Part shown: positions 1-64,000 of the stretch, piece after piece
Position numbering within the stretch: the first letter of the stretch is position 1
Layout: each line of letters starts with the position of its first letter
Source of the DNA: an uncultured archaeon
Lineage (GTDB): Archaea > Altiarchaeota > Altiarchaeia > JAFGQM01
Direction of reading: 5' to 3'
Assembly: GCA_964619365.1 (NCBI GenBank)
Contig: CAZUDQ010000004.1
Coordinates: 1 to 64,000 of the forward strand
DNA: 64,000 bases
Notes under the pieces: generated by a model
Database searches by the model: none
What the model saw: the letters and a program-made list of their open reading frames with translations, nothing else
What the model was told of the DNA's origin: nothing
Program-made: the position numbers and the translations under genes

Positions 1-139
1 GTTGCAAAGAAAGTAGTTGCAGAAGAGACACCCAAGGCAAAGCCTGAAACCAAAGTTAAGGATGATGCGCCAAAGGAAGCTCCAGTTGCAAAGAAAGTAG
101 TTGCAGAAGAGACACCCAAGGCAAAGCCTGAAACCAAAG
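1..139 (+). repeat. 55-bp direct repeat (1-55 = 85-139), period 84 nt, in the S3 tail
   Basis: gttgcaaagaaagtagttgcagaagagacacccaaggcaaagcctgaaaccaaag occurs twice. Confidence 0.9.
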
Positions 140-144
140 CGTAA
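1..144 (+). CDS. rps3: C-terminal Lys/Ala/Glu/Pro-rich tail of 30S ribosomal protein S3 (partial, 5' end outside window)
   Basis: Frame 1 reads VAKKVVAEETPKAKPETKVKDDAPKEAPVAKKVVAEETPKAKPETKA to TAA at 142-144. The position directly before L29 is the S3 slot, so identity rests on synteny only. Confidence 0.7.
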   Translation, partial: VAKKVVAEETPKAKPETKVKDDAPKEAPVAKKVVAEETPKAKPETKA

Positions 145-145
145 A

Positions 146-352
146 ATGGCAATAATCAAATCAAGTGAGGCAAGGGAGATGACTCCCGATCAGATTGAAG
201 AGAAAATAAAAGAACTCAATACGGAAGTTTCAAAGATGAGAAGCCAAGTTCGTTCGGGCGGCGCGCCTGAAAACGGCGGCAAGTTAAGAGAAATCAAGCG
301 AACAATCGCAAGACTCAAAACAATTAAGTCTCAAAAAGTAAAAAAAGCGTAA
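146..352 (+). CDS. rpl29: 50S ribosomal protein L29
   Basis: MAIIKSSEAREMT...ENGGKLREIKRTIARLKT. True start is ATG 146 after the S3 stop. Confidence 0.95.
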   Translation: MAIIKSSEAREMTPDQIEEKIKELNTEVSKMRSQVRSGGAPENGGKLREIKRTIARLKTIKSQKVKKA

Positions 353-389
353 GCTTTTAATACCCCAAGCATCAAACTAAGCACATCAA

Positions 390-686
390 ATGTCAGATAT
401 TTGCGATAAATGTGGATTGCCCAAAGACCTTTGCGTCTGTGGAGAAATTTCGAAACAGCAGGCAAAGATTGTAATCCGCTCTGAAAAAAGGAGATATGGC
501 AAAAACGTGACGTTGGTTGAAGGTCTTGAGTCTGATCAAAAAGAGATCATGAAAAAACTTAAGGCCAAGCTCGCATGTGGTGGGACAGTTAAAAGCGGTA
601 TAATAGAGTTGCAGGGCAATCACGTCGTGCGGGCAAAAGTCGCCCTTATAAAGGAAGGCTTTCCCGAAGACACAATTGCAGCATAA
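390..686 (+). CDS. sui1: Translation initiation factor aIF1/SUI1
   Basis: CDKCGLPKDLCVC, KRRYGK, LACGGT, IELQGNH motifs; conserved position after L29. Confidence 0.95.
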   Translation: MSDICDKCGLPKDLCVCGEISKQQAKIVIRSEKRRYGKNVTLVEGLESDQKEIMKKLKAKLACGGTVKSGIIELQGNHVVRAKVALIKEGFPEDTIAA

Positions 687-964
687 TGATAACGCCTGAT
701 AACATAACAAGGCATGAGCTATTGGGTCTTTTGGTCAAGGTCCTTGGCGCAACAGACAGTGGACTTGTCGGGATTTCCGGTGAAATAACCGGTGAGACAA
801 GGAACACAATCACTCTCAAAAGCCCCACGGGGCAAAAAACGGTAGCAAAAGAGAAAACTTCTCTTTTGATCCACACTGACAGTGGCGATGAGTTACTAGT
901 CAATGGGTCACTCCTTCTAGGTAGACCCGAAAACCGCATCAAAAAAAGGCCGAAGAGGCTATGA
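686..964 (+). CDS. rnp1: Ribonuclease P protein subunit p29 (Rpp29/Pop4)
   Basis: HELLGL..V, GEITGETRNT, G..LLGRPENR; synteny. Confidence 0.93.
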   Translation: MITPDNITRHELLGLLVKVLGATDSGLVGISGEITGETRNTITLKSPTGQKTVAKEKTSLLIHTDSGDELLVNGSLLLGRPENRIKKRPKRL

Positions 965-982
965 TGCAAAAAACAAAACAGA

Positions 983-1282
983 ATGGCTGAAAAAGCTGTA
1001 GAAAACAAAGAGGTTCCCACGCAGGGGATTGCAACAAGAGGCTCTGTAATTGAGGGTGTAGTCATAAGTGACAAAATGCAAAAGACAGTTACTGTCCGCG
1101 CAGAATACATAGTAAAGGTTCAAAAATACGACAGGATGAAGCGTCGTCATTCAAAGATTAAGGCGCGCAACCCTCCTGAGATTGATGCCAAGGCAGGTGA
1201 TTTCGTAAAGATTGCCGAATGCCGTCCGTTATCAAAAGACGTTCACTTTGTTGTAATAGAAAAGAAATCCAAATCACAGTAA
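983..1282 (+). CDS. rps17: 30S ribosomal protein S17
   Basis: [28 protein letters not shown]. Confidence 0.96.
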
Positions 1283-1284
1283 AA

Positions 1285-1683
1285 ATGCAAGGAATTACCT
1301 CAAGTATATCAAGATGTTTGCCTATAGGGGCGCAGCTTACAGTTGCCGATAATACTGGCGCAAGAGTCTTTGAGATAATTACAATTAAAGGATATCGTGG
1401 AAAGCGCAGGCGCCTTGGCGCAGCAGGTATCGGCGATATGGTTATTGGAACTGCCAAAAAAGGCAAGCCAGAAATGAAACATCAAGTTTTAAAAGCAATT
1501 ATCATCCGCCAAAAAAAGGAATTCAGGCGTCCTGACGGGACGCGCGTAGAGTTTGCAGATAATGCATGTATCCTAGTTGATGATGAGGGCAAGCCGAAAG
1601 GTACTGAGATAAAAGGGCCTGTTGCAAAAGAGGCACTTGAGCGCTGGAAGCAAGTCGGAAGCAACGCAAAGATTGTAGTTTAA
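1285..1683 (+). CDS. rpl14: 50S ribosomal protein L14
   Basis: [33 protein letters not shown]; start ATG 1285. Confidence 0.96.
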
Positions 1684-1697
1684 GATTAAATCTAATA

Positions 1698-2294
1698 ATG
1701 AAAATAAAAACTGTTCAGGCAAGAAAGCAGCGAAAGGCGCTTGCAACACTTACTCTTCACGAGAAGCATAAGCTTCTTTCAGCAACGTTCTCAAAGGAAC
1801 TTAGAGCAAAGTTTGACCGCAGGAACCTTCCTTTGCGAAAAGGAGATCATGTAAAAGTTCTTGTTGGCAGTTTTAAGGGAGCCGAAGGCGAGGTTATGAA
1901 AATAGACCTTAACGCTCTTAAGGTATATGTAGACAAAGTCGTATCAAAGAAGCGTGATGGGTCAGAAGTCCCACGCCCGATAAAGGCATCAAATCTAATG
2001 ATTACAGAACTTGATATCAGAGATAGAAAGAGACAGGCAGTCCTAGAAAGAAAGGTTTCAAAGACTGTTGTTGAAGCTGAAGTCAAGAAAGAAGAAGCAA
2101 AGCTAAAAGCTGAAGAAGAAGCAAGAATAGCCAAGGAAGCTGAACTCAAGGCAAAAGAGGACGCTGAAAAGGCAAAGAAAGTCGAAAAAGCAAAAGCTTC
2201 CAAGACAAAGGCTGGAGCCAAAGAGCAAAAGGATAAAGTTTCTGAAAAATCAATTGACCGTAAGACTAAAAAAGACTGGATAGCTGAGAAATGA
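1698..2294 (+). CDS. rpl24: 50S ribosomal protein L24 (uL24) with charged C-terminal extension
   Basis: RKQRK, PLRKGDHVKVLVGSFKG, RPIKASNLMITEL; about 80-aa K/E/A tail. Confidence 0.95.
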   Translation: MKIKTVQARKQRKALATLTLHEKHKLLSATFSKELRAKFDRRNLPLRKGDHVKVLVGSFKGAEGEVMKIDLNALKVYVDKVVSKKRDGSEVPRPIKASNLMITELDIRDRKRQAVLERKVSKTVVEAEVKKEEAKLKAEEEARIAKEAELKAKEDAEKAKKVEKAKASKTKAGAKEQKDKVSEKSIDRKTKKDWIAEK

Positions 2295-2992
2295 GCCACT
2301 TAAAATCACTTGCGTCGCCAAAGACGCTAAAAATACATAGGAAGGAGACTAACTGGGTGATGAAGTCAGCTCCGGGTGCGCATCCATTAAACGCTTCAAT
2401 ACCACTTGGCGTACTTTTGCGCAATCAGCTCGGTGTTGCTTCAAATAGAAAAGAAGTAAATTTCATTCTCCACAACAAGGGAATTCTTGTCAATGGCAAG
2501 GTTATAACAGAAGACAAGCTTCCGGTAGGTCTTTTGGATTTTGTTGAGATTGTTTCCTTAGAAAAAGTTTATATCATAAAAGTAGACCACAAGGGGCGAC
2601 TCTTTGCCGAAGAAGTCGACAAGACAAAGACTTCAGAAAAAGTTTCAAAGATTGTTGATAAGACAATGCTTAAGAGCGGCAAGATACAAGTCAATCTTTA
2701 TGATGGAAGAAATATTCTTATCGACGCAAAAGATTCAAAGAAGTACCCTGTTGGTGCAAGCATAGTCTTTAAGTTCCCGGAATTCAAGATATCCTCCATA
2801 CTAAAACGTGAAAATGGCAATTTAGCACTTGTTGCAAAGGGTCGCCACGCAGGAAAGATTGGGAAGATTGAGGACATATCAAAATCAGGACTTAACTTAC
2901 AAAGCCTTACGACAATCGATGTTGATGGCGAGAAAGTAATAACAAACACAGACTACATCTTTGTAGTTGGTGAAAAAGAGTCTAAAATATAA
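2291..2992 (+). CDS. rps4e: 30S ribosomal protein S4e
   Basis: HLKSLASP, PGAH...SIPL, QVNLYDGRN, GRHAGKIG. Confidence 0.96.
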   Translation: MSHLKSLASPKTLKIHRKETNWVMKSAPGAHPLNASIPLGVLLRNQLGVASNRKEVNFILHNKGILVNGKVITEDKLPVGLLDFVEIVSLEKVYIIKVDHKGRLFAEEVDKTKTSEKVSKIVDKTMLKSGKIQVNLYDGRNILIDAKDSKKYPVGASIVFKFPEFKISSILKRENGNLALVAKGRHAGKIGKIEDISKSGLNLQSLTTIDVDGEKVITNTDYIFVVGEKESKI

Positions 2993-2994
2993 GA

Positions 2995-3537
2995 ATGGCA
3001 GGTTCAGATTACGAGAAAGATTGGGAGAATCCCATGAGAAAGCCACATGTGGCAAAAGTAGTGCTTAATATCGGTGTTGGCTCAGGCGGCACAGATATGG
3101 AGCCAGCCATGAAACTCTTAACAAAGCTCACTGGAAAATCTCCAGTTCAGACATATTCAAAACACAAGATTCCGGCATGGGGGTTAAGACTAGGTCTTCC
3201 AATCGGGACAAAATTAACTCTAAGAGGCAATGAAGCCTACGATTTCCTTAAACGCTCGCTTTATGCGATTGAAAACAACATTAAAGAGAAGAGCTTTGAT
3301 AACCAGGGGAATTTTACATTCGGTGTTGAGCAGTACGCTTTTTATGAAGGTGTCAAGTACGACCCTGATATCGGAACAATGGGCCTCCAGCTTTCAGTGA
3401 CTCTCGAGCGTCCTGGTGCAAGGGTACGTTCAAGGAAGATAGACAAGACAAAAATCGGCAAAAATCACCTTATTGGGAAAGAAGAATCAATCGCTTATCT
3501 CAAAAAGGAATTTAACGTTAATATAGAAGAAGAGTAA
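2995..3537 (+). CDS. rpl5: 50S ribosomal protein L5
   Basis: [29 protein letters not shown]. Confidence 0.96.
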
Positions 3538-3538
3538 A

Positions 3539-3667
3539 ATGGCTGAGGAGAAAGTTTGTAGGATTTGCGGCAGAAAGCAGGCTGTCATAAGGAAATATGA
3601 CCTTAGAGTCTGTAGACAGTGCTTCAGGGAAGTAGCTAGAGACCTCGGCTTTGAAAAATACAAGTAA
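3539..3667 (+). CDS. rps14: 30S ribosomal protein S14 (zinc-binding, 42 aa; absent from the ORF track)
   Basis: [42 protein letters not shown] between L5 and S8. Confidence 0.95.
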
Positions 3668-3671
3668 AAAG

Positions 3672-4061
3672 ATGAAAAGGGACATACTAAACGACGCGCT
3701 CGTTGCAATAAAGAATGCAGAAGCTGTTGGAAAGCCTGAGGTAGTCTTCGGTCCGACATCAAAACTCTTATCAGGAGTCCTTGATATAATGAAGGGCTTA
3801 GGATACATCGAAGCTGTCGAGAACATAAATGATATTCGTGGCGGCAAGTTAAAGGTAGTCCTTAACCACAAGATTAACAAGTGCGGTGTCATAAAGCCAC
3901 GCTTTGCAATAAAACGCACAGAGTATGAAGGTTGGGAGCAAAGATATCTTCCTGCCGCAGACTTTGGTGTGATAATCGTTTCGACCTCAAGTGGTCTTAT
4001 GACTCACTACGATGCTAAAAAAGGAAACTTAGGCGGCAGACTAATAGCCTACATATATTAA
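3672..4061 (+). CDS. rps8: 30S ribosomal protein S8
   Basis: DILNDAL..IKNAE, INKCGVIKPRF, STSSGLMTH, GGRLIAY; start ATG 3672. Confidence 0.96.
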   Translation: MKRDILNDALVAIKNAEAVGKPEVVFGPTSKLLSGVLDIMKGLGYIEAVENINDIRGGKLKVVLNHKINKCGVIKPRFAIKRTEYEGWEQRYLPAADFGVIIVSTSSGLMTHYDAKKGNLGGRLIAYIY

Positions 4062-4072
4062 ATATTAAAAAG

Positions 4073-4609
4073 ATGTACTCACTTGAATTCGAGCTTCCCG
4101 ATGGCGTGCAGGCCGAGGTAAATGGAACCGAACTCTTTGTTCGTGGAAACGGCAAGGAGAACCAGCGTAAATTTAAAGCAAAGCATGTCACCATTTCTGT
4201 TGAAGGGAATAAGGTCTCTGTCGCAACGACCTCCACTAAAAAGGGGGACAAGGCGATTGTCGGGACAATACTTGGCCATATCAGGAATATGGCAATAGGT
4301 GTAAACGAAGGCTTTGAATACAAACTTAAGATGGTATATGCCCATTTCCCAATGACGATAAAAGTTCAGGGTGGCAAAATTTCAGTCGAGAACTTCTTAG
4401 GTGAAAAGACAGCGCGCAAAATAAACGTTGTGCCTAATGTTGATGTGAAAATTTCGGGTCAGGATATTACTATTACAGGATTCAATAAAGAGTCAGTTGG
4501 ACTCTGTGCAAGTCAAGTAGAGCAATTATGTAAAACTAAAAAGCTTGACCGCAGAGTATTCCAGGATGGAATCTACATAGTCGAGAAAAACGGCAAAAAA
4601 CTTGTATAG
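4073..4609 (+). CDS. rpl6: 50S ribosomal protein L6
   Basis: YAHFP, ENFLGEK, DRRVFQDGIY. Confidence 0.96.
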   Translation: MYSLEFELPDGVQAEVNGTELFVRGNGKENQRKFKAKHVTISVEGNKVSVATTSTKKGDKAIVGTILGHIRNMAIGVNEGFEYKLKMVYAHFPMTIKVQGGKISVENFLGEKTARKINVVPNVDVKISGQDITITGFNKESVGLCASQVEQLCKTKKLDRRVFQDGIYIVEKNGKKLV

Positions 4610-4611
4610 AA

Positions 4612-5121
4612 ATGGTTGAAGAGGATATTAAGCGGACTGAGAAGAAAGAGGTTTCAAAGAAGCCTGAGGTTTCAAAGAAGCCTGAGGTTTCAAAGAAGCC
4701 TGAGGCAAAAGTAGCTAAGACCGCATACAAGATGCCACGCTCAACAGAGTCTTCAAAGAATGCGCGTGAAAAGTCTCGTCTCGAAAAGAAGAAAGGTAAG
4801 TTCAAGCGTCAAAACGAGGGCAAAAAACTCCGTGTACCGCGGCGTTGGAGGACTCCAAGAGGAATTGACTCAGGACACAGAATTGACGAAAAGTCAAAGC
4901 CCGCACATCCGCGTTCAGGTTATATGACACCAAAGGCTGTCAAAGGTCTTGATGTTACAGGATACGAAACGATTAGAGTCTTTAATGTAGCGGAGTTAGA
5001 ACCGATTAACACAAAGACTCAAGCCATAATCATAGCATCCTGTGTAGGAAAGAAGAAGAGGCTTGAAATCCAGAAACTTGCATTGGAAAAGGCAATACCA
5101 GTACTTAACTATAAAGAATGA
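4612..5121 (+). CDS. rpl32e: 50S ribosomal protein L32e with repetitive N-terminal extension
   Basis: KFKRQ...WRTPRGIDS...P.SGY; synteny L6-L32e-L19e. Confidence 0.93.
   Translation: MVEEDIKRTEKKEVSKKPEVSKKPEVSKKPEAKVAKTAYKMPRSTESSKNAREKSRLEKKKGKFKRQNEGKKLRVPRRWRTPRGIDSGHRIDEKSKPAHPRSGYMTPKAVKGLDVTGYETIRVFNVAELEPINTKTQAIIIASCVGKKKRLEIQKLALEKAIPVLNYKE
4648..4701 (+). repeat. 18-nt tandem repeat x3 (EVSKKP)
   Basis: gaggtttcaaagaagcct repeated three times exactly. Confidence 0.9.
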
Positions 5122-5564
5122 GCAACTTAAGGAGTCAAAAGAGGATAGCATCAGAAGTGCTTGGTATCGGCAAAACTCGTGTTTGGATTAACCCTGGGGC
5201 AGCCGAAGAAGTTTCACAAGCAATGACGCGTGATGATGTTCGAGAGGCTGTAAACCAAGGTCTTATTCAAGAGAAGCCAAAGAAGGTACAGACTCGTGAG
5301 GGCGCAAAACGTCGCCTTGCTCTGAAGAAAAAGAGAAAAGGTATTGGCCAAGGAAAAAGGAAGGGTGGAAGTGGAAGCCGCCAGTCCAAAAAAGAACGTT
5401 GGATGAATCGCGTTCGCGCACAAAGAAAGCTCCTAAAGTCGCTTCGCGAGGGAGCGAAAATAGATGCTCACACTTATCGTATTTACTATTTGAGGGCAAA
5501 AGGAGGCAACTATTCCTCTTTAAAAAACTTAAAAGAGTCGATGAAGACAGATGGGGCATTATAA
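5118..5564 (+). CDS. rpl19e: 50S ribosomal protein L19e
   Basis: LRSQKRIA..VLGIG..RVWINP, WMNRVRAQR, Y.RAKGG. Confidence 0.96.
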   Translation: MSNLRSQKRIASEVLGIGKTRVWINPGAAEEVSQAMTRDDVREAVNQGLIQEKPKKVQTREGAKRRLALKKKRKGIGQGKRKGGSGSRQSKKERWMNRVRAQRKLLKSLREGAKIDAHTYRIYYLRAKGGNYSSLKNLKESMKTDGAL

Positions 5565-5571
5565 TTAAAAG

Positions 5572-6075
5572 ATGGCAACAGGACCAAAATATTCCGTGAA
5601 GTTTAGAAGGGCGCGAGACGGCAAGACAAACTATAAGACACGCCTTGCGCTTCTTAAGTCAAGGACCCCCAGGATGGTTGTTAGGATTTTCAACAAAAAC
5701 ATAACCTGCCAGATTATCGAGCACAAAAAGGATGGCGATGTCATTCTTGCAAGTGTATGCTCAAAGGATATCGCAAAGCTTGGATGGACTAGTGGCGGTT
5801 CGAATATACCTGCAGGTTATCTTATAGGCTACCTTTGTGCCAAAATAGCAAAGAAAGCAAAAATCAAGGAATGTATTCTTGACATGGGTCGCTATAATGC
5901 AGTAAAAGGCACAAAGCCTTTTGCAGTCCTTGCAGGCGCGATAGAAGGTGGTCTTACTATACCTTATGATGAGAACATACTCCCAATACAAGAGCGTTTA
6001 ATAGGTACGCACATCAATGAGAAAATACCCACTCAAGTTTCAGAAGTCAAAAAGGCAATTGATTCCAAATTTTAA
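5572..6075 (+). CDS. rpl18: 50S ribosomal protein L18 (uL18)
   Basis: MATGPKY.V.FRR.R.GKTNY..RL.LLKS, N.PAGYLIG. Confidence 0.96.
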   Translation: MATGPKYSVKFRRARDGKTNYKTRLALLKSRTPRMVVRIFNKNITCQIIEHKKDGDVILASVCSKDIAKLGWTSGGSNIPAGYLIGYLCAKIAKKAKIKECILDMGRYNAVKGTKPFAVLAGAIEGGLTIPYDENILPIQERLIGTHINEKIPTQVSEVKKAIDSKF

Positions 6076-6077
6076 AA

Positions 6078-6977
6078 ATGACAGCAGATCAGACTAAGGA
6101 AAACGTGGCAAAAGAGCCAGTCGCAGCAGAAGCAAAGGCTGCTGTTAATACTACACCATCTACAACACCATCTACTACACCTTCTAATAACAATAAGCCT
6201 GGCGGAGGATATAGACCCGGCGGCAATAATAGATCTGGAGGCAGTCAACAGCGCGGGGGTTACCAACAACGTGGAGGTGGCAGCCAAAAAGGAGGCTTCC
6301 GAAAGAAAACCGGCAACAGGCCACGGCGCAAGTTTGACGATGATGTAGACGTGATTTGGGTTCCAAAAACAAAAATTGGAAAACAAGTACTGGCTGGTGA
6401 GATAACGGATATTGATACTATCCTTGAAGCTGGAATCCCGATAATGGAGGTTGGCATAGTAAACAAGCTCCTCCCTGAATTAAATGAAGAAGTGCTTGAC
6501 GTCAGGCGCGTTCAGAGAACTCTTGACTCTGGTAGAAGAATGAGATTCTCAGTACTTGCAACAGCAGGTGACAAGAATGGACACGTTGGTGTCGGTATCG
6601 CAAAAGGTGTTGAAGCAGGCCCAACAATAAAAAAGGCGATAAACCGAGCAAAGCTCAATATTATTAAAGTAAAGCGATCATGTGCCTCATGGGAGTGTGG
6701 TTGCGGTAAAGAACACACAGTACCCTATAATATAACAGGGAAGATGGGTTCAGTCAAAGTAACGCTTAAGCCCGCACCAAAAGGCGTGGGTCTTGTTGCT
6801 GGAGATAACTCCAAAAAAGTATTAGAGTTTGCGGGAATAAGTGATGTATGGACTTCATCAAAAGGTCACACAAGGACTGTTATCAATCAGGTTCTTGCAG
6901 TATACGACGCACTGAAATCCGCGACAAGTTACAAGGAAGAAGCTTCAGGAAAACTTAAGAATAAATCCAAAGCATGA
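6078..6977 (+). CDS. rps5: 30S ribosomal protein S5 with Gly/Arg/Gln-rich N-terminal extension
   Basis: WVPKTKIG, QRTLDSGRR.RF, SWECGCG, L.PAPKGVGLVAG. Confidence 0.96.
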   Translation: MTADQTKENVAKEPVAAEAKAAVNTTPSTTPSTTPSNNNKPGGGYRPGGNNRSGGSQQRGGYQQRGGGSQKGGFRKKTGNRPRRKFDDDVDVIWVPKTKIGKQVLAGEITDIDTILEAGIPIMEVGIVNKLLPELNEEVLDVRRVQRTLDSGRRMRFSVLATAGDKNGHVGVGIAKGVEAGPTIKKAINRAKLNIIKVKRSCASWECGCGKEHTVPYNITGKMGSVKVTLKPAPKGVGLVAGDNSKKVLEFAGISDVWTSSKGHTRTVINQVLAVYDALKSATSYKEEASGKLKNKSKA

Positions 6978-7435
6978 TGGCAGAAAAAATCGCAATAGTT
7001 CGCGTACGTGGCGAATGTGATGTCAAGAAGGACATAAAAGATACCCTTAAAATGCTTGGTCTACAAAAGATCAACTGGGCAACTATAATTGACCCGACTC
7101 CATGTAACATGGGGATGATTAATAAGGCTAAAGATTTCATAACCTGGGGTGAAATTGACGAAAAGACTCTTGGAGCCCTCATCGCAAAATGGGGTCGTAA
7201 AGGAAGTGACAAGAGACTTGAGTCAAAAGAGGCCGAAGAACTTACAAAAGCAATCCTTGCCGGAAAAAGTACACTTAAGGATGCGGGCGTAAAAAAAGTC
7301 TTTAGGTTACACCCACCAACAAAAGGGCACCCTGCAGCTGGCATAAAAGTTCACGTTAACATTGGCGGTGCGCTAGGATACCGTGGAGCCAAGATAAATT
7401 CCCTTATCCAGAAGATGGGCGGGATAAAAGAGTAA
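6974..7435 (+). CDS. rpl30: 50S ribosomal protein L30 (uL30)
   Basis: IAIVRVRG, KDFITWGE, FRLHPP, GYRG..IN.LI. Confidence 0.95.
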   Translation: MMAEKIAIVRVRGECDVKKDIKDTLKMLGLQKINWATIIDPTPCNMGMINKAKDFITWGEIDEKTLGALIAKWGRKGSDKRLESKEAEELTKAILAGKSTLKDAGVKKVFRLHPPTKGHPAAGIKVHVNIGGALGYRGAKINSLIQKMGGIKE

Positions 7436-7456
7436 ATATTAATAATCATAATAAAG

Positions 7457-7909
7457 ATGGCACAAAAAAACCGCAAGATTCACACGAAGCGTGGAACGAG
7501 AAGCTGCGGATATGGATGCGCGCAAAAGCACCGTGGTGCAGGTTCAAGGGGTGGTCGCGGAAACGCAGGAACTAGCAAGCACCATCAAATAAAGGCACGC
7601 CTAGACGGCAAAGTCTTTGGAAAACACGGATTCAAACGTCATCTAAGCTTAATAAAAAAGGCTAATTACATAAACCTCTCAGAACTCAGTAAAAAGATTG
7701 AATCCTGGGTTGAAGCTGGATCCGCCAAAAAAATCGTCGGAGGCTTTAGTGTAGACCTTGGCGTCTTAGGATACGACAAGCTTCTGGGCGCAGGTAAAGT
7801 CACATTAAAACTTGAGGTAACAGTTGTCTCCTCTTCTGCAAAAGCAATAGAGAAGATAACTGCAGCCGGAGGAAAAGTAATTACCGGAGATGACGTCGAT
7901 TCTGTATAA
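7457..7909 (+). CDS. rpl15: 50S ribosomal protein L15
   Basis: RGTRSCGYG...HRGAGSRGGRGNAG, KLLGAG, AIEKI.AAGG. Confidence 0.96.
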   Translation: MAQKNRKIHTKRGTRSCGYGCAQKHRGAGSRGGRGNAGTSKHHQIKARLDGKVFGKHGFKRHLSLIKKANYINLSELSKKIESWVEAGSAKKIVGGFSVDLGVLGYDKLLGAGKVTLKLEVTVVSSSAKAIEKITAAGGKVITGDDVDSV

Positions 7910-9251
7910 GTTTGAGCCTCTCTACAGGCACTTTCCAGAGATAAAGCCTCCTTCGAGGCACATTACACTTAAAGAGAAGTTTATCTGGGTTGGCATTGCT
8001 CTTGTGTTATTCTTACTTATGGGGCAGATAACGCCTGTTGGCGCCGTTCAGGCCTCTGAAAGCAGTCTTGGTGTCTTACAGGTTGTTTTCGCATCAAACT
8101 TAGGTACTTTAATGTCTGTTGGTATCGGACCAATAGTTACAGCCTCAATCATACTTCAGCTTCTTGTTGGAGCAAAATTAATTAATCTAGATCTTCAAAA
8201 CCACGAAGATCGTGGCGTTTTCCAGGGAACCCAAAAACTTCTTGTTGTAATAATCGCTATTTTCGAAGCATACGCATTTACAAGTGTTGGTGCAATACCA
8301 ATCAGCGAACCTGGCAATATGACCCTAATAGTCATGGTCACATTACAGATAGCATTCGCTTCAATAATACTAATGTTCCTAGACGAGGTTGTCTCAAAGT
8401 GGGGCATAGGAAGCGGTATCGGGCTTTTCATCGCAGCAGGAGTATCTGTTGTAATAATCAACGGCGCGTTTTCACCTCTTGGTGATGGCACAGGCGGATT
8501 TATCGGAGACATACCAAACTTCTTTGCGCAACTGGCACAAGGCACTTTGGATCTTGTCCTCTTGTGGCCCATAGTTATGACTGCACTCGTATTCCTGGTA
8601 GTCGTATATTTTGAGTCCCTAAAAATCGAGATACCCCTTTCTTATGGCCGATTTGGGATAGGGGCGAGGTACCCCTTAAAATTCTTTTATACCTCCAATA
8701 TACCAGTTATCCTAGCCTCAGCCGTACTCGCAAATGTTGTAATATTTGCAGGACTATTTGGGCTTACAGTCAATGGTCAGATAGAGCAAGGAACCATACC
8801 ATATTATGTAACGGCAAATAATCTTCACGGAATACTGTCTCCTGCAAACATAGAGAGGCTATTTACGGCTCAGGAAATAATGCACTTGATAATCTACACA
8901 ATACTTTTCATAGGGTTGTGTGTACTGTTTGGCGTATTTTGGGTCGGAATGCAAGGTATGGATCCAGATACTGTCTCGGAACAGATGGTGGGGTCTGGAT
9001 TGCAAATACCCGGGTTTAGAGCGGATAAACGGGTCATAAAACGAGTACTTGAGCGGTATATCCCGCAATTGACTGTCGTTTCGGCAGTTTTTGTAGGGCT
9101 TCTTGCAGTTAGTGCAGATTTAACCGGAGCGCTTGGAAGCGGGACAGGAATCTTACTTACCGTGGGTATCTTATACAGGATGTATGAGGATGTCAAAAAG
9201 GAGCAGTTAAATGAGCTTTCGCCCGCATTAAGGAAGTTTATCGGCGGTTAA
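7890..9251 (+). CDS. secY: Preprotein translocase subunit SecY
   Basis: GIGPIVTASIILQLL, SKWGIGSGIGLFI, YTSNIPVIL, GLQIPGFR, GSGTGILLTVGI. Confidence 0.97.
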   Translation: MTSILYKFEPLYRHFPEIKPPSRHITLKEKFIWVGIALVLFLLMGQITPVGAVQASESSLGVLQVVFASNLGTLMSVGIGPIVTASIILQLLVGAKLINLDLQNHEDRGVFQGTQKLLVVIIAIFEAYAFTSVGAIPISEPGNMTLIVMVTLQIAFASIILMFLDEVVSKWGIGSGIGLFIAAGVSVVIINGAFSPLGDGTGGFIGDIPNFFAQLAQGTLDLVLLWPIVMTALVFLVVVYFESLKIEIPLSYGRFGIGARYPLKFFYTSNIPVILASAVLANVVIFAGLFGLTVNGQIEQGTIPYYVTANNLHGILSPANIERLFTAQEIMHLIIYTILFIGLCVLFGVFWVGMQGMDPDTVSEQMVGSGLQIPGFRADKRVIKRVLERYIPQLTVVSAVFVGLLAVSADLTGALGSGTGILLTVGILYRMYEDVKKEQLNELSPALRKFIGG

Positions 9252-9298
9252 GCTCTCCTTTTATTCAATTGATTTTCACTAATAATAAAATATACAAA

Positions 9299-9853
9299 AT
9301 GCTTTGTGTAGTGTTGGGAATACCTGGTGTCGGAAAAACGACAGTGCTTAATGCCGCGGCCCAAAAAGCCGAGATGAAGAGGCTTAATTTTGGAAACTAC
9401 ATGTTTGAGGTTGCAAGCGAGAAGAATCTTGTTACAGACCGCGACGACATGAGAAAGCTTCCAAGGAAAGACCAGAGAATGCTTCAGGAGGCAGCAGCAG
9501 AGAAAATAAATGCAGACTCCCGCGAGGGTAACTGCATCCTTGATACTCATGCTTCAATCAAAACACCAAAAGGCTACATGCCAGGGCTCCCAGAAGCCGT
9601 CTTAAGAAAGCTTGGACCTGACGCATTTGTCCTTGTTGAATGCGATGCAAGCGATATATTTAATCGCAGAAACCGCGACGCGACGCGCGTTCGTGACGGG
9701 GACACTATGGAGGCAATCACGGAGCATCAGATGATAAACCGATGTTTTGCAGCAACATACGCAGAACTTACAAATTCAACGCTTCTTATTGTTAAAAACG
9801 AGGAAGGAAAAGTCGAGGCGTCAGGCGAGAAAATCTCAAAAGTCTTTGACTAA
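9299..9853 (+). CDS. adkA: Archaeal adenylate kinase
   Basis: GIPGVGKTT P-loop, DRDDMRKL, DTHASIKTPKGY.PGLP; likely start ATG 9299. Confidence 0.94.
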   Translation: MLCVVLGIPGVGKTTVLNAAAQKAEMKRLNFGNYMFEVASEKNLVTDRDDMRKLPRKDQRMLQEAAAEKINADSREGNCILDTHASIKTPKGYMPGLPEAVLRKLGPDAFVLVECDASDIFNRRNRDATRVRDGDTMEAITEHQMINRCFAATYAELTNSTLLIVKNEEGKVEASGEKISKVFD

Positions 9854-9899
9854 TTCCTGATTATAAATTATTTTAATAGACTCTTAAGTAATCAAAACG

Positions 9900-10742
9900 A
9901 TGATTTGGGAAATTTTAATACCCTTGCTGGTTGTAGGCCTTCAATTTATAACAGTAGCTTTAGAGCTTCTAATGAAGGATCGCAATGTTGCAAAGGAACT
10001 TGAGTTTACAATCATCAGAAAGCAAAGGAAGATAAAAGAGCTTCAGAAGGCAAAAGATACAGATGCCATGATGGCGGCAAACAAGGAGCTCATGTCCCTT
10101 ATGGGCAAGAAGATGAAGCTTCAGCAAAAGACTATGCTTATATCTTTTCCGCTCTTTTTGTTCCTGTTCTTTTTTGTTTTATATCCTGTTCTCAACGTAG
10201 CGCCACTCACCGCAGGAGAATTTAATCCAGTTGGTGTCTATGTAAAGAATTTAGACGCAGGCGGCAGAACCTTGCTGGCCACACTTGACGGCGAATCCGA
10301 AGTCATGGTAAATGGCAGTTCAACACAGGATCTAGAGCTTTCACCAACAGGAGTATCTGGGGATAATAAAGAGCTTTGGTGGGGAATAAGTTCTAGTGTC
10401 GGCGATAGGCAATACACTATTGTTTTTACAGATGGGGCAACTAATGATTCCCAGACATATAACGTTCACTTCTCAGAAAAAGGTGCGCTTACCCCCGATT
10501 TTTCACCCGATAGTTCAGAAAAGAAGACACTTTCTGAAAGCCTCAATGTAAAGCCACTTTACAAAGGTGTTGAGATAACGCTTTTTGGCATGACAATAGG
10601 ATGGTTCATATACTATTTTGCATTTTACCTCGTTTTAAGCATAGCCATGTCCCCCATTAAAAATCGCATAATATGGGGTCATCACAAGGGTGTAAAACAC
10701 CTTGAGAAGATGGCATCAAAGAAAAAGAAGGAAGAAAAGTAG
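9900..10742 (+). CDS. DUF106 / EMC3-TMCO1 (Oxa1 superfamily) membrane protein with inserted soluble domain
   Basis: TM, coiled coil (KIKELQKAK...NKELMSLM), TM, then GWFIYY TM; canonical slot between adk and L34e. Confidence 0.75.
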   Translation: MIWEILIPLLVVGLQFITVALELLMKDRNVAKELEFTIIRKQRKIKELQKAKDTDAMMAANKELMSLMGKKMKLQQKTMLISFPLFLFLFFFVLYPVLNVAPLTAGEFNPVGVYVKNLDAGGRTLLATLDGESEVMVNGSSTQDLELSPTGVSGDNKELWWGISSSVGDRQYTIVFTDGATNDSQTYNVHFSEKGALTPDFSPDSSEKKTLSESLNVKPLYKGVEITLFGMTIGWFIYYFAFYLVLSIAMSPIKNRIIWGHHKGVKHLEKMASKKKKEEK

Positions 10743-10777
10743 CTTTTAAACTAAAAGAGTCAAATATCGCCGCAAAA

Positions 10778-11173
10778 ATGAAGCAGAACAAAAGCAAGAA
10801 AGGAACACGAACTGTCCAGAGGCGCACGCGCGCTGGCAACACAGTCTCACATTCCTCAAAACAGAAGCCAAGCGCAGCCAAGTGCGGACGCTGCAGTGCT
10901 AAACTTTCAGGTATCGCAAGAGACGTCCCAAGCAAGCTAAAGAAACTCCCCTCTACAAAAAGAACTGTAAAGAGAGAATTTGGCGGTGTCCTTTGCCCCA
11001 AGTGTGTAAAGGAAATCGAAGTATACCGCACTCGCGTTGAGGACGGTTGCGAGATAAAGCGTGATCTTACGATTGAAAAATTCCTCCCGAAAGGCTGGTA
11101 TGCATCAATCGATGTAAAAACGCCGGAAACAAAGGAAAAGAAATCCTCGGCTAAAAAAGAGGCCAAGGAATAA
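10778..11173 (+). CDS. rpl34e: 50S ribosomal protein L34e
   Basis: RRT.AG, KCGRC...LSGI, R.FGGVLCPKC. Confidence 0.93.
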   Translation: MKQNKSKKGTRTVQRRTRAGNTVSHSSKQKPSAAKCGRCSAKLSGIARDVPSKLKKLPSTKRTVKREFGGVLCPKCVKEIEVYRTRVEDGCEIKRDLTIEKFLPKGWYASIDVKTPETKEKKSSAKKEAKE

Positions 11174-11213
11174 GCATCCTCTCAAGTTCCTTTGTCCCCA
11201 CTTACTGATAAAG

Positions 11214-11735
11214 ATGATTATCACAGTCGGCGGAGATATCGGAAGCGGTAAAAGCACTCTTGCACGCTCTTTAGCAGGAGAACTAAGGCTCGAATATAAT
11301 TCTGTCGGAGAAATCCTAAGGAAGATGGCCGACTCAAGAGGCATATCTCTTCTTGAAATGAGCAATTTGGCAGAAAAAGACGAGAAAATAGACCGCGAGC
11401 TTGACTGCCGCCAAAAAGAAATAGCAAAAAAAGGAAATTGCGTTATTGATTCGCGTCTTGGAGCATATTTCATCCCCGCGGATTTTAAGATATGGCTTTC
11501 AGTATCTCCCGAAATCCGTCCAAAGCGTGTTGCAGAACGTGATGGCGTTTCAGAAGATGAGGCAAAAAACAAGATAATTGCCAGGCGCAAAAGTGAAAAC
11601 GGCAGGTATGCAGACATATATGGCATAAAACTTGAGGATACCTCAGTATACGACCTTGTACTTGATACAGATAATCTCTCAAAAGAAGAAGTCTTAAAAG
11701 AGACTCTTATCGCATTAGGTAAAAAAGGTATGTAA
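11214..11735 (+). CDS. cmk: Cytidylate kinase (archaeal type)
   Basis: ITVGGDIGSGKST, ID.ELD, SRL, RY..IYGI...D.SVYDLVLDT. Confidence 0.93.
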   Translation: MIITVGGDIGSGKSTLARSLAGELRLEYNSVGEILRKMADSRGISLLEMSNLAEKDEKIDRELDCRQKEIAKKGNCVIDSRLGAYFIPADFKIWLSVSPEIRPKRVAERDGVSEDEAKNKIIARRKSENGRYADIYGIKLEDTSVYDLVLDTDNLSKEEVLKETLIALGKKGM

Positions 11736-11796
11736 GGTCATCGGACGAGTTTTTATAACATCACTCTCAAAATAAGCAAGAACGCCCAAAGAAAGA

Positions 11797-12264
11797 ATGG
11801 TTGCAATTGAAATAGGCAGAGTGTGCAGGAAGCTTCAGGGAAGGGAAGCAGGTAGGCACTGTGTGGTAATTGAAGAAGTAACAGAAGGTTACGTCGAGAT
11901 AACTGGGCCAAGGGAGCTCACAAATGTTCGCAGGAGAAAGTGTAATATTCTCCACATTGAGCCGACATCAACAGTAATTGAGATTAAGAAAGGCGCATCA
12001 GACGCAGAAGTACTTAAAGCCCTTGAGGCAGTAGGCATTTCTGAGAAAATCGCCGTTAAAAAAGAGCGCCCAACTCCTAAAGTGGAGTCCAAGGGTAAAG
12101 AATCAGCTCCAAAGGCAAAGAAAAAAGAATCAGCTCCAAAGGTAAAGAAAAAAGAATCAGAGCCTAAGGTAAAGAAAAAAGAATCAGAGCCTAAGGTAAA
12201 GAAAAAAGAATCAGCTCCAAAGGCAAAGAAAAAAGAATCGAAGCCTAAGGTGAAAAAGGACTAA
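11797..12264 (+). CDS. rpl14e: 50S ribosomal protein L14e with repetitive Lys-rich tail
   Basis: IEIGRVC.K..GREAGR.CVV, GP...VRRRKCNI.HIEP. Confidence 0.95.
   Translation: MVAIEIGRVCRKLQGREAGRHCVVIEEVTEGYVEITGPRELTNVRRRKCNILHIEPTSTVIEIKKGASDAEVLKALEAVGISEKIAVKKERPTPKVESKGKESAPKAKKKESAPKVKKKESEPKVKKKESEPKVKKKESAPKAKKKESKPKVKKD
12097..12261 (+). repeat. 27-nt tandem repeat x6 (ES[A/E/K]PK[A/V]KKK)
   Basis: aaagaatcagctccaaaggcaaagaaa-like units. Confidence 0.9.
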
Positions 12265-12365
12265 AGTCCTTTAGTTTTAAGTCAAAGACAAAAGTCATTG
12301 GCAACTCTTTTCTCTTATAGATTTCTAATATCTCTTAAATAGGTTTAACTTTTGTATTTTTTCCA

Positions 12366-13394
12366 ATGGCAAATAATGTCTCTTGTCCCCCAAAGAAAAC
12401 TTCTAAGGAAGTCCTTATGCGAAGCGAAGGGGAAACAGATCCGGCTTACGGATGTTCACCCGATAAACGCCCAGTAGAAGAACTTTTGTCAAAAGGAGTG
12501 ATAAATCTCGATAAGCCAAGAGGTCCAAGTTCCCACCAGGTTTCTTCATGGGTAAAATCCATGCTAGGGCAAAAAACCGGCCATGGCGGAACTCTTGATC
12601 CTGCAGTATCCGGCTCTCTTCCGGTCTTTTTAGGCTCTGCAACACGCCTTGCAGATATGATGCTTCTTTCAACAAAAGAATACGTCTGTTTGATGCGACT
12701 TCATAAACATGTCAATGAAAAAGAGATTCGCAATGTATTCTCACTGCTCCAGGGGAATTTATGGCAAAAGCCGCCTTTAAAGTGCGCTGTTAAGCGTGAA
12801 TTAAGGCAAAGAAACGTATATTCGGTTGAGATTCTTGAGATAATGAACAATGACGTCCTTTTTAAGATTTCATGCCAGGCAGGAACATACATAAGAAAAT
12901 ATTGTAATGATTTCGGCTTTATAACAGGAACTGGCGCACATATGCAGGAGCTAAGGAGAGTGAAAAGCGGGCCGTTTAAGGAAGACACAAATTTAGTAAC
13001 CCTCCAAGACATAAAGGATGCCTACGTCTTTTGGAAAGACGGCGGGGAAGACAAGTTCATAAAGCGATGCATACTGCCAATGGAATATGCTGCTGCAGAT
13101 ATACCAAAGATTTGGATACGCGACTCTGCAGTTGATGCGCTTTGCCACGGCTCAGACTTGGCCGCACCAGGCGTTGTTAAACTCAATAAATTTGGCGTAG
13201 AAAAAACAGTTGCCATACTGTCCTTAAAAGACGAGCTTGTGGCAATCGGGCAATCACTTGAGGCAACAGAAGATATCGTGCGCCTAAAAAACGGACTTGT
13301 AGTTAAGACAAGTAAGGTGTTTATGGAACCAGGCACTTATCCTAAATTATGGAAAAAAGAAGAGAGCGAGACTGAAGCGCAAAATGGAGAATGA
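12366..13394 (+). CDS. cbf5: H/ACA RNA-guided pseudouridine synthase Cbf5
   Basis: NLDKPRGPSSHQV, GHGGTLDP, GTYIRK, GAHMQELRR, PUA domain. Confidence 0.96.
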   Translation: MANNVSCPPKKTSKEVLMRSEGETDPAYGCSPDKRPVEELLSKGVINLDKPRGPSSHQVSSWVKSMLGQKTGHGGTLDPAVSGSLPVFLGSATRLADMMLLSTKEYVCLMRLHKHVNEKEIRNVFSLLQGNLWQKPPLKCAVKRELRQRNVYSVEILEIMNNDVLFKISCQAGTYIRKYCNDFGFITGTGAHMQELRRVKSGPFKEDTNLVTLQDIKDAYVFWKDGGEDKFIKRCILPMEYAAADIPKIWIRDSAVDALCHGSDLAAPGVVKLNKFGVEKTVAILSLKDELVAIGQSLEATEDIVRLKNGLVVKTSKVFMEPGTYPKLWKKEESETEAQNGE

Positions 13395-13989
13395 TCATTA
13401 TTTTACAAAAAATCCGACATCAGTCGAACATCCACGGACAATAAGCATTTTTGTCAACGGTAAAAATATTCTGTTTAAGACTTCATCGTCAATGTTTTCT
13501 CCAAAAAGAATAGACCCTGCAACACTTCTCCTAATCGAAAACATGCAGCTTCCGGAGGGAACTCCACGAGTCCTTGATATGGGGGCAGGATACGGTCCAA
13601 TAGGCATCTGTGCTGCAATAGGCCGCCCCTCAGCAGAGATTGTAATGGCTGAGATAAACGAGCGGGCAAGCAGGCTTGCAAAAGAAAATGTAATTGCCGC
13701 AAGAACGACTAATGTTACTGTTGTTGAATCGGATTTTTTCTCGAATATAACAGGCAGTTTCGATGTCATACTTTCAAATCCGCCGATTGCAATAGGCATG
13801 AAGTGCATTGAAGAGTTTATAAGAGAATCCAAGACTAGGTTAAACCAGGATGGCAGTTTACAGCTCGTCGCACGCCACAATAAAGGTGGTTCGCGTATAG
13901 CGGGAATGATGGAAAATGTTTTTGGAAACTGCGATACAATAACAAAAGGCGGAGGGTTTAGGGTTTATATAGCATACAATTCAAAATAA
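13384..13989 (+). CDS. RsmC-like class I SAM-dependent methyltransferase
   Basis: HYF, FS...ID..T.LL, VLDMGAGYGPIG, SNPP, GGFRV. Confidence 0.88.
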   Translation: MENDHYFTKNPTSVEHPRTISIFVNGKNILFKTSSSMFSPKRIDPATLLLIENMQLPEGTPRVLDMGAGYGPIGICAAIGRPSAEIVMAEINERASRLAKENVIAARTTNVTVVESDFFSNITGSFDVILSNPPIAIGMKCIEEFIRESKTRLNQDGSLQLVARHNKGGSRIAGMMENVFGNCDTITKGGGFRVYIAYNSK

Positions 13990-14018
13990 TCACTTTTATC
14001 TCTTAACTAACTTTATTT

Positions 14019-14102
14019 GCTGAGGTGGCGGAATTTGGCAACGCGCTAGACTGCTAATCTAGTTTCCTCCGGGAATTCTGGGTTCAAATCCCAGCCTCAG
14101 CG
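14019..14102 (+). tRNA. tRNA-Ser(GCT)
   Basis: GCTGAGG/CCTCAGC acceptor, CTAGA-CTGCTAA-TCTAG anticodon arm, long variable arm, CTGGG-TTCAAAT-CCCAG T arm, discriminator G. Confidence 0.96.
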
Positions 14103-14147
14103 CCTTATTTTTATTATAGTAGTCCTAACAGGAACTGACTTTTCCCC

Positions 14148-15017
14148 TTAGAAAAAAGTTGAAAGAGTCGCCTGCCGGCTTCCTCTTTGTGGGTGCACTC
14201 TGTTTTTCTGGTACATAGGCGGTTTTGTCTGAGTGAGAATCGCGATATCATGGCCCCCCTTAGGTGGCGAGTACTGCGCGCAGACATCCTTAAAGAGGCA
14301 GTAATTGCAAAGCGGCCCTTCACACTTGGGAAACTCAATACACCCTTCAATTTCTTTTATCTTTGAGACAACGGTTCTTACATGAGTTGCGAGTTCGTCC
14401 TCAGTTCTTTTCGATGTGACTGCGCTTGCAAACTTTAGCATCTCCCACCTTAACTCGATTTCTTTTGCTTCGGGAAATTTTTCATGTGCCCATTTTCCAT
14501 ACATTCCCAGCTGGCGGTCTTTGTCTGCGCTTGCCTGGTTAATCATGCGGCTTGAGGTCTTATAATCGCAAACTATTAGTGTATCACCCCTCTTTGCAAG
14601 ACGGTCAATTCGCACGTACCATTCGTTCCCGTCCGGAAGCTTTAACAAATCATTTGTTTCAAGGTCAAGGGTGACTTCAGAGTCAAATGGTGCATAATTC
14701 TTATAATATTCACTTAAGCATTTTTCGCCAGTCTTAAGGTAGTCTTCCATTCTCATCCCGGCTTTTGCGATTATAACCGAATCAGTCCATTTTTTGCCCC
14801 AAGCATCACTATAATCCGAGATAATATTTTCTAAAGTTGGAACGTCACCTTTCATGACATGGGCATAAACACCTTCAAGAGCATCGTGTACCCGGCTTCC
14901 CATGAATGTTTCAACGGTATCGGGATATTTTACCTTTACCCTGTCAATGTATTGAAACTTGTACTTTAGGCGGCACTGCTCAAATGAACCTATCCTCGAA
15001 TTGGAGTAACGCGTCAT
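14148..15017 (-). CDS. PD-(D/E)XK nuclease, RecB/Cas4-like (solo)
   Basis: YSNSRI..FEQC...Y, G..VH..LE, RIDRL, DYKT, QL..Y, C-terminal CNYC....C Fe-S ligands. Confidence 0.88.
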   Translation of the reverse strand: MTRYSNSRIGSFEQCRLKYKFQYIDRVKVKYPDTVETFMGSRVHDALEGVYAHVMKGDVPTLENIISDYSDAWGKKWTDSVIIAKAGMRMEDYLKTGEKCLSEYYKNYAPFDSEVTLDLETNDLLKLPDGNEWYVRIDRLAKRGDTLIVCDYKTSSRMINQASADKDRQLGMYGKWAHEKFPEAKEIELRWEMLKFASAVTSKRTEDELATHVRTVVSKIKEIEGCIEFPKCEGPLCNYCLFKDVCAQYSPPKGGHDIAILTQTKPPMYQKNRVHPQRGSRQATLSTFF

Positions 15018-15048
15018 CGTCTTTAGTTTGAGCTTGACCTAACAAAAG

Positions 15049-16590
15049 CTATAAGTCCATCGTGCCGTTTTTAGACGGTATCCTAACATCGCTGTGAAAG
15101 TCGCAGAAGGCCTCAGGGTTAAGCGTATGGATAGGTATTAGGATATCAGGGCTTATGCGTCTTATCATCTCTTTAATGTCATTTGGTGCCGCGTGGCCCG
15201 AGCAATGAACCTTATGCATCTTAATATTATAATGTTCAAGCCAGTTTAGCATGACTGTCCTCATCTTCTTGTTATCCTCACCTTCGAGAAAGTGCTCGGA
15301 TGAAGAATATATGTAATCCCCACCCTTTGGATTGATGTGAGCCAGTTCTATGAATCTTGTAAAATTAACAAATAGCACGTAGTCTTCTGGATTTTCTTGA
15401 AGCTCTTTATATGTCAGCGTCCATTTCCCCATATCCTCCTCTGTGCGATACATGCCAGGTTTTCTCCTGCCGCTTTTTTGAAGCCAGTCTTCAGGGAGCT
15501 CCCCTCCATAGTACCCTTTCCATACTTTGTCATAGTGCTTTTCGCTCCAGTCACCCTTGGAATTCAACCTGTAATAAAGACCAAACTCATCACGCGAATC
15601 CGGAAGCCAGTCTATCTTCTCATTTAACGAGTCGATAAGAAACGCATAGCGCGGATCTATCACGAGTTTTCTTCCAGCCTCCTTTGCCGCTTCCCATATG
15701 CTTTTTAGGCGGTCAACATTACACATGGCAAAGTGAGCAAAGACAAGACCATTTGATTCAGATATGATATCAAAACAGCGCTTTTTAACTTCCGCCTCAC
15801 TTTCAGAACTCTTTTTTTCATCTTCTTCCACCTCTTCTATTTCTCCAGCACTAAGTCCTGTTTTTTTAAGTTCTTTTTCGGGAACTGGCATTCTGGTCCC
15901 TTCGCAAAGCATTATTTTTGGGCAGGATTTTTCTGCCTCTCTTATGAATTCCTCTGTCATACTTGCCATATGCCCATGCATCCTTAAGTCGCCGCTAAAT
16001 GCAATATTTCCTTCTTCTTCGTTTTTGATGACATAGCCGTAAGCACCGGGTGTTGAATGCTCAACGTGGATAGGATTGAATTCAAGTCCCTTGACCCGCA
16101 CAGAGTCTCCGCTCTTAAAAGGATGCATGCGTTTTCCAATAAATTCCTCATCACGCGAAAGGCAAGAATCGTCATACCCGTATTTACAGAATCGTGGGTA
16201 AAGTTCAGCATACGTGCGCATAATGTCTAAGGTCCCATGACCTAAGTGCACAGGAATTTGGGGGTCTAAGAACTTGAGTTCTCCTGTATGGTCTGAATGG
16301 TGATGCGTGAGGAATACTGCGTCAATATCCCCCTTTTGGTACTTAAGGTCTGTATGGTTTAACATCTCTTTTGAATAGAGTCCGGGAACTTTTGGAACAA
16401 GATTCCAGGCAAAATATGGAGCGAGGCCATCCCCGATTCTGGGACTTAAATTCTCTTCTTCAAGAAAGACACCTTCGCCAAAATCAAAAGGCATCCCGAA
16501 ATCAAGATAACACTTGGCACCTCCACCCTCAAGAAGTATTTTATTGCCGCCGATTTCCCCAGCACCTCCGTAAAAAGTGAATTTTGTCAT
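15049..16590 (-). CDS. MBL-fold beta-CASP hydrolase (RNase J-like)
   Basis: GG.GEIGGN, LDFG, THHHSDH, VEHS, SGDLRMHG, EGT, HCSGHA, PIHT. Confidence 0.88.
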   Translation of the reverse strand: MTKFTFYGGAGEIGGNKILLEGGGAKCYLDFGMPFDFGEGVFLEEENLSPRIGDGLAPYFAWNLVPKVPGLYSKEMLNHTDLKYQKGDIDAVFLTHHHSDHTGELKFLDPQIPVHLGHGTLDIMRTYAELYPRFCKYGYDDSCLSRDEEFIGKRMHPFKSGDSVRVKGLEFNPIHVEHSTPGAYGYVIKNEEEGNIAFSGDLRMHGHMASMTEEFIREAEKSCPKIMLCEGTRMPVPEKELKKTGLSAGEIEEVEEDEKKSSESEAEVKKRCFDIISESNGLVFAHFAMCNVDRLKSIWEAAKEAGRKLVIDPRYAFLIDSLNEKIDWLPDSRDEFGLYYRLNSKGDWSEKHYDKVWKGYYGGELPEDWLQKSGRRKPGMYRTEEDMGKWTLTYKELQENPEDYVLFVNFTRFIELAHINPKGGDYIYSSSEHFLEGEDNKKMRTVMLNWLEHYNIKMHKVHCSGHAAPNDIKEMIRRISPDILIPIHTLNPEAFCDFHSDVRIPSKNGTMDL

Positions 16591-16736
16591 AGCGCAGTTA
16601 TTTTATACGGAGATTTAATAAGTCTATTTGCTATAAAAGCACTGGTCACTCGCCAAAACCCCCTTTTATATCCATTCCTTCTAATAAATCGCTTTTTAAT
16701 CCTAATTAAAACACATACAACAAAGGAGATAATCAA

Positions 16737-17153
16737 ATGGCAGAATGGGGAGGGTGGTGGACGAATAGAGGAAAAGACACCATCGTCAAATGCACTTTTT
16801 GTGGAAGAAACGTGCCTAAGCACAAAGCGGTAGAAGTTAAGGTCGGCGGGAGACTCTCGCGCGACGTATATGAAGTGGCAGAAGTGGTCTCAATGGCCTC
16901 AACCAAAGGTTATGCATGCATAAGCTGCGCTAAGCATCGTCACATAATAAAAGACGGTATCCATACGACTGAAAAAGAAAAGCGTCTGAAAAAACACGCA
17001 AAAGCTAAGCGTGAAATGGACAAAGTTCTTATAAGAATCAAGGAAATCGAAAAGGCTGAAAAAAGCGCAAAGCCAAAACCTTTGGATAATAAAACATCTG
17101 AAAAGAAGGTTGTTGAGGCAAAGAAAGCTCCAGTCGAAGAAAAGAAGGAGTAA
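16737..17153 (+). CDS. rps26e: 30S ribosomal protein S26e (eS26)
   Basis: RG...VKCTFCGRNVPKHKA...YACISCAKH..II matches the eS26 zinc motif; Lys-rich tail. Confidence 0.85.
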   Translation: MAEWGGWWTNRGKDTIVKCTFCGRNVPKHKAVEVKVGGRLSRDVYEVAEVVSMASTKGYACISCAKHRHIIKDGIHTTEKEKRLKKHAKAKREMDKVLIRIKEIEKAEKSAKPKPLDNKTSEKKVVEAKKAPVEEKKE

Positions 17154-17198
17154 TCCTTCTTAGTTTTTTATTTTCTATTAAACTCTAGTACTTTTTCT

Positions 17199-17281
17199 GC
17201 GAGGGTGCCGGAGTGGTCAAACGGGCCAGGCTTAGGACCTGGTGGCTTAGGTCTGCGCGGGTTCGAACCCCGTCCCTTGCA
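17199..17281 (+). tRNA. tRNA-Leu(TAG)
   Basis: GCGAGGG/CCCTTGC acceptor, CCAGG-CTTAGGA-CCTGG, variable arm, GCGGG-TTCGAAC-CCCGT, discriminator A. Confidence 0.96.
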
Positions 17282-17297
17282 CTCGTTTTCTTTAATT

Positions 17298-18044
17298 ATG
17301 GATGGCAACAATACAAAGGATATAGTCCGTAAGAAATATTCTGCCATAGCTTCTGCTCCTTCACCTTGTTCATGTTGTCAGCCCAGCGCTTGTAAATCTA
17401 AGGACGTAATGTCTGAAATCGGATATTCATCCGAAGAGCTTTCAAACGTCCCTGAGGCGGCTCTTGGCCTTGGATGTGGGAACCCAACTGCGTTTGCTCA
17501 GATACAGGAAGGTGACACAGTAATTGACTTTGGCTGTGGTGCGGGGATAGATTGTTTTCTTGCCTCTAAAAAGACAGGAGAAACAGGCAGGGTAATTGGA
17601 ATTGATATGACTCCAGCCATGATTGATAAGTCTAAAGAGTTCGCAGAAAAATATGATTATTCCAATTGCGAGTTCATACTCGCAGATATCGAGGATATCC
17701 TACTTCCTGATGATTCTGCAGATGTGATAATAAGCAATTGTGTAATAAATCTTGCACCATCAAAAGAGAAGGTATTCTCTGAAACCTATCGTCTCCTTAA
17801 ACCGCATGGGCGACTTGTAGCTTCAGACATGGTTCTTACAAGAGAACTTACAGAAAGCCAAAGAAATGACCCAGACCTTATTGCAGGATGCGTGGGTGCT
17901 GCGATACTGCGTGACGACTATCTAGACCTCATAAAAGCAGCTGGATTTAGTTCAGTAAAAATAGTTTCAGAGAACAAGGACATATCAAAAAGCCAGTATC
18001 AGGCTATGCCTGTTTTAAGCCTGCGTTATATTGCTGAAAAGTAA
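17298..18044 (+). CDS. arsM: Arsenite methyltransferase
   Basis: [40 protein letters not shown]; start ATG 17298 (the ORF-track extension overlaps the tRNA). Confidence 0.92.
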
Positions 18045-18046
18045 GA

Positions 18047-20008
18047 TTATTGTTCTGTAAAATCAGAACTCATCCTTAGCTCTTCTTCAGCCTTAAGATC
18101 GTCTATATCCTTTAAGATTTCAGGGTCTATTATATACTCCAATTCCTGCTGCTTCTTTTTCTCAAGGAGTTTTATCTCATGGATTTTATTCCTAAGTATG
18201 CGTTTTTCTCCACCTTTCTTTAGTGCGCGGCCCAAATGCTCAGAAGCTTCTCTACCGCCAAGTAATTTTAAGTGAATAACATAATCGGCCCCCTCCCTGT
18301 AGAAGTCTATTGCATTCTCAAGAGTTTTTGCCGTGACAAATATTATTGCCTTGGGGTTGACGTCACTAGTCCTGTTAATGATGAACTTTGAGTCGTCTTC
18401 ATCGGGTACCGTGGATATCACAATCTTTGCATCGTGAAGTTTTATCTTCTCAAGAATCTCAACATCTTCTATGTCCCCGTAAAGGCAGTGGACTCCGCGT
18501 TTCATAAGTTTCTTTATTACTTCTGGATTATGGTCTACAACGACAAAATGAGTATCAGTCTGCTGCAGTTTATTAACAATCTCCATCCCCATTATATGCG
18601 CCCCGAAAAGAACGACGTGATTTTTCATCTCACGATCCGGGAAATGCTCAAGCCTGTGTTTTTCTCCGTGTTTTTGCATGCGTTCAAAGCGTGAGAGTAT
18701 ACCTGAAAATGGCATATACATGGCGTTGCCGTATTTTATTAGGTATGGAGTAAGCGAAATTGTCACAATCGCCATAATCAAAGTCATTGGAAGAACATAG
18801 GCTTCGTCCCCCCCCGCAAGACTTCCACCAGCAATAGCCATAGGTATTCCCAGTACAAGGATAAGGGAGAATTCGCTTACTTGACCTAATGCAACACCTG
18901 AGAGAAAAGACGTTCGTTTCTCATAGCCGCTCAAAAGCGAAAGTATTGTTATTACAGCAGGCTTTATTACCAGCAAAAGTCCACAGAAGACAAGTGCGGG
19001 AATAAGGATTGCCCCATAATCTATGTTAAGGGTAAACTGCATTCCAAGAGACACAAAGAACATTATTGCAAAAAAGTCGCGCAACGGTTTTATTTTTGAG
19101 GCGACCTCAATGTTATATGGGAAAACCGCAAGCGAGAGCCCACCTATAAAGCCACCTATCGCCATAGAAAATCCTAAGGAGTAAGCCATAAGTGCAAAGA
19201 TAAATGCCATCGATAAAGCAAATAAAAAGACAAGTTCGCTAGACTTTGATATGGGTTTAAGGATTTTTGGCGATACATACCTGCTTAAAACAATGGCAAT
19301 AGCGAAAAGTCCAAGAACCGTGATAATCGCATTTGCAATTGGTTCGATTGAAATTGCACCCATCTCTTCAGCCGAGGACAGTACTGACATCACAATTACA
19401 ACGAGAATATCCTGCATAAGAAGGATACCTAAGATTATTCTACCGTGAAGTGTTTCAATTTCATCACGATCAGAAAGTATCTTGATTACAACCATAGTGC
19501 TTGAGAATGCAAGGATTAAACCAAGATACATTGCAGACATGGCAGAAAAGCCCAGTACAGCCGCGGCAAAATAGCCTATAACAAAGGTTATCGCAACTTG
19601 TCCTGTGCCTATTATAACTGCTGCCTTGCCAACATCTTTTAAGCGCGATAAGTCTAGTTCGATTCCTACTGTAAAAAGAAGGAAGGTTATGCCAAGTTCA
19701 GAAAGAGCTGTAACAAAAACCTGGTCTGCGATTATATTATGTTGGAATATGAGTGTGCTCCCTATCGGCCCTATTAGTATACCTGCGATAATATAAGCAG
19801 GTATGAGAGGTTGTTTTAGTCCCGTTGCAACAAACGCGAGAATTGTTGCCATGACAACAACGGCCCCCAGTTCGGCAATTATCAAGATTTCGCCATGGAC
19901 GTCTTCACCCAAAAGCTCCTCTAGGCCATTTTGTTCACCATCCGAAAGGCCAAAAGCCATGGGGATTAGTATGAAAAGTGCAATAATCGCAAAAAATATC
20001 TTTTTCAT
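18047..20008 (-). CDS. CPA2 cation:proton antiporter with C-terminal TrkA-N/KTN domain (KefB/KefC-like)
   Basis: ELGITFLLFTVGIE, SSTMVV.K.L, GILLMQD, LRDFF..MFFVSLG, LGQVSEFS, YGD. Confidence 0.92.
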   Translation of the reverse strand: MKKIFFAIIALFILIPMAFGLSDGEQNGLEELLGEDVHGEILIIAELGAVVVMATILAFVATGLKQPLIPAYIIAGILIGPIGSTLIFQHNIIADQVFVTALSELGITFLLFTVGIELDLSRLKDVGKAAVIIGTGQVAITFVIGYFAAAVLGFSAMSAMYLGLILAFSSTMVVIKILSDRDEIETLHGRIILGILLMQDILVVIVMSVLSSAEEMGAISIEPIANAIITVLGLFAIAIVLSRYVSPKILKPISKSSELVFLFALSMAFIFALMAYSLGFSMAIGGFIGGLSLAVFPYNIEVASKIKPLRDFFAIMFFVSLGMQFTLNIDYGAILIPALVFCGLLLVIKPAVITILSLLSGYEKRTSFLSGVALGQVSEFSLILVLGIPMAIAGGSLAGGDEAYVLPMTLIMAIVTISLTPYLIKYGNAMYMPFSGILSRFERMQKHGEKHRLEHFPDREMKNHVVLFGAHIMGMEIVNKLQQTDTHFVVVDHNPEVIKKLMKRGVHCLYGDIEDVEILEKIKLHDAKIVISTVPDEDDSKFIINRTSDVNPKAIIFVTAKTLENAIDFYREGADYVIHLKLLGGREASEHLGRALKKGGEKRILRNKIHEIKLLEKKKQQELEYIIDPEILKDIDDLKAEEELRMSSDFTEQ

Positions 20009-20059
20009 TCTTTTGGGCGCTTAATCACTCAGATATTAACGAGACAAGAAATTAAAGCA

Positions 20060-20746
20060 TTAGCCCTCAACCGTTCCGATTCTAGGTATTTTTCCAACTT
20101 TTCCAACATTCCTGCCTTTTACTATGAAAACACCGTCGATTTCTTTGCCCACGTATTCTTTAGCAAATAAGATGCCGTCCTCTATTTCTCCCACTTTATT
20201 TGCAATAGCTGTTGCAAAGGCATCGGCAATTGCCGCGTTTTTGGCAAAGACAATTGTTGCGTCACAATTTCCAAAACTTATTGAATGTCCGACTTTCCCT
20301 GACGATGTGCATATGGCATAACCGCTTTCTTTTGGGTTTATCTCAAATACGAGCCTCTCAGATACTGGATTATTGCCAGCGTGTACAGATACTTTAAAAA
20401 TTCTGTCCCCATAACAAAATATATCCCCACCGTTTTCAACTATTGCCCAGGAGCACCCAGATTCTTTTAGCTTTTTGCAAATAAGTTCAGATACAGTCCC
20501 TGCAACAGCAGCCATCGGCCCAACATCCGCTTTTTTACTTGCATCCAGCATTTCACGGATGATTTCAGGGAGATTTTCTTCACTTAAACTTATCGGCTCA
20601 TGTGATGTTTGGAAATAGGGATCTTTTTTGATGACCCCCTCAAGAGTATGCCTTAGGTTTGCGATTTCCTCTCGTATGAGCTCTCCTGCGTCTGTTTGTG
20701 CTTCAACAGAGATAATAGAGTCCTTGTATCTGAATGTTTCGAGCAT
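20060..20746 (-). CDS. UPF0280/ApbE-like sulfur-assimilation protein (COG2122, MA1715-like)
   Basis: VGPMAAVAG, VENGGDI, ICTSSG.VGHSISFG..DA, ADAFATAIAN. Confidence 0.9.
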   Translation of the reverse strand: MLETFRYKDSIISVEAQTDAGELIREEIANLRHTLEGVIKKDPYFQTSHEPISLSEENLPEIIREMLDASKKADVGPMAAVAGTVSELICKKLKESGCSWAIVENGGDIFCYGDRIFKVSVHAGNNPVSERLVFEINPKESGYAICTSSGKVGHSISFGNCDATIVFAKNAAIADAFATAIANKVGEIEDGILFAKEYVGKEIDGVFIVKGRNVGKVGKIPRIGTVEG

Positions 20747-21132
20747 TAGAATTCAGGTTTTTTAAGGGCGCCTCTGGGACAAGCATCAATACAGTTGCCA
20801 CAAAGCGCGCACTTATCTTCATCATATTCAAGCTTACCTTCCTTGTTTATGCTAAATGCCCCAACTGGACAAATGGCGACGCACGCTCCACAATTGATAC
20901 ACTTTTCTTTATCATAAAGCACAGCGTCTTTTTGTTCGCTTGTCGGAACTCCCCTTTCCTTTAAGAATGAAAGAATAGTTTTTTCTTTTTCTTTTGGGAA
21001 CCTTATCAGAATATTCCCATTGGCATCAGCCCTGAGCATGTTTATGGGGACGCCTGTCTTAAGGATACATTCGGCAAGAACCGGCTCGTTTACTTGTTTT
21101 TCCGTTAATTTTATCAGGTATTTTTTAGTCAT
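20746..21132 (-). CDS. NIL-domain 2x[4Fe-4S] ferredoxin (MA1822/MJ0099-like)
   Basis: N-terminal EPVL...INML.A; CINCGACVAICP and CALCGNCIDACP. Confidence 0.9.
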   Translation of the reverse strand: MTKKYLIKLTEKQVNEPVLAECILKTGVPINMLRADANGNILIRFPKEKEKTILSFLKERGVPTSEQKDAVLYDKEKCINCGACVAICPVGAFSINKEGKLEYDEDKCALCGNCIDACPRGALKKPEF

Positions 21133-21142
21133 ACTTTCCCCC

Positions 21143-22663
21143 CTATTTCCTTAATGCGGATGCTAAGTCCCCGTTTGTAATAATACCTAAGATCTCACCC
21201 TTTGCCCCTATCACAGGAAGTGCTGAGATATTGTTTCGCCTCATTTTTTCTGCGGCAATAATGGTTGTTTCCTTAGGACTTGTTGTGATGACCTTTCTTG
21301 TTGCAACTTCCTCTAGCTTTTCTTTTCCTTCAGCAAGAGCGCGCGCGAGATCCCAAGACGTGACAATACCCCAAAGCTTGTCCCCCCTTTCGATAAGTAT
21401 GTGGTTTATCCCTTTCCCTATCATAAGTTTCGAGACCTCCGTTATAGTCCCGGTTTCCTTAATGGTAATTGCCCGTTTCATTATGGAGGATACTTCCGGT
21501 CCGTTTTGTCTCATTGGACGCACAATGGATTTTTTCGGAAAGTATGAAATGGGTTCGGCAATACTAAAAGCATCTTTTTCCACCCAGGTTTTAAGCTCGT
21601 CTGCAATTTCCCTTGCGAGGTCTAAAGAAGCTAGAGATGAAGTCCTTACCTCCTTATTTCCGAGTTCAATTTTCCCCGAGCGAAGCTCTTTATAGTTAAC
21701 TTCCTTTAGTATGGGTTTTCCCGGTGCCGAATAGTCAAGTACATTTGTAAAAATCTCTTCGTCCTTTATCGCGCAGCGTTTTGCGATATCCTCATTGAGT
21801 ATTGGTATTGGTATTCCCAGTCCAACATAAAGACTTACGCCGTATCCAGTAAAGCTTCCACCACGAATGTATTTCGGACTGCATCCTTTGAGGTCGCCTT
21901 TTACTGCAATAGTTCCGGCAGGTCCCACAGGAACGCCGTTTTTGCGCGGAACCTCGGTGTTAAATTGGGTACCTTCTCCAATCACAAAGCCTTCACCACC
22001 ACCTAAGAATATCCGAGTGCCAAACCCTATTGTCTCAAAGTAAGGGTCGTTTATCAAAGGCGAAAGTTGAGATGATGTAGTATAAGTGACATTACCATTA
22101 TCTGGAAGAAGTTTCCCCATGTATGTGTATATGGGCGTTTCAGAGGAGTTTGTCGCGGCCGCATAGTTCTGGTATGCATTTCTTGGATTAAGGAGCCAGG
22201 CCTGGTTGAGGTCGTTTAGAGTAAAATCAGTCTTTACTTTCTTTCTGGGATAGCAGTCTGTTCCATTAGATGTTGCCCTAAGCTCGATTTCCTCGCCCTT
22301 AAGCAAGTCTTCGATGACATGGCCGCCTCCGTATGATATTCCTTCAGTCTCTGAGAGCTGAGTTGCGCCTAAGTATGCATCAACGGCTGCAATCCCGGTA
22401 TATGCCTCAACATCGTTAAGCCATACCTTCTGCATCTTGATAGGGGGGTCTGAATGTCCGAAATTAAGAAGGGCACCAGATGAGCACATGGCCCCAAAAG
22501 TACCTGTTGTTACTACATCAACCTCCTTTGCAGCAACACTCACGCCGTTTTCCTCGACAAAAGAGATCATTTCTTCAGCAGTCAGGACTAGCGCGTCCCC
22601 GCTTTTAATCTTCTCATTAATCTCTGCATAGCTTTTAGTATGCGCTTTGTTGCTCTTTGTCAT
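21143..22663 (-). CDS. L-aspartate semialdehyde sulfurtransferase / homocysteine biosynthesis protein (DUF39 + CBS; MA1821/MJ0100-like)
   Basis: EINEKI..G.A.V.TAEE, VDVVTTGTFGAMCSSGA, YGGGHVIEDL, NPRNAYQNY, C-terminal CBS pair. Confidence 0.93.
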   Translation of the reverse strand: MTKSNKAHTKSYAEINEKIKSGDALVLTAEEMISFVEENGVSVAAKEVDVVTTGTFGAMCSSGALLNFGHSDPPIKMQKVWLNDVEAYTGIAAVDAYLGATQLSETEGISYGGGHVIEDLLKGEEIELRATSNGTDCYPRKKVKTDFTLNDLNQAWLLNPRNAYQNYAAATNSSETPIYTYMGKLLPDNGNVTYTTSSQLSPLINDPYFETIGFGTRIFLGGGEGFVIGEGTQFNTEVPRKNGVPVGPAGTIAVKGDLKGCSPKYIRGGSFTGYGVSLYVGLGIPIPILNEDIAKRCAIKDEEIFTNVLDYSAPGKPILKEVNYKELRSGKIELGNKEVRTSSLASLDLAREIADELKTWVEKDAFSIAEPISYFPKKSIVRPMRQNGPEVSSIMKRAITIKETGTITEVSKLMIGKGINHILIERGDKLWGIVTSWDLARALAEGKEKLEEVATRKVITTSPKETTIIAAEKMRRNNISALPVIGAKGEILGIITNGDLASALRK

Positions 22664-22783
22664 TTCGAAACCTTATTGATAGTGGATATAAAAAAGATTC
22701 TAAGTAAGGATATTACTATAAGTAATATAAAAAGTAGGTATCCAAATGCTTTTTAGGCCTATTTCTCAAATTAGGCACTTAGA

Positions 22784-23530
22784 ATGCAACTAATCGACAC
22801 CCACGCACATCTGGATATGGCGGCTTTTGATGGAATCCGCAAAGACGTACTCAAACGAGCAGAAGACGCAGGGGTAAGCGTTGTTAATTGCTCACTTAGG
22901 GCGAGTGAGTGGGAAAAAGTCCATCCCTTGGCAAAGGATTTTGATAATCTGCACTTCACAATAGGTTCTTGTCCATATCGCCCTGAGTTTTATAACGAGC
23001 AAAAAAAACTCATGGAAAAGCACGCAAAGGATATTGTCGGGATAGGTGAAATAGGGCTTGATTACTATTGGGAAAAAACGACAGAGGGCCGAAATTCCCA
23101 GGAAAAAGATTTTAGGGGACTTTTAGAATTGGCCAGCGAACTAAAAAAGCCGGTTCTCATACATTCAAGGAACGCTGAAAAACAGAGCCTTGCGATTCTT
23201 GAGGAAATGGGTGTAAAAAAAGCGATTATGCATTGTTACTCAGGGGACATAATGTATGCAAAAAAGGCAATAGAACTGGGTTATTTGATATCAATTCCAA
23301 CCAATATCGTAAGTTCAAAGCAAAAGCAAGGATTTGCAAAGGACTTGCCCTTAGAGTCAATTGTTCTGGAAACAGATGCACCTTATTTGTCCCCCGACCC
23401 GAAAAACACAATAAACGAGCCAAAAAATGTACTAGGGTCTGCTAAGGAAATAGCTAAAATCAGGGGTATTGATGTTGAAGAAGTGGCAAGGCAGACAACA
23501 AAGAACGCAAAAGCTTTCTTTGGAATCTAA
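22784..23530 (+). CDS. tatD: TatD family hydrolase
   Basis: IDTHAHLD, GEIGLDY, IHSR.A, HCYSG, LETDAPYL. Confidence 0.93.
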   Translation: MQLIDTHAHLDMAAFDGIRKDVLKRAEDAGVSVVNCSLRASEWEKVHPLAKDFDNLHFTIGSCPYRPEFYNEQKKLMEKHAKDIVGIGEIGLDYYWEKTTEGRNSQEKDFRGLLELASELKKPVLIHSRNAEKQSLAILEEMGVKKAIMHCYSGDIMYAKKAIELGYLISIPTNIVSSKQKQGFAKDLPLESIVLETDAPYLSPDPKNTINEPKNVLGSAKEIAKIRGIDVEEVARQTTKNAKAFFGI

Positions 23531-23824
23531 AAGTCTGAGGACATAAGGCCCCCACCCAAGTCGTATACTTCCTTAAAACCGAGATTGTCCATAAACTCTA
23601 AAGTTCTTGCGCTTCTTGCCCCCCTTAGGCAGTAGACAAGATATTGGATATCCCGATTCAACTTATTTGATTCTTCCTTAAACAAGGGAGAATAGAAATC
23701 AAGAAGAATCGCCCCGGTGATATGATTTAGCCAAATTCCCACGGGGTTCGCAGATCAAGAATTACAAGGCCTTTTTAGTAGAAATTAGTTCTTTTGCTTC
23801 AGAAGAGTTTAAGACATTAAACAT
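23527..23824 (-). pseudogene. Rhodanese-like protein with two 1-nt frameshifts
   Basis: MFNVLNSSEAKELISTK / KGLVILDLRTPWEFG / LNHITGAILLDF...LVYCLRGARS...VYDLGGG in three frames; ATG overlaps the ndk stop (TAATG); 298 nt = 300-2. Confidence 0.8.
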
Positions 23825-24279
23825 TATTCTTCATAGACCCATATGCCTGTGGGTTTATTATAGATGAGTACCTCTTCATCAGAAAAAAAGATTGAAATCT
23901 CGCGCGCGGCAGACTCCTTGGAATCCGAAGCATGCACGAGGTTCTTTCTGATAAAAAGAGCAAAATCCCCCCTGATAGAACCTTTTTCGGCTGAAATCGG
24001 ATCTGTTGCGCCAACCATCATTCGTACTCCTTCAATTGCACGGTAACCATCGATTACCATGACAACAACAGGACCAGAAGTGACATATTTTAGGAGGGCA
24101 TCATAGAATTCTTTGTCCTTATGGATGCCATAAAGCTTGGATGCTGTTTCAAGGTCTAGCTGGATGAGTTTCATCGCAGCAATATTAAGTCCTTTTTTCT
24201 CAAAGCGCCCGATAATATCCCCCACAAGATCGCGGGCAACAGAATCCGGCTTCAACATTACAAAAGCCTTTTGAATCAT
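23824..24279 (-). CDS. ndk: Nucleoside diphosphate kinase
   Basis: MLKPD.V.R, SGPVV, GSIRGDF, NLVHASDS. Confidence 0.96.
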   Translation of the reverse strand: MIQKAFVMLKPDSVARDLVGDIIGRFEKKGLNIAAMKLIQLDLETASKLYGIHKDKEFYDALLKYVTSGPVVVMVIDGYRAIEGVRMMVGATDPISAEKGSIRGDFALFIRKNLVHASDSKESAAREISIFFSDEEVLIYNKPTGIWVYEE

Positions 24280-24300
24280 AAGAAAATTGAATTCTAGTTC

Positions 24301-24558
24301 TTATTCTTCCTTCTTTTTGACGACTTCCTTCTTTGAGGCCGTTGCCTCAGTGTCCTTTAAGTGCTGAATACGGATGTTTTTCTCCTTTCTGTATTCAGTC
24401 GTCCACTTGACTTTTCGCGCGCGCCTCTTTAGACCAGCGTTCTTTTCGCATTTTGAAGAGCAATAAAGGGAAATAGCCCCTGAAGCTTCGACAACCATCT
24501 TGCCGGTTCCTGGGTCAATTTCCTTGCCGCAAAAAGTACAGATCTTTCTTGTTATCAT
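24301..24558 (-). CDS. rpl24e: 50S ribosomal protein L24e
   Basis: CTFCG.EI.PGTG, CSSKCEKN, RKVKWT. Confidence 0.95.
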   Translation of the reverse strand: MITRKICTFCGKEIDPGTGKMVVEASGAISLYCSSKCEKNAGLKRRARKVKWTTEYRKEKNIRIQHLKDTEATASKKEVVKKKEE

Positions 24559-24560
24559 TC

Positions 24561-24932
24561 TTAGATAGCTCTTGCATCACGCTCAGTTTCTTTGAGCATA
24601 AGTATATCGTTCTCTTTTACAGGACCACGAACATTGCGTCTAAGGAGGTTACCTTTATCGCGTCCCTCAACTATCCTTGCAAGGACCTGGTAACATTCAC
24701 CATAAAGTCCAGCTTTTTTAAAGACTTTGACAATCTGTGCGGGTGTTGCTCCTGCAACACTTGCATTACTCGTAGATTTTTTGACTTCCTCAGTGGCCTT
24801 TGCAGATTCTTTTACCTCAGGTTTAATTTCTTTTACCTTGGGTGTAGCTTCCTTTACTTTGGGTGCCACATCCTTTACTTTTGGTGCGACATCTTTTTTG
24901 GAAGTTTCTTCCACAATTTTCTCTTCTGTCAT
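24561..24932 (-). CDS. rps28e: 30S ribosomal protein S28e with repetitive N-terminal extension
   Basis: G.YGE..QV..RI.EGRDKG..L.RNVRGPV...DIL.L.ETERDAR. Confidence 0.94.
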   Translation of the reverse strand: MTEEKIVEETSKKDVAPKVKDVAPKVKEATPKVKEIKPEVKESAKATEEVKKSTSNASVAGATPAQIVKVFKKAGLYGECYQVLARIVEGRDKGNLLRRNVRGPVKENDILMLKETERDARAI

Positions 24933-24987
24933 TTTTACTAAATTTAACTATTTTACTAAGCTCTTTTTCCAAAAAGGTAAAACCTTT

Positions 24988-25353
24988 CTAAGCTTGGAGC
25001 TTTGCCACTTCTGCTACTATTGTCTCAATGTTCTTTTTCGCTTTGCCTTCATCAAGAACTGCAAGGGATGTCGTTCCAACCTTTAGTCCGGCAGACTTCC
25101 CAAGTTCGTCTTTTGTCTTGCAATATGCAAATGGAATCTTTTTCTCTGCGCAAAGTATCGGGATGTGAATCATGAGTTCCTGTGGGTCAACGTCTTCTGC
25201 CATTATGACAAATTTTGCGCGTCCGCGCTCAATTGCCTTTGTAACTTCGTTGACACCAACCTTTACTTTTCCTGATGCTTTTGCAATCTCTACTGCCTCA
25301 AGGGCATTGTCCACTAGTTCTTGTGGAGTTTCGAATTTGACGTATGTTGCCAT
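24988..25353 (-). CDS. rpl7ae: 50S ribosomal protein L7Ae
   Basis: YVKFETP, GVNEVTKAIERG.AK.V..AEDV.P, LC.EK.IP; start ATG 25353. Confidence 0.96.
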   Translation of the reverse strand: MATYVKFETPQELVDNALEAVEIAKASGKVKVGVNEVTKAIERGRAKFVIMAEDVDPQELMIHIPILCAEKKIPFAYCKTKDELGKSAGLKVGTTSLAVLDEGKAKKNIETIVAEVAKLQA

Positions 25354-25363
25354 TTTATTCCTC

Positions 25364-25435
25364 ATTTGTTCATTTCAGGCAGTTAAGCCTGATTCCAAAT
25401 TCATAGGCCGCATCAGACACTTGATATGTCAGCGG
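25364..25435 (-). promoter_or_regulatory. Kink-turn-containing 5' leader of rpl7ae (putative autoregulatory element)
   Basis: Minus strand CCGC-UGA-CAU(AUCAA)GUG-UCU-GAU-GCGG is a canonical k-turn; a second k-turn-like hairpin lies at 25364-25400; TTTTATA box near 25474-25480. Confidence 0.7.
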
Positions 25436-25623
25436 AGTGCTTTAAGAATTTGTGCGAGTTTAGAAGCTGATGGTATAAAAGGCTTTAAGTTCCCACGGAG
25501 CTTATTTATTTTGGTTATTTATTCCTAAAAGAAAACACTATTTTGATATCTCGCGCGTCTCTTGACTGATTTATCGTCTTTTTATTGGAGCTTACATTAT
25601 ATTAAACACCTAACGGAGTAAAA

Positions 25624-25809
25624 ATGAGTCATACACTTGTATTCGTAGCACAGCTCCTCATGGGTATCGTAAGCATACTACTTGGTGTCCTTGTACTTGT
25701 AATACCAGGAATGCTACAAGTACTTGTTGCAGCATACTTCTTTGCAATAGGACTACTTGCAATAGTAATGTCTTTTGGTACCCTCGCTGTAAAAAAGGCT
25801 GCTGCATAA
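25624..25809 (+). CDS. Small membrane protein, DUF3096-like
   Basis: 61 aa, two hydrophobic helices, pattern I.SIL.G.L.LV.P..L...VA.Y....GLL. Confidence 0.7.
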   Translation: MSHTLVFVAQLLMGIVSILLGVLVLVIPGMLQVLVAAYFFAIGLLAIVMSFGTLAVKKAAA

Positions 25810-25901
25810 GTCCAAAATATCTGGATGTAAAAGCCTTACCCTTTCTTTTTTTATTTTAATATTCTCAGGAGTCCTTATGATAATTCCTGCGATATAACAA
25901 G

Positions 25902-27575
25902 CTATTCGTGGGCAAAATAGCAGACGACATTGCCGTCTTCAGCGCTTTTTACACGGCAAAAGCCAAAGCGCACAAACTGTATCATATCGCCATGTTCTAA
26001 GTGTCGACAGTCTTTTTCACAGAAGCCTGCGACTTTTCCGTCAGGCCCAAGCACCTCACATCCAAGCGAGTCCTCGGGAAGCCACTGGAGTATCGGGACT
26101 TTTGTGTTTTTCTCTTCAAGGTAGCGTGCCATAAGCGGACGCACTTCATCTATTTGAATGTTACAGAAGTTCTTTAGACGCAAGACATCCCCCTTTTTAA
26201 GGTTTTTGGTATCGTCTTTTGCCACTAGTAACCTGGTCATGCCTTCAGAATCACGTTTGATTTCAATATCACGGAAGCCCCGCTGCGGGTAGTTTGGATG
26301 AAGCGGTATTTTTATGACATCAGCATCCGAGGGCACACCCTTTATCCAAACCTCAACAGGCTTAGGCACAAAGAAATAGCGGTTTGCCCTATCCTCGATT
26401 AATTTTCTGTTTTCAGCATAGAGATTCTGCCACTCAAATTTTGAGTCGGTGTCCCCAATACCGATTGCCTTCATGACACTCCGTATTGCTTCAGGTTCAA
26501 TTCCCCTTCTTTTAAGCGCTCTAAGCGTTCCGAGATGAGGGTCCGCCCAGCTGGAGTATTCACCGCTGTCAATACCCTTTTTCATGGCAGAAGTCGAAAG
26601 ATTGACTCCTTCAATTGAAAGAAGTCCATTGTGTATGAATTCAGGAGGCTTCCAAGCAAAATAATCATAGATGTAAAGTTGTCTTTGGGTGTTTATTATG
26701 TGGTCCTTTCCACGCAGGACATGAGTCAGCCCTGAGAGATAATCATCAATTGCAACAGAAAAACTCATTAAAGGGTAAACGTCCCAGTCGCTTCCTGTTA
26801 ATGGGTGCCTGTCTGTTGAGACCCTCATTATTGGAAAATCACGCATAGCCGGGTTCTTGTGCGCCATATCAGTTTTAAGATTAAGGACAAGGTTTGTGTC
26901 TCCCTCAATCATTTTATTCCAGCGCGAAATGTTCTCTTCAATACTATTGCCCCTACACGGACAGTTCTTTTTTGCGTCCTTAAAAGCTCTGAACTTTTCT
27001 TGCCCGCAGGAACAGGAATAAGCATGACCTTCCTTTATCAATCTAAGGGCGAAGTCGCGGTAGACAGCAAGCCTCCTGCTTTGAGTGATGATTTCATCAA
27101 TCTCAACGCCAAGCCATTTTAAATCCTCCTCAATCATACGATATGCGTCCTTTTCAACGCGCTTTGGGTCGGTATCCTCAATTCTTAAAATAAGCTTTCC
27201 ACCATACTTTTTCTTGTATTCATCATTAAGGACTGCGGTTCTTGCGTGGCCTATGTGAAGCGGTCCTGATGGATTTGGGGCAAAGCGCAAGACTACTTCA
27301 CCGTTTACATTAGGGAGCTCCGTAATCCTACCTCTTTTCTTTTCTTTTTCTTCCGGCGTTCCGTAATGAGCGAGTTCTTTTTCGACTTCCTCTTTTGATA
27401 ATGAATTTACTTCGGCAATCACGTCCTTAACAGCCTTTATAGCCTTACTTGTATCCTTCCTATACTCTGGAAACTCCCCCAAAAGTTTTCCAAGGACGTT
27501 TTTTTCTTGCGCCGAGCCGTAGCTTGCCGCATTCTCGACTGCGTATTTTTTTGCTATCTTGTAGAGGTCGTCCAT
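25902..27575 (-). CDS. gltX: Glutamate--tRNA ligase (archaeal)
   Basis: RFAPNPSGPLHIGH, RIEDTDP, THVLRGKDH, LSTS, QFVRFGF. Confidence 0.97.
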   Translation of the reverse strand: MDDLYKIAKKYAVENAASYGSAQEKNVLGKLLGEFPEYRKDTSKAIKAVKDVIAEVNSLSKEEVEKELAHYGTPEEKEKKRGRITELPNVNGEVVLRFAPNPSGPLHIGHARTAVLNDEYKKKYGGKLILRIEDTDPKRVEKDAYRMIEEDLKWLGVEIDEIITQSRRLAVYRDFALRLIKEGHAYSCSCGQEKFRAFKDAKKNCPCRGNSIEENISRWNKMIEGDTNLVLNLKTDMAHKNPAMRDFPIMRVSTDRHPLTGSDWDVYPLMSFSVAIDDYLSGLTHVLRGKDHIINTQRQLYIYDYFAWKPPEFIHNGLLSIEGVNLSTSAMKKGIDSGEYSSWADPHLGTLRALKRRGIEPEAIRSVMKAIGIGDTDSKFEWQNLYAENRKLIEDRANRYFFVPKPVEVWIKGVPSDADVIKIPLHPNYPQRGFRDIEIKRDSEGMTRLLVAKDDTKNLKKGDVLRLKNFCNIQIDEVRPLMARYLEEKNTKVPILQWLPEDSLGCEVLGPDGKVAGFCEKDCRHLEHGDMIQFVRFGFCRVKSAEDGNVVCYFAHE

Positions 27576-27576
27576 T

Positions 27577-30489
27577 TTATTTTGAGTAAGATATGAAAAT
27601 CTGTGCTCCTTCTATTTCAGTTTTGCTCTTTAAATCCTTTGGGTCGATTTTATCAAGTTCTATTGCACTCGCGCCTGTTGCCTGTGCTATCTCAGTTTCT
27701 CTTTTCTTTATTAGTTTAAGCAGTTTCTCATCTCCGTCAAACCTAAGAACGATTTTTTCTGAAACATCAAGCCCCTCCTTTTTGCGCATGACTTGTATCT
27801 GCCTTAACAAGTCGCGGAGCATACCCTCTTGTATCGCCTCAGGACTCCTGATTTTTGATATCATGATGCGCCCGCTTGAGAACTCCTTTATCACCGGGGC
27901 GTTTGGTTCCTTGTTTGAGAATGCGACCTCATTTACATTTGCCATATTTTCAATTACTTCCCTTACCGTCTCTAGCTTCTCTTTCGTGTCAACTGTAAGT
28001 GCATCAAGCGGCCAGCGCAGTTTGATTCCAGCTTCATCGCGCGCGGCATTACTTGCCTCGACGATTTCTTTTGCAAATTGCATCTCGCGCTCAAGTGAAG
28101 CATCAATCTCAAAGTTGATTTCCGGCCAGCCTGATAAGAAAACAGAGTCGCCCCCCTCTAAGTCGCGGTGTATGTATTCAGCAATAAACGGCGCAAAAGG
28201 TGCAATCATGCGCGCAGTCTTTGCTATAGCATACCACAATGTCGCAATTGCTGCGTCTTTGTCTTCTCCAGTGGCTGAGACCCAGGTCCTGTCCCTTATT
28301 ATCTTGATATACCAGCGGGACAAGTCGTTTAATATGAAGTCTTCAATAGCTTTTGAGGCGCCGAATGGAAGGCAGGCATCAAACCCATCTTTTACCAATT
28401 TCTCAACAGAAGCCAGTCTTGATAAAATCCACTTGTCCTCTGGTTTAAGGAAGTCCCGTAATCCTTCTATATCGACTACGCCCGCTTCAGAATAAGTCTT
28501 TGCAAATTGGTAGCAGTTCCAAAGGGTGTTCATAAGCCGGAAAGTTATCTTGACATCGTCTGCGTTGAATTTTAATTTTTCCCAAACTTCTGATTCTGAA
28601 ACAAGGTAGAATCTTGTGATATCCGCGCCATACTTTTCCATGACCTCGTAAGGCGAAGTGACGTTGTTTAAGGACTTACTCATCTTGTCCCCTTTCTTAT
28701 CAAGCACCCATTCGTTCATGAGGATTGTCTTAAACGGAGTTTTCCCAAACATGATTATGCCTTCAAGCATAAGGGTGTAAAACCATCCCCTAGTTTGGTC
28801 AAGACCTTCTGTTATAAAGTCCATTGGGAAGAACTTGGTAAAAGGTTCTTTTTCCTTAGGATAATTCATCCCGGCCCAAGTTGCAGCACCAGATTCAAAC
28901 CAGATATCTGTTATATCAGGTACCCGAGTCATTTCTTTTTGGCAATCAGGACAGCTAAGTTTTATCTTATTGGTATAAGGAACATGTAAATCTGGCTCAC
29001 CCTCAGGCATCTCTATTGCCTTTTCCTTTAACTCTTCAAAGGAACCGATTACTTCACGCGCGCCGCAGGAACATTCCCAAATTGGGAGAGGTATCCCCCA
29101 AAACCTCTGGCGGGATATGCACCAGTCGCGTGCTTCTTTTATCCAATTGGAAAAGCGCTTTTCACCTGCCCAGTCCGGATTCCATGTAACTTTCTTGTTC
29201 TCAGAAATCATCAAATCTTTGACTTTTCCGACATTGATGAACCACTGGGGCGAGGCTCGTGTAATAATTGGGGTCTTGCAGCGCCAGCAATGCGCGCAGC
29301 GGTGCGTTATCTTTTGCTTTCCGGCAATGGCACCGCGATTTTCTAATTCTTCGATTACAATAGGATTTGCTTTCTTGACATAAACGCCCTCAAGCTTCCC
29401 GCCTTCCTTTGTGTAACATCCGTTCTCTCCAACTGGCGAAAATGGCGGAAGACCGTATTTCATACCAACAGAATAATCGTCAAGCCCGTGGCCGGGTGCC
29501 GTGTGTACACAACCCGTCCCGTCTTCAAGAGTTACAAAATCCCCCAGAAGGATACTGTGTGTGGCAGGAGCCTCTTTTTCAATCTCCTTATTTTCAGGAA
29601 TCCAGTCAGGAAGTATAAACTCGTATCCTACCCCCTCAAGCTCTTTTCCTTGCTTTATACTGTCTTCAAGAATCTCATAATCCCCATCTTCTATCTCACA
29701 AGCTTCCATTACCTGCGGGACTAACTCCTTTGCCATAAGCCACTTTTCATCGCGCGGAACTGAGACCAGACAATATTCATATTTTGGATTAAGTGTAACA
29801 CCAAGGTTTGAAGGAAGCGTCCAAGGTGTTGTTGTCCAGATTAGGACAAATTCACCAGGCCTCTCCTTAAGCGGGAACTTGACATAAACAGAGTCATCAG
29901 TCACGTCACGGTATTCGTCTGTTGCCTCGTAGCCGGCAAGCGCCGTCTGGCAGCGCGGACACCAGGCTGTTGATGCCTTGCCCTTGTAAAGAAGACCATC
30001 CTCCTCACATTTCTTGAAAAACGCCCAGGACGAACTTATATAACTGTTATCAAGAGTCTTATAAGGATGCTCAAAATCCCAGTGCATGCCAAAACGTTTG
30101 TAGAACTCAGTAAATACGTCAACTGTTTCAAGTGCGCGGGTACGGCAGATGTCAATAAATTTTTCTGCGCCATAATCCCAGATATCTTCTTTTCGCTTAA
30201 GACCAAGCTCCTCTTCTACCTTGATTTCAATTGGAAGTCCATGGCAGTCATAACCCGGCTGAAGATTTACGTCTTTTCCTAGCATCACCTGATACTTTAA
30301 AATCGGGTCGCGAATAGCGCGCGTCCTTGCGTGGCCCATATGGGGGTTCCCATTCATATATGGAGGTCCGTCTAAGAAGAAGAACTTCTCACCTGCTTCA
30401 TTTGCTTTTTTTATCTTCTCAAAAAGCCCTAATTTATCCCAGTACTCCGAAATCTCCTTTTCGATTTCAAGGGGTCTAAACGGTTCCAC
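27577..30489 (-). CDS. ileS: Isoleucine--tRNA ligase
   Basis: DGPPY.NG.PHMGH, WTTTPWTLP, GTG.VH.APGHG, DWCISRQR.WG, EGLDQTRGWF, KMSKS; GTG start. Confidence 0.97.
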   Translation of the reverse strand: MEPFRPLEIEKEISEYWDKLGLFEKIKKANEAGEKFFFLDGPPYMNGNPHMGHARTRAIRDPILKYQVMLGKDVNLQPGYDCHGLPIEIKVEEELGLKRKEDIWDYGAEKFIDICRTRALETVDVFTEFYKRFGMHWDFEHPYKTLDNSYISSSWAFFKKCEEDGLLYKGKASTAWCPRCQTALAGYEATDEYRDVTDDSVYVKFPLKERPGEFVLIWTTTPWTLPSNLGVTLNPKYEYCLVSVPRDEKWLMAKELVPQVMEACEIEDGDYEILEDSIKQGKELEGVGYEFILPDWIPENKEIEKEAPATHSILLGDFVTLEDGTGCVHTAPGHGLDDYSVGMKYGLPPFSPVGENGCYTKEGGKLEGVYVKKANPIVIEELENRGAIAGKQKITHRCAHCWRCKTPIITRASPQWFINVGKVKDLMISENKKVTWNPDWAGEKRFSNWIKEARDWCISRQRFWGIPLPIWECSCGAREVIGSFEELKEKAIEMPEGEPDLHVPYTNKIKLSCPDCQKEMTRVPDITDIWFESGAATWAGMNYPKEKEPFTKFFPMDFITEGLDQTRGWFYTLMLEGIIMFGKTPFKTILMNEWVLDKKGDKMSKSLNNVTSPYEVMEKYGADITRFYLVSESEVWEKLKFNADDVKITFRLMNTLWNCYQFAKTYSEAGVVDIEGLRDFLKPEDKWILSRLASVEKLVKDGFDACLPFGASKAIEDFILNDLSRWYIKIIRDRTWVSATGEDKDAAIATLWYAIAKTARMIAPFAPFIAEYIHRDLEGGDSVFLSGWPEINFEIDASLEREMQFAKEIVEASNAARDEAGIKLRWPLDALTVDTKEKLETVREVIENMANVNEVAFSNKEPNAPVIKEFSSGRIMISKIRSPEAIQEGMLRDLLRQIQVMRKKEGLDVSEKIVLRFDGDEKLLKLIKKRETEIAQATGASAIELDKIDPKDLKSKTEIEGAQIFISYSK

Positions 30490-30620
30490 GATTCGTTCCT
30501 TAGATATTCTTTAGATAATAGAGAATCTTAAGGGTTATTTTTGGCGATTATTGGATAAAAGTTAAAATAGCAAGGTAGGGGTGCTCTTATCTAGTGCAAT
30601 AGCTACCCCCTTTTAAAAAT

Positions 30621-30808
30621 AAGATGGGCCTAATGGGATGTTAAGGTGGATGCAACGCTATGGCATATGACCTTAACAGAGATTAGGACCATCGGGCATA
30701 AGCTAAGAAAAAAGAAGATGAGCCTAATGGGACCTTGAGGTGGATGCATTGCCAATACCCATGACCTTAACAGATATTAGGGCCATTGCTACTAAGGGTG
30801 TAAAAAAT
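30621..30808 (-). repeat. Two 94-nt tandem hairpin units, each carrying a copy of the tRNA-Ile 3' end and trailer
   Basis: aagatg[g/a]gcctaatggga at 30621, 30715 and 30809 (the last is the tRNA 3' end); the two units align without gaps, 69/94 identical. Confidence 0.9.
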
Positions 30809-30812
30809 AAGA

Positions 30813-30957
30813 TGGGCCTAATGGGATTTGAACCCATGACATCTGGCTAGCTCAGAGCTTTCGACTCCATTCTTGGGAATCTCAAAACAGACGCGTGGAT
30901 TTACCACACGCATGCTCGTATAAGACCAGCGCTCTAACCAAGCTGAGCTATAGGCCC
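30813..30957 (-). tRNA. tRNA-Ile(TAT) with 70-nt intron at 37/38 (intron 30849-30918)
   Basis: GGGCCTA/TAGGCCC acceptor, GCTC/GAGC D stem, CTGGT-CTTATA|A-GCCAG, ATGGG-TTCAAAT-CCCAT; bulge-helix-bulge CTTA/TGAG flanked by GAGC/GCTC. Confidence 0.92.
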
Positions 30958-30977
30958 ACAAAAATGCCTAATATCAA

Positions 30978-31110
30978 AAAGTAAGATTTTCTTATTTTCC
31001 AACGTTTGCTTATCTTGGGTTGCATAGCAACCCGACCATACTCCTCCGGTATCTCGGAGAAAGTAAGATTTTCTTACTTTTTGTTTTGCTCATCCCTCGG
31101 ATATCCGAGG
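30978..31110. repeat. Duplicated 21-bp palindrome (AAAGTAAGA-TTT-TCTTA[C/T]TTT) plus three GC-rich hairpins
   Basis: Copies at 30978-30998 and 31060-31080; hairpins 31017-31033 and 31044-31059; perfect palindrome 31095-31110. Confidence 0.75.
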
Positions 31111-31283
31111 CTTCTTATTTTGAGCCAAACTATTAAAAAACAAAACAAAATACCAACAAAGTACAAAAAACTCTCCAGGGCAGCTAAAAGTTACAGCTTT
31201 AGGCGACTCGTTTCACTCTTTCTTATAGGCTGTTTCATCACAAAGAATATAGAATCAGTTAAAAGAATTCAAATTTTAAGCAA

Positions 31284-32960
31284 ATGAACACAAACAAATC
31301 TAAAGCGACACTTGCGGTTTTTTTGTTGTCGGCCTTTTTAGTCGCATCACAATCCGCAATTGGATCAACAAGCGGAGCGCAGACGCCAACGAGTCTGATT
31401 ATCGACTTTTCGATAACTCCTTCAGACACAGAACTTGAACCAGGTGAAAGCAACATAATAAATGTTGCAATAAAAAACACAGGTGGTCAGCCCGCCGAAG
31501 CTGTAAAGCTTACTGTAAGCGGTACTGGGAGTGTGATTGCAGGAGGGGGCTATTATATCGGAGACATTCCTGCGGGAGACACAAAGACAGTCCCAATAAC
31601 CGTCCGCGCATCAACTTCACCCCAAACAAGATTAAGCAGAGTCAATGTAATGATATACTACACAGGCTTTGATTCAAATGGAAATTCTGACAGGACTTAT
31701 GACAACTGGCAGATACCTGTTTTTGTAGATATCCCCTCCATGTTCTCAGTCGAGACAAGTACAAACACGCTTTTTGAAGGGGCACCAATCCCAGTAACAT
31801 TTTCATTATCCCCTTCAGATAACGCATTTAGTGTTTATGCAGAATTCGAATCGGATTGTGCAACGGTAATTGGTTCATCAAAAGTGTTTTTAGGCGATAT
31901 TGTGGCCTTAACAAACGCCAATGACGAGCTTATCCCAGCTAAAGACGTCACCTTTGCATTGAGTCCAACAGGTTCAGATTCTTGTACTGGCAACTTAAAG
32001 CTTGACTACATAACAAAAGCAGGGTCAAACGCCAATGACGAGATTCCAATAGGCTTTAGTATCGGGGACTCTCCAGTCGATTTTAAGATTACGGGTGTCA
32101 ACTACTCGACAATCGTTCCTGGCGGAACAACAGACCTTGAAATAACCCTCAAAAACGGGGGGAGTTTTACTGCAGAGGACACTACAATCTCCTTTGAATT
32201 AAAAGACCCGTTTGTCCCTATAGAAAGCTCTGAAGTCTATATTGGGGACGTCGCACCTGATGAAACTGTCACAGCAGACTTTAAGATGGGTGTAACTTGG
32301 GACGCAGAAACAACCATATACTCAATGACCTTTAACATCTGTTACAAGCTTACAGGCACTGAGGTCTGTCAGGAAAAAATGATAGGTGTTGACGTGGTGG
32401 GTGACATAATCCTTGAGATTATCGGCACAAGTTCCACGTCATCAGGACTTAGTGTTGAAGTTGCAAATCTTGGGACAAGAAGTGCAGATGCCATCGTTGC
32501 AACATATTACTCTGGAAATCAGGGAGCGACAACAGGAGAGTTCCCAACGACACAAAGGTCTGATTTTTCAGGAAAACAGAACTCAAACACTACAAGACCC
32601 AGTTCCGCACCCGAATCTGATATGCCCAGTGGAAATGGTATTGTGGACTACAAGTCAGACATAAAGGCGGGAAATCAAGGAACCTTTACGTTTACTGGCG
32701 CATCATCAACCGAAGGTGGAACGGTAGTTTTTGAGTATACTGGAGCAGGAAACCAAAGAATCACCCAAGTCGAGACCTTACCTTCCTCAAGTGGCGGCTC
32801 TTCAGCCACGACAGGTGACATGAATGCAAAACGCTCTTCTAGTGGCGGATTTGGACTTGTAGAAATAGCTATAATAATAGTTGTCGTAATAACCCTCTAC
32901 TATGCGTACAGGAAAAAATATTTCGATAGGTTCTTAAAGAGGGAAAAAGGTTCTGAGTAA
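31284..32960 (+). CDS. COG1361-type S-layer domain surface protein
   Basis: Signal peptide, repeated PG...I..KN.G...A Ig-like modules (YIGDI..G..KTV), C-terminal TM anchor; precedes an ABC permease/ATPase. Confidence 0.8.
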   Translation: MNTNKSKATLAVFLLSAFLVASQSAIGSTSGAQTPTSLIIDFSITPSDTELEPGESNIINVAIKNTGGQPAEAVKLTVSGTGSVIAGGGYYIGDIPAGDTKTVPITVRASTSPQTRLSRVNVMIYYTGFDSNGNSDRTYDNWQIPVFVDIPSMFSVETSTNTLFEGAPIPVTFSLSPSDNAFSVYAEFESDCATVIGSSKVFLGDIVALTNANDELIPAKDVTFALSPTGSDSCTGNLKLDYITKAGSNANDEIPIGFSIGDSPVDFKITGVNYSTIVPGGTTDLEITLKNGGSFTAEDTTISFELKDPFVPIESSEVYIGDVAPDETVTADFKMGVTWDAETTIYSMTFNICYKLTGTEVCQEKMIGVDVVGDIILEIIGTSSTSSGLSVEVANLGTRSADAIVATYYSGNQGATTGEFPTTQRSDFSGKQNSNTTRPSSAPESDMPSGNGIVDYKSDIKAGNQGTFTFTGASSTEGGTVVFEYTGAGNQRITQVETLPSSSGGSSATTGDMNAKRSSSGGFGLVEIAIIIVVVITLYYAYRKKYFDRFLKREKGSE

Positions 32961-32991
32961 TTAGTCGGGCCTTTTCCAAAAAATAACTGCC

Positions 32992-34227
32992 ATGTCAACA
33001 ACGCTAAACATCGCCGTCAGAAATATAACGCGCCATAAGGCAAGAAGTGCACTTACAATATTTGGAATACTTGTGGGTATCGGTCTTGTTATGGTACTTG
33101 GTGGCATAACTGAAGGGCTTAATCAGCAACTTCAGGACCAGTTCCAAAACATGGCTGCGACAATTACAGTTTCAGACTCAGGTGGTGACGGTATTGATGA
33201 CGATGTGGTTGAGGAGATTCGTGGCATACCTGGTGTCGAGAGTGTTGTTGAAACAGGGACTTATAATATAGAGCGAAATGTTCGGGGCAATGAGATGGGC
33301 TTTGGCACCAAAAGCGGAGGCATAATGATGGATGCCGGACGCATGCCTGGCGAAGGCTCCTTTGGTGTTTCAATAACTTTTACAGCAATACCAACAGAAG
33401 AGTTCTCAAGTATTGTAAGTGACGAGATAGGAGTACTAAGCGGTCGCAAATTAGAAGGGTCTGACGAAGGTACAAATTATGTGGTTTTGGGTTATAGCTT
33501 AGCAGAGGCCCAGGGATTAAATGTTGGCGATGAAATTGAGTACATCCGCGAGATTAAAAAATCCCAGATTGATGAAGATGAAACAAGAGAGGAAACTCAT
33601 TATTTTGAAGTAGTAGGCATTCTTGAAGAAGCGGATTCAGATGATATTGATAAGGCAGCATACGTTCCCCTTGACACCATGCAAAATATTGAGGAGGATG
33701 ACAAAATATCAAAGCTAGTAGTAACAGTAACTGATGTGGATGTGGTTGAGGAGATATCTGAAGAAATTGAGAACAGGGTTGATGATGTTTCTGTGCGCTC
33801 TGCAATAACAATGGTTCGCCAACTCGAATCGATGCTTGGCGGTGTTCAATTAGCACTTCTTGGAATTGGCGCAGTTGCAGTCTTTGTCGGCGGCCTTGGA
33901 ATAATAAACACTATGCTTACTTCAGTCATGGAAAGAAGGCGAGATATGGGTGTTATGAAAGCGGTTGGCGCAACTGAAAAGATGATTCTTTCCCAAGTGA
34001 TAACTGAAGCCGTCATAATGAGTCTTATCGGAGGTATTGGCGGAATATTAATAGGGTACATTGCAGAGCGGACAATGCCCGGGATTATAGGTATGGATGT
34101 TGTTATGTCACCCTTCTTGGTAATACTGGGACTTGGGTTTGCAGTACTCTTAGGTGTTTTCTCTGGAATTTATCCTGCCCATCAAGCATCAAAATTAGAT
34201 CCAGTGGAGGTGTTGGCATATGAATAA
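32992..34227 (+). CDS. ABC transporter permease (MacB/FtsX family)
   Basis: RSALTIFGI.VG, VGGLGIINTMLTSVMERRRDMGVMKAVGA, GIYPA..AS.LDPVE.L. Confidence 0.93.
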   Translation: MSTTLNIAVRNITRHKARSALTIFGILVGIGLVMVLGGITEGLNQQLQDQFQNMAATITVSDSGGDGIDDDVVEEIRGIPGVESVVETGTYNIERNVRGNEMGFGTKSGGIMMDAGRMPGEGSFGVSITFTAIPTEEFSSIVSDEIGVLSGRKLEGSDEGTNYVVLGYSLAEAQGLNVGDEIEYIREIKKSQIDEDETREETHYFEVVGILEEADSDDIDKAAYVPLDTMQNIEEDDKISKLVVTVTDVDVVEEISEEIENRVDDVSVRSAITMVRQLESMLGGVQLALLGIGAVAVFVGGLGIINTMLTSVMERRRDMGVMKAVGATEKMILSQVITEAVIMSLIGGIGGILIGYIAERTMPGIIGMDVVMSPFLVILGLGFAVLLGVFSGIYPAHQASKLDPVEVLAYE

Positions 34228-35008
34228 AAGTCGCGAGAGGGAACTGGCAGAAGAAGATCAGATTTCGATAAAATGCGAAGACCTTGTTAAGGTGTACAAT
34301 AAAGGCAAACCAAATGAATGCAAGGCACTTGATGGAGTCTCTTTTGAAGTCAAAGAAGGCGAGTTTGTAGCAATTGTTGGCCACTCTGGGTCTGGAAAGT
34401 CAACGCTTCTCCATCAGATAAGTTGTCTTGATACTCCAACAAGTGGAATTGTTAAGATTGGAGGGAAATTAACAAAAGGTCTTAGCGGCGATGGAAAGGC
34501 GCAGCTTAGACGGGACAAACTGGGTTTTGTCTTCCAGCAATTTAATTTAATTAAAAGTCTCTCGGCACTTGAAAACATCACACTTCCTATGGAATTTGCT
34601 GGAAAAAGCAAGAAAGTGTCTGAAAAGCGTGGCCGTGAACTATTCGCTCTTGTCGGACTTACTGGCAAAGAAGAAAACCTGCCGACTCAACTTTCAGGAG
34701 GCCAGCAGCAAAGGGTGGCAATAGCGCGCGCCCTTGCAAACAACCCGCAGATAATAATGGCAGATGAACCCACTGGAAATCTTGATTCGGTCACAGAAAA
34801 AGAGATATTAAGAATACTAATAGAACTTAATAGAAAAGAGAAAAAGACCCTAATCATTGTCACGCATGAACCGTCTCTGGCTGAAACGGCCGATAGAGTA
34901 ATAAAGTTAAAAGACGGCCATGTTGAATTCGATCGCAAAGGAAAAGGTAATGCAGAAAAGCTTCTTGGTGTCGGTTCTTTAAAGAGAATAACCTTGCATG
35001 AGGATTAA
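34220..35008 (+). CDS. ABC transporter ATP-binding protein (LolD/MacB-type)
   Basis: GHSGSGKST, LSGGQQQRVAIARAL, ADEPTGNLD, VTHE. Confidence 0.95.
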   Translation: MNKSRERELAEEDQISIKCEDLVKVYNKGKPNECKALDGVSFEVKEGEFVAIVGHSGSGKSTLLHQISCLDTPTSGIVKIGGKLTKGLSGDGKAQLRRDKLGFVFQQFNLIKSLSALENITLPMEFAGKSKKVSEKRGRELFALVGLTGKEENLPTQLSGGQQQRVAIARALANNPQIIMADEPTGNLDSVTEKEILRILIELNRKEKKTLIIVTHEPSLAETADRVIKLKDGHVEFDRKGKGNAEKLLGVGSLKRITLHED

Positions 35009-35568
35009 ATCTCAATCAGATTCGCAGACTCTTCTTCGACCTCAAGAAATATGGCCTCAGAATTCTTGTGGCCCCCAGTGTTTAATTTTTCTCTATAATC
35101 TTCATCCAAAAGATGCGAAAGCATTACTAGAAGAGCGCCGTTGTGACTTACAACAATTATTGTATCCTCACTATGCTCTTTTTTGATATCTGTTATGAAC
35201 TCTTTGACTCGCATTAAAACTTCGTCCCAAGTTTCCCCACCCGGAGCTCCCCAATCAGATCTCATAAGACTTTCTGGAAAACAATCAGAGCGTTTCTTTC
35301 CTGTATGAATCCCCAAATCCCTTTCTCTTAGTCTTTTGTCTGTCTTAAAAATCGTCTTTGGATGTTTGGATAGGATTTCTTCAGCCGTTTCTTTGGCTCG
35401 CCTAAGGTCGCTTGAATAAATGTAATCTGCGTTTTGGTTCTTTAACTCTTCTGAAAGTTCTTTGTTGCGCAACTTCCCTTCTTGACTTAAAGTTCCTTGC
35501 AAATGGCCCTGTAAAATGTCATTGATATTCTCTTCAGTCTTACCGTGTCTAACAAGAATTAGCCTCAT
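35005..35568 (-). CDS. Histidine phosphatase family protein
   Basis: LVRHGKT, SSDLRRA.ETA, LRER, VSHNG; start ATG 35568. Confidence 0.92.
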   Translation of the reverse strand: MRLILVRHGKTEENINDILQGHLQGTLSQEGKLRNKELSEELKNQNADYIYSSDLRRAKETAEEILSKHPKTIFKTDKRLRERDLGIHTGKKRSDCFPESLMRSDWGAPGGETWDEVLMRVKEFITDIKKEHSEDTIIVVSHNGALLVMLSHLLDEDYREKLNTGGHKNSEAIFLEVEEESANLIEI

Positions 35569-35572
35569 GCTC

Positions 35573-36847
35573 TTAAATCTTTTCCCACTTACCCAGTTCA
35601 AGGATTTGCCCAAGACTCTTGCCACCCTCAATTTCAGCCTTTACACGTTCCTCTTTTTCCTTTACATAAAGCGCTCTTTTTGAGATTTCAAGAGCACGCT
35701 TCTTTGGGATTATGACAACGCCGTTTTTATCGGCAAGTATGTAGTCGCCCGGACACACTTCCTGCCCCCCGCATCTTATTGGAATATTAAGTTCTCCCAT
35801 TCCTTTTGGCTCGCCGGCAGCAGGGCTTATGCAGCGCGCATAAACTGAGAACCCCATGTTTTTTATTTCATCAATATCGCGCACGCCTCCGTCGATTACA
35901 AGTCCTGCAATCTTCTTTTTAACGGCACTTAGCGTCGCAAGTTCGCCCCAGAGGGCAACCTGGCTTTCATGTGCGTCAATAACTATGACATCGCCTTCTT
36001 CAGCACGGTCTATTGACTGGACTGTTTTTGACCAGTCGCCGGGATACGCGCGCACTGTAAATGCCTTGCCAAAGAATTTATTGTTAAACGAAACTGGTCG
36101 CAGTCCATGCATTTCACCTCGTCTGTGCATGGCATCACTAACATGACATGTGCTGACCATTCCAAGAAGCTCTTCAACGCTTTGAGTCGCAATCTCGCCT
36201 TTTGTTTTGTGGGTCATGCGTGCATCGGCTATTGCTTTTTTGTATTCAGCAGCCTTTTCCTTTGCGTTAGCGGCTTTTGTTATGCCCCCGCCAACAACAA
36301 TGACTTCAGCACCTGAAAGTATTGCATTTTTTGCACCCTCAACACTAAGTCCACCCCCAACGGCAATCGGAACGCTAGTAGTTCCTGATATTGCCTTTAA
36401 ATCGCTAAATACGTTTTTTCCAATCATCTGCTGGTCGATTCCAGTGTGGACCATTACATAATCTGCTCCAAGCTCAACTGCGCGTCCTGCGGCCTCTTCA
36501 AGGCGCTTGACATTAAGCAAGTCAACGACAACTTCGCAGCCAAAGTTCTTTGCAGCTTCAACTGCCTGAATAAGTGTTTGTTCATCGGCCGTACCCATCA
36601 CAGTTACGATATCAGCCCCGGCTTTTGCAGCCATCTCGGTTTCAATGTCGCCGGTATCGGCAATCTTTAAGTCAGCAACAATCTTATGTTTGGGAAATGC
36701 TCGCCTAAGCTCGCGCACAACATCCATGCCACAGGCTTTTATCAGAGGAGTTCCTGCCTCAATCCAGTCTACAGAGTCCTTTACTTCTTCAGCCACCTTA
36801 AGCGCGCGGTCAAGGTCCACAAAGTCAAGAGCTACTTGGAGAGTCAT
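35573..36847 (-). CDS. hxlA: 3-hexulose-6-phosphate synthase fused to an RraA/MenG-like domain
   Basis: LQVALD, EAGTPLIK, ADLKIADTG, HTGIDQQ; C-terminal VSDAM, WGELA, DGGVRD, PGDYILAD..GV; start ATG 36847. Confidence 0.88.
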   Translation of the reverse strand: MTLQVALDFVDLDRALKVAEEVKDSVDWIEAGTPLIKACGMDVVRELRRAFPKHKIVADLKIADTGDIETEMAAKAGADIVTVMGTADEQTLIQAVEAAKNFGCEVVVDLLNVKRLEEAAGRAVELGADYVMVHTGIDQQMIGKNVFSDLKAISGTTSVPIAVGGGLSVEGAKNAILSGAEVIVVGGGITKAANAKEKAAEYKKAIADARMTHKTKGEIATQSVEELLGMVSTCHVSDAMHRRGEMHGLRPVSFNNKFFGKAFTVRAYPGDWSKTVQSIDRAEEGDVIVIDAHESQVALWGELATLSAVKKKIAGLVIDGGVRDIDEIKNMGFSVYARCISPAAGEPKGMGELNIPIRCGGQEVCPGDYILADKNGVVIIPKKRALEISKRALYVKEKEERVKAEIEGGKSLGQILELGKWEKI

Positions 36848-36939
36848 TTGAATTCCTTTTTCTGTGTTTGGGCGAATTGAAACTATAAGCTTAAAAAAGC
36901 ATAGCATTTAAATCTGTAAATCTTATATCTAAGTAGATT

Positions 36940-37806
36940 ATGCCATTTAAAGAATCATTAATGAGACCTTGGCTGAAGTATGTGCAAAAAAGAAACGAAC
37001 GCCTTGGTCTGGACTATAAAAAAGCGATAAATTCTGTCGGCGGATATAAACTCGTTATAACTACAGATTCTCATCAGTTTACAGCCAAGGATCATGACTT
37101 ATACTATAAACATTCAAACCCCAAACTCCATGTTGCAATAAATAGTTACAGCGAGATGCCCGCGCTTGTAAGGTCGCTGGGTCCGTTTTTAAAAGAAAGA
37201 GATATAAGCCATAAATTCATTGATTCGCCCCTAGGTATGCGTATTATCAATTCTGATGTGAGTGCCGGAAAATTTCTTACAGTTTATCCAAAAAGTCCTG
37301 AGCATCTTGTGGACTTAGTTCCTGAGATTGAAAAAGAATTAAAAAAGACGGGAGTAAAAACTCGAAAGCGAGAGGCAATACTTCCTCTTACAAGCAGAGC
37401 CATTGGGAAAACAGGCCTTGTTTTTTACAGGCATCCAATGCCTGAGGAAACTGGTCACAGAGTATATGACACCGAGAAAGGCGAATTATCTCATTCACCA
37501 ATAGAGGATTCACGCGCAGCTAATTTACACAATCCAATATTTGGTCCAGACAAAGTTGCAGATATTGCCGCACAGAAAAAGATCCCCATAGAAGAATTGG
37601 ACGGGATGCATGCAAGAAACCAAGAACAAATATCAAGAATTTTAAAGGAGAACAAAAAGAAGTTCCCTAGTTCTAAGGAAGTTGCTCGCCTAGCCCAAAA
37701 CCAGAAAACTCTTAAGGATGTCCATAAGTTCAATAAACGAAACGAGAAGATGTATGGACCCAAAGGATCAATGCGAAATCGCCCAAAACAACACAGAAGA
37801 AAGTAA
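36940..37806 (+). CDS. Stand-alone phosphoSer/Thr lyase-like protein (OspF/SpvC; LanKC/LanL N-terminal lyase domain)
   Basis: PKLHVA, HKF, GKFLTVYP, G.VFYR in the order and spacing of the lanthipeptide synthetase lyase domain; basic C-terminal tail. Confidence 0.65.
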   Translation: MPFKESLMRPWLKYVQKRNERLGLDYKKAINSVGGYKLVITTDSHQFTAKDHDLYYKHSNPKLHVAINSYSEMPALVRSLGPFLKERDISHKFIDSPLGMRIINSDVSAGKFLTVYPKSPEHLVDLVPEIEKELKKTGVKTRKREAILPLTSRAIGKTGLVFYRHPMPEETGHRVYDTEKGELSHSPIEDSRAANLHNPIFGPDKVADIAAQKKIPIEELDGMHARNQEQISRILKENKKKFPSSKEVARLAQNQKTLKDVHKFNKRNEKMYGPKGSMRNRPKQHRRK

Positions 37807-37912
37807 CTCTCCCTTTTTATACCTTAGCTTAGAAATTTAGGGGGGAGGAAACGGCTTAGAATGCAAGAGATGCATTAGTACCCTTCTCACATGAGTCTAA
37901 TTTTATTAGAAA

Positions 37913-38500
37913 ATGACAATGCCTTACTTTTCACGGATTTTAAAGGAGAGTATCCCTATTCTTTTTTTGCTCCTTTTAGGCGAGCTTATGGCAGGAGTAA
38001 TCCTCCAAGAAGGTGAAGCATCATTTGCTTTAATTCCAGGTCTTCTAATTCTTCTTCCGGCAATACTTTCACTTAGGGGAAACGTATCTTCAGCCCTTGC
38101 AAGCAGATTTGGTTCTTACCTCCACATGGGTCTTGTCAAGCCGGAGATGGGTATGGGTATCTTTAAGAAAAAGGTCGTAAAAGAGAACTTCTATGCCTCA
38201 ATGGTGCTTAATATCATAATGTCTGCGGCACTTGGCGTCTTTGCCTATTTTGCAGCGGTCCTAACTGGTGCAACAGACGCAAACATCATAGTTTTAACAT
38301 TCATTGCTCTTGTCGCAGGCATCCTTTCAGGATTTTTCCTGGTTTTCTTGACAATATTCCTTGCACTTTTCACTTCATCAAAAGGGATGGACCCGGACAA
38401 TGTATTGTCCCCTACAGTCGCAACAATAGGCGACATATTCACAGTACTTTTCTTATTCCTTGTAGCTGATATTGCAATAATGATTTGGCCAATGGTATAA
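37913..38500 (+). CDS. MgtE-family divalent cation transporter (membrane domain only)
   Basis: PAILSLRGNV...LASR..S.LHMG, GMDPDNV..P.VATIGD. Confidence 0.88.
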   Translation: MTMPYFSRILKESIPILFLLLLGELMAGVILQEGEASFALIPGLLILLPAILSLRGNVSSALASRFGSYLHMGLVKPEMGMGIFKKKVVKENFYASMVLNIIMSAALGVFAYFAAVLTGATDANIIVLTFIALVAGILSGFFLVFLTIFLALFTSSKGMDPDNVLSPTVATIGDIFTVLFLFLVADIAIMIWPMV

Positions 38501-38549
38501 AGAAAGATTTTCACACTTAAAACACAATAAATATGTGATTTAACAAACA

Positions 38550-39176
38550 ATGGACGAAGTTGAATCGATTGAAGAGATCTCTGATGAGGTTTTCGAAGAG
38601 AAGAAGTCGTTAAAAGACATTCTAGTCGAGATGAAAGACTTATCGGAAGCTACAACAGACTTGGCATATTCTGCAGTGCTCCTAAACAGCACTGAACTTG
38701 CCGAAGAAGTAGTTGAGATGGAAGTGCAGATGGATAAGCTTAGGATTGAAGCTGAGCTTAAGGCAATGCTTGCCTCACGTAATCAAGAAGACGCCGAGGA
38801 TCTTGTTGCGATGCTTCATATTGCTGCAGCTGCCGAGAACATGAGTGATGCCGCAAAAAACATAGTCGAAGTCGTATTGCGTGGCGAAGGCGACCACCCT
38901 ATTCTAAGGGGAATGGTGTCTGAAGCCGAAGAGACGACTATAAAGGCAAAAGTTTCAGAAGACTCAGTTCTTGCAGGAAAGACTCTTGGTGCATTATGCC
39001 TCTCTACACACACAGGTATGCTTGTTATTGCAATAAAGCGCGGAAAACGCTGGCTTTATCGCCCAAAGAAGCGTAGTGTGATACAGGCAGGAGACCTCCT
39101 CATTGCCGTCGGTTCTCAGGAAGGCGCTGAACTTCTCCAAGAAATCGCAGAAGGCAAGATAACTGAGATTTGTTAA
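38550..39176 (+). CDS. PhoU-like + TrkA-C domain protein
   Basis: LVEMKDLSE...DLAYSAVL, AENMSDAA, S.LAGKTL, VIAIKRG..W.Y.P, GD.LIA.G. Confidence 0.87.
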   Translation: MDEVESIEEISDEVFEEKKSLKDILVEMKDLSEATTDLAYSAVLLNSTELAEEVVEMEVQMDKLRIEAELKAMLASRNQEDAEDLVAMLHIAAAAENMSDAAKNIVEVVLRGEGDHPILRGMVSEAEETTIKAKVSEDSVLAGKTLGALCLSTHTGMLVIAIKRGKRWLYRPKKRSVIQAGDLLIAVGSQEGAELLQEIAEGKITEIC

Positions 39177-39243
39177 AAAACAGGCATTATTTTTGCCTGT
39201 TTATACTTTTTCTATTTTTAAGATTTATTCGCATAAACTAGTT

Positions 39244-40185
39244 ATGTACGCGCCACCAGACCCGGTTTCAAATCACCAGACCCAGATGATTATGAACATG
39301 GTAGTTTCAATATTTCTCTTAATAGGGGTACTAATTGTTCTCCAATACTTCAATTTTATCTACCTCAATGATATACCAGTCTTTGGGGGGTGGGCAATGG
39401 ACATATATGAACAAGTATTTGGCACCCCAAAAGTCCTGATACTTCATGGCAATGATTCGGTTGGAGATTGGAAGGAATTGCGGGACCAGCTTAGCTCTGA
39501 GATGTCCATTAATGCGGGCATGTACTTTAACTATGAAGATATTGATATCCGGGAGTATGATGCGGGCATGGAAAGCAAACTTGAAAATTACGGTCTTGTT
39601 ATTGTTGAAGATGCACTTGAAATAGACAAGGGCAAGCTCATAAACCTAGATAATTTCGTGAAAAATGGAGGTAATCTTGTTTGGGTCGGTGATGCAGGTA
39701 CGATTGGTGTTGTTGAATATGAGGATACGCCCATTGCGATACAATATGGCTGGGAACGCTCTGTTGTTTGCGTAAATCCGGAAACAAAAACTGAGTGTGA
39801 TTGCTCAACAGTTGCAAAAAACTCGACTTGCAAATACCTAAACGAACAAGCAGAGCGCACAAAAGTAGATTTCGAAGCAAGACTTGGCGCGGCATTTGTA
39901 GAAGATGTCAATCTCACAAATCCACAAATAAAGATTGTTGATACAGACCACTGGGCAATGAGTGGGATAAACCAGTTATTTGGCATAAATTCGACAAAAG
40001 CGGCCAAAGTCAAAAACGGATATGAGACAGAGCTTGTCGCAAATGTACTGCAGGGAGATGATACTTATCCTGGGGTATTTGTTCAGGAAGGGCCTGGAAG
40101 GACCGGAACTGTGCTTTACTTCGCATACCCTCCCGAGGATACATTAGAAGTGCTTTTACCGCTTATAGGGCGCATGAGATATTAA
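39244..40185 (+). CDS. Hypothetical membrane-anchored protein (possible class I GATase-like fold)
   Basis: N-terminal TM; L.NFVKNGGNLVWVGDAG; long ORF. Confidence 0.7.
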   Translation: MYAPPDPVSNHQTQMIMNMVVSIFLLIGVLIVLQYFNFIYLNDIPVFGGWAMDIYEQVFGTPKVLILHGNDSVGDWKELRDQLSSEMSINAGMYFNYEDIDIREYDAGMESKLENYGLVIVEDALEIDKGKLINLDNFVKNGGNLVWVGDAGTIGVVEYEDTPIAIQYGWERSVVCVNPETKTECDCSTVAKNSTCKYLNEQAERTKVDFEARLGAAFVEDVNLTNPQIKIVDTDHWAMSGINQLFGINSTKAAKVKNGYETELVANVLQGDDTYPGVFVQEGPGRTGTVLYFAYPPEDTLEVLLPLIGRMRY

Positions 40186-40252
40186 CTTTAAACCCATTTG
40201 AATATTTATAGACTCAACCCTCTAAATTAGTCGGATAAAAACCACCCGTATA

Positions 40253-40663
40253 ATGGCAAAGGACCTAAGTTATCTTATTGGACGCTTGCAGGGACTAAAT
40301 GAGCTTGTAAAGATTCTAAAAGGCGTCGTTGACAAAGATAAGAATGCAGACTCAGAGATGGTCAAAGTTATGACCGACCATGTAGCAGAGCAACTCACTT
40401 CAATACTTTCCGATCTTGATGAAATTGGCATGGACAACAATCAGCAAGTCGCTCTTGCTGATATAAAGGCAAAACATGTCATGCCAAACGAACCAGAATC
40501 AAAAGATGAGGAAGAAATTTCTGATTTAAAAGACGATGCAGAAGGGGCCGAATCTAAAACAGACGAACCAGCGCCTGACGAAGAGCAAAAGCCTGCCGAT
40601 ATTGATCAGCATCAAAAGACAGTTGACGATCTCCTGCATGACCTTGAAGCAATGCAGACTTAG
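40253..40663 (+). CDS. Hypothetical acidic protein
   Basis: 136-aa ORF with upstream TTTATA; helical N-terminus and acidic tail. Confidence 0.7.
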   Translation: MAKDLSYLIGRLQGLNELVKILKGVVDKDKNADSEMVKVMTDHVAEQLTSILSDLDEIGMDNNQQVALADIKAKHVMPNEPESKDEEEISDLKDDAEGAESKTDEPAPDEEQKPADIDQHQKTVDDLLHDLEAMQT

Positions 40664-40712
40664 GCAATATAATCCCCAGTAAGGTTTTTCTTGGCAGTCC
40701 CATTTTATTCAC

Positions 40713-41246
40713 ATGGAAACTGCGTGCATGGGGGGCGCGGGATGTTTTGACCCATTATCATTAATAGTCCTTGTCCCACTCGTTATACTTGCCATTATCT
40801 TTGTATGGGCAATACAAAAGAAATCGCGCGCAACAATTGCGATAAAGGCTTCATACATATTCATAGCTTTAGACCTTGTTCTTTTTTTAATAGTTCCTGT
40901 ATGCTCCGTACCCTTCCCATGCTACGTTTGGACTCTCGTACCGCTTGTGATGTTTGGTATGCTGATATTTTTCCTCCTTAGGCGTTTTAAGCACGACTAC
41001 GAGCATGAAAAGAGGCTTGTTCACGCGATGGTAGACGGTCACATAGACCCAAGAAACGTTTCAGAAGTGCTTGCCGTAAGTTCAAGCAAAAAACAAGATA
41101 AGAAAGCCAGCACGCAGGAAGAAAAAAAGGAGAAAGAGGAAAAACCCACCGAAGTTAAGCTCAATGAAGTTGAAAAGATAATTTCAGAGGCAAAAGCCGC
41201 AAACAAAAAACGCAAGGTTGCGGCCAGTAAAAAGAAGAAGGATTAA
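40713..41246 (+). CDS. Hypothetical membrane protein
   Basis: Three TM segments and a Lys-rich tail. Confidence 0.7.
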   Translation: METACMGGAGCFDPLSLIVLVPLVILAIIFVWAIQKKSRATIAIKASYIFIALDLVLFLIVPVCSVPFPCYVWTLVPLVMFGMLIFFLLRRFKHDYEHEKRLVHAMVDGHIDPRNVSEVLAVSSSKKQDKKASTQEEKKEKEEKPTEVKLNEVEKIISEAKAANKKRKVAASKKKKD

Positions 41247-42292
41247 TCAATTATTTTTGTCTCTAGTTTTTTAAGCTCACAAAAATCAGTCGAAAAATTA
41301 TATGCCCCGGCGTTAAGAAAAACAAGCTTGTCGCCAAGCTCTGGCGAGTCAAGGTATACCCTATATCTGAATAAGTCAACTGAACACGGCGTGCAACCCT
41401 TTATGACATACGGTTTTGCACAAGAGTCGCCTTTTTTTAATTCTCCAGCCACAATCAGTTTTACAGGAACAATTACTGCGTCCATGTCGCTATTGTAAAC
41501 AGAAGCATCAATTATGATATTGTTGTCATAAATCTGCATTATATGTGTTATAAGTTTTCCTGAAGGTGCAGCAATAAAGCGCCCGGGTTCAACCATAAGC
41601 TTAATCTCCTTCTCATCAAGGAAACTACGCAGCTCAGCGATTTTCTTAAATATTGAGCTGACCACTTCAACATTGGTGTTTGCATACTCACTTGGAAGTC
41701 CCCCACCAATATTTATTATAGATATTGCATCAAGTGATTCCTCGCTAAGCATATTTTTTATGTCGTAGATAAGATTCCATTCCGAAAGATTCTGGGTCTT
41801 TCTATGGAAGTGAACACCCAATACTGCAATCTTGGGCTTATCTTTTAGTTCAGCGATTTTCTTGTTGACAAGCTCGCTTTTCATCCCAAATACAAAGTGG
41901 CGCTCAGTACGCAAGGTATTTTCTTTAAGTTTTATCCTAAGGAAAAGCTCTATTGCACAGCGGGGCGTGTTATTTTCAAGCCAAGAGCTTAGAATATCAA
42001 GGTCTGCTTCGTTATCGACTACAAAACGGAATACGCCAGAACCCACCAGCTCTGAAATGAACGCGTTGTCCCACGCCTGAGCCAAAAAAAGCACGCGGGA
42101 TTTGTCCTTTACATGAATAAGCTCGCCTTCCATATGAAGCGAAAAAAGCGAGTCTGTTTCTTCTTCGAGAATTGGCACGATATTGGGATTTGTCTTTGAG
42201 CTGTATGAGACTATATCTGCTGCGTCTCTTGCCTTAGAGTATTGCGCAAGGACAGTTTTTTTTGATATCTCAAAATACGGCTTGCTTATCAT
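41243..42292 (-). CDS. PLP-dependent group IV decarboxylase (ornithine/diaminopimelate family)
   Basis: YSSKTNP (PLP Lys), FGM, HFH, NIGGG, EPGRF, GCTPCS.D, AGAY. Confidence 0.88.
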   Translation of the reverse strand: MISKPYFEISKKTVLAQYSKARDAADIVSYSSKTNPNIVPILEEETDSLFSLHMEGELIHVKDKSRVLFLAQAWDNAFISELVGSGVFRFVVDNEADLDILSSWLENNTPRCAIELFLRIKLKENTLRTERHFVFGMKSELVNKKIAELKDKPKIAVLGVHFHRKTQNLSEWNLIYDIKNMLSEESLDAISIINIGGGLPSEYANTNVEVVSSIFKKIAELRSFLDEKEIKLMVEPGRFIAAPSGKLITHIMQIYDNNIIIDASVYNSDMDAVIVPVKLIVAGELKKGDSCAKPYVIKGCTPCSVDLFRYRVYLDSPELGDKLVFLNAGAYNFSTDFCELKKLETKIID

Positions 42293-43251
42293 TCTTTGAT
42301 TAAGTCTTCCTTAGAGAGCTCGTCAAGCGAACGGCACATGGCAAGGGGGAACATTATTGTTACGTCGCCCACAACCGTTGCAATATCGCTTTCGTCCTTT
42401 ATCTTGCCCCAGCTTTTAGCTTCAGAAGTCGTTGCTCCTGACATGGAGCCAGAAGTCTTGTGTGCAGTTGTCATATAGACTGCAAGCTCCGCCCCGCCGT
42501 TAAGAAGCGTTGAAAGGATAGCATGATGTTTTGAGACGCTCCCGCCAAGTGCGATTACTGCCTTTTTTTCGTCGTGGTTTGTCGCAAATATTATGTTTCC
42601 AAAATCTGATACCACATCCACAATAAAGTCCTTATGGTCTTGCTGGAAAAGATAAAGTTGGAAACCAAACGAGCCGTCTGTTATTGCAGGACAAAATATC
42701 GGGACGCCCTTTTTTGCCGCCTGGTATAGTATAGAATTCTCATCAGTTAGGCGCAGACCAATCTCGTAAAGAAGCTCTGAGACGCTCCACCGCGTTTTCT
42801 TTTTGTATAATTCTCCAAGTAGGGGTTGAAGCATCGCCTCAAGGTTTGCATAACTCTCGTTTTTTATCTCAAGGTTACCCACGCGGTTTATTCCCTGCTC
42901 GTGAAGCTCAACGTCATCAGAGTTAAAGCTTCCGATTGCAAATTTCTCACCTGACGCTTTCATGATATCTTCTTCAATAGCGCCAGCCGTTGTAACAATG
43001 ATATGAGCCATATCAAGTCTTATTAACTGGGCAAAAAAGCCCCGAAGGCCTGATGTCACCATGTTTGAAGTGAACGTAAGAAAGATTTTAGCGTTCTCGC
43101 GCTTCATCTTGCAAAATACCTCTGATGCACGGTAGAGCTCAACACTCTGAAAGCCGACCTCGCCAAGACCGTCAACAAGCTCGGAGACCTTTATCCCGTC
43201 TTTCCATTCAAAATCAGATACGTATTCCATTTCCCTTCTAAAGATTTTCAA
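42289..43251 (-). CDS. dys: Deoxyhypusine synthase family protein
   Basis: FTSNMVTSGLR, TTAGAIEED, NRVGN, PAITDGS.G, GSMSGA...EAKSWGK; start TTG 43251 or ATG 43230. Confidence 0.92.
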   Translation of the reverse strand: MKIFRREMEYVSDFEWKDGIKVSELVDGLGEVGFQSVELYRASEVFCKMKRENAKIFLTFTSNMVTSGLRGFFAQLIRLDMAHIIVTTAGAIEEDIMKASGEKFAIGSFNSDDVELHEQGINRVGNLEIKNESYANLEAMLQPLLGELYKKKTRWSVSELLYEIGLRLTDENSILYQAAKKGVPIFCPAITDGSFGFQLYLFQQDHKDFIVDVVSDFGNIIFATNHDEKKAVIALGGSVSKHHAILSTLLNGGAELAVYMTTAHKTSGSMSGATTSEAKSWGKIKDESDIATVVGDVTIMFPLAMCRSLDELSKEDLIKE

Positions 43252-43320
43252 GCAAGAAGAAGTGCTATTTTTGAGTATTAAGCCTTTAAAATTAGTGTTT
43301 AGTCCGGATGCGATATTAAA

Positions 43321-43530
43321 ATGCTAAAAAGTCCAAGCTACCAAAAAAGAATTAAGGGATTTGAGGTAGCTGGCCACCTAAATAAAAAAAGAAAGAATAA
43401 AACTTTAGACTCTAGGGGAAAACTAAAGAAATTTTACATTATCCGCGGAAAGTCAGAAGGCTGGATTGAGAAACAAGTGGGGCGGGATTTGCGTTCCAGA
43501 CCACAAGGCGCAAATAGAAAGAACTCTTAA
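43321..43530 (+). CDS. Possible small basic hypothetical protein
   Basis: 69-aa ORF whose stop abuts the next ATG; no recognisable motif. Confidence 0.3.
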   Translation: MLKSPSYQKRIKGFEVAGHLNKKRKNKTLDSRGKLKKFYIIRGKSEGWIEKQVGRDLRSRPQGANRKNS

Positions 43531-43887
43531 ATGAAAATATTTAACAAAACCAGTGGGAAGTACATTTCAAAAGACGCAAAGGAGTGCAAGTCTATTCTTT
43601 CTCGCATGCGTGGCCTTATGCTTGCAAAAAAACCAAAGACCGTAGTTCTCATGAACCCGAAGATAAATATTGAAGGCGCGTCAATTCACATGTTTTTCAT
43701 GCGCTTTCCAATCGATGTGATATGGGTCAATGAAAAAGGAACGGTAGTTGACGTCTTTAGGGCTGCAAAGCCGTGGGCTCTTAAAATATACCGCCCAAAA
43801 CTCTCGGCAAAATATGTGGTAGAGAGTCCTATTGGTATGATTGATGCAAGCGAGACAAAAGAGGGCGACATAATAAAATTTAATTAA
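43531..43887 (+). CDS. DUF192 family protein
   Basis: R.RGLM, IHMFFMRFPIDVIW, YVVE...G, GD. Confidence 0.9.
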   Translation: MKIFNKTSGKYISKDAKECKSILSRMRGLMLAKKPKTVVLMNPKINIEGASIHMFFMRFPIDVIWVNEKGTVVDVFRAAKPWALKIYRPKLSAKYVVESPIGMIDASETKEGDIIKFN

Positions 43888-43928
43888 GAAAACGAGGTTT
43901 TATTCAAATAGCCTCAAAATACTTTGCA

Positions 43929-44789
43929 ATGATTATATTCTCAAACCAAAAGTCAGCAGGAATCGCCCGGAGCGTCGCAAAAGAAACGGGAGCCGCGCTA
44001 GGGCAAATAGAAAAGAAAGTCTTTCCTGACGGCGAGATTTACATTCGCTTAATGACTCCAGTAAAAGGAAGCGATTGCGTCCTGATTTCCAGCACGCAAA
44101 CTAACGATGATGTCATAGAACTTTTGCTCACACTTTCAGCCATTAAGGAAAACGGCGCAAAAAAGATAATCTGCGTCATGCCGCACATGGCTTACCAGCG
44201 CCAGGATCATGCCTTTAAGGAAGGCGAGGCAGTCTCTGCACGCATATTCCTTGATATGATTAAGACTTACGCCGACAAGATAATTGTAATCGACGCGCAT
44301 TTCCTTGAGGATATTGGCGACATGGATTTTATGGGAATACCAGTTATGAATCTTGATGCATTTCCATTACTAGGCAAATACTTTGCCGAAAAGAAAGGCG
44401 CAGAAAACCTAATCATATTTTCACCTGATGCAGGCTCAAAAGCTTACGCCGATGCCGCAGGAAAAGCAGTCGGCTGCCCTTCAGACCACTTAATCAAAAA
44501 GCGCATTGACGGCGAAACTGTACAGATGCAGCCAAAAGAGCTTTGTGTTGATGGAAAAGACGCAGTAATCCTTGATGATATAATCGCAACGGGAGGCACC
44601 ATGAAAAAGGCCGCAGAGATGCTTATTTCCCAAGGTGCAAAGTCTGTTTCGATGGGATGCGTTCACGGTGTCTTTGCAAAAGGAACTGACATTTTTGGCG
44701 ACTTTGAAGTCGTTTCGACAGATTCGATTTTAGGGGAGCTCTCAAAAGTTCATGTTGCGCCGCTAATAGCAAAAGAGCTCTTATCTTAA
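43929..44789 (+). CDS. prs: Ribose-phosphate pyrophosphokinase
   Basis: FPDGEIY, YQRQD..F..GE, SPDAG, KKR, DDIIATGGT, HGVF. Confidence 0.95.
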   Translation: MIIFSNQKSAGIARSVAKETGAALGQIEKKVFPDGEIYIRLMTPVKGSDCVLISSTQTNDDVIELLLTLSAIKENGAKKIICVMPHMAYQRQDHAFKEGEAVSARIFLDMIKTYADKIIVIDAHFLEDIGDMDFMGIPVMNLDAFPLLGKYFAEKKGAENLIIFSPDAGSKAYADAAGKAVGCPSDHLIKKRIDGETVQMQPKELCVDGKDAVILDDIIATGGTMKKAAEMLISQGAKSVSMGCVHGVFAKGTDIFGDFEVVSTDSILGELSKVHVAPLIAKELLS

Positions 44790-44806
44790 AATAAAATTAT
44801 CCAATA

Positions 44807-45910
44807 ATGGAAAATAAAACTCTTGAGGATATTTTCCAGCTCAAAGAATATTCTCTTAGTTCTAAGGAAAAGGAAGAAGTTCTCTTGCCAATCATAAAAG
44901 AGGGCGTCAAAAGAGCCAGGAGAAACCCCCAAATAGACTCTTTTTTAGAAAAGGAATCATTTGATTCTGAAAAAATATCTTCCTTAAGTCAGATTCCTGG
45001 GGTACCTATACAGATGTTTAAGGATATTGACCTTTCGACTTGTGACAAAAAGGATATAATCCAGATACTAAAATCCAGTGGGACAACATCATCAGAACAA
45101 AGCAAAGTGCCGCTAAACCAAGAAACCTTAATCAATCAGGGGCGAGCTTTCCAGAGCAGTATCGTGAATTATTTTGGTTCTGAAAAACGCGTATTTCTTG
45201 TAATAGACCACAAAGGCATAATTGACCCAAAGCGTGAGATAACTTCACGGACAGCAATAGTCCGTGCGCCCTTAAGATATGCCAAAGAGACATATTTTCT
45301 CTTAAAAGAAACGGAGGATGGGAGATTAGTCTTGGACATGGACGTAATCAACGAGGTAATCAGAAAACACTCAAATGATGATATAATAGCATTCGGGTTT
45401 ACTTACATTGTATGGAGCGTTTTTTATAAACAGGCAAAAGATGCAGGCATTTCCTTTAAATTTCCAAATCTCAAGCTTTTCCATGCGGGCGGTTGGAAAA
45501 AGCTCTCAGAAGAAAAAGTATCAAAAGAGGCGTTCTCAAAAGAGCTTGCGAGACTTTTTGGAATATCCTATAAGGAAGTTTGTGACTTTTACGGAATGGC
45601 AGAGCAAAACGGGGTAATCTTTATTGATTGTAAAGAAGGCAATAAACACGTGCCAAATTTTGCCAAGGTTATAATCCGGGACACACAGACATTAGAACCT
45701 GTACAAAAAGGCCAGACTGGGATAATTGAGATAATGAGTGCCCTTGGGACAAGTTATTATTCTCAGGCCATCCTGACAGAGGATTTGGGTGAATACCTTG
45801 GCGATGATGATTGTCCATGCGGTCGGCATGGCGAATACTTTAGATTCAAAGGAAGGCTCAAAAAAGCTCCTCTTCGTGGATGTGGAGATACCTTCAAGGA
45901 GAAAAAATAA
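44807..45910 (+). CDS. LuxE-family acyl-protein synthetase
   Basis: SSGTT, FGFTYIVW, H.GGWKKL, DFYGMAEQ, LTEDLG, GR....LRGC. Confidence 0.88.
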   Translation: MENKTLEDIFQLKEYSLSSKEKEEVLLPIIKEGVKRARRNPQIDSFLEKESFDSEKISSLSQIPGVPIQMFKDIDLSTCDKKDIIQILKSSGTTSSEQSKVPLNQETLINQGRAFQSSIVNYFGSEKRVFLVIDHKGIIDPKREITSRTAIVRAPLRYAKETYFLLKETEDGRLVLDMDVINEVIRKHSNDDIIAFGFTYIVWSVFYKQAKDAGISFKFPNLKLFHAGGWKKLSEEKVSKEAFSKELARLFGISYKEVCDFYGMAEQNGVIFIDCKEGNKHVPNFAKVIIRDTQTLEPVQKGQTGIIEIMSALGTSYYSQAILTEDLGEYLGDDDCPCGRHGEYFRFKGRLKKAPLRGCGDTFKEKK

Positions 45911-47184
45911 TAAACTGTTATTTTCTTTCAGGGAAAAAAGTAGAGAAACAAATTACAGATTTTAGCGAAATAGAAATTGTCTTAGAAAAGAATCGAAAAG
46001 ACCTTTATAATATGGGTCTTGAAGGTGTCATAAAAATTCTCTCAGAACTATCAAAACATATTCTTTCCAACCAAGAACTTCTTCAGATAGGATACATGGA
46101 ATATCTTTCAGATTGGTTAAGCGAAAAAAACCTTAGAGAAATTTGTAACAATAATTATGGCGTTAAAAATCCTTTTGAGCAAAGCCAAGATTTAAATGGT
46201 CTAAAAATTATTGCCGCACCAAGAGGTATTGCTAGTCATTGGGTCGCCGAGAACATACCGACTATTGCAATTTTCTCACTTGTCCAGGGACTTCTTTCAC
46301 TTAATGCCAATGTTATGAAAGTTCCAAAAAATTCAGTACACCCAATCTGTTTAATTCTGGAAATACTCTCCGGAATTGAACTTGAGTTTAATGGAAAGAA
46401 ACTTTTAGGTTCAGACCTGTCAAAAAATGTGGTTATCACAACATTTCCCAGTTCAGAGACTTTCGCAGGGAACTCACTTTCACAAATAGCTGATGTAAAG
46501 CTAATTTGGGGTGGCAAAGAAGCAGTGAGCTCAATTACCCAAATGCCACAAAAAGAGCATTGCGAGATTCTAACATTCGGACCAAAATACTCATTTGGCG
46601 TTTATGCTAAGGATGCAATAGAATCAAATCTTGAAGAGAATCTAAAAGGTTCTGCCTTAGACATCGTACTTTTTAATCAGATGGCATGCTCATCCCCACA
46701 TGTCTTATTTTTTGAAAAGAGCAAGTATCCTTTGGATGAAATAGCCAACAAGCTAGCTGAGGCATTTGACTCCACACCTAAAAAATATTTTATGCCCCTA
46801 AATGATGAACTTGTATCAAAAATTATGAATAAACGGGGCGAATATCTTCTTGACAAAAAGAAGGTTATAAAAAAATCAAAGACTTTGGAATGGACAATTC
46901 TACTAGATAACAAGCTCTCCTTAGAAGAGCCGATAGCAGGTCGTTGCATTTTTCTAAAGGAAATAAACTCCATTTTGGATGTAATCCCACTAATCACGCA
47001 TAAAGTTCAAACAATAAGTCTGGCGTGCCTAGATGACAAATTAACCAACAAATTCTTTAAGTGCGCAGCTTATGTGGGAGTAAGTCGTATAACTCCTCCC
47101 GGAAAGATGCTAGATTTCTATTCGCCATGGGATGGCATGATGCAAGTTTCAAGACTCGTCAGATGGGTAAGTCTAAAAAATTAG
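45880..47184 (+). CDS. LuxC-family acyl-CoA reductase
   Basis: PRG...HW..NIP, WGG.EA, FGPKYS, NQMACSSP (catalytic Cys), WDGM; start uncertain (ATG 45880, or ATA 45910 overlapping the luxE stop). Confidence 0.87.
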   Translation: MWRYLQGEKIINCYFLSGKKVEKQITDFSEIEIVLEKNRKDLYNMGLEGVIKILSELSKHILSNQELLQIGYMEYLSDWLSEKNLREICNNNYGVKNPFEQSQDLNGLKIIAAPRGIASHWVAENIPTIAIFSLVQGLLSLNANVMKVPKNSVHPICLILEILSGIELEFNGKKLLGSDLSKNVVITTFPSSETFAGNSLSQIADVKLIWGGKEAVSSITQMPQKEHCEILTFGPKYSFGVYAKDAIESNLEENLKGSALDIVLFNQMACSSPHVLFFEKSKYPLDEIANKLAEAFDSTPKKYFMPLNDELVSKIMNKRGEYLLDKKKVIKKSKTLEWTILLDNKLSLEEPIAGRCIFLKEINSILDVIPLITHKVQTISLACLDDKLTNKFFKCAAYVGVSRITPPGKMLDFYSPWDGMMQVSRLVRWVSLKN

Positions 47185-47233
47185 AATAATAGAGCATTAT
47201 TTACTTTTTATTAATTTTAATATAGAATACACA

Positions 47234-50200
47234 ATGTCAATTAATGATAAATTATTACCTTTATTAGAGAAAATCCATCTTGCAGGGTTTTTTGAGGAAA
47301 AGAATATCCCGCCCATTGCGTTTCCAATAGGAATGATTGTTCTTATCGGAATTATCGCATTTTTGTTATTTTCTGGCGGGTCATCTAATGTCATTTGTGG
47401 TGACGCTTTATGCGACTCTACAGAAAACTGTACAACTTGCCCTGAGGACTGTGGCAATTGCGCTGACAGTAAAAAAGAGTTTGAGGGCTTGCCTGCAACA
47501 AAAGAAGTAAGTGTAATTTTGACGGGCGCCCCCATACAATCCACACTTAGTGTTTCACTTCAGGATGATTCTGGAACGACTTTACAAGGCAAGACGGGTA
47601 AATCCTCTGAATTCACCTTCCAGATTCCAACTACCGCAAACGTTGTAAGGGCCATAGTAAAAAACCTAGATACTGGCAATGCAATCAATTCAGATTTTTT
47701 CTCTATCGAAGTTGGTGACCCCACAATTCCCGTAATGATTCCATCTGATTTTTTTGACCAGGGTCATGAAGAAACGGCAACGCTTATTGTGTCACTAAAA
47801 AACGCAAAAACGATGACGCCCATATCTGGCAAGATTTCAATTGTGCTACCCAGCGGCTCTTCTTATAGTGTGGTGGAGACTAAGCAGTCTACAGGCGGGG
47901 TTGCAAGTTTTTCTTTAGAACCAGGCACATATGCAGTCATTACAGAAGCAAGTGCTTACTCAAGTTATGACAACAGGAATAGCCCAGTTACCTTAAGCTC
48001 GGGTAGGACGCTTTCAATAACTGCCCCTATGGAACCTGTGACAAAGACAAGAACTATAAACTTTTGTGCAGGTCAAAACGCCCCGATTATCGCGGTGTAT
48101 ACTAGTTCAGGAACCTTACTCTCAGAACTTACAACAGATTCTTTTGGATGTGCCGAGTTTGAAATGGACGAGGGAACAACGGGTTATGCCAGAGCAATGG
48201 CCTTAGACCCCTCCTGCAGCTCATCTGATGCTATGTTTTCAGAAGATTCCTCAAACTCATTAGTAATCAGTGTAGTATGTGGAGACATGGTTTCGCAAAT
48301 ACGTGCAGAAGTCATAGGGCTTAACAATGAAGTGCTCACGGAAAACGCTACAGTAAACCTTTTTTATGAAGACGGAACACGCATAAGCGGAAGCGGGACG
48401 GCAGGCGCACTGATGCCCAACGGAACTGCTACAGAATATGTCCATGTCGACTCCACAGACACAGTATATTTTGTCGTTACAGGAGTTAATGGATACCTTG
48501 ATTTTACCTCGAGAAAATACGAAGTGCTTCAGGGAGAAGCTAAGACTGTAAAACTTAATCTCATTGTCGCGCCAGAACCCAAACCCGAGATGGAATTCAG
48601 GGAGCTATATTTTCCAACAACGGCAATCGCAGGAAAAGAGTTTAAGGTCAGTTTCCAAAAAGCGCTTTGCAATGGAGAAGATGTCACGGCAACAGAAAAC
48701 TTCAAGGTTTCTTTTACAGGAGGTAATTGCAGCATACTTGGGACAACGATAACTTATCTACCCTCAGTCTCTCATTTAGGAGAACAGACAATAGAGATAT
48801 ATAATAATGATAATGCAGACTGCATTGCACTAATAAAAAAGAACATAAGTGTTTTTGAAAGTGGTGAGAACCCCTTTGAAGTAATACCTTATGCCATCAC
48901 GGGGTTAGACGCCCCAGTGACAGTGCCCTTTGCAATAACCTTTAACGGAACTCCAATACTAAATGATTTTGATTACATATTAAAAGCAAAGTACAGTGAG
49001 GGTGGGATTGCCCTTCCCGAAGAACCTTTATTGTCTGAAGCAGATGAATATTTATATACAAAAATTGATTCACCCTTTACTGGAGATCATGCTTTGGAGA
49101 TAAATCTTAGCAAAGTAGTAGGCGATGTCTATTACGCAGGCTCTTTTGAGATAAGTAACATCAGAAGCTATCCCAGAAACCAAAAGATAAAAATAGAGAG
49201 TACAGTTAGCCCCAGGTTCCCTTATCCAACGGAAGGATTTTATGTTGCAATCAAATTACAAGCGGGATCATGGATAATAAAAGGCTTGGAAAACGTTTAT
49301 GCAGAATTTTACAGTACGACTCAAAAAATGTACTGGAACCCGGCATCACAGATTTATTCTACCTCGTTTGAAGCACCCCTTAGCGAGGGCATATTTCCAG
49401 TGACCTTTAAGGTGGGTGGGGCGACTCTTGCTGAAGAGAACGTTTATGTCGCAAATACCGCCCTTGAACGCTCTTCTACGTGTGAAATAGCAAACTGTGC
49501 GGATATAAATGATGTCAGAGCATGCGTATACTCACACAACAAGCAGTCCATGCACACAACGCGTGAAGTGATAGGTTGTTTTGAAAATGGGTGGGGCACA
49601 GTACTTTCATCTGAAGAGTTTTCACTACTTCATTGTACGGAGGACAGTGCCTCAAAAGGTGATTGGAACAACAACTGCTATCTAGACACGACAGGGGAAC
49701 TTAGCGACCGTGCGATATTGTCTGAAGCCTTGTCACGACTGTCTGAAGATGAGCTTTACAGTTATCTGGGCTGTGGGGATATGGACAATGACCTTGATGT
49801 GGATAAAGACGATTTAGTATGCCTTACAAACGTTGCTTCAGGCAAATGGTTTGGTGACACAGGTACTAGTTCAAATTCTGATATATGTTCCTCACAATTA
49901 ATGGGTGGGTTTTGTTTTGATATCAAAACAAGCTCTGCAATCCCCGGTGATTTTAATAATGACAAGGATATCGATTCAGATGATATAGAACTAATGCAGG
50001 ACATAATAAGGGCTGTTAGAAGTGGAGTCACACCACCTTCAAAATTACTTGCTTTTGCAGATTTTAATCAAGATAGGACAATAGGGCAAATCGATCTCGA
50101 GTGTCTTGAGAAATTTAAAAACGTCAATTTTGATTCCTATGAGGCATACGGACAACAGGTGTCGTTTATACCTTCAGAGTGTTTGGCTGTCTTTAACTTG

Positions 50201-52024
50201 GAATGTGGGAACAAAGGTGATATTAATGATGATGGTAAGATAGATGAAATAGACTTCACTATAATAAAACTAGCAGCAAATGGCCTTATATCAGAAGATG
50301 TAGTCGGAATTGAGTGTCTGGATGTGGATATAGATTCAAAAATAACTAAAGATGATGTTACGTGTCTAAGTGAATATTTCAACGGAGATATGGATGAGTG
50401 GATGCTTTGCCTTAATTGTGAAGAAAACTTACCTCCTGAGGCCTGGAGCACTCTTGAGATTTGCAATGACGGATATGACAACAACTGTGATAACCTAAAA
50501 GATTTAGAGGACCCGATGTGTTCCTGCATAAATTCGACTTCATGTGATATGGTTTACGACACAGATCGCGGAGTTAATGTTGGTGTTGAAGATGATAAGT
50601 ACGAAGTATGTCGCAGCGTCTCATGGGATGATCATAAGGGGTACACATGGTATGAATTTCCGTTCCCTCCAGAATGTGAAAAGGATAATGAGTGTGAAAC
50701 TTATTCTTGTGATGGGAATACCTGGCAATGCTCTACAGGCGAATGGTACAAGATAGCTCCAACCGATACTCTGCCCGGTGAGACATGTGGAGATGGCTGG
50801 GACAATGATTGTTCTGGCGGCGATGCAGCCTGTCCAAGCAGAGGCGGCGATGAGGTGCCGGATGGATGTCCCTTTATATACGCATATGACGGCAAGAATT
50901 ATGTCCTAGAGGCTGCAGGGTTTTCACTCGCATTAGCCAAGCCATTAGAAGGTTATAGCTATTCTGCCTTGCCGGATATGGCCCCAACAGAAAAAGGAAC
51001 GTTAAACGTTTCGATAGCCCAGCAGCTTCCAGAGAAAACTCGTGTAAACACCATGCGCCTTTTTGCCATAAATCATTTGACTGGACTTGAGATAGTCCCT
51101 GGGACACAAGGCGAGTTTTATACAATTTTAAATCCCGCCTCACCAGTCTCATGTCACGCAGTCCTTGCAGACGAGAATTGTCTATCCGGAGTTTTGGAGC
51201 CCGAAGGCAAAACATATCTTTATAACTTGAGTACGCGTCCGTACCCATATGATTTTGATAAGAGTTTTGAATACATGGAACTTACTTTTGACTTGCCCGA
51301 AGGCGCCAGTGAAGATGCAGTCATTATTTTAAAAGGAAAAGTTCAACACATGATGGTTTTTGCAACTTGGGCCATGTTTGAGAATATGGGTAATGGAAAC
51401 CTTGGCACCTTTGCAGTATCCTTTTTTACGGCCCTGCCCAGCTTCATTGACCGTAATGGTAAAGTCAAAGTAGACGTAGAACGCAACGGCAACTGGGAAT
51501 TTGTAGGACATCAAATACTTGCACATTCAATAGCTGGCGACGCCGGGAAGATAGCAATACCCGTAAAGATTAACAAAGATTCAGACGAGCTTAAAATCAG
51601 GCTAGGGTTTAGACAAGGTGGGTTTGAAATAGATTATGTCGCTCTTGACGCGTCAGGAAAAAGTCCAATAGAAGTCGAGGAACTTCCAATGCTAAGTGCA
51701 AAGAAAAATGATGGGAATGATGTCTTGGATGAGCTTCTAACAGACGATGACAAGTATGAGATCATAACACAAGGCGAGTGGATAGAAACTGAATTTGCAC
51801 TCCCCGCACGTAATTCTGATTTACCAGAAACTTCATATGTTGTTTGGCCAAAAGGATATTTTACCTTTGAAATAGATTCGCAGTTTACTGTAGCACCCAT
51901 GGACGTGTTTAGAACAGTTTTTGACGACAGTCTGATGCATGAATACGTGGCTAAGAACTATTTGCCAAATATTGAAGCTTTCAGGGACGTTTACTACTCA
52001 GTAGACATTGGAATAAACGACTAA
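47234..52024 (+). CDS. Large membrane-anchored surface protein with Cys-rich, Ig-like and dockerin/EF-hand-like repeats
   Basis: N-terminal TM; CGD..C...ENC.TCP.DC; six [G/A/L]D.[N/D].D..I...D loops; two E.C.DG.DN.C motifs; GCPFIY..DG domain. Confidence 0.8.
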   Translation: MSINDKLLPLLEKIHLAGFFEEKNIPPIAFPIGMIVLIGIIAFLLFSGGSSNVICGDALCDSTENCTTCPEDCGNCADSKKEFEGLPATKEVSVILTGAPIQSTLSVSLQDDSGTTLQGKTGKSSEFTFQIPTTANVVRAIVKNLDTGNAINSDFFSIEVGDPTIPVMIPSDFFDQGHEETATLIVSLKNAKTMTPISGKISIVLPSGSSYSVVETKQSTGGVASFSLEPGTYAVITEASAYSSYDNRNSPVTLSSGRTLSITAPMEPVTKTRTINFCAGQNAPIIAVYTSSGTLLSELTTDSFGCAEFEMDEGTTGYARAMALDPSCSSSDAMFSEDSSNSLVISVVCGDMVSQIRAEVIGLNNEVLTENATVNLFYEDGTRISGSGTAGALMPNGTATEYVHVDSTDTVYFVVTGVNGYLDFTSRKYEVLQGEAKTVKLNLIVAPEPKPEMEFRELYFPTTAIAGKEFKVSFQKALCNGEDVTATENFKVSFTGGNCSILGTTITYLPSVSHLGEQTIEIYNNDNADCIALIKKNISVFESGENPFEVIPYAITGLDAPVTVPFAITFNGTPILNDFDYILKAKYSEGGIALPEEPLLSEADEYLYTKIDSPFTGDHALEINLSKVVGDVYYAGSFEISNIRSYPRNQKIKIESTVSPRFPYPTEGFYVAIKLQAGSWIIKGLENVYAEFYSTTQKMYWNPASQIYSTSFEAPLSEGIFPVTFKVGGATLAEENVYVANTALERSSTCEIANCADINDVRACVYSHNKQSMHTTREVIGCFENGWGTVLSSEEFSLLHCTEDSASKGDWNNNCYLDTTGELSDRAILSEALSRLSEDELYSYLGCGDMDNDLDVDKDDLVCLTNVASGKWFGDTGTSSNSDICSSQLMGGFCFDIKTSSAIPGDFNNDKDIDSDDIELMQDIIRAVRSGVTPPSKLLAFADFNQDRTIGQIDLECLEKFKNVNFDSYEAYGQQVSFIPSECLAVFNLECGNKGDINDDGKIDEIDFTIIKLAANGLISEDVVGIECLDVDIDSKITKDDVTCLSEYFNGDMDEWMLCLNCEENLPPEAWSTLEICNDGYDNNCDNLKDLEDPMCSCINSTSCDMVYDTDRGVNVGVEDDKYEVCRSVSWDDHKGYTWYEFPFPPECEKDNECETYSCDGNTWQCSTGEWYKIAPTDTLPGETCGDGWDNDCSGGDAACPSRGGDEVPDGCPFIYAYDGKNYVLEAAGFSLALAKPLEGYSYSALPDMAPTEKGTLNVSIAQQLPEKTRVNTMRLFAINHLTGLEIVPGTQGEFYTILNPASPVSCHAVLADENCLSGVLEPEGKTYLYNLSTRPYPYDFDKSFEYMELTFDLPEGASEDAVIILKGKVQHMMVFATWAMFENMGNGNLGTFAVSFFTALPSFIDRNGKVKVDVERNGNWEFVGHQILAHSIAGDAGKIAIPVKINKDSDELKIRLGFRQGGFEIDYVALDASGKSPIEVEELPMLSAKKNDGNDVLDELLTDDDKYEIITQGEWIETEFALPARNSDLPETSYVVWPKGYFTFEIDSQFTVAPMDVFRTVFDDSLMHEYVAKNYLPNIEAFRDVYYSVDIGIND

Positions 52025-54375
52025 ATCTTTTTTATCTTAAGATTCTTGATTCTCCCGGTACCCTTGATATCCTCGATAAGTGGGGTAAGGAGCTCTGGTT
52101 CCTTTACTTCTATTTCAAGTTCGTCTAGCTCTGCCCCAAGACTTAGGTTGTTATCGCTCTTGTACTTCCGGATATAGTCAATCGCATCAATCATAGCTTC
52201 ACAAGCTGCTTTTGCAGAGTCATCAATATTTGACTCATCAACTTCAGGGTATTTCTCCTGATGGATTGAATACTTACCGAAAAGTTCAGCGTATAATTCT
52301 TCAGTTATGTGTGGCGCGATAGGAGCAAGGAGCCTGAGAGATTTTTCAAGTGCGACATAAAGCGTATACTGCGCCGCACGCCGCGACTCTTCACCATATT
52401 CCTCAGGTTTATAAAGCCTGTATTTTACCATCTCGAGGTAGTAGTCGGCAAGGTCGTGCCAGATAAATGTTCGAATCCCTTGGAGAGGGACATTAAACGT
52501 TTTATTGTCAAAACCACGCCTTGCTTCGCGCGCTACTTCTTCAATCCGCGAAAGTATCCATTTATCGGTCATGCGAAGCTCTGGGACATCTGCCGTCGGG
52601 TCGAAATCCTCAAGATGCCCGGAGATGAATCTTGATACATTCCAGAGTTTGGTAAGGAACCTTCCTGAGTGTTCGCATTCATCCCATGAGAACTGGAAGT
52701 CTTCGCCTAAGGAACCTGATGCTGCCCACTGACGGATTGCATCCGCAGAGTATTTCTCAAGGACGGTTTCAGGCTCGATGACATTGCCTAAGGACTTACT
52801 CATCTTCTTGCCATCAGGCCCTCCGACCATGCCGTTAATCATAAGCTCCTTAAAGCAGGGCTTGCCAGTTAAAATAAGATTGCGAAATATCGTGTAAAAT
52901 GTCCAGGTCCTGATTATTTCATAGCCTTGTGAGCGCAATGATGCAGGATAAGTCTTACTAAAGAACTCTTCATCCTCATGCCATTTTGTTATTGTAAGTG
53001 GTGACATTGACGAATCAACCCAGCAGTCACAGACGTCAATCTCTCCGTGGGCAACACCGCCGCACTCGCAGTCTTTTGTCGTCCCCCGCGGGTCTACCGG
53101 AAGTTCGTCTATTGTAGCAGGAATCGCTTTTTTGCACCTGTCACAAACCCAAAATGGGATGGGTGTTCCAAAGACTCTTTGACGTGAGATTATCCAGTCC
53201 CAGTCCATAGCCTCAGTCCAGTCTTTCAAGCGACCTAACATGTACTCCGGGCGCCAGTCCATAGTGTCTGCCGCGTCTTCAATATCTTTAAGAGAATCCT
53301 TGATTTTTATGAACCACTGTTCGGTCGGAAGGAGTTCAATCGGGTTGTTACACGAGCTCCTTTCAGTATGGCATAAGACGTTGTGTTGGTATTCCTCAAC
53401 TTTCCTTAGACAGCCAAGCTTTTCAAGTTCTTCAGCGACATGTTCGCGCGCGTCTTTTAGCTTCATTCCAGCAAGCATACCGCACGCTTCAGTCATCTTG
53501 CCATATGGGGTTATAGCGATTATAACGGGGAGCTTGTATTTCTTCTGCCAGCGGATGTCTTGCTCATCACCAAAAGTACAAAGATAGACAACACCCGTTC
53601 CAAACTCCATATCGACGTCTTCATCAGCAATGATGGGTACGCGGTTGCCAAATATTGGCATTGTCGCTTCCTTTCCGACAAAGCTTTTGTAGCGAGAGTC
53701 TTTGGGGTTAACAAGAACTGCAACGCATGCAGGCATCATCTCTGGACGACTTGTTCCGATTGTGAATTTGTGCCCACCTTCAACTGCGATATCAATATGA
53801 TAAAGTTTGCCGGTGCCTTCAATATGACCTACTTCAGCCTTTGCTAGAGCAGTCCCACATTTTGTGCACCAGAGCACCGGATGCTTCTCACGGAAAAGGA
53901 GATCTTTTTCATAGAAATCAAGCAGGCTCTTTTGAACGCGGAGTTTGTAGGAATCATCCATGGTTCTATACGAATGTTCCCAGTCCGTGCTGTAACCAAG
54001 GCTCTTAAACTGAGATTTCATGCGAGTGATAGCTTTTTCAGTCCAGTCGCGGCAGGCAAGAAGGAACTCGTCCCTGTTTTGCTTCTTTACCTTCATTTTC
54101 TTTTCAACGGCAAGCTCTGTTGGAAGGCCGTGACAGTCAAAGCCCTGTGGGAGAAGGACAGAGTGCCCTGTCATGCGCTTATACCTTGCGACAAAGTCAA
54201 TCCATGCGTGATTATAAACGTGACCTAAGTGAAGGCTTCCTGAGGTAAACGGCGGAGGCGTATCGATAGAATACACAGGAAGCTCGCTTTTGACATCAAA
54301 CTTATAGATGCCGTCAGCTTCCCACTTATCCTGCCACTTCTTCTCAATCTCCGTCCCGAACCTTTTTGGAAGCAT
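52021..54375 (-). CDS. valS: Valine--tRNA ligase
   Basis: IDTPPP..SG.LHLGH, GFDCHGLPTE, W.ISRQR.FG, QGYEIIRTW, KMSKS; start ATG 54375. Confidence 0.96.
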   Translation of the reverse strand: MLPKRFGTEIEKKWQDKWEADGIYKFDVKSELPVYSIDTPPPFTSGSLHLGHVYNHAWIDFVARYKRMTGHSVLLPQGFDCHGLPTELAVEKKMKVKKQNRDEFLLACRDWTEKAITRMKSQFKSLGYSTDWEHSYRTMDDSYKLRVQKSLLDFYEKDLLFREKHPVLWCTKCGTALAKAEVGHIEGTGKLYHIDIAVEGGHKFTIGTSRPEMMPACVAVLVNPKDSRYKSFVGKEATMPIFGNRVPIIADEDVDMEFGTGVVYLCTFGDEQDIRWQKKYKLPVIIAITPYGKMTEACGMLAGMKLKDAREHVAEELEKLGCLRKVEEYQHNVLCHTERSSCNNPIELLPTEQWFIKIKDSLKDIEDAADTMDWRPEYMLGRLKDWTEAMDWDWIISRQRVFGTPIPFWVCDRCKKAIPATIDELPVDPRGTTKDCECGGVAHGEIDVCDCWVDSSMSPLTITKWHEDEEFFSKTYPASLRSQGYEIIRTWTFYTIFRNLILTGKPCFKELMINGMVGGPDGKKMSKSLGNVIEPETVLEKYSADAIRQWAASGSLGEDFQFSWDECEHSGRFLTKLWNVSRFISGHLEDFDPTADVPELRMTDKWILSRIEEVAREARRGFDNKTFNVPLQGIRTFIWHDLADYYLEMVKYRLYKPEEYGEESRRAAQYTLYVALEKSLRLLAPIAPHITEELYAELFGKYSIHQEKYPEVDESNIDDSAKAACEAMIDAIDYIRKYKSDNNLSLGAELDELEIEVKEPELLTPLIEDIKGTGRIKNLKIKKI

Positions 54376-54502
54376 TTTAATAGTTAGAATCAATCCTTGC
54401 ATGTACAAGAAAAGAAATCGTAAATTTTGAACCTTTGAATTAAAATACTGTTTTCCCGCTAAGCAGGTTTTATATAACAAAACATAATCTAAACCGCTAA
54501 AA

Positions 54503-55102
54503 ATGGAAAAGAACATTATGATTGTAATGGGAGCCGTTGTGATTGTGGCAGTAGTAATTGCTGCAGTTTTACTAATGGGTTCTGGAACGACACCAACACA
54601 GGATAAGCCGATACTAATAGAGAAAACGACACCAGCTGAGAAGCTGACTCCAACAACTACACCAGAAAAAAACGAGTCGGACGACAATATCCCAGAAGAG
54701 CCTCAGACAGTTGAAGGATGCAAAAAATTAGGTGAAGTCAACCTAACAAATGCGTGCCTTAGTGTTGTTGCAATGAAAGAAAAAAACGCGACAATATGTG
54801 AGATGGTAAGCACTGATTGGCAGTCTGAGTGTTATCAGAACGTGGCCCACATGTTTAAGGATAACATTACAAAGTGTAAAGGAATGACTGACAATACAAC
54901 AGAGTCCTGTCTTGAACTTCTTGCAATGAAGACAAAAAACCCATATATCTGCACTGAAATCTCAGAGAAATGGCAAAACGAGTGTTACAATAATGTTGCA
55001 GTCGCATCAAAAGACGCTATAATCTGCGGGGAAGTCAAAGGTGACAACTGGCTTATGAATTATTGCAAGGCATACATTGCAAACGAAACTAAGTCTAGTT
55101 AA
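54503..55102 (+). CDS. Membrane-anchored Cys-repeat protein
   Basis: N-terminal TM, TPT linker, five roughly 25-aa C..(I)......C...A repeats. Confidence 0.75.
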   Translation: MEKNIMIVMGAVVIVAVVIAAVLLMGSGTTPTQDKPILIEKTTPAEKLTPTTTPEKNESDDNIPEEPQTVEGCKKLGEVNLTNACLSVVAMKEKNATICEMVSTDWQSECYQNVAHMFKDNITKCKGMTDNTTESCLELLAMKTKNPYICTEISEKWQNECYNNVAVASKDAIICGEVKGDNWLMNYCKAYIANETKSS

Positions 55103-55114
55103 TAATTTAGTTTA

Positions 55115-55146
55115 GGCAGGTTTTTTACCTGCCAACTCCCATTTTA
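55115..55146 (+). terminator. Putative hairpin terminator
   Basis: ggcaggt-tttt-acctgcc with T-rich downstream sequence, after the 55102 stop. Confidence 0.4.
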
Positions 55147-55217
55147 TTTCTAAATTTTCAACTTAGAACCTAGCTAAAAACACTTTTATTCTTAGAGCGC
55201 CAAAGAGGGGGACACAA

Positions 55218-56621
55218 ATGGATTTTGAAGGTTTCTGGAACAAGTGCAAGAGTCTCGCGGGGCAACTCAAAAAAGAAAAGAAGATAACTGTCATCGGGCA
55301 CTATGACGCTGACGGTATTGCCTCAACAGCGATAATGGTAAAAGCCCTGCGCCGTGCAAATATTGAGACAGATTTCATAAACACACGCCAAATAGATGCG
55401 GCTCATATTAGTGAAGTCAATTCTACTGATTCTCCAACCGTCCTTTTTGTTGACATGGGTTCGGGACAGCTTGACTTTCTTCAGGCAGAACTCAAAAAAG
55501 AGCGTTTTTATATAATTGACCACCACCCCCCAGTCCGGGAAACTGACAACCAGGTAAACCCATTCTTTTATGGAATCAACGGGACAACTGAACTTTCTGC
55601 AACAGGCGCCTGCTACTTTGTGGCAAAAGCAATGGACGAGAAAAACATGGACTTATCGCCTATCGGCATTGTCGGCGCCGTCGGCGATATGCAAGACCTT
55701 CATGGAGGCCTTAAGGGGGCGAACAGAAAGATACTAGCTGACGCTGAGTCAATAGGATATTGTGACTCCGAGCGCGGCCTTAAGCTTTTTGGAAAGCAAT
55801 GCAGGAGCCTTCCAAAGATGTTAGAATATTGTTCTGAACCACTCCTTCCAGGACTCACAGGAAATTATATGGCATGTGTTAATTTTATCAAATCCAAAGG
55901 AATTCTGCTAAACGACCCTGCAAGTGGCGAACCGAGGCGGTATTGCAACCTTTCCCACGAAGAAAAAAAAGCTCTGACAAGCGCTCTTTACATGCTTCTT
56001 TTAGACCATAACGCGACTCATCTTGTAACTGATATGCTAATTGGCGAAGTCTATGAATTCCCAAAGGAAAAAAATGGTTCAGAGCTGCGCGATGCAAAGG
56101 AGTTTGCAACAGTTCTTAACGCTTGCGGGCGTCATGACAAAGGAGAAGTCGGGGTTACTGTATGCATGGGTGATCGCTCGCGCGCCTGGTCTGATGCGGC
56201 AACACTTCTTGAGCGACATAGAAAAGAGCTTAGGGAAGGCATCGAATGGATTAAGGAAAATGGACTTGAGGAGTTCCCCCACATGTATTTCTTTGATGGG
56301 TCAGGTGCCATAAAAGAGACCTTAGTGGGTATCATTGCCGGAATGAGTTATGGTGCGATGCCAATATCCCAAAACAAGCCGATAATCGCGATGGGTGAAA
56401 CTGATGAAGGCGAGATAAAGATATCAGGACGTGGCAATAAAGACCTTGTCAAGCGCGGCTTAAAATTAGGGCAAGCCTTAAGGAACGCAACCCAGCCACT
56501 TGGTGGAGATGGTGGTGGACACGATGTTGCCGCAGGAGCAAAAATCCCGTCCGGGAAAAAAGAAGAGTTTAAAGTGGCAATTGATGCTGAAATAGCAAAA
56601 CAGATAGGTGAGAGCAAATAA
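55218..56621 (+). CDS. recJ: DHH-family RecJ/GAN (Cdc45-like) exonuclease
   Basis: HYDADG, DMGSG, IDHH, GAVGDMQ, LNACGR, ISGR, GGGHDVAAGA. Confidence 0.9.
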   Translation: MDFEGFWNKCKSLAGQLKKEKKITVIGHYDADGIASTAIMVKALRRANIETDFINTRQIDAAHISEVNSTDSPTVLFVDMGSGQLDFLQAELKKERFYIIDHHPPVRETDNQVNPFFYGINGTTELSATGACYFVAKAMDEKNMDLSPIGIVGAVGDMQDLHGGLKGANRKILADAESIGYCDSERGLKLFGKQCRSLPKMLEYCSEPLLPGLTGNYMACVNFIKSKGILLNDPASGEPRRYCNLSHEEKKALTSALYMLLLDHNATHLVTDMLIGEVYEFPKEKNGSELRDAKEFATVLNACGRHDKGEVGVTVCMGDRSRAWSDAATLLERHRKELREGIEWIKENGLEEFPHMYFFDGSGAIKETLVGIIAGMSYGAMPISQNKPIIAMGETDEGEIKISGRGNKDLVKRGLKLGQALRNATQPLGGDGGGHDVAAGAKIPSGKKEEFKVAIDAEIAKQIGESK

Positions 56622-56671
56622 CGCTTTTATTGTGCGCCAAGTTAAGAAACAAAGATTTAATAGAATAAAAA

Positions 56672-57049
56672 ATGGCAGGAAAGAATCCTCAGGGTCAAAA
56701 TGCATCAGGAGTTATAATGATGTTTCTCATATTCTTTTCGACATTCATGTTGATTTCTCTTTTTATCGGCTTACTTTTCCCCATTGAAGACGAAGCTCTG
56801 ATTGAAGAGGGGCTTAACAAGACTGGAGAACATAATCTATCAACGATAGGTCAGATTGAGGCTGAATTTGGTGTGGAGAACCTTTCTTCAGAAAGCGGTC
56901 TTGAGAACACAACCCAGGTAATTGTGATAAATAAGACAGTTGAAGTCACCCCGGAGCGCGCCGAGACAAGTATATTAGCAATAATTCTGATAGCAGCCTT
57001 CATGTTACTTGTGGCCGTATATATCTCAAAAGACAGCAAGAAGAAATAA
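56672..57049 (+). CDS. Hypothetical membrane protein
   Basis: Two TM segments flanking a loop with several NxS/T sequons. Confidence 0.7.
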   Translation: MAGKNPQGQNASGVIMMFLIFFSTFMLISLFIGLLFPIEDEALIEEGLNKTGEHNLSTIGQIEAEFGVENLSSESGLENTTQVIVINKTVEVTPERAETSILAIILIAAFMLLVAVYISKDSKKK

Positions 57050-57124
57050 ATGTTGCTTATCCTGTACCGATTCCTTAAGCAACCATTAGTTCGAATTTAT
57101 TAAAGTTGCCAGCTTTAATTTAAC

Positions 57125-58012
57125 ATGTTAGAGTCTGTTATATCTCCCTGTTGTGCAGAAAAAAATCCCTGGGACATGATTATTCTTGCAATAATCCTCT
57201 CAACAATAGGCATATTCTGTGGGCATTACCTTTCGCCCCTACTTGGCGTTCCTGCAAGCATGCTTTCCCTTGCAATAACTGTCATGGCTCTTGCTCCTTT
57301 GATACACAGACTTATTGTGATGGATGAGCGAGTTGAGGAGGATGCCGACCATTCTTCAGTCTTTGGTTTTGTCACAAGGCATATAGACATAATAATGGTT
57401 TATTCCTTTATATTTATTGGTCTTCTTTGCTCATTTTGTTTCTGGTATGTCTTCTTACCGCCATCAACCACAGATTTTCCAAGTGCAGAAGGGATTTTTG
57501 GCGAACAGGAACTCTCGGTGGGGGCAGTGCGCCAAAAGATTGCAACAAGCGTTCCAACCGCAAAGGCAATATCCACAAATGCCATACTTGAAAATAAGAT
57601 GAGTAATTATGTCGCAAACAATCTGTGGGTAATGGCGCTATGTTTTGCATCTTCGCTTCTTTTTGGTGCAGGAGCCCTCTGGATAACAACATGGAACGCC
57701 TCAACAATAGGTGTAGCAGTCGGCGCAAGCATCAATTCGGCAACAGCTGCAGGGGCAGACAAGGTGGCGGCTTTTGCAACAGGCTTTCCGACACTTACTT
57801 TAGGTATGGCGGCATGGGCGATACCTGAGATACTTGCATACCTTCTTGCAGGAATCGGAGGGGGTATTTTAGCTGCTGCCGTAATCCGCCACAACTTCAA
57901 GGACGAAAAATTCATAATTGCCGCATTTGACGGCTTAGTCTTCCTTCTTTTAGGCTTTGTGTTGGTGATTGTTGCGGCACTCGTCGAAACATACTTACCT
58001 ACAATGGTTTAG
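57125..58012 (+). CDS. SpoIIM/DUF95 family membrane protein
   Basis: NNL.V...C...S.LFGAG, WNAS.IG, PEILAY..AG.GG, AALVE. Confidence 0.82.
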   Translation: MLESVISPCCAEKNPWDMIILAIILSTIGIFCGHYLSPLLGVPASMLSLAITVMALAPLIHRLIVMDERVEEDADHSSVFGFVTRHIDIIMVYSFIFIGLLCSFCFWYVFLPPSTTDFPSAEGIFGEQELSVGAVRQKIATSVPTAKAISTNAILENKMSNYVANNLWVMALCFASSLLFGAGALWITTWNASTIGVAVGASINSATAAGADKVAAFATGFPTLTLGMAAWAIPEILAYLLAGIGGGILAAAVIRHNFKDEKFIIAAFDGLVFLLLGFVLVIVAALVETYLPTMV

Positions 58013-58060
58013 GGTGCAGTTTTTCAGTATATATTAATTAAGCGTAAAATATAGCGAAAA

Positions 58061-58630
58061 ATGGGAAAAATCATCATTCTTGATAACGGCGGCCAGTATG
58101 TACACAGGATATGGCGCAGCCTTCGGGAAATCGGCCAGGAGTCTGAGATAGTACCCCGGGACAAAATAATGGATAAGCTTCACAGCGAAAAGCCAATAGG
58201 CCTAATCCTTTCTGGCGGTCCGACATCAGTTTATAACGATGACCTTGGACTCTCAAAAGAGCTGCTCTCACTTAATATACCAATTCTTGGTATCTGCTGG
58301 GGCCACCAGTTCATCGCGCATTCCCTTGGTGGAAAAGTAGAATATGGCGACAAAGGTGAATATGGCCACTCAGAGATATTTGTCGATACTGAAGACACTA
58401 TACTTAAAGGCATGCCCGAAAAATTCCAGGCGTGGGTATCCCACAGAGACGAAGTTGTAAGCCTCCCCAAAGATTTTCTCCCTCTTGCCCATTCAGAGCG
58501 CTGTAATATAGAGGCTATGTCGTGTGAAGAAAAGCGCATGTACGGCGTTCAGTTCCACCCAGAGGTTTTTCACACCGAAAACGGTAAACTCATACTTAGT
58601 AATTTCACAGATGTCTGCAAGAATGGCTGA
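58061..58630 (+). CDS. guaAA: GMP synthase glutamine amidotransferase subunit A
   Basis: DNGGQY.HRI.R, LSGGP, LGICWGHQ, SHRDEV, QFHPEV. Confidence 0.94.
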   Translation: MGKIIILDNGGQYVHRIWRSLREIGQESEIVPRDKIMDKLHSEKPIGLILSGGPTSVYNDDLGLSKELLSLNIPILGICWGHQFIAHSLGGKVEYGDKGEYGHSEIFVDTEDTILKGMPEKFQAWVSHRDEVVSLPKDFLPLAHSERCNIEAMSCEEKRMYGVQFHPEVFHTENGKLILSNFTDVCKNG

Positions 58631-59198
58631 AGATAACAAAGACTTAATTGATCTTCTTGACAAGCTTAAGAAGATGGGTCCTGAGGACGAAAAGCAAGAA
58701 GACTCGGTCGCGCCAAAGGAAATTGTCCCTAAAAACGATAAGGACGATGATTTAGATATAGCCACAATAGAAAGCCTCCTTCCCCCTCCAATGAAAAAAG
58801 AGGAGTCAATAGAACCTGACATAAAAAAAGTAGTAAAAGAAGCGCAAAAAGCCGAAAAGAAAATGGAGGCGGCTCAAGAAGTCCTTGAAAATGTCGAAAA
58901 AACCGAGAAAAACGCCCAAAAAACAATAGGCAAAGATGTAACAAAGCCAAAAGGTGGCGACATACTCACAGATGACATAAAAAAGAAGATTGAGGCAATA
59001 GAATCCGACATCAGGACAAAAGAGGATAAGATAAACATTGACCTTGAAAAACTTGATGCCCTTCTTGAGGCTCTAGCCGAGCGCGAGGGCGAGATGCTTG
59101 AACATGAAAAGATGCTAAAAGAAAAGGACGAACTTCTCTCAAAACAGCTTTCTGACATGCGCAAGATTCGCGAGGAATTATCAACAGTCCTAAAATAG
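58623..59198 (+). CDS. Hypothetical coiled-coil protein
   Basis: Charged helical ORF; ATG 58623 overlaps the guaAA end. Confidence 0.7.
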   Translation: MAEDNKDLIDLLDKLKKMGPEDEKQEDSVAPKEIVPKNDKDDDLDIATIESLLPPPMKKEESIEPDIKKVVKEAQKAEKKMEAAQEVLENVEKTEKNAQKTIGKDVTKPKGGDILTDDIKKKIEAIESDIRTKEDKINIDLEKLDALLEALAEREGEMLEHEKMLKEKDELLSKQLSDMRKIREELSTVLK

Positions 59199-59533
59199 TT
59201 AAATACAGCGGCGATTGTTGCTCTAAAAAACATGGGTTCGATAGGGGTTTTTATAGGCTCTTTATCTAATATAAACACCCCAACTGGAGAATTGGTTAAT
59301 CAAAAACACCTAAAAAAAGCCACAAAAACACTAAGCTTTTTATAGGATGAACGATTAACTTACACGTTCAAATTGATGGCCCGAACATCATGTAACCGAG
59401 CTGCAAAGGCAGTAGCCACGACTCACGGCGTTTTCGTTGCAGTAGTTCAGACGTCAAAAAGAGCATCAGATATCATGTTTTATGGGCATTTTGCCTCGTT
59501 ATCTATATAAGAACCAAAATTTTGGTAAAAAAA

Positions 59534-62500
59534 ATGAAAACCACAACAATTGGAAGGATTGGAGCCGTAGTGGCCGGTGCTGCAATGTTGGGTACCGCTG
59601 TCGCGAGCGCCTTTGCGGGCGCAGCCGTTGATGCAAACCTTACTAAGGGCTTCTTCTTCGATGCCAACATGAACCCACAGGTTCAGATGGTCGTCGGTGA
59701 GAAAGCAATGGCATCAGATGGTGCAGCAGCAGGCCAAATTGCAGCCATGATCGGAAACATGGCATATACCACCGAAACAAAAACAATCGGAGGTACAGAA
59801 AAAACAGTATCCGGAGGCACAGCAACATGCACACCCTCAGCAGCAGAGTGTGCAAAAGGCGGTGTAGCTAAAGGAACCGTTATCCTCAGTTATGAGGCAG
59901 CGGGAATGATTGGAGAACTCCAGCAGAAAGCGATGGATTGCGAAATCTACACATCCTCAGGGATGGAGATGAACAACCTCACAGACGGCGGAGATTCAGG
60001 ATCTTGGTGCTCGGACAATGAAGTGTTCACATACAAGACGAATGTCGGAACAACACTTGTTGGCGCATGTGCAACAGTATCTGGAGCAGACGTTGGCCTT
60101 CTTAAGGACGGCGAATTCGCAAACGAGATTTGCACAATCTGTTACAACTACTGTGATATCGCACTAGGATGTGAGCCACACAGGATGTATGAGTGGATAA
60201 ACCTCTCATGCGACAAAGTCGGTGTGACATACGACTGTGATGACGAGAAGCTAGAGTTTGACATCAAAGATGGAGCAATAGTATACAATGTCTTTACTGA
60301 CGATATACTTTCAGGCGACGTCGAAAACGATGAGACAAACCCAAAGCTTGTTGGTCAGTCTTACCTTGGTAAGATAATCCTCGGTCAGCAGGAGTACTAT
60401 GTAGAAGATTTAAAAGATGACAAGATCACAATAGTTTGTGGTGCTACAGGAACCGCGACAACTTCAGCATCAATGGAGTATACAACTCCAGCCGAAGGTG
60501 GTGTCAATGGTGTTGCTTGTGCTCCAGCTGTCGGTGCAGATGCACAGACATACAGCATAAAGCTTGTCGGCGCACAAACAATTGAAGAAAAAGGTGTTGT
60601 TGATGTAACTCTTGAAGTAACAAAGCCAGACGGAACAGTCGAGCAGGTAACATCCGGAATGTCCGGAACGCCCGTTGTCGGTGACGTCAAGGTAAAACTC
60701 CAGAGAGGAACCGCAGCATCAAACGTCATCACAGGTGAGCAGTCTTTCTCAGCTGAGATTCTTGTTTGGTACGTACCATCAGAATACGTATTCGAAGATG
60801 ATGAACAGTACGATGAGATGGGCCGTGACACAGAAGACATGGACGACGACGACGTACGCGCAGAGTACTCAATTGCCTTCAACGGTGGAGAGCCTTTAGA
60901 TATAACAGATCTTTGTTTCCCATCAGGGGATAACCTAGAAGACAAAGAGATACTCTATAATGGCAGCACATCACTTGGCGACCTTGACATCAAGGAAAAC
61001 AAGCAGTGTACAGATTGTTACGACGAAGCCAATACAAATGACTTGGACACAGCAGTCCTACGTTTCTTGGAGTTCACACTCCAGAATGTTGACGAGGATC
61101 TAGCAGAAGGAGACTACCTCAGCCTACCGTTTAACGATGGCAAGTACCTCCTTTCCGACATCAAGTTCGGTTACGCAGGCCTATTCGACGACAACTTCGT
61201 AAGCTATGCAAATCAGGACAAAGTAGAGATGACCTTTGAGATTTCAGATATTGATATCTGGAATGCAACAGAGAGTGAATCCTACTCTTGGAGAAGCAAG
61301 CTTACTGTGAAGTACAAGGACAAGTACGACGAAACCATAACGGCACGTATGGATCAGGGACCATTCCTCACGACAAACGAAATCGTGATGATTGAAAACA
61401 TACCTGTAAAGATCCGCAAGCTGCAGTGGGACAGTGACCTAGGAAACTGGGTACTTAAGTACCGTGCAAAGGATGGCTCAAGCTGGGATGACAGTGACAC
61501 ACTTGTGAACATTGCAGGTACATCCACAGCAGCCTTAGTTGTTGACGCACAGGTCATTAACGCAAATGCGACTGCAAATTACGCAAACACATCAACGACA
61601 ATCGCAGGAAAGGCAGTTGACTTGTATGTTGTGAACACCACAGATTCGGATGACAAGGAGCTTTATATCATGTCAGATGGATCAACTGAGGCGCTTCTTG
61701 CAACAACAGCTAACCAGGACGTACAAACGCAGTTTAAGGACAAGGTAGTCTTTAGTGCAACAGGAAATATCATAACAGTAGACGGTGCATCAACAGCTGG
61801 TGCAGCAAACGCAGTTACGATAAACTTCTATGAGCACTATGGCAACGCCAGTGCTTGTATACCAGGTGCAGTTCAGACAGAGTGCTCGCTTGAGAACAAC
61901 TCAAACGTAAGCGTGTCTTGCTCGCTCTCTGGCGACTGTGCAAAGATTTCAACCGGTAAGGACGACGGAAAGCTAATTTCGCTCTCTGGCGCCATGATCG
62001 ATGTTGAAGGTGACGAAGACGTTGAAGTAAACAGTGAGCAGGAGTACCCACAGGCATCAGACGCAATCACAAAGGTTGTTATGACTGTCCCTGAAAAGAA
62101 GGTACGCCCAACATTGTTCCTCGGACTTGACAGTTCAGTCAACTCGAGCACCGTAATCATCACTGAAGAGCTTGTTGAAACAATAGTTTCAATTGGCGGC
62201 GTTGAAGTCTTAGTCGAAGAGTTTGGTATTGAAGCCATTATAGCAGGCGTTGAAGTAATCGGCGGTGAACCTGTAACAGTAGCATGTGACCCAGTCACAG
62301 TAGCCTGTGATACAGAAACCCTCGAGGTCGGAACACCTGTAAACATTGGTTACAAGCTCGTAGTCGTAGAAGGCCAGCAGAACTCTGCAAAGAACCTCGT
62401 ACTTGTCGGTGGTCCGGCTGTAAACAGCCTCACAAAAGACCTCGTCACAGTCGACGACCTTTGTAAGGGTGCTTCGCAGGTCAAACTCTATGGCAACAAG

Positions 62501-62581
62501 CTACTTGTTGCAGGTTGCAGTGCATCAGACACAGCAGCTGCCGCGACAGAGCTTGAGGCTTGGATATCAGCAAATCTCTAA
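59534..62581 (+). CDS. S-layer protein (MJ0822-like N- and C-terminal domains), Cys-rich
   Basis: Signal peptide KIG.V..GAAMLG; VVG..A..SD..AA..IA; C-terminal NLVLVGGP.VN.L and LLVAG....DT..AA; acidic, many NxS/T sites. Confidence 0.88.
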   Translation: MKTTTIGRIGAVVAGAAMLGTAVASAFAGAAVDANLTKGFFFDANMNPQVQMVVGEKAMASDGAAAGQIAAMIGNMAYTTETKTIGGTEKTVSGGTATCTPSAAECAKGGVAKGTVILSYEAAGMIGELQQKAMDCEIYTSSGMEMNNLTDGGDSGSWCSDNEVFTYKTNVGTTLVGACATVSGADVGLLKDGEFANEICTICYNYCDIALGCEPHRMYEWINLSCDKVGVTYDCDDEKLEFDIKDGAIVYNVFTDDILSGDVENDETNPKLVGQSYLGKIILGQQEYYVEDLKDDKITIVCGATGTATTSASMEYTTPAEGGVNGVACAPAVGADAQTYSIKLVGAQTIEEKGVVDVTLEVTKPDGTVEQVTSGMSGTPVVGDVKVKLQRGTAASNVITGEQSFSAEILVWYVPSEYVFEDDEQYDEMGRDTEDMDDDDVRAEYSIAFNGGEPLDITDLCFPSGDNLEDKEILYNGSTSLGDLDIKENKQCTDCYDEANTNDLDTAVLRFLEFTLQNVDEDLAEGDYLSLPFNDGKYLLSDIKFGYAGLFDDNFVSYANQDKVEMTFEISDIDIWNATESESYSWRSKLTVKYKDKYDETITARMDQGPFLTTNEIVMIENIPVKIRKLQWDSDLGNWVLKYRAKDGSSWDDSDTLVNIAGTSTAALVVDAQVINANATANYANTSTTIAGKAVDLYVVNTTDSDDKELYIMSDGSTEALLATTANQDVQTQFKDKVVFSATGNIITVDGASTAGAANAVTINFYEHYGNASACIPGAVQTECSLENNSNVSVSCSLSGDCAKISTGKDDGKLISLSGAMIDVEGDEDVEVNSEQEYPQASDAITKVVMTVPEKKVRPTLFLGLDSSVNSSTVIITEELVETIVSIGGVEVLVEEFGIEAIIAGVEVIGGEPVTVACDPVTVACDTETLEVGTPVNIGYKLVVVEGQQNSAKNLVLVGGPAVNSLTKDLVTVDDLCKGASQVKLYGNKLLVAGCSASDTAAAATELEAWISANL

Positions 62582-62605
62582 AGAGACTAGCTACTACCTG
62601 AACAA

Positions 62606-62643
62606 TAGCCCCCGTAAAAAGGGGCTAGCTTTTTTATTTTTTA
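62606..62643 (+). terminator. Hairpin plus T-tract terminator after the S-layer gene
   Basis: tagcccc-cgtaaaaa-ggggcta followed by cttttttattttttt. Confidence 0.7.
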
Positions 62644-62772
62644 GTATGTACGACCGGGTGACCTCCAAGCGGGGCGCCTAGTCTGTCTACTCTTTTTCTA
62701 TTAAATTAACTCTTTTTTATATCCAACTTCTAATTTCACGCATCTATTTACTCTATTTACTCTGGGGTATCC

Positions 62773-63786
62773 ATGGCAAAAACACCTGTAAAAAAGGCCC
62801 CAAAGGGGGATTTTTCAGCATATGAGGATAAAGACCTCAAAGTTTCGCACATAGAAGACATAATTCCGGAAAAAGCAAAGAAAGGATTTAGGATAGGAAA
62901 CAATGTCCTTTGGGCGGCATTTGCACTAGTTCTTATTATATTTATAGCATACCCATTTTTTGGGAATATTGTCACAAAGGAACCCTCACAGACAACAACG
63001 ATAAATGGTATTAAAGTATCGGCTGACGGAGACCCAATCTCTGCGATAAAATCAATGCCGCAAATGCATCTTAGCGCAAAGCGCCTTGATGATTATGACG
63101 ACTCACACGATGCGATAAACGAGATATATGTTACACTCGCTCAGACAAGCGGACAGGCAATAGCCGGGTCAAAAACGCTTCTTGTTGGAATCGACAAAAA
63201 CGAGCCTGCGGGCATCACTTTCGGAAAGGATACGATAAAAGTAGTTGGCGCCGATGGCTCATCTCTCTGGAACGCCGTCTGGGCACTTACCTCAACTTTA
63301 CAGGATTTAACGATAGATTCGGGCGGAATGGATCTTTATGAGGTTAAGGACTCTTTTGCAGGAAAGAAAAATATCTATTTTATTCAAAATCTAAGCGACA
63401 CGTGCGTTAATTATGGCAGTATAGTTTCAGCTGAAGGCGACATCTTCACATCCATTGGACTAAAACAGGCTGAGTATGGCGCCCTTGTAACCCACATATA
63501 CTCTGACGGAAATTTATGTTGGAACGCAACAGATTTAAACGAGAGCAAGTTTGATTGCCCAAAAGCCAGCCCTGATGATTATGTTATATGGATGACACGC
63601 GGAGATTCAGCCCGCCTTGACATAAGTCCGGATGACATGACATTTACATACGTATCCTGTTCTCAAGTACCTCTACAATCAACAATAGTCGCTGACATAA
63701 TAGAACCGACACGCGTGAGTGCGATTGCAGGCATAGTATTCCCTGAAAACTCAGGTTCTCTAAGTTACGGACTTGAAGAATTCTAA
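62773..63786 (+). CDS. Hypothetical single-pass membrane protein
   Basis: 337-aa ORF with one TM near the N-terminus and an extracellular domain. Confidence 0.7.
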   Translation: MAKTPVKKAPKGDFSAYEDKDLKVSHIEDIIPEKAKKGFRIGNNVLWAAFALVLIIFIAYPFFGNIVTKEPSQTTTINGIKVSADGDPISAIKSMPQMHLSAKRLDDYDDSHDAINEIYVTLAQTSGQAIAGSKTLLVGIDKNEPAGITFGKDTIKVVGADGSSLWNAVWALTSTLQDLTIDSGGMDLYEVKDSFAGKKNIYFIQNLSDTCVNYGSIVSAEGDIFTSIGLKQAEYGALVTHIYSDGNLCWNATDLNESKFDCPKASPDDYVIWMTRGDSARLDISPDDMTFTYVSCSQVPLQSTIVADIIEPTRVSAIAGIVFPENSGSLSYGLEEF

Positions 63787-63807
63787 ATTTAACAAACCTT
63801 TTTTGAA

Positions 63808-64000
63808 ATGGCAGACAACGGATCACTTGTGGACGGAAAAGTAGTAAAAGAGATGTATGAAGACGGTGCAGTTTATACTTCTTTTGGAGACTATTGGCGG
63901 CGCAGGTACGGCTACAAAGTCTTTAAGATACCTCTTAACGGGAATTTCACATGCCCTAATTGGGACGGACGACTTTCAGACTCTGGGTGCACATTTTGCC
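63808..64000 (+). CDS. TIGR01212/YhcC-family radical SAM protein (partial, runs off the window)
   Basis: MADNGSLVDGKVVKEMYEDGAVYTSFGDYWRRRYGYKVFKIPLNGNFTCPNWDGRLSDSGCTFC; FTCPN.DG....GC.FC is the family's split Cys motif. Confidence 0.85.
   Translation, partial: MADNGSLVDGKVVKEMYEDGAVYTSFGDYWRRRYGYKVFKIPLNGNFTCPNWDGRLSDSGCTFC

Follow-up and report, generated by a model that had tools for sequence, protein, structure and literature searches.

Small insertion elements and attachment-site scars at tRNA genes are already familiar: integrative elements leave att-site duplications in tRNA genes, and a repeat that begins where T-loop and T-stem meet and extends slightly beyond the tRNA end marks a classical sublocation for tRNA-targeting integrases. 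Other recombination sites act as folded single strands, as do integron attC and the attP(+) of CTX phage, which are imperfect palindromes whose stem is the duplex image of the chromosomal target. The repeats downstream of E. coli tyrT are known from a single locus, and the IS110 bridge RNA is part of a guide-carrying recombination system. Folded single-strand recombination sites are treated in two papers (PMC4792948, PMC3442271), and MITEs, REP/REPIN sequences and the palindrome-associated elements of the IS200/IS605 type in a review (PMC10969869).

Here we describe a repeated unit behind the tRNA-Ile(UAU) gene in the window, by which we mean the whole stretch of 64,000 nt that was analysed. 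The unit joins a constant hairpin core to copies of its target tRNA end in both orientations, direct and inverted, and a full-text literature search found no description of an element built in this way. The explanation we lean towards, with only a little more belief than doubt, is that the units belong to an insertion element, or an attachment module, that targets the ends of tRNA genes but is not autonomous, and that may act by way of a folded single strand. It would be a lineage-specific, non-coding element that is active at the level of DNA.

The tRNA-Ile(UAU) locus and the architecture of its units

The array lies behind tRNA-Ile(UAU) and before ileS, all on the minus strand, a placement given in the preliminary description and confirmed by Rfam and by the IleRS reading frame. 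The features are as follows, with R1 denoting a covariance model of the unit core.

30813..30957, minus strand: tRNA-Ile(UAU) gene with a 71-nt anticodon-loop intron (Rfam RF00005, 58.5 bits)
30813-30826, minus strand: block A, the tRNA-Ile 3' end from about position 61 to the discriminator, repeated by the units
30801..30812, minus strand: T-rich trailer behind the tRNA, with counterparts following both A copies (30708-30718, 30615-30624)
30715..30808, minus strand: unit 1, in the phase of the preliminary description, decayed (R1 match 30726-30781, 50.6 bits)
30788..30796, minus strand: TTAGC-type motif of unit 1, CTTAGTAGC; the motif is common to the aligned units and relatives
30776..30786, minus strand: arm A' of unit 1, ATGGCCCTAAT, reverse-complementary to the tRNA 3' end and to a single base of the trailer, except for a mismatch at its centre
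30738..30767, minus strand: core hairpin of unit 1, 30 nt, AGGTCAT ... TCCACCT
30719..30732, minus strand: tRNA 3'-end copy of unit 1, A1, TCCCATTAGGCTCA
30621..30714, minus strand: unit 2, same phase, intact, a long three-helix hairpin (R1 match 30632-30687, 61.5 bits)
30693..30707, minus strand: TTAGC-type motif of unit 2, CTTAGCTTATGCCCG
30682..30693, minus strand: arm A' of unit 2, GATGGTCCTAAT
30644..30673, minus strand: core hairpin of unit 2, 30 nt, which with its flanks forms a perfect 9-bp stem, TGTTAAGGT/ACCTTAACA
30625..30638, minus strand: tRNA 3'-end copy of unit 2, A2, TCCCATTAGGCCCA, followed by the trailer at 30615-30624
27577..30489, minus strand: ileS, 970 aa, a neighbour only and outside the element; the linkage is not conserved

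Tandem Repeats Finder reports the array at 30615-30826 with a period of 94, 2.3 copies, 77% matches, 0% indels and a score of 249, and a repeat search of the array returned two 94-nt copies at 73% identity; the exact, gapless 94-nt recurrence claimed previously, with its 69 identities in 94 positions, is thus reproduced. A 30-nt tRNA-end block recurs in three copies at spacings of 94 and 94 nt, with identities of 100, 83 and 93%, and the inner stem earlier called perfect in the unit at 30621 indeed consists of perfect 9-nt arms, at 30639-30647 and 30670-30678. The tRNA itself was found by Rfam at E 2.8e-11, with anticodon UAU and its 71-nt insert within the anticodon loop; ARAGORN missed it without intron mode and miscalled it as Gln with intron mode. 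The product of the 970-aa reading frame is IleRS, the closest Atlas clusters being Ile-tRNA ligases; as to lineage, the Atlas indicates Iainarchaeota. Over 29000-33000 and at E <= 1, Rfam 15 matched the tRNA alone, plus a 9.5-bit chance fragment of tmRNA, and left the units unmatched. Seven sequencing runs are on record for this stretch, all of them DNA runs from salt-lake metagenomes; when contigs of four runs were compared with 29900-31500, at a depth of about 3-6, one covered 30132-30868 without change, and neither joints nor copy-number variants were seen.

Read along the tRNA strand, a unit consists of the T-rich trailer, the TTAGC-type motif, arm A', a short spacer, the core, 3-5 nt, and copy A. 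The arm is an 11-13-nt reverse complement of the adjoining tRNA gene, from position 64 across the discriminator and into the trailer; the core is a conserved imperfect hairpin of 30 nt (AGGTCAT...TCCACCT), a length kept in 56 of 64 units; and copy A is a fresh duplicate of the 3' end of the unit's own tRNA that starts at the T-loop/T-stem boundary. The A-to-A period has a median of 92 and falls between 91 and 94 in 36 of the 55 units measured. By medians over the 55 of 64 units for which an upstream A copy was found, the direct repeat begins about 3 nt past the core, with the T-stem TCCC, and ends about 23 nt past it; some 80 nt of non-coding DNA separate the repeats.

The relation of the arm to its tRNA was assessed in the 37 units with an intact tRNA immediately before them. 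Reverse complementarity to the tRNA gene holds at position 64 in 0.92 of these, at position 65 in 0.95, at positions 66-72 in 0.59-0.89, at position 73 in 0.84 and at trailer base +1 in 0.81, and the resemblance of the outer arm to an acceptor stem that had been remarked on is therefore upheld as complementarity to the acceptor 3' strand. Agreement with the tRNA 5' context is much weaker (0.43 at -1, 0.35 at position 8 and 0.05 at position 9), so that we rejected the arm as a copy of the tRNA 5' end, which in turn rules out a simple, internally deleted copy of a tRNA gene. Since the stem pairs the discriminator and trailer bases, the unit copies the gene and not the mature tRNA. Compared in windows of unequal length (42 versus 30 nt) across 64 units, the arm scored closer to the upstream A copy in 33 and to the downstream copy in 16, with 15 ties. 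We also considered a T-loop intron and dropped this reading, as no bulge-helix-bulge motif (two 3-nt bulges 4 bp apart at the boundaries) could be drawn by eye on the Ile units.

The two Ile units fold very differently. Unit 2 reaches -27.3 kcal/mol (z -5.84), a value matched by none of 200 shuffles, whereas unit 1 reaches -15.2 kcal/mol (z +1.47), which 188 of 200 shuffles equal, and the long hairpin is not its minimum-energy fold. The statement that each unit folds as a long hairpin accordingly holds for unit 2 and fails for the minimum-energy fold of unit 1, in keeping with the latter having been called degenerate. In the 13 own-genome units, 85.5% of the core-stem cells pair and five of the nine pairs change on both sides; the observed pairing was reached in none of 500 shuffles, and slid controls gave 23-44%. 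Across 64 units the core stem is Watson-Crick in 517 of 576 cells, and wobble pairs on its top strand number 13 G-T versus 14 A-C. In the outer stem there are 95 G-T on the top strand versus 101 on the bottom strand, figures that lean towards pairing because eight candidates with weak outer stems, among them three real own-genome units (Arg-UCG, Ile unit 1 and Lys), were left out of the 64-unit statistics. The bottom strand is the better folded in 48 of 68 candidates, with wobble counts equal between strands.

Distribution of the units and occupancy of orthologous sites

Units stand behind 12 of the 34 ARAGORN tRNA genes of the unit's own 1.2-Mb genome, where R1 gives 15 matches of at least 35.7 bits plus a half copy, all on the tRNA strand and either downstream of tRNAs or at a contig end with a Ser-type A. 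The unit is thus tied to tRNA genes in general; each locus has arms of its own, and the core is common to all. The Ser array terminates two contigs in this genome. At E <= 1e-4, R1 finds matches in seven of the eight genomes of family f1 (own genome counted), with 4-13 in each of the related genomes, and in none of the 53 other genomes of the phylum. The relatives carry units at about 22 tRNA species; G001, of the same genus, has them behind its His, Asp, Ile-GAU and Val-UAC tRNAs, none of which carries one here, and the Val units of G002 are near-identical tandem copies. Variant cores occur in the Ile unit of G002, the Ser unit of G007 and the first Gly unit of L237. Seven strong R1 matches (at least 51 bits) were found on six metagenome contigs, and the R1 matches on metagenome contigs have a G+C of 0.45-0.68, this window having 0.43. 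Separate orthologues of unit 1 and unit 2 were sought in other genera, where identities of 0.56-0.77 gave no clear pairing. Among viral contigs, a loose pattern picked out at least 120 stretches, and the best of the 80 scored reached 18.4 bits; a strict pattern picked out three, the best at 14.9 bits. Neither search yielded a true match, and no free form of the element was found among the viral contigs searched.

The tRNA-Ile-to-ileS interval could be followed in six related genomes, two of which (G004 and G007) lack a unit there; both sites are empty, and in G004 only 16 nt separate the tRNA from the ATG of ileS. G005 has a unit at the tRNA-Ile(UAU) locus, G002 has one with a different core, and G001 has one together with other genes. 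In G006 the unit is followed by a PIN/MazE-like, toxin-antitoxin-like gene pair before ileS, one of the cases among relatives in which unrelated genes intervene between the unit and ileS. R1 was unmatched across the 4,977 nt of a further locus whose IleRS is 66% identical. Sites are therefore filled in some genomes and empty in others, and the position ahead of ileS is incidental. The covariance-model search of relatives that had been suggested earlier thus bore out conservation of the unit within the family and covariation of its stems, and gave no link specific to Ile or ileS.

The units themselves harbour, and border, other sequences. Three units (L065, L053:10296 and L275) have a palindromic insert of 57-65 nt precisely where core and A meet, and at L255 a Gly-type unit is nested at the same junction of a Thr-type unit; the core/A junction takes further insertions. 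A 4.8-kb gene block after tRNA-Arg has its end marked by a half unit and an A copy, a duplicated tRNA-Gly and a half unit flank 1.9 kb, and in G007 a pair of small ORFs that match nothing in Pfam is bordered by tRNA-Ser units, beyond which comes a tRNA fragment that runs from the T-loop to the 3' end. No recombinase genes were found in the unit-flanked islands. GTCT-type repeats beside the units of relatives were considered as terminal repeats of a cassette, an idea we withdrew since they recur in several other intergenic gaps of contig L221; the own genome has only two, chance-like instances.

A candidate insertion element and its competitors

The occurrence of a unit behind about a third of the tRNA genes, each matched to its own tRNA, argues for an insertion element and against a synthetase regulator, and among the options raised in the preliminary description it is the one offered as mundane, attachment-site duplication, that comes nearest to the evidence. 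The point of entry would be the boundary of T-loop and T-stem, in a tRNA gene or in a copy already present, and the insertion would restore the tRNA end; arrays with a period of about 92-94 nt would then grow by further entries or by unequal exchange among the A copies. Entry would probably proceed through a folded single strand, in which the pairing of A' with A presents a duplex image of the target and the core hairpin may be the module recognized by a protein. One-strand exchange inside A would give the observed order of tRNA-A, trailer, motif, A', core and A, and the recombinase would be encoded elsewhere than beside the units. Weighing against the insertion reading are the searches that found neither a recombinase beside the units (in genomes 63-87% complete) nor a free form, and the lack of variants at this locus in the contigs of four runs. 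It also does not account for the renewal of the arm to suit each new tRNA, and the constant co-orientation with the tRNA, the T-run after every A copy and the TTAGC-type motif would also fit an RNA gene. A bolder proposal, and one we regard as rather doubtful, is that the hairpin of arm, core and copy serves as a guide module, or as an attachment site folded from a single strand, and so steers a recombinase to whichever tRNA gene end is mirrored by its arm pair.

With attC and attP(+) the units share an imperfect palindrome that is kept more in structure than in sequence, pairing conserved through compensatory change, a stem that is broken by a mismatch or an asymmetric loop and is the duplex image of the target, arms that after integration lie side by side and adjoin a target copy, and small gene cassettes, often toxin-antitoxin pairs, beside the sites. 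They differ in that many tRNA 3' ends are targeted, with the arms re-matched to each, in that the conserved part is the apical hairpin and not the outer boxes, and in their relation to tyrosine recombinases: the five family genomes searched are 63-87% complete, and PF00589 was matched only in G002 and unmatched in the other four (G000, G001, G004 and G006). The three tyrosine recombinase genes of G002 do not adjoin units, and the integrase on its five-unit contig, which we set aside as a candidate, is surrounded by housekeeping genes, with the closest unit about 8 kb away. The same five genomes gave no match over cut-off for Cas1, IS110 transposase or resolvase; Y1_Tnp was found in three (G001, G004 and G006) and a TnpB domain above cut-off in G006 only.

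The units are like MITEs, REP/REPIN sequences and the palindrome-associated elements of IS200/IS605 in being small, non-coding, multi-copy, hairpin-forming, lineage-specific and presumably moved in trans, and like MITEs in the differences in presence between relatives and in their copy number (15 strong copies in the own genome). In contrast to all of these, they have no shared terminal inverted repeats, the outer arms matching the local tRNA and only the core being shared, and they are strictly targeted to tRNA gene ends; the repeated target block is about 20 nt instead of the short target-site duplication of a MITE. A Y1 transposase of the IS200/IS605 type was rejected as the source on the flanks of one element, in G001, whose end hairpins are unrelated to the unit core.

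The main rival, possible if not our expectation, is that the units are instead small structured RNA genes, transcribed by read-through from the tRNA or from a start of their own behind the TTAGC-type motif. The product would be a hairpin RNA with a tRNA 3'-end tail, or the full arm-core-copy hairpin, and it could serve the cell or a mobile element, for instance as the guide and scaffold of a nuclease or recombinase, or as a module that acts in processing or termination. The covariation of the hairpin stems and the retention of the core across genera of very different G+C content are consistent with this, as are the T-run that closes every unit, the location of all units on the tRNA strand and the likeness of the TTAGC-type motif to a AAATTAGCGC-type motif that precedes many of the 34 tRNA genes by about 20-30 nt. 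A conserved scaffold joined to a locus-specific stretch may also recall guide RNAs, and in particular the IS110 bridge RNA, in which a scaffold would similarly stand beside target-pairing stretches that covary with the target; the unit, however, is far smaller and known from DNA, and none of the five genomes has an IS110-type gene over cut-off. The wobble counts are even on both strands and G-T is not in excess over A-C, which points to DNA rather than RNA. Also at odds with RNA genes are the decay of some copies, such as unit 1, the gain and loss between close relatives, the nesting of other elements within units, the lack of any Rfam family match, a core of just 30 nt and the absence from the own genome of a TnpB-like gene above cut-off.

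An unlikely alternative is that the units are passive attL/attR scars of ordinary, integrase-mediated plasmid or virus integration, multiplied by unequal crossing-over; the core would then descend from an arm-type binding site, and the complementarity of the arm would be without function. The units do resemble att-site duplications in repeating the 3' part of a tRNA directly, from the T-loop/T-stem boundary to a few bases past an intact gene, and in flanking gene islands with A copies, and the tyrosine recombinases and near-identical Val units of G002 would suit such an origin. Scars would not, however, retain one core length of 30 nt and a period of 91-94 nt across about 22 different tRNA species, nor complementarity of arm and stem with compensatory changes, and an inverted arm is out of place in a double-stranded attP; nor do known att-site duplications match the short non-coding stretch of fixed geometry between the repeats, the inverted target copy or the lack of an adjoining integrase.

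Finally, the initial interpretation of the units as mimics of tRNA-Ile (bound by IleRS, acting as regulators in the ileS leader, or matured, given a CCA end and aminoacylated in the manner of a tRNA), which drew on an acceptor-like outer stem ending near the discriminator and on the position between tRNA-Ile and ileS, appears hardly credible and, as far as sequence can tell, already contradicted by the comparative data: 11 other tRNA genes carry units, the locus is empty, interrupted by a toxin-antitoxin-like pair or without R1 match in relatives as described above, the stem includes the discriminator (in 0.84 of 37 units) and trailer bases, there is no anticodon arm, and G3:U70 is kept in none of four tRNA-Ala units. 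A thrS-type operator differs likewise, in that here neither the synthetase-leader linkage is conserved nor are identity elements mimicked. The tyrT repeats are similar as tandem repeats behind a tRNA gene that each carry a tRNA 3'-terminal segment, but the units share a core module that is present at one tRNA gene in three and throughout a family of genomes.

Implications for the archaeal family

The units bear on annotation, as they add surplus tRNA 3' ends, interrupt assemblies and may pass for regulatory leaders. The setting is a little-studied archaeal phylum with very small genomes. If it is the arm pair that defines the target, this would be a natural case of target choice by sequence image and not by protein specificity, and it would explain the uptake of small cassettes such as toxin-antitoxin pairs and redox genes beside tRNA genes in these genomes. 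On the bolder proposal above, DPANN archaea would possess a naturally re-targetable insertion system that is programmed by base pairing, and the ends of tRNA genes would be landing pads for small gene cassettes.

The tRNA-Ile(UAU) locus and its counterparts

On the minus strand of the window the tRNA gene is followed by two 94-nt units, a spacer of ~130 nt and a 970-aa open reading frame (ORF):

30813-30957, minus strand: tRNA-Ile, anticodon UAU, with a 71-nt insert (intron) in the anticodon loop (Rfam, 58.5 bits)
27577-30489, minus strand: 970-aa ORF (IleRS)

ARAGORN without its intron mode missed the tRNA at 30813-30957, and with that mode miscalls it as Gln(CUG). Tandem Repeats Finder places a repeat of period 94 at 30615-30826 (2.3 copies, 77% matches, 0 indels), and in a repeat search units 1 and 2 are 73% identical while a 30-nt block with the tRNA 3' end and trailer stands in three in-register copies. 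The 94-nt array of the preliminary description is confirmed by this period, identity and register, and its long hairpin is found in unit 2, which folds far better than its shuffles (z -5.84), but not in the decayed unit 1, which folds no better than its own (z +1.47). DNA of the window was found in salt-lake metagenomes, and the Atlas clusters closest to the IleRS carry the label Iainarchaeota. Just upstream of the tRNA-Ile gene lies a 25-nt palindromic repeat with the core AAAGTAAGATTTTCTTACTTT (30975-30999 and 31059-31083), which recurs upstream of tRNA-Val(GAC) on contig C7; metagenome contig depth at this palindrome is ~10x that of its flanks, indicating a multi-copy element.

When the window's own genome (G000; 1.2 Mb, 17 contigs, 85% complete) was searched with the Ile units, weaker matches were found beside other tRNA genes, and every such place repeats one design: a core AGGTCAT-N16-TCCACCT and, 3-5 nt later, a copy (A) of the upstream tRNA's own 3' end. 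R1, a covariance model of the core hairpin built from 13 aligned units (alignments A1 and A2), gives 15 matches of at least 35.7 bits in this genome, together with a half copy (22.6 bits), a decayed copy (20.7 bits) and three matches near 14 bits. The strong matches sit downstream of 12 of the 34 ARAGORN tRNA genes (Ala-GGC, Arg-UCG, Arg-UCU, Gly-UCC, Gly-GCC, Ser-GGA, Ser-UGA, Ile-UAU, Glu-UUC, Val-GAC, Lys-UUU and Thr-GGU), with one more at a contig end beside a Ser-type copy. The Ser-UGA array reaches two contig ends (C8:53395-53696 and C14:11500-11762), where its repeats probably broke the assembly.

Across 61 genomes of the phylum (E <= 1e-4), R1 matches seven of the eight members of family f1, G000 included, with 4-13 matches per relative, and none of 53 genomes from the remaining eight families; the sole f1 member with no match is G003 (79% complete). 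These counts underestimate the family, since variant cores (e.g. CAAAGAG...CTCTTTG) occur at constant layout and size, as at loci L069 (G002), L056 (G007) and L237. In metagenome contigs a strict pattern picked out 51 stretches, among which R1 confirms seven strong matches on six contigs, and two scans of viral contigs (one by the strict pattern, one by a looser pattern with 80 of at least 120 stretches scored) gave no true match. The excerpts returned by a full-text literature search contain no description of such units.

Unit anatomy and the inverted arm

Candidate units were drawn from G000, six relatives and metagenome contigs: 76 regular-expression candidates were reduced to 68 with an outer-stem duplex energy < -9 kcal/mol, and to 64 units once four false matches inside a tRNA or ORF had been removed. 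The energy filter lost three genuine G000 units whose outer stems are weak (Arg-UCG, Ile unit 1 and Lys), so that outer-stem figures are biased towards pairing. The core is 30 nt long in 56 of the 64 units, the A-to-A distance has a median of 92 nt (91-94 in 36 of 55 measured), and in six genomes the Ile locus measures 77-80 nt between the discriminator and the end of the core. Over the 64 units, Watson-Crick pairs fill 517 of 576 cells of the core stem plus 5-bp extension, and columns contain several types of pair. Among the 13 G000 units 85.5% of cells pair versus 76.3% in shuffles, a level reached by 0 of 500 shuffles, and sliding the partner lowers pairing to 23-44%.

Between the trailer and the core lies the arm, A', which was compared with the reverse complement of the tRNA 3' region and with the tRNA 5' context in 37 units located 25-70 nt behind an intact tRNA. 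It equals the reverse complement at position 64 in 0.92 of units, at position 65 in 0.95, at positions 66-72 in 0.59-0.89, at the discriminator in 0.84 and at the first trailer base in 0.81, versus a 5'-context match of 0.43 at -1, 0.35 at position 8 and 0.05 at position 9. Because the 3' region is matched up to the first trailer base and the 5' context poorly, the arm, on these sequence comparisons, mirrors the 3' end of the gene in inverted orientation, non-tRNA bases included. A copy of the tRNA 5' end was ruled out by the poor 5'-context match outside the acceptor strand, and a mimic of the mature tRNA by the mirroring of discriminator and trailer base. The weakest matches, 0.59 and 0.65, fall at acceptor pairs 3 and 4, so many units have a central mismatch; G3:U70 is retained in none of four Ala units. 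The mean pairing energy of an arm is -19.3 kcal/mol with the A copy of its own unit, versus -14.1 with those of other units.

The usual mark of a structured RNA is the presence of G-U pairs on its own strand, with A-C pairs scarce. The core stem has 13 G-T and 14 A-C pairs on the top strand, and the outer stem 95 G-T on the top versus 101 on the bottom; for 48 of 68 candidates the minimum-energy fold is better on the bottom strand, a bias that the pair counts do not share. Since wobble counts are balanced and trailer bases are paired, we read the hairpin, from its sequence, as a DNA-level feature. The orientation of the units, their T-runs and a promoter-like motif would also fit an element with an RNA role, which we consider possible but less likely. 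Many of the 34 G000 tRNA genes share a AAATTAGCGC-type motif ~20-30 nt upstream, often with a TTTTTAAT-type block at ~50 nt, probably a promoter or leader signature of the lineage, and the units' TTAGC motif is similar to the AAATTAGCGC-type motif. That the units are passive scars is improbable, as scars leave both the fixed geometry and the arm unexplained.

Turnover and gene islands

The interval between tRNA-Ile(UAU) and ileS varies among the relatives:

G004: discriminator to ileS ATG, 16 nt
G007: ~80 nt, without a unit
G006: single unit followed by a PIN + MazE-like gene pair on the opposite strand
G001: single unit followed by other genes
G002: single unit with a different core hairpin of equal size
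G005: one unit

The preliminary description offered, among other readings, that the units may bind IleRS or regulate the ileS leader; this reading is contradicted by their presence behind many tRNA genes other than that for Ile, by an arm that images the gene end and not the mature tRNA, and by the absence of a unit from the G004 and G007 intervals, and we regard it as very unlikely. At a more distant IleRS locus (66% identity), read for 700 nt upstream of the gene, R1 had 0 matches in 4,977 nt. In G001, which shares its genus with G000, units stand behind the tRNAs His, Asp, Ile-GAU and Val-UAC, none of which has one in G000.

The core/A boundary receives further insertions: a 57-65-nt palindromic element lies exactly there in three units (L065, L053:10296-10420 and L275), and a Thr-type unit of G007 holds, nested at this boundary, a Gly-type unit that has an A copy of its own. 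The palindromic element, which occurs in relatives, is a twin hairpin that starts CACGA and ends CTCG(C/T)G, with similar pieces at L223 and L228. Runs of GTCT-type heptamers (e.g. CAGTCTACAGTCC) occur in several intergenic gaps of relatives and metagenome contigs (L221, L223, L228 and L056); they are not confined to unit flanks and are nearly absent from G000.

Longer stretches of DNA also lie at tRNA ends, two of them on contig C2 of G000:

C2:124665-129676 (L022): Arg(UCG) island; full unit, 4.8 kb, then half unit and A
C2:106005-108085: Gly(UCC) duplication; two tRNA copies around 1.9 kb

The first encodes two thioredoxins, a ferredoxin-thioredoxin reductase subunit, an ABC-type ATPase, a CobW/HypB-type GTPase, a SLAC1-type channel and a CoA-binding regulator, and its closing half unit starts inside the core; the 4.8-kb block looks like an inserted island with no recombinase gene. 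Both tRNA-Gly(UCC) copies carry the trailer and first half of a unit, and the 1.9 kb between them encodes a 619-aa Cys-rich protein on the opposite strand. Behind tRNA-Tyr an A copy lies 1.06 kb downstream, beyond a 321-aa ORF. At tRNA-Ser of G007, units flank two small ORFs with no Pfam match, which are followed by a tRNA fragment starting in the T-loop, and on contig L204 HicB-like and ParE genes adjoin a unit.

Candidate enzymes and a proposed route of insertion

A tyrosine recombinase of the XerA/integrase family was found in none of G000, G001, G004 and G006 (four of five genomes, 80-87% complete), negatives that rest on incomplete bins; the control search was positive in 14 of 14 reference genomes. 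Plasmids and viruses are commonly missing from such bins. Cas1, IS110 transposase and resolvase had no match over the cut-off in any of the five family genomes, and Y1 transposases occur in three, with hairpins unrelated to the units in the one element whose flanks were read. In G002, dense iteron-like TGTAGCGTAAC repeats (C38, ~24.3-25.3 kb; L060) lie near genes for a tyrosine recombinase, a KaiC-like ATPase and a type II restriction-modification fusion; the region may represent plasmid or viral DNA that has integrated.

Short inverted duplications can result from fold-back priming at breaks, according to one preprint (bioRxiv 10.1101/2024.03.07.583931), and the arms could arise in this way. 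The units share a core and carry locus-matched direct and inverted copies of their target; they are of fixed size, are gained and lost between relatives, and have a hot core/A junction. For a hairpin insertion element aimed at tRNA gene ends, a circle or folded strand composed of A, trailer, motif, A' and core would let A' pair with A, so that the target is reproduced as a duplex ending on one side in the core hairpin, and one strand exchange inside A, then replication, would yield the exact genomic order seen. Such an exchange would resemble that of integron attC sites and the CTX-phage hairpin, in which a folded strand gives a duplex copy of the target.
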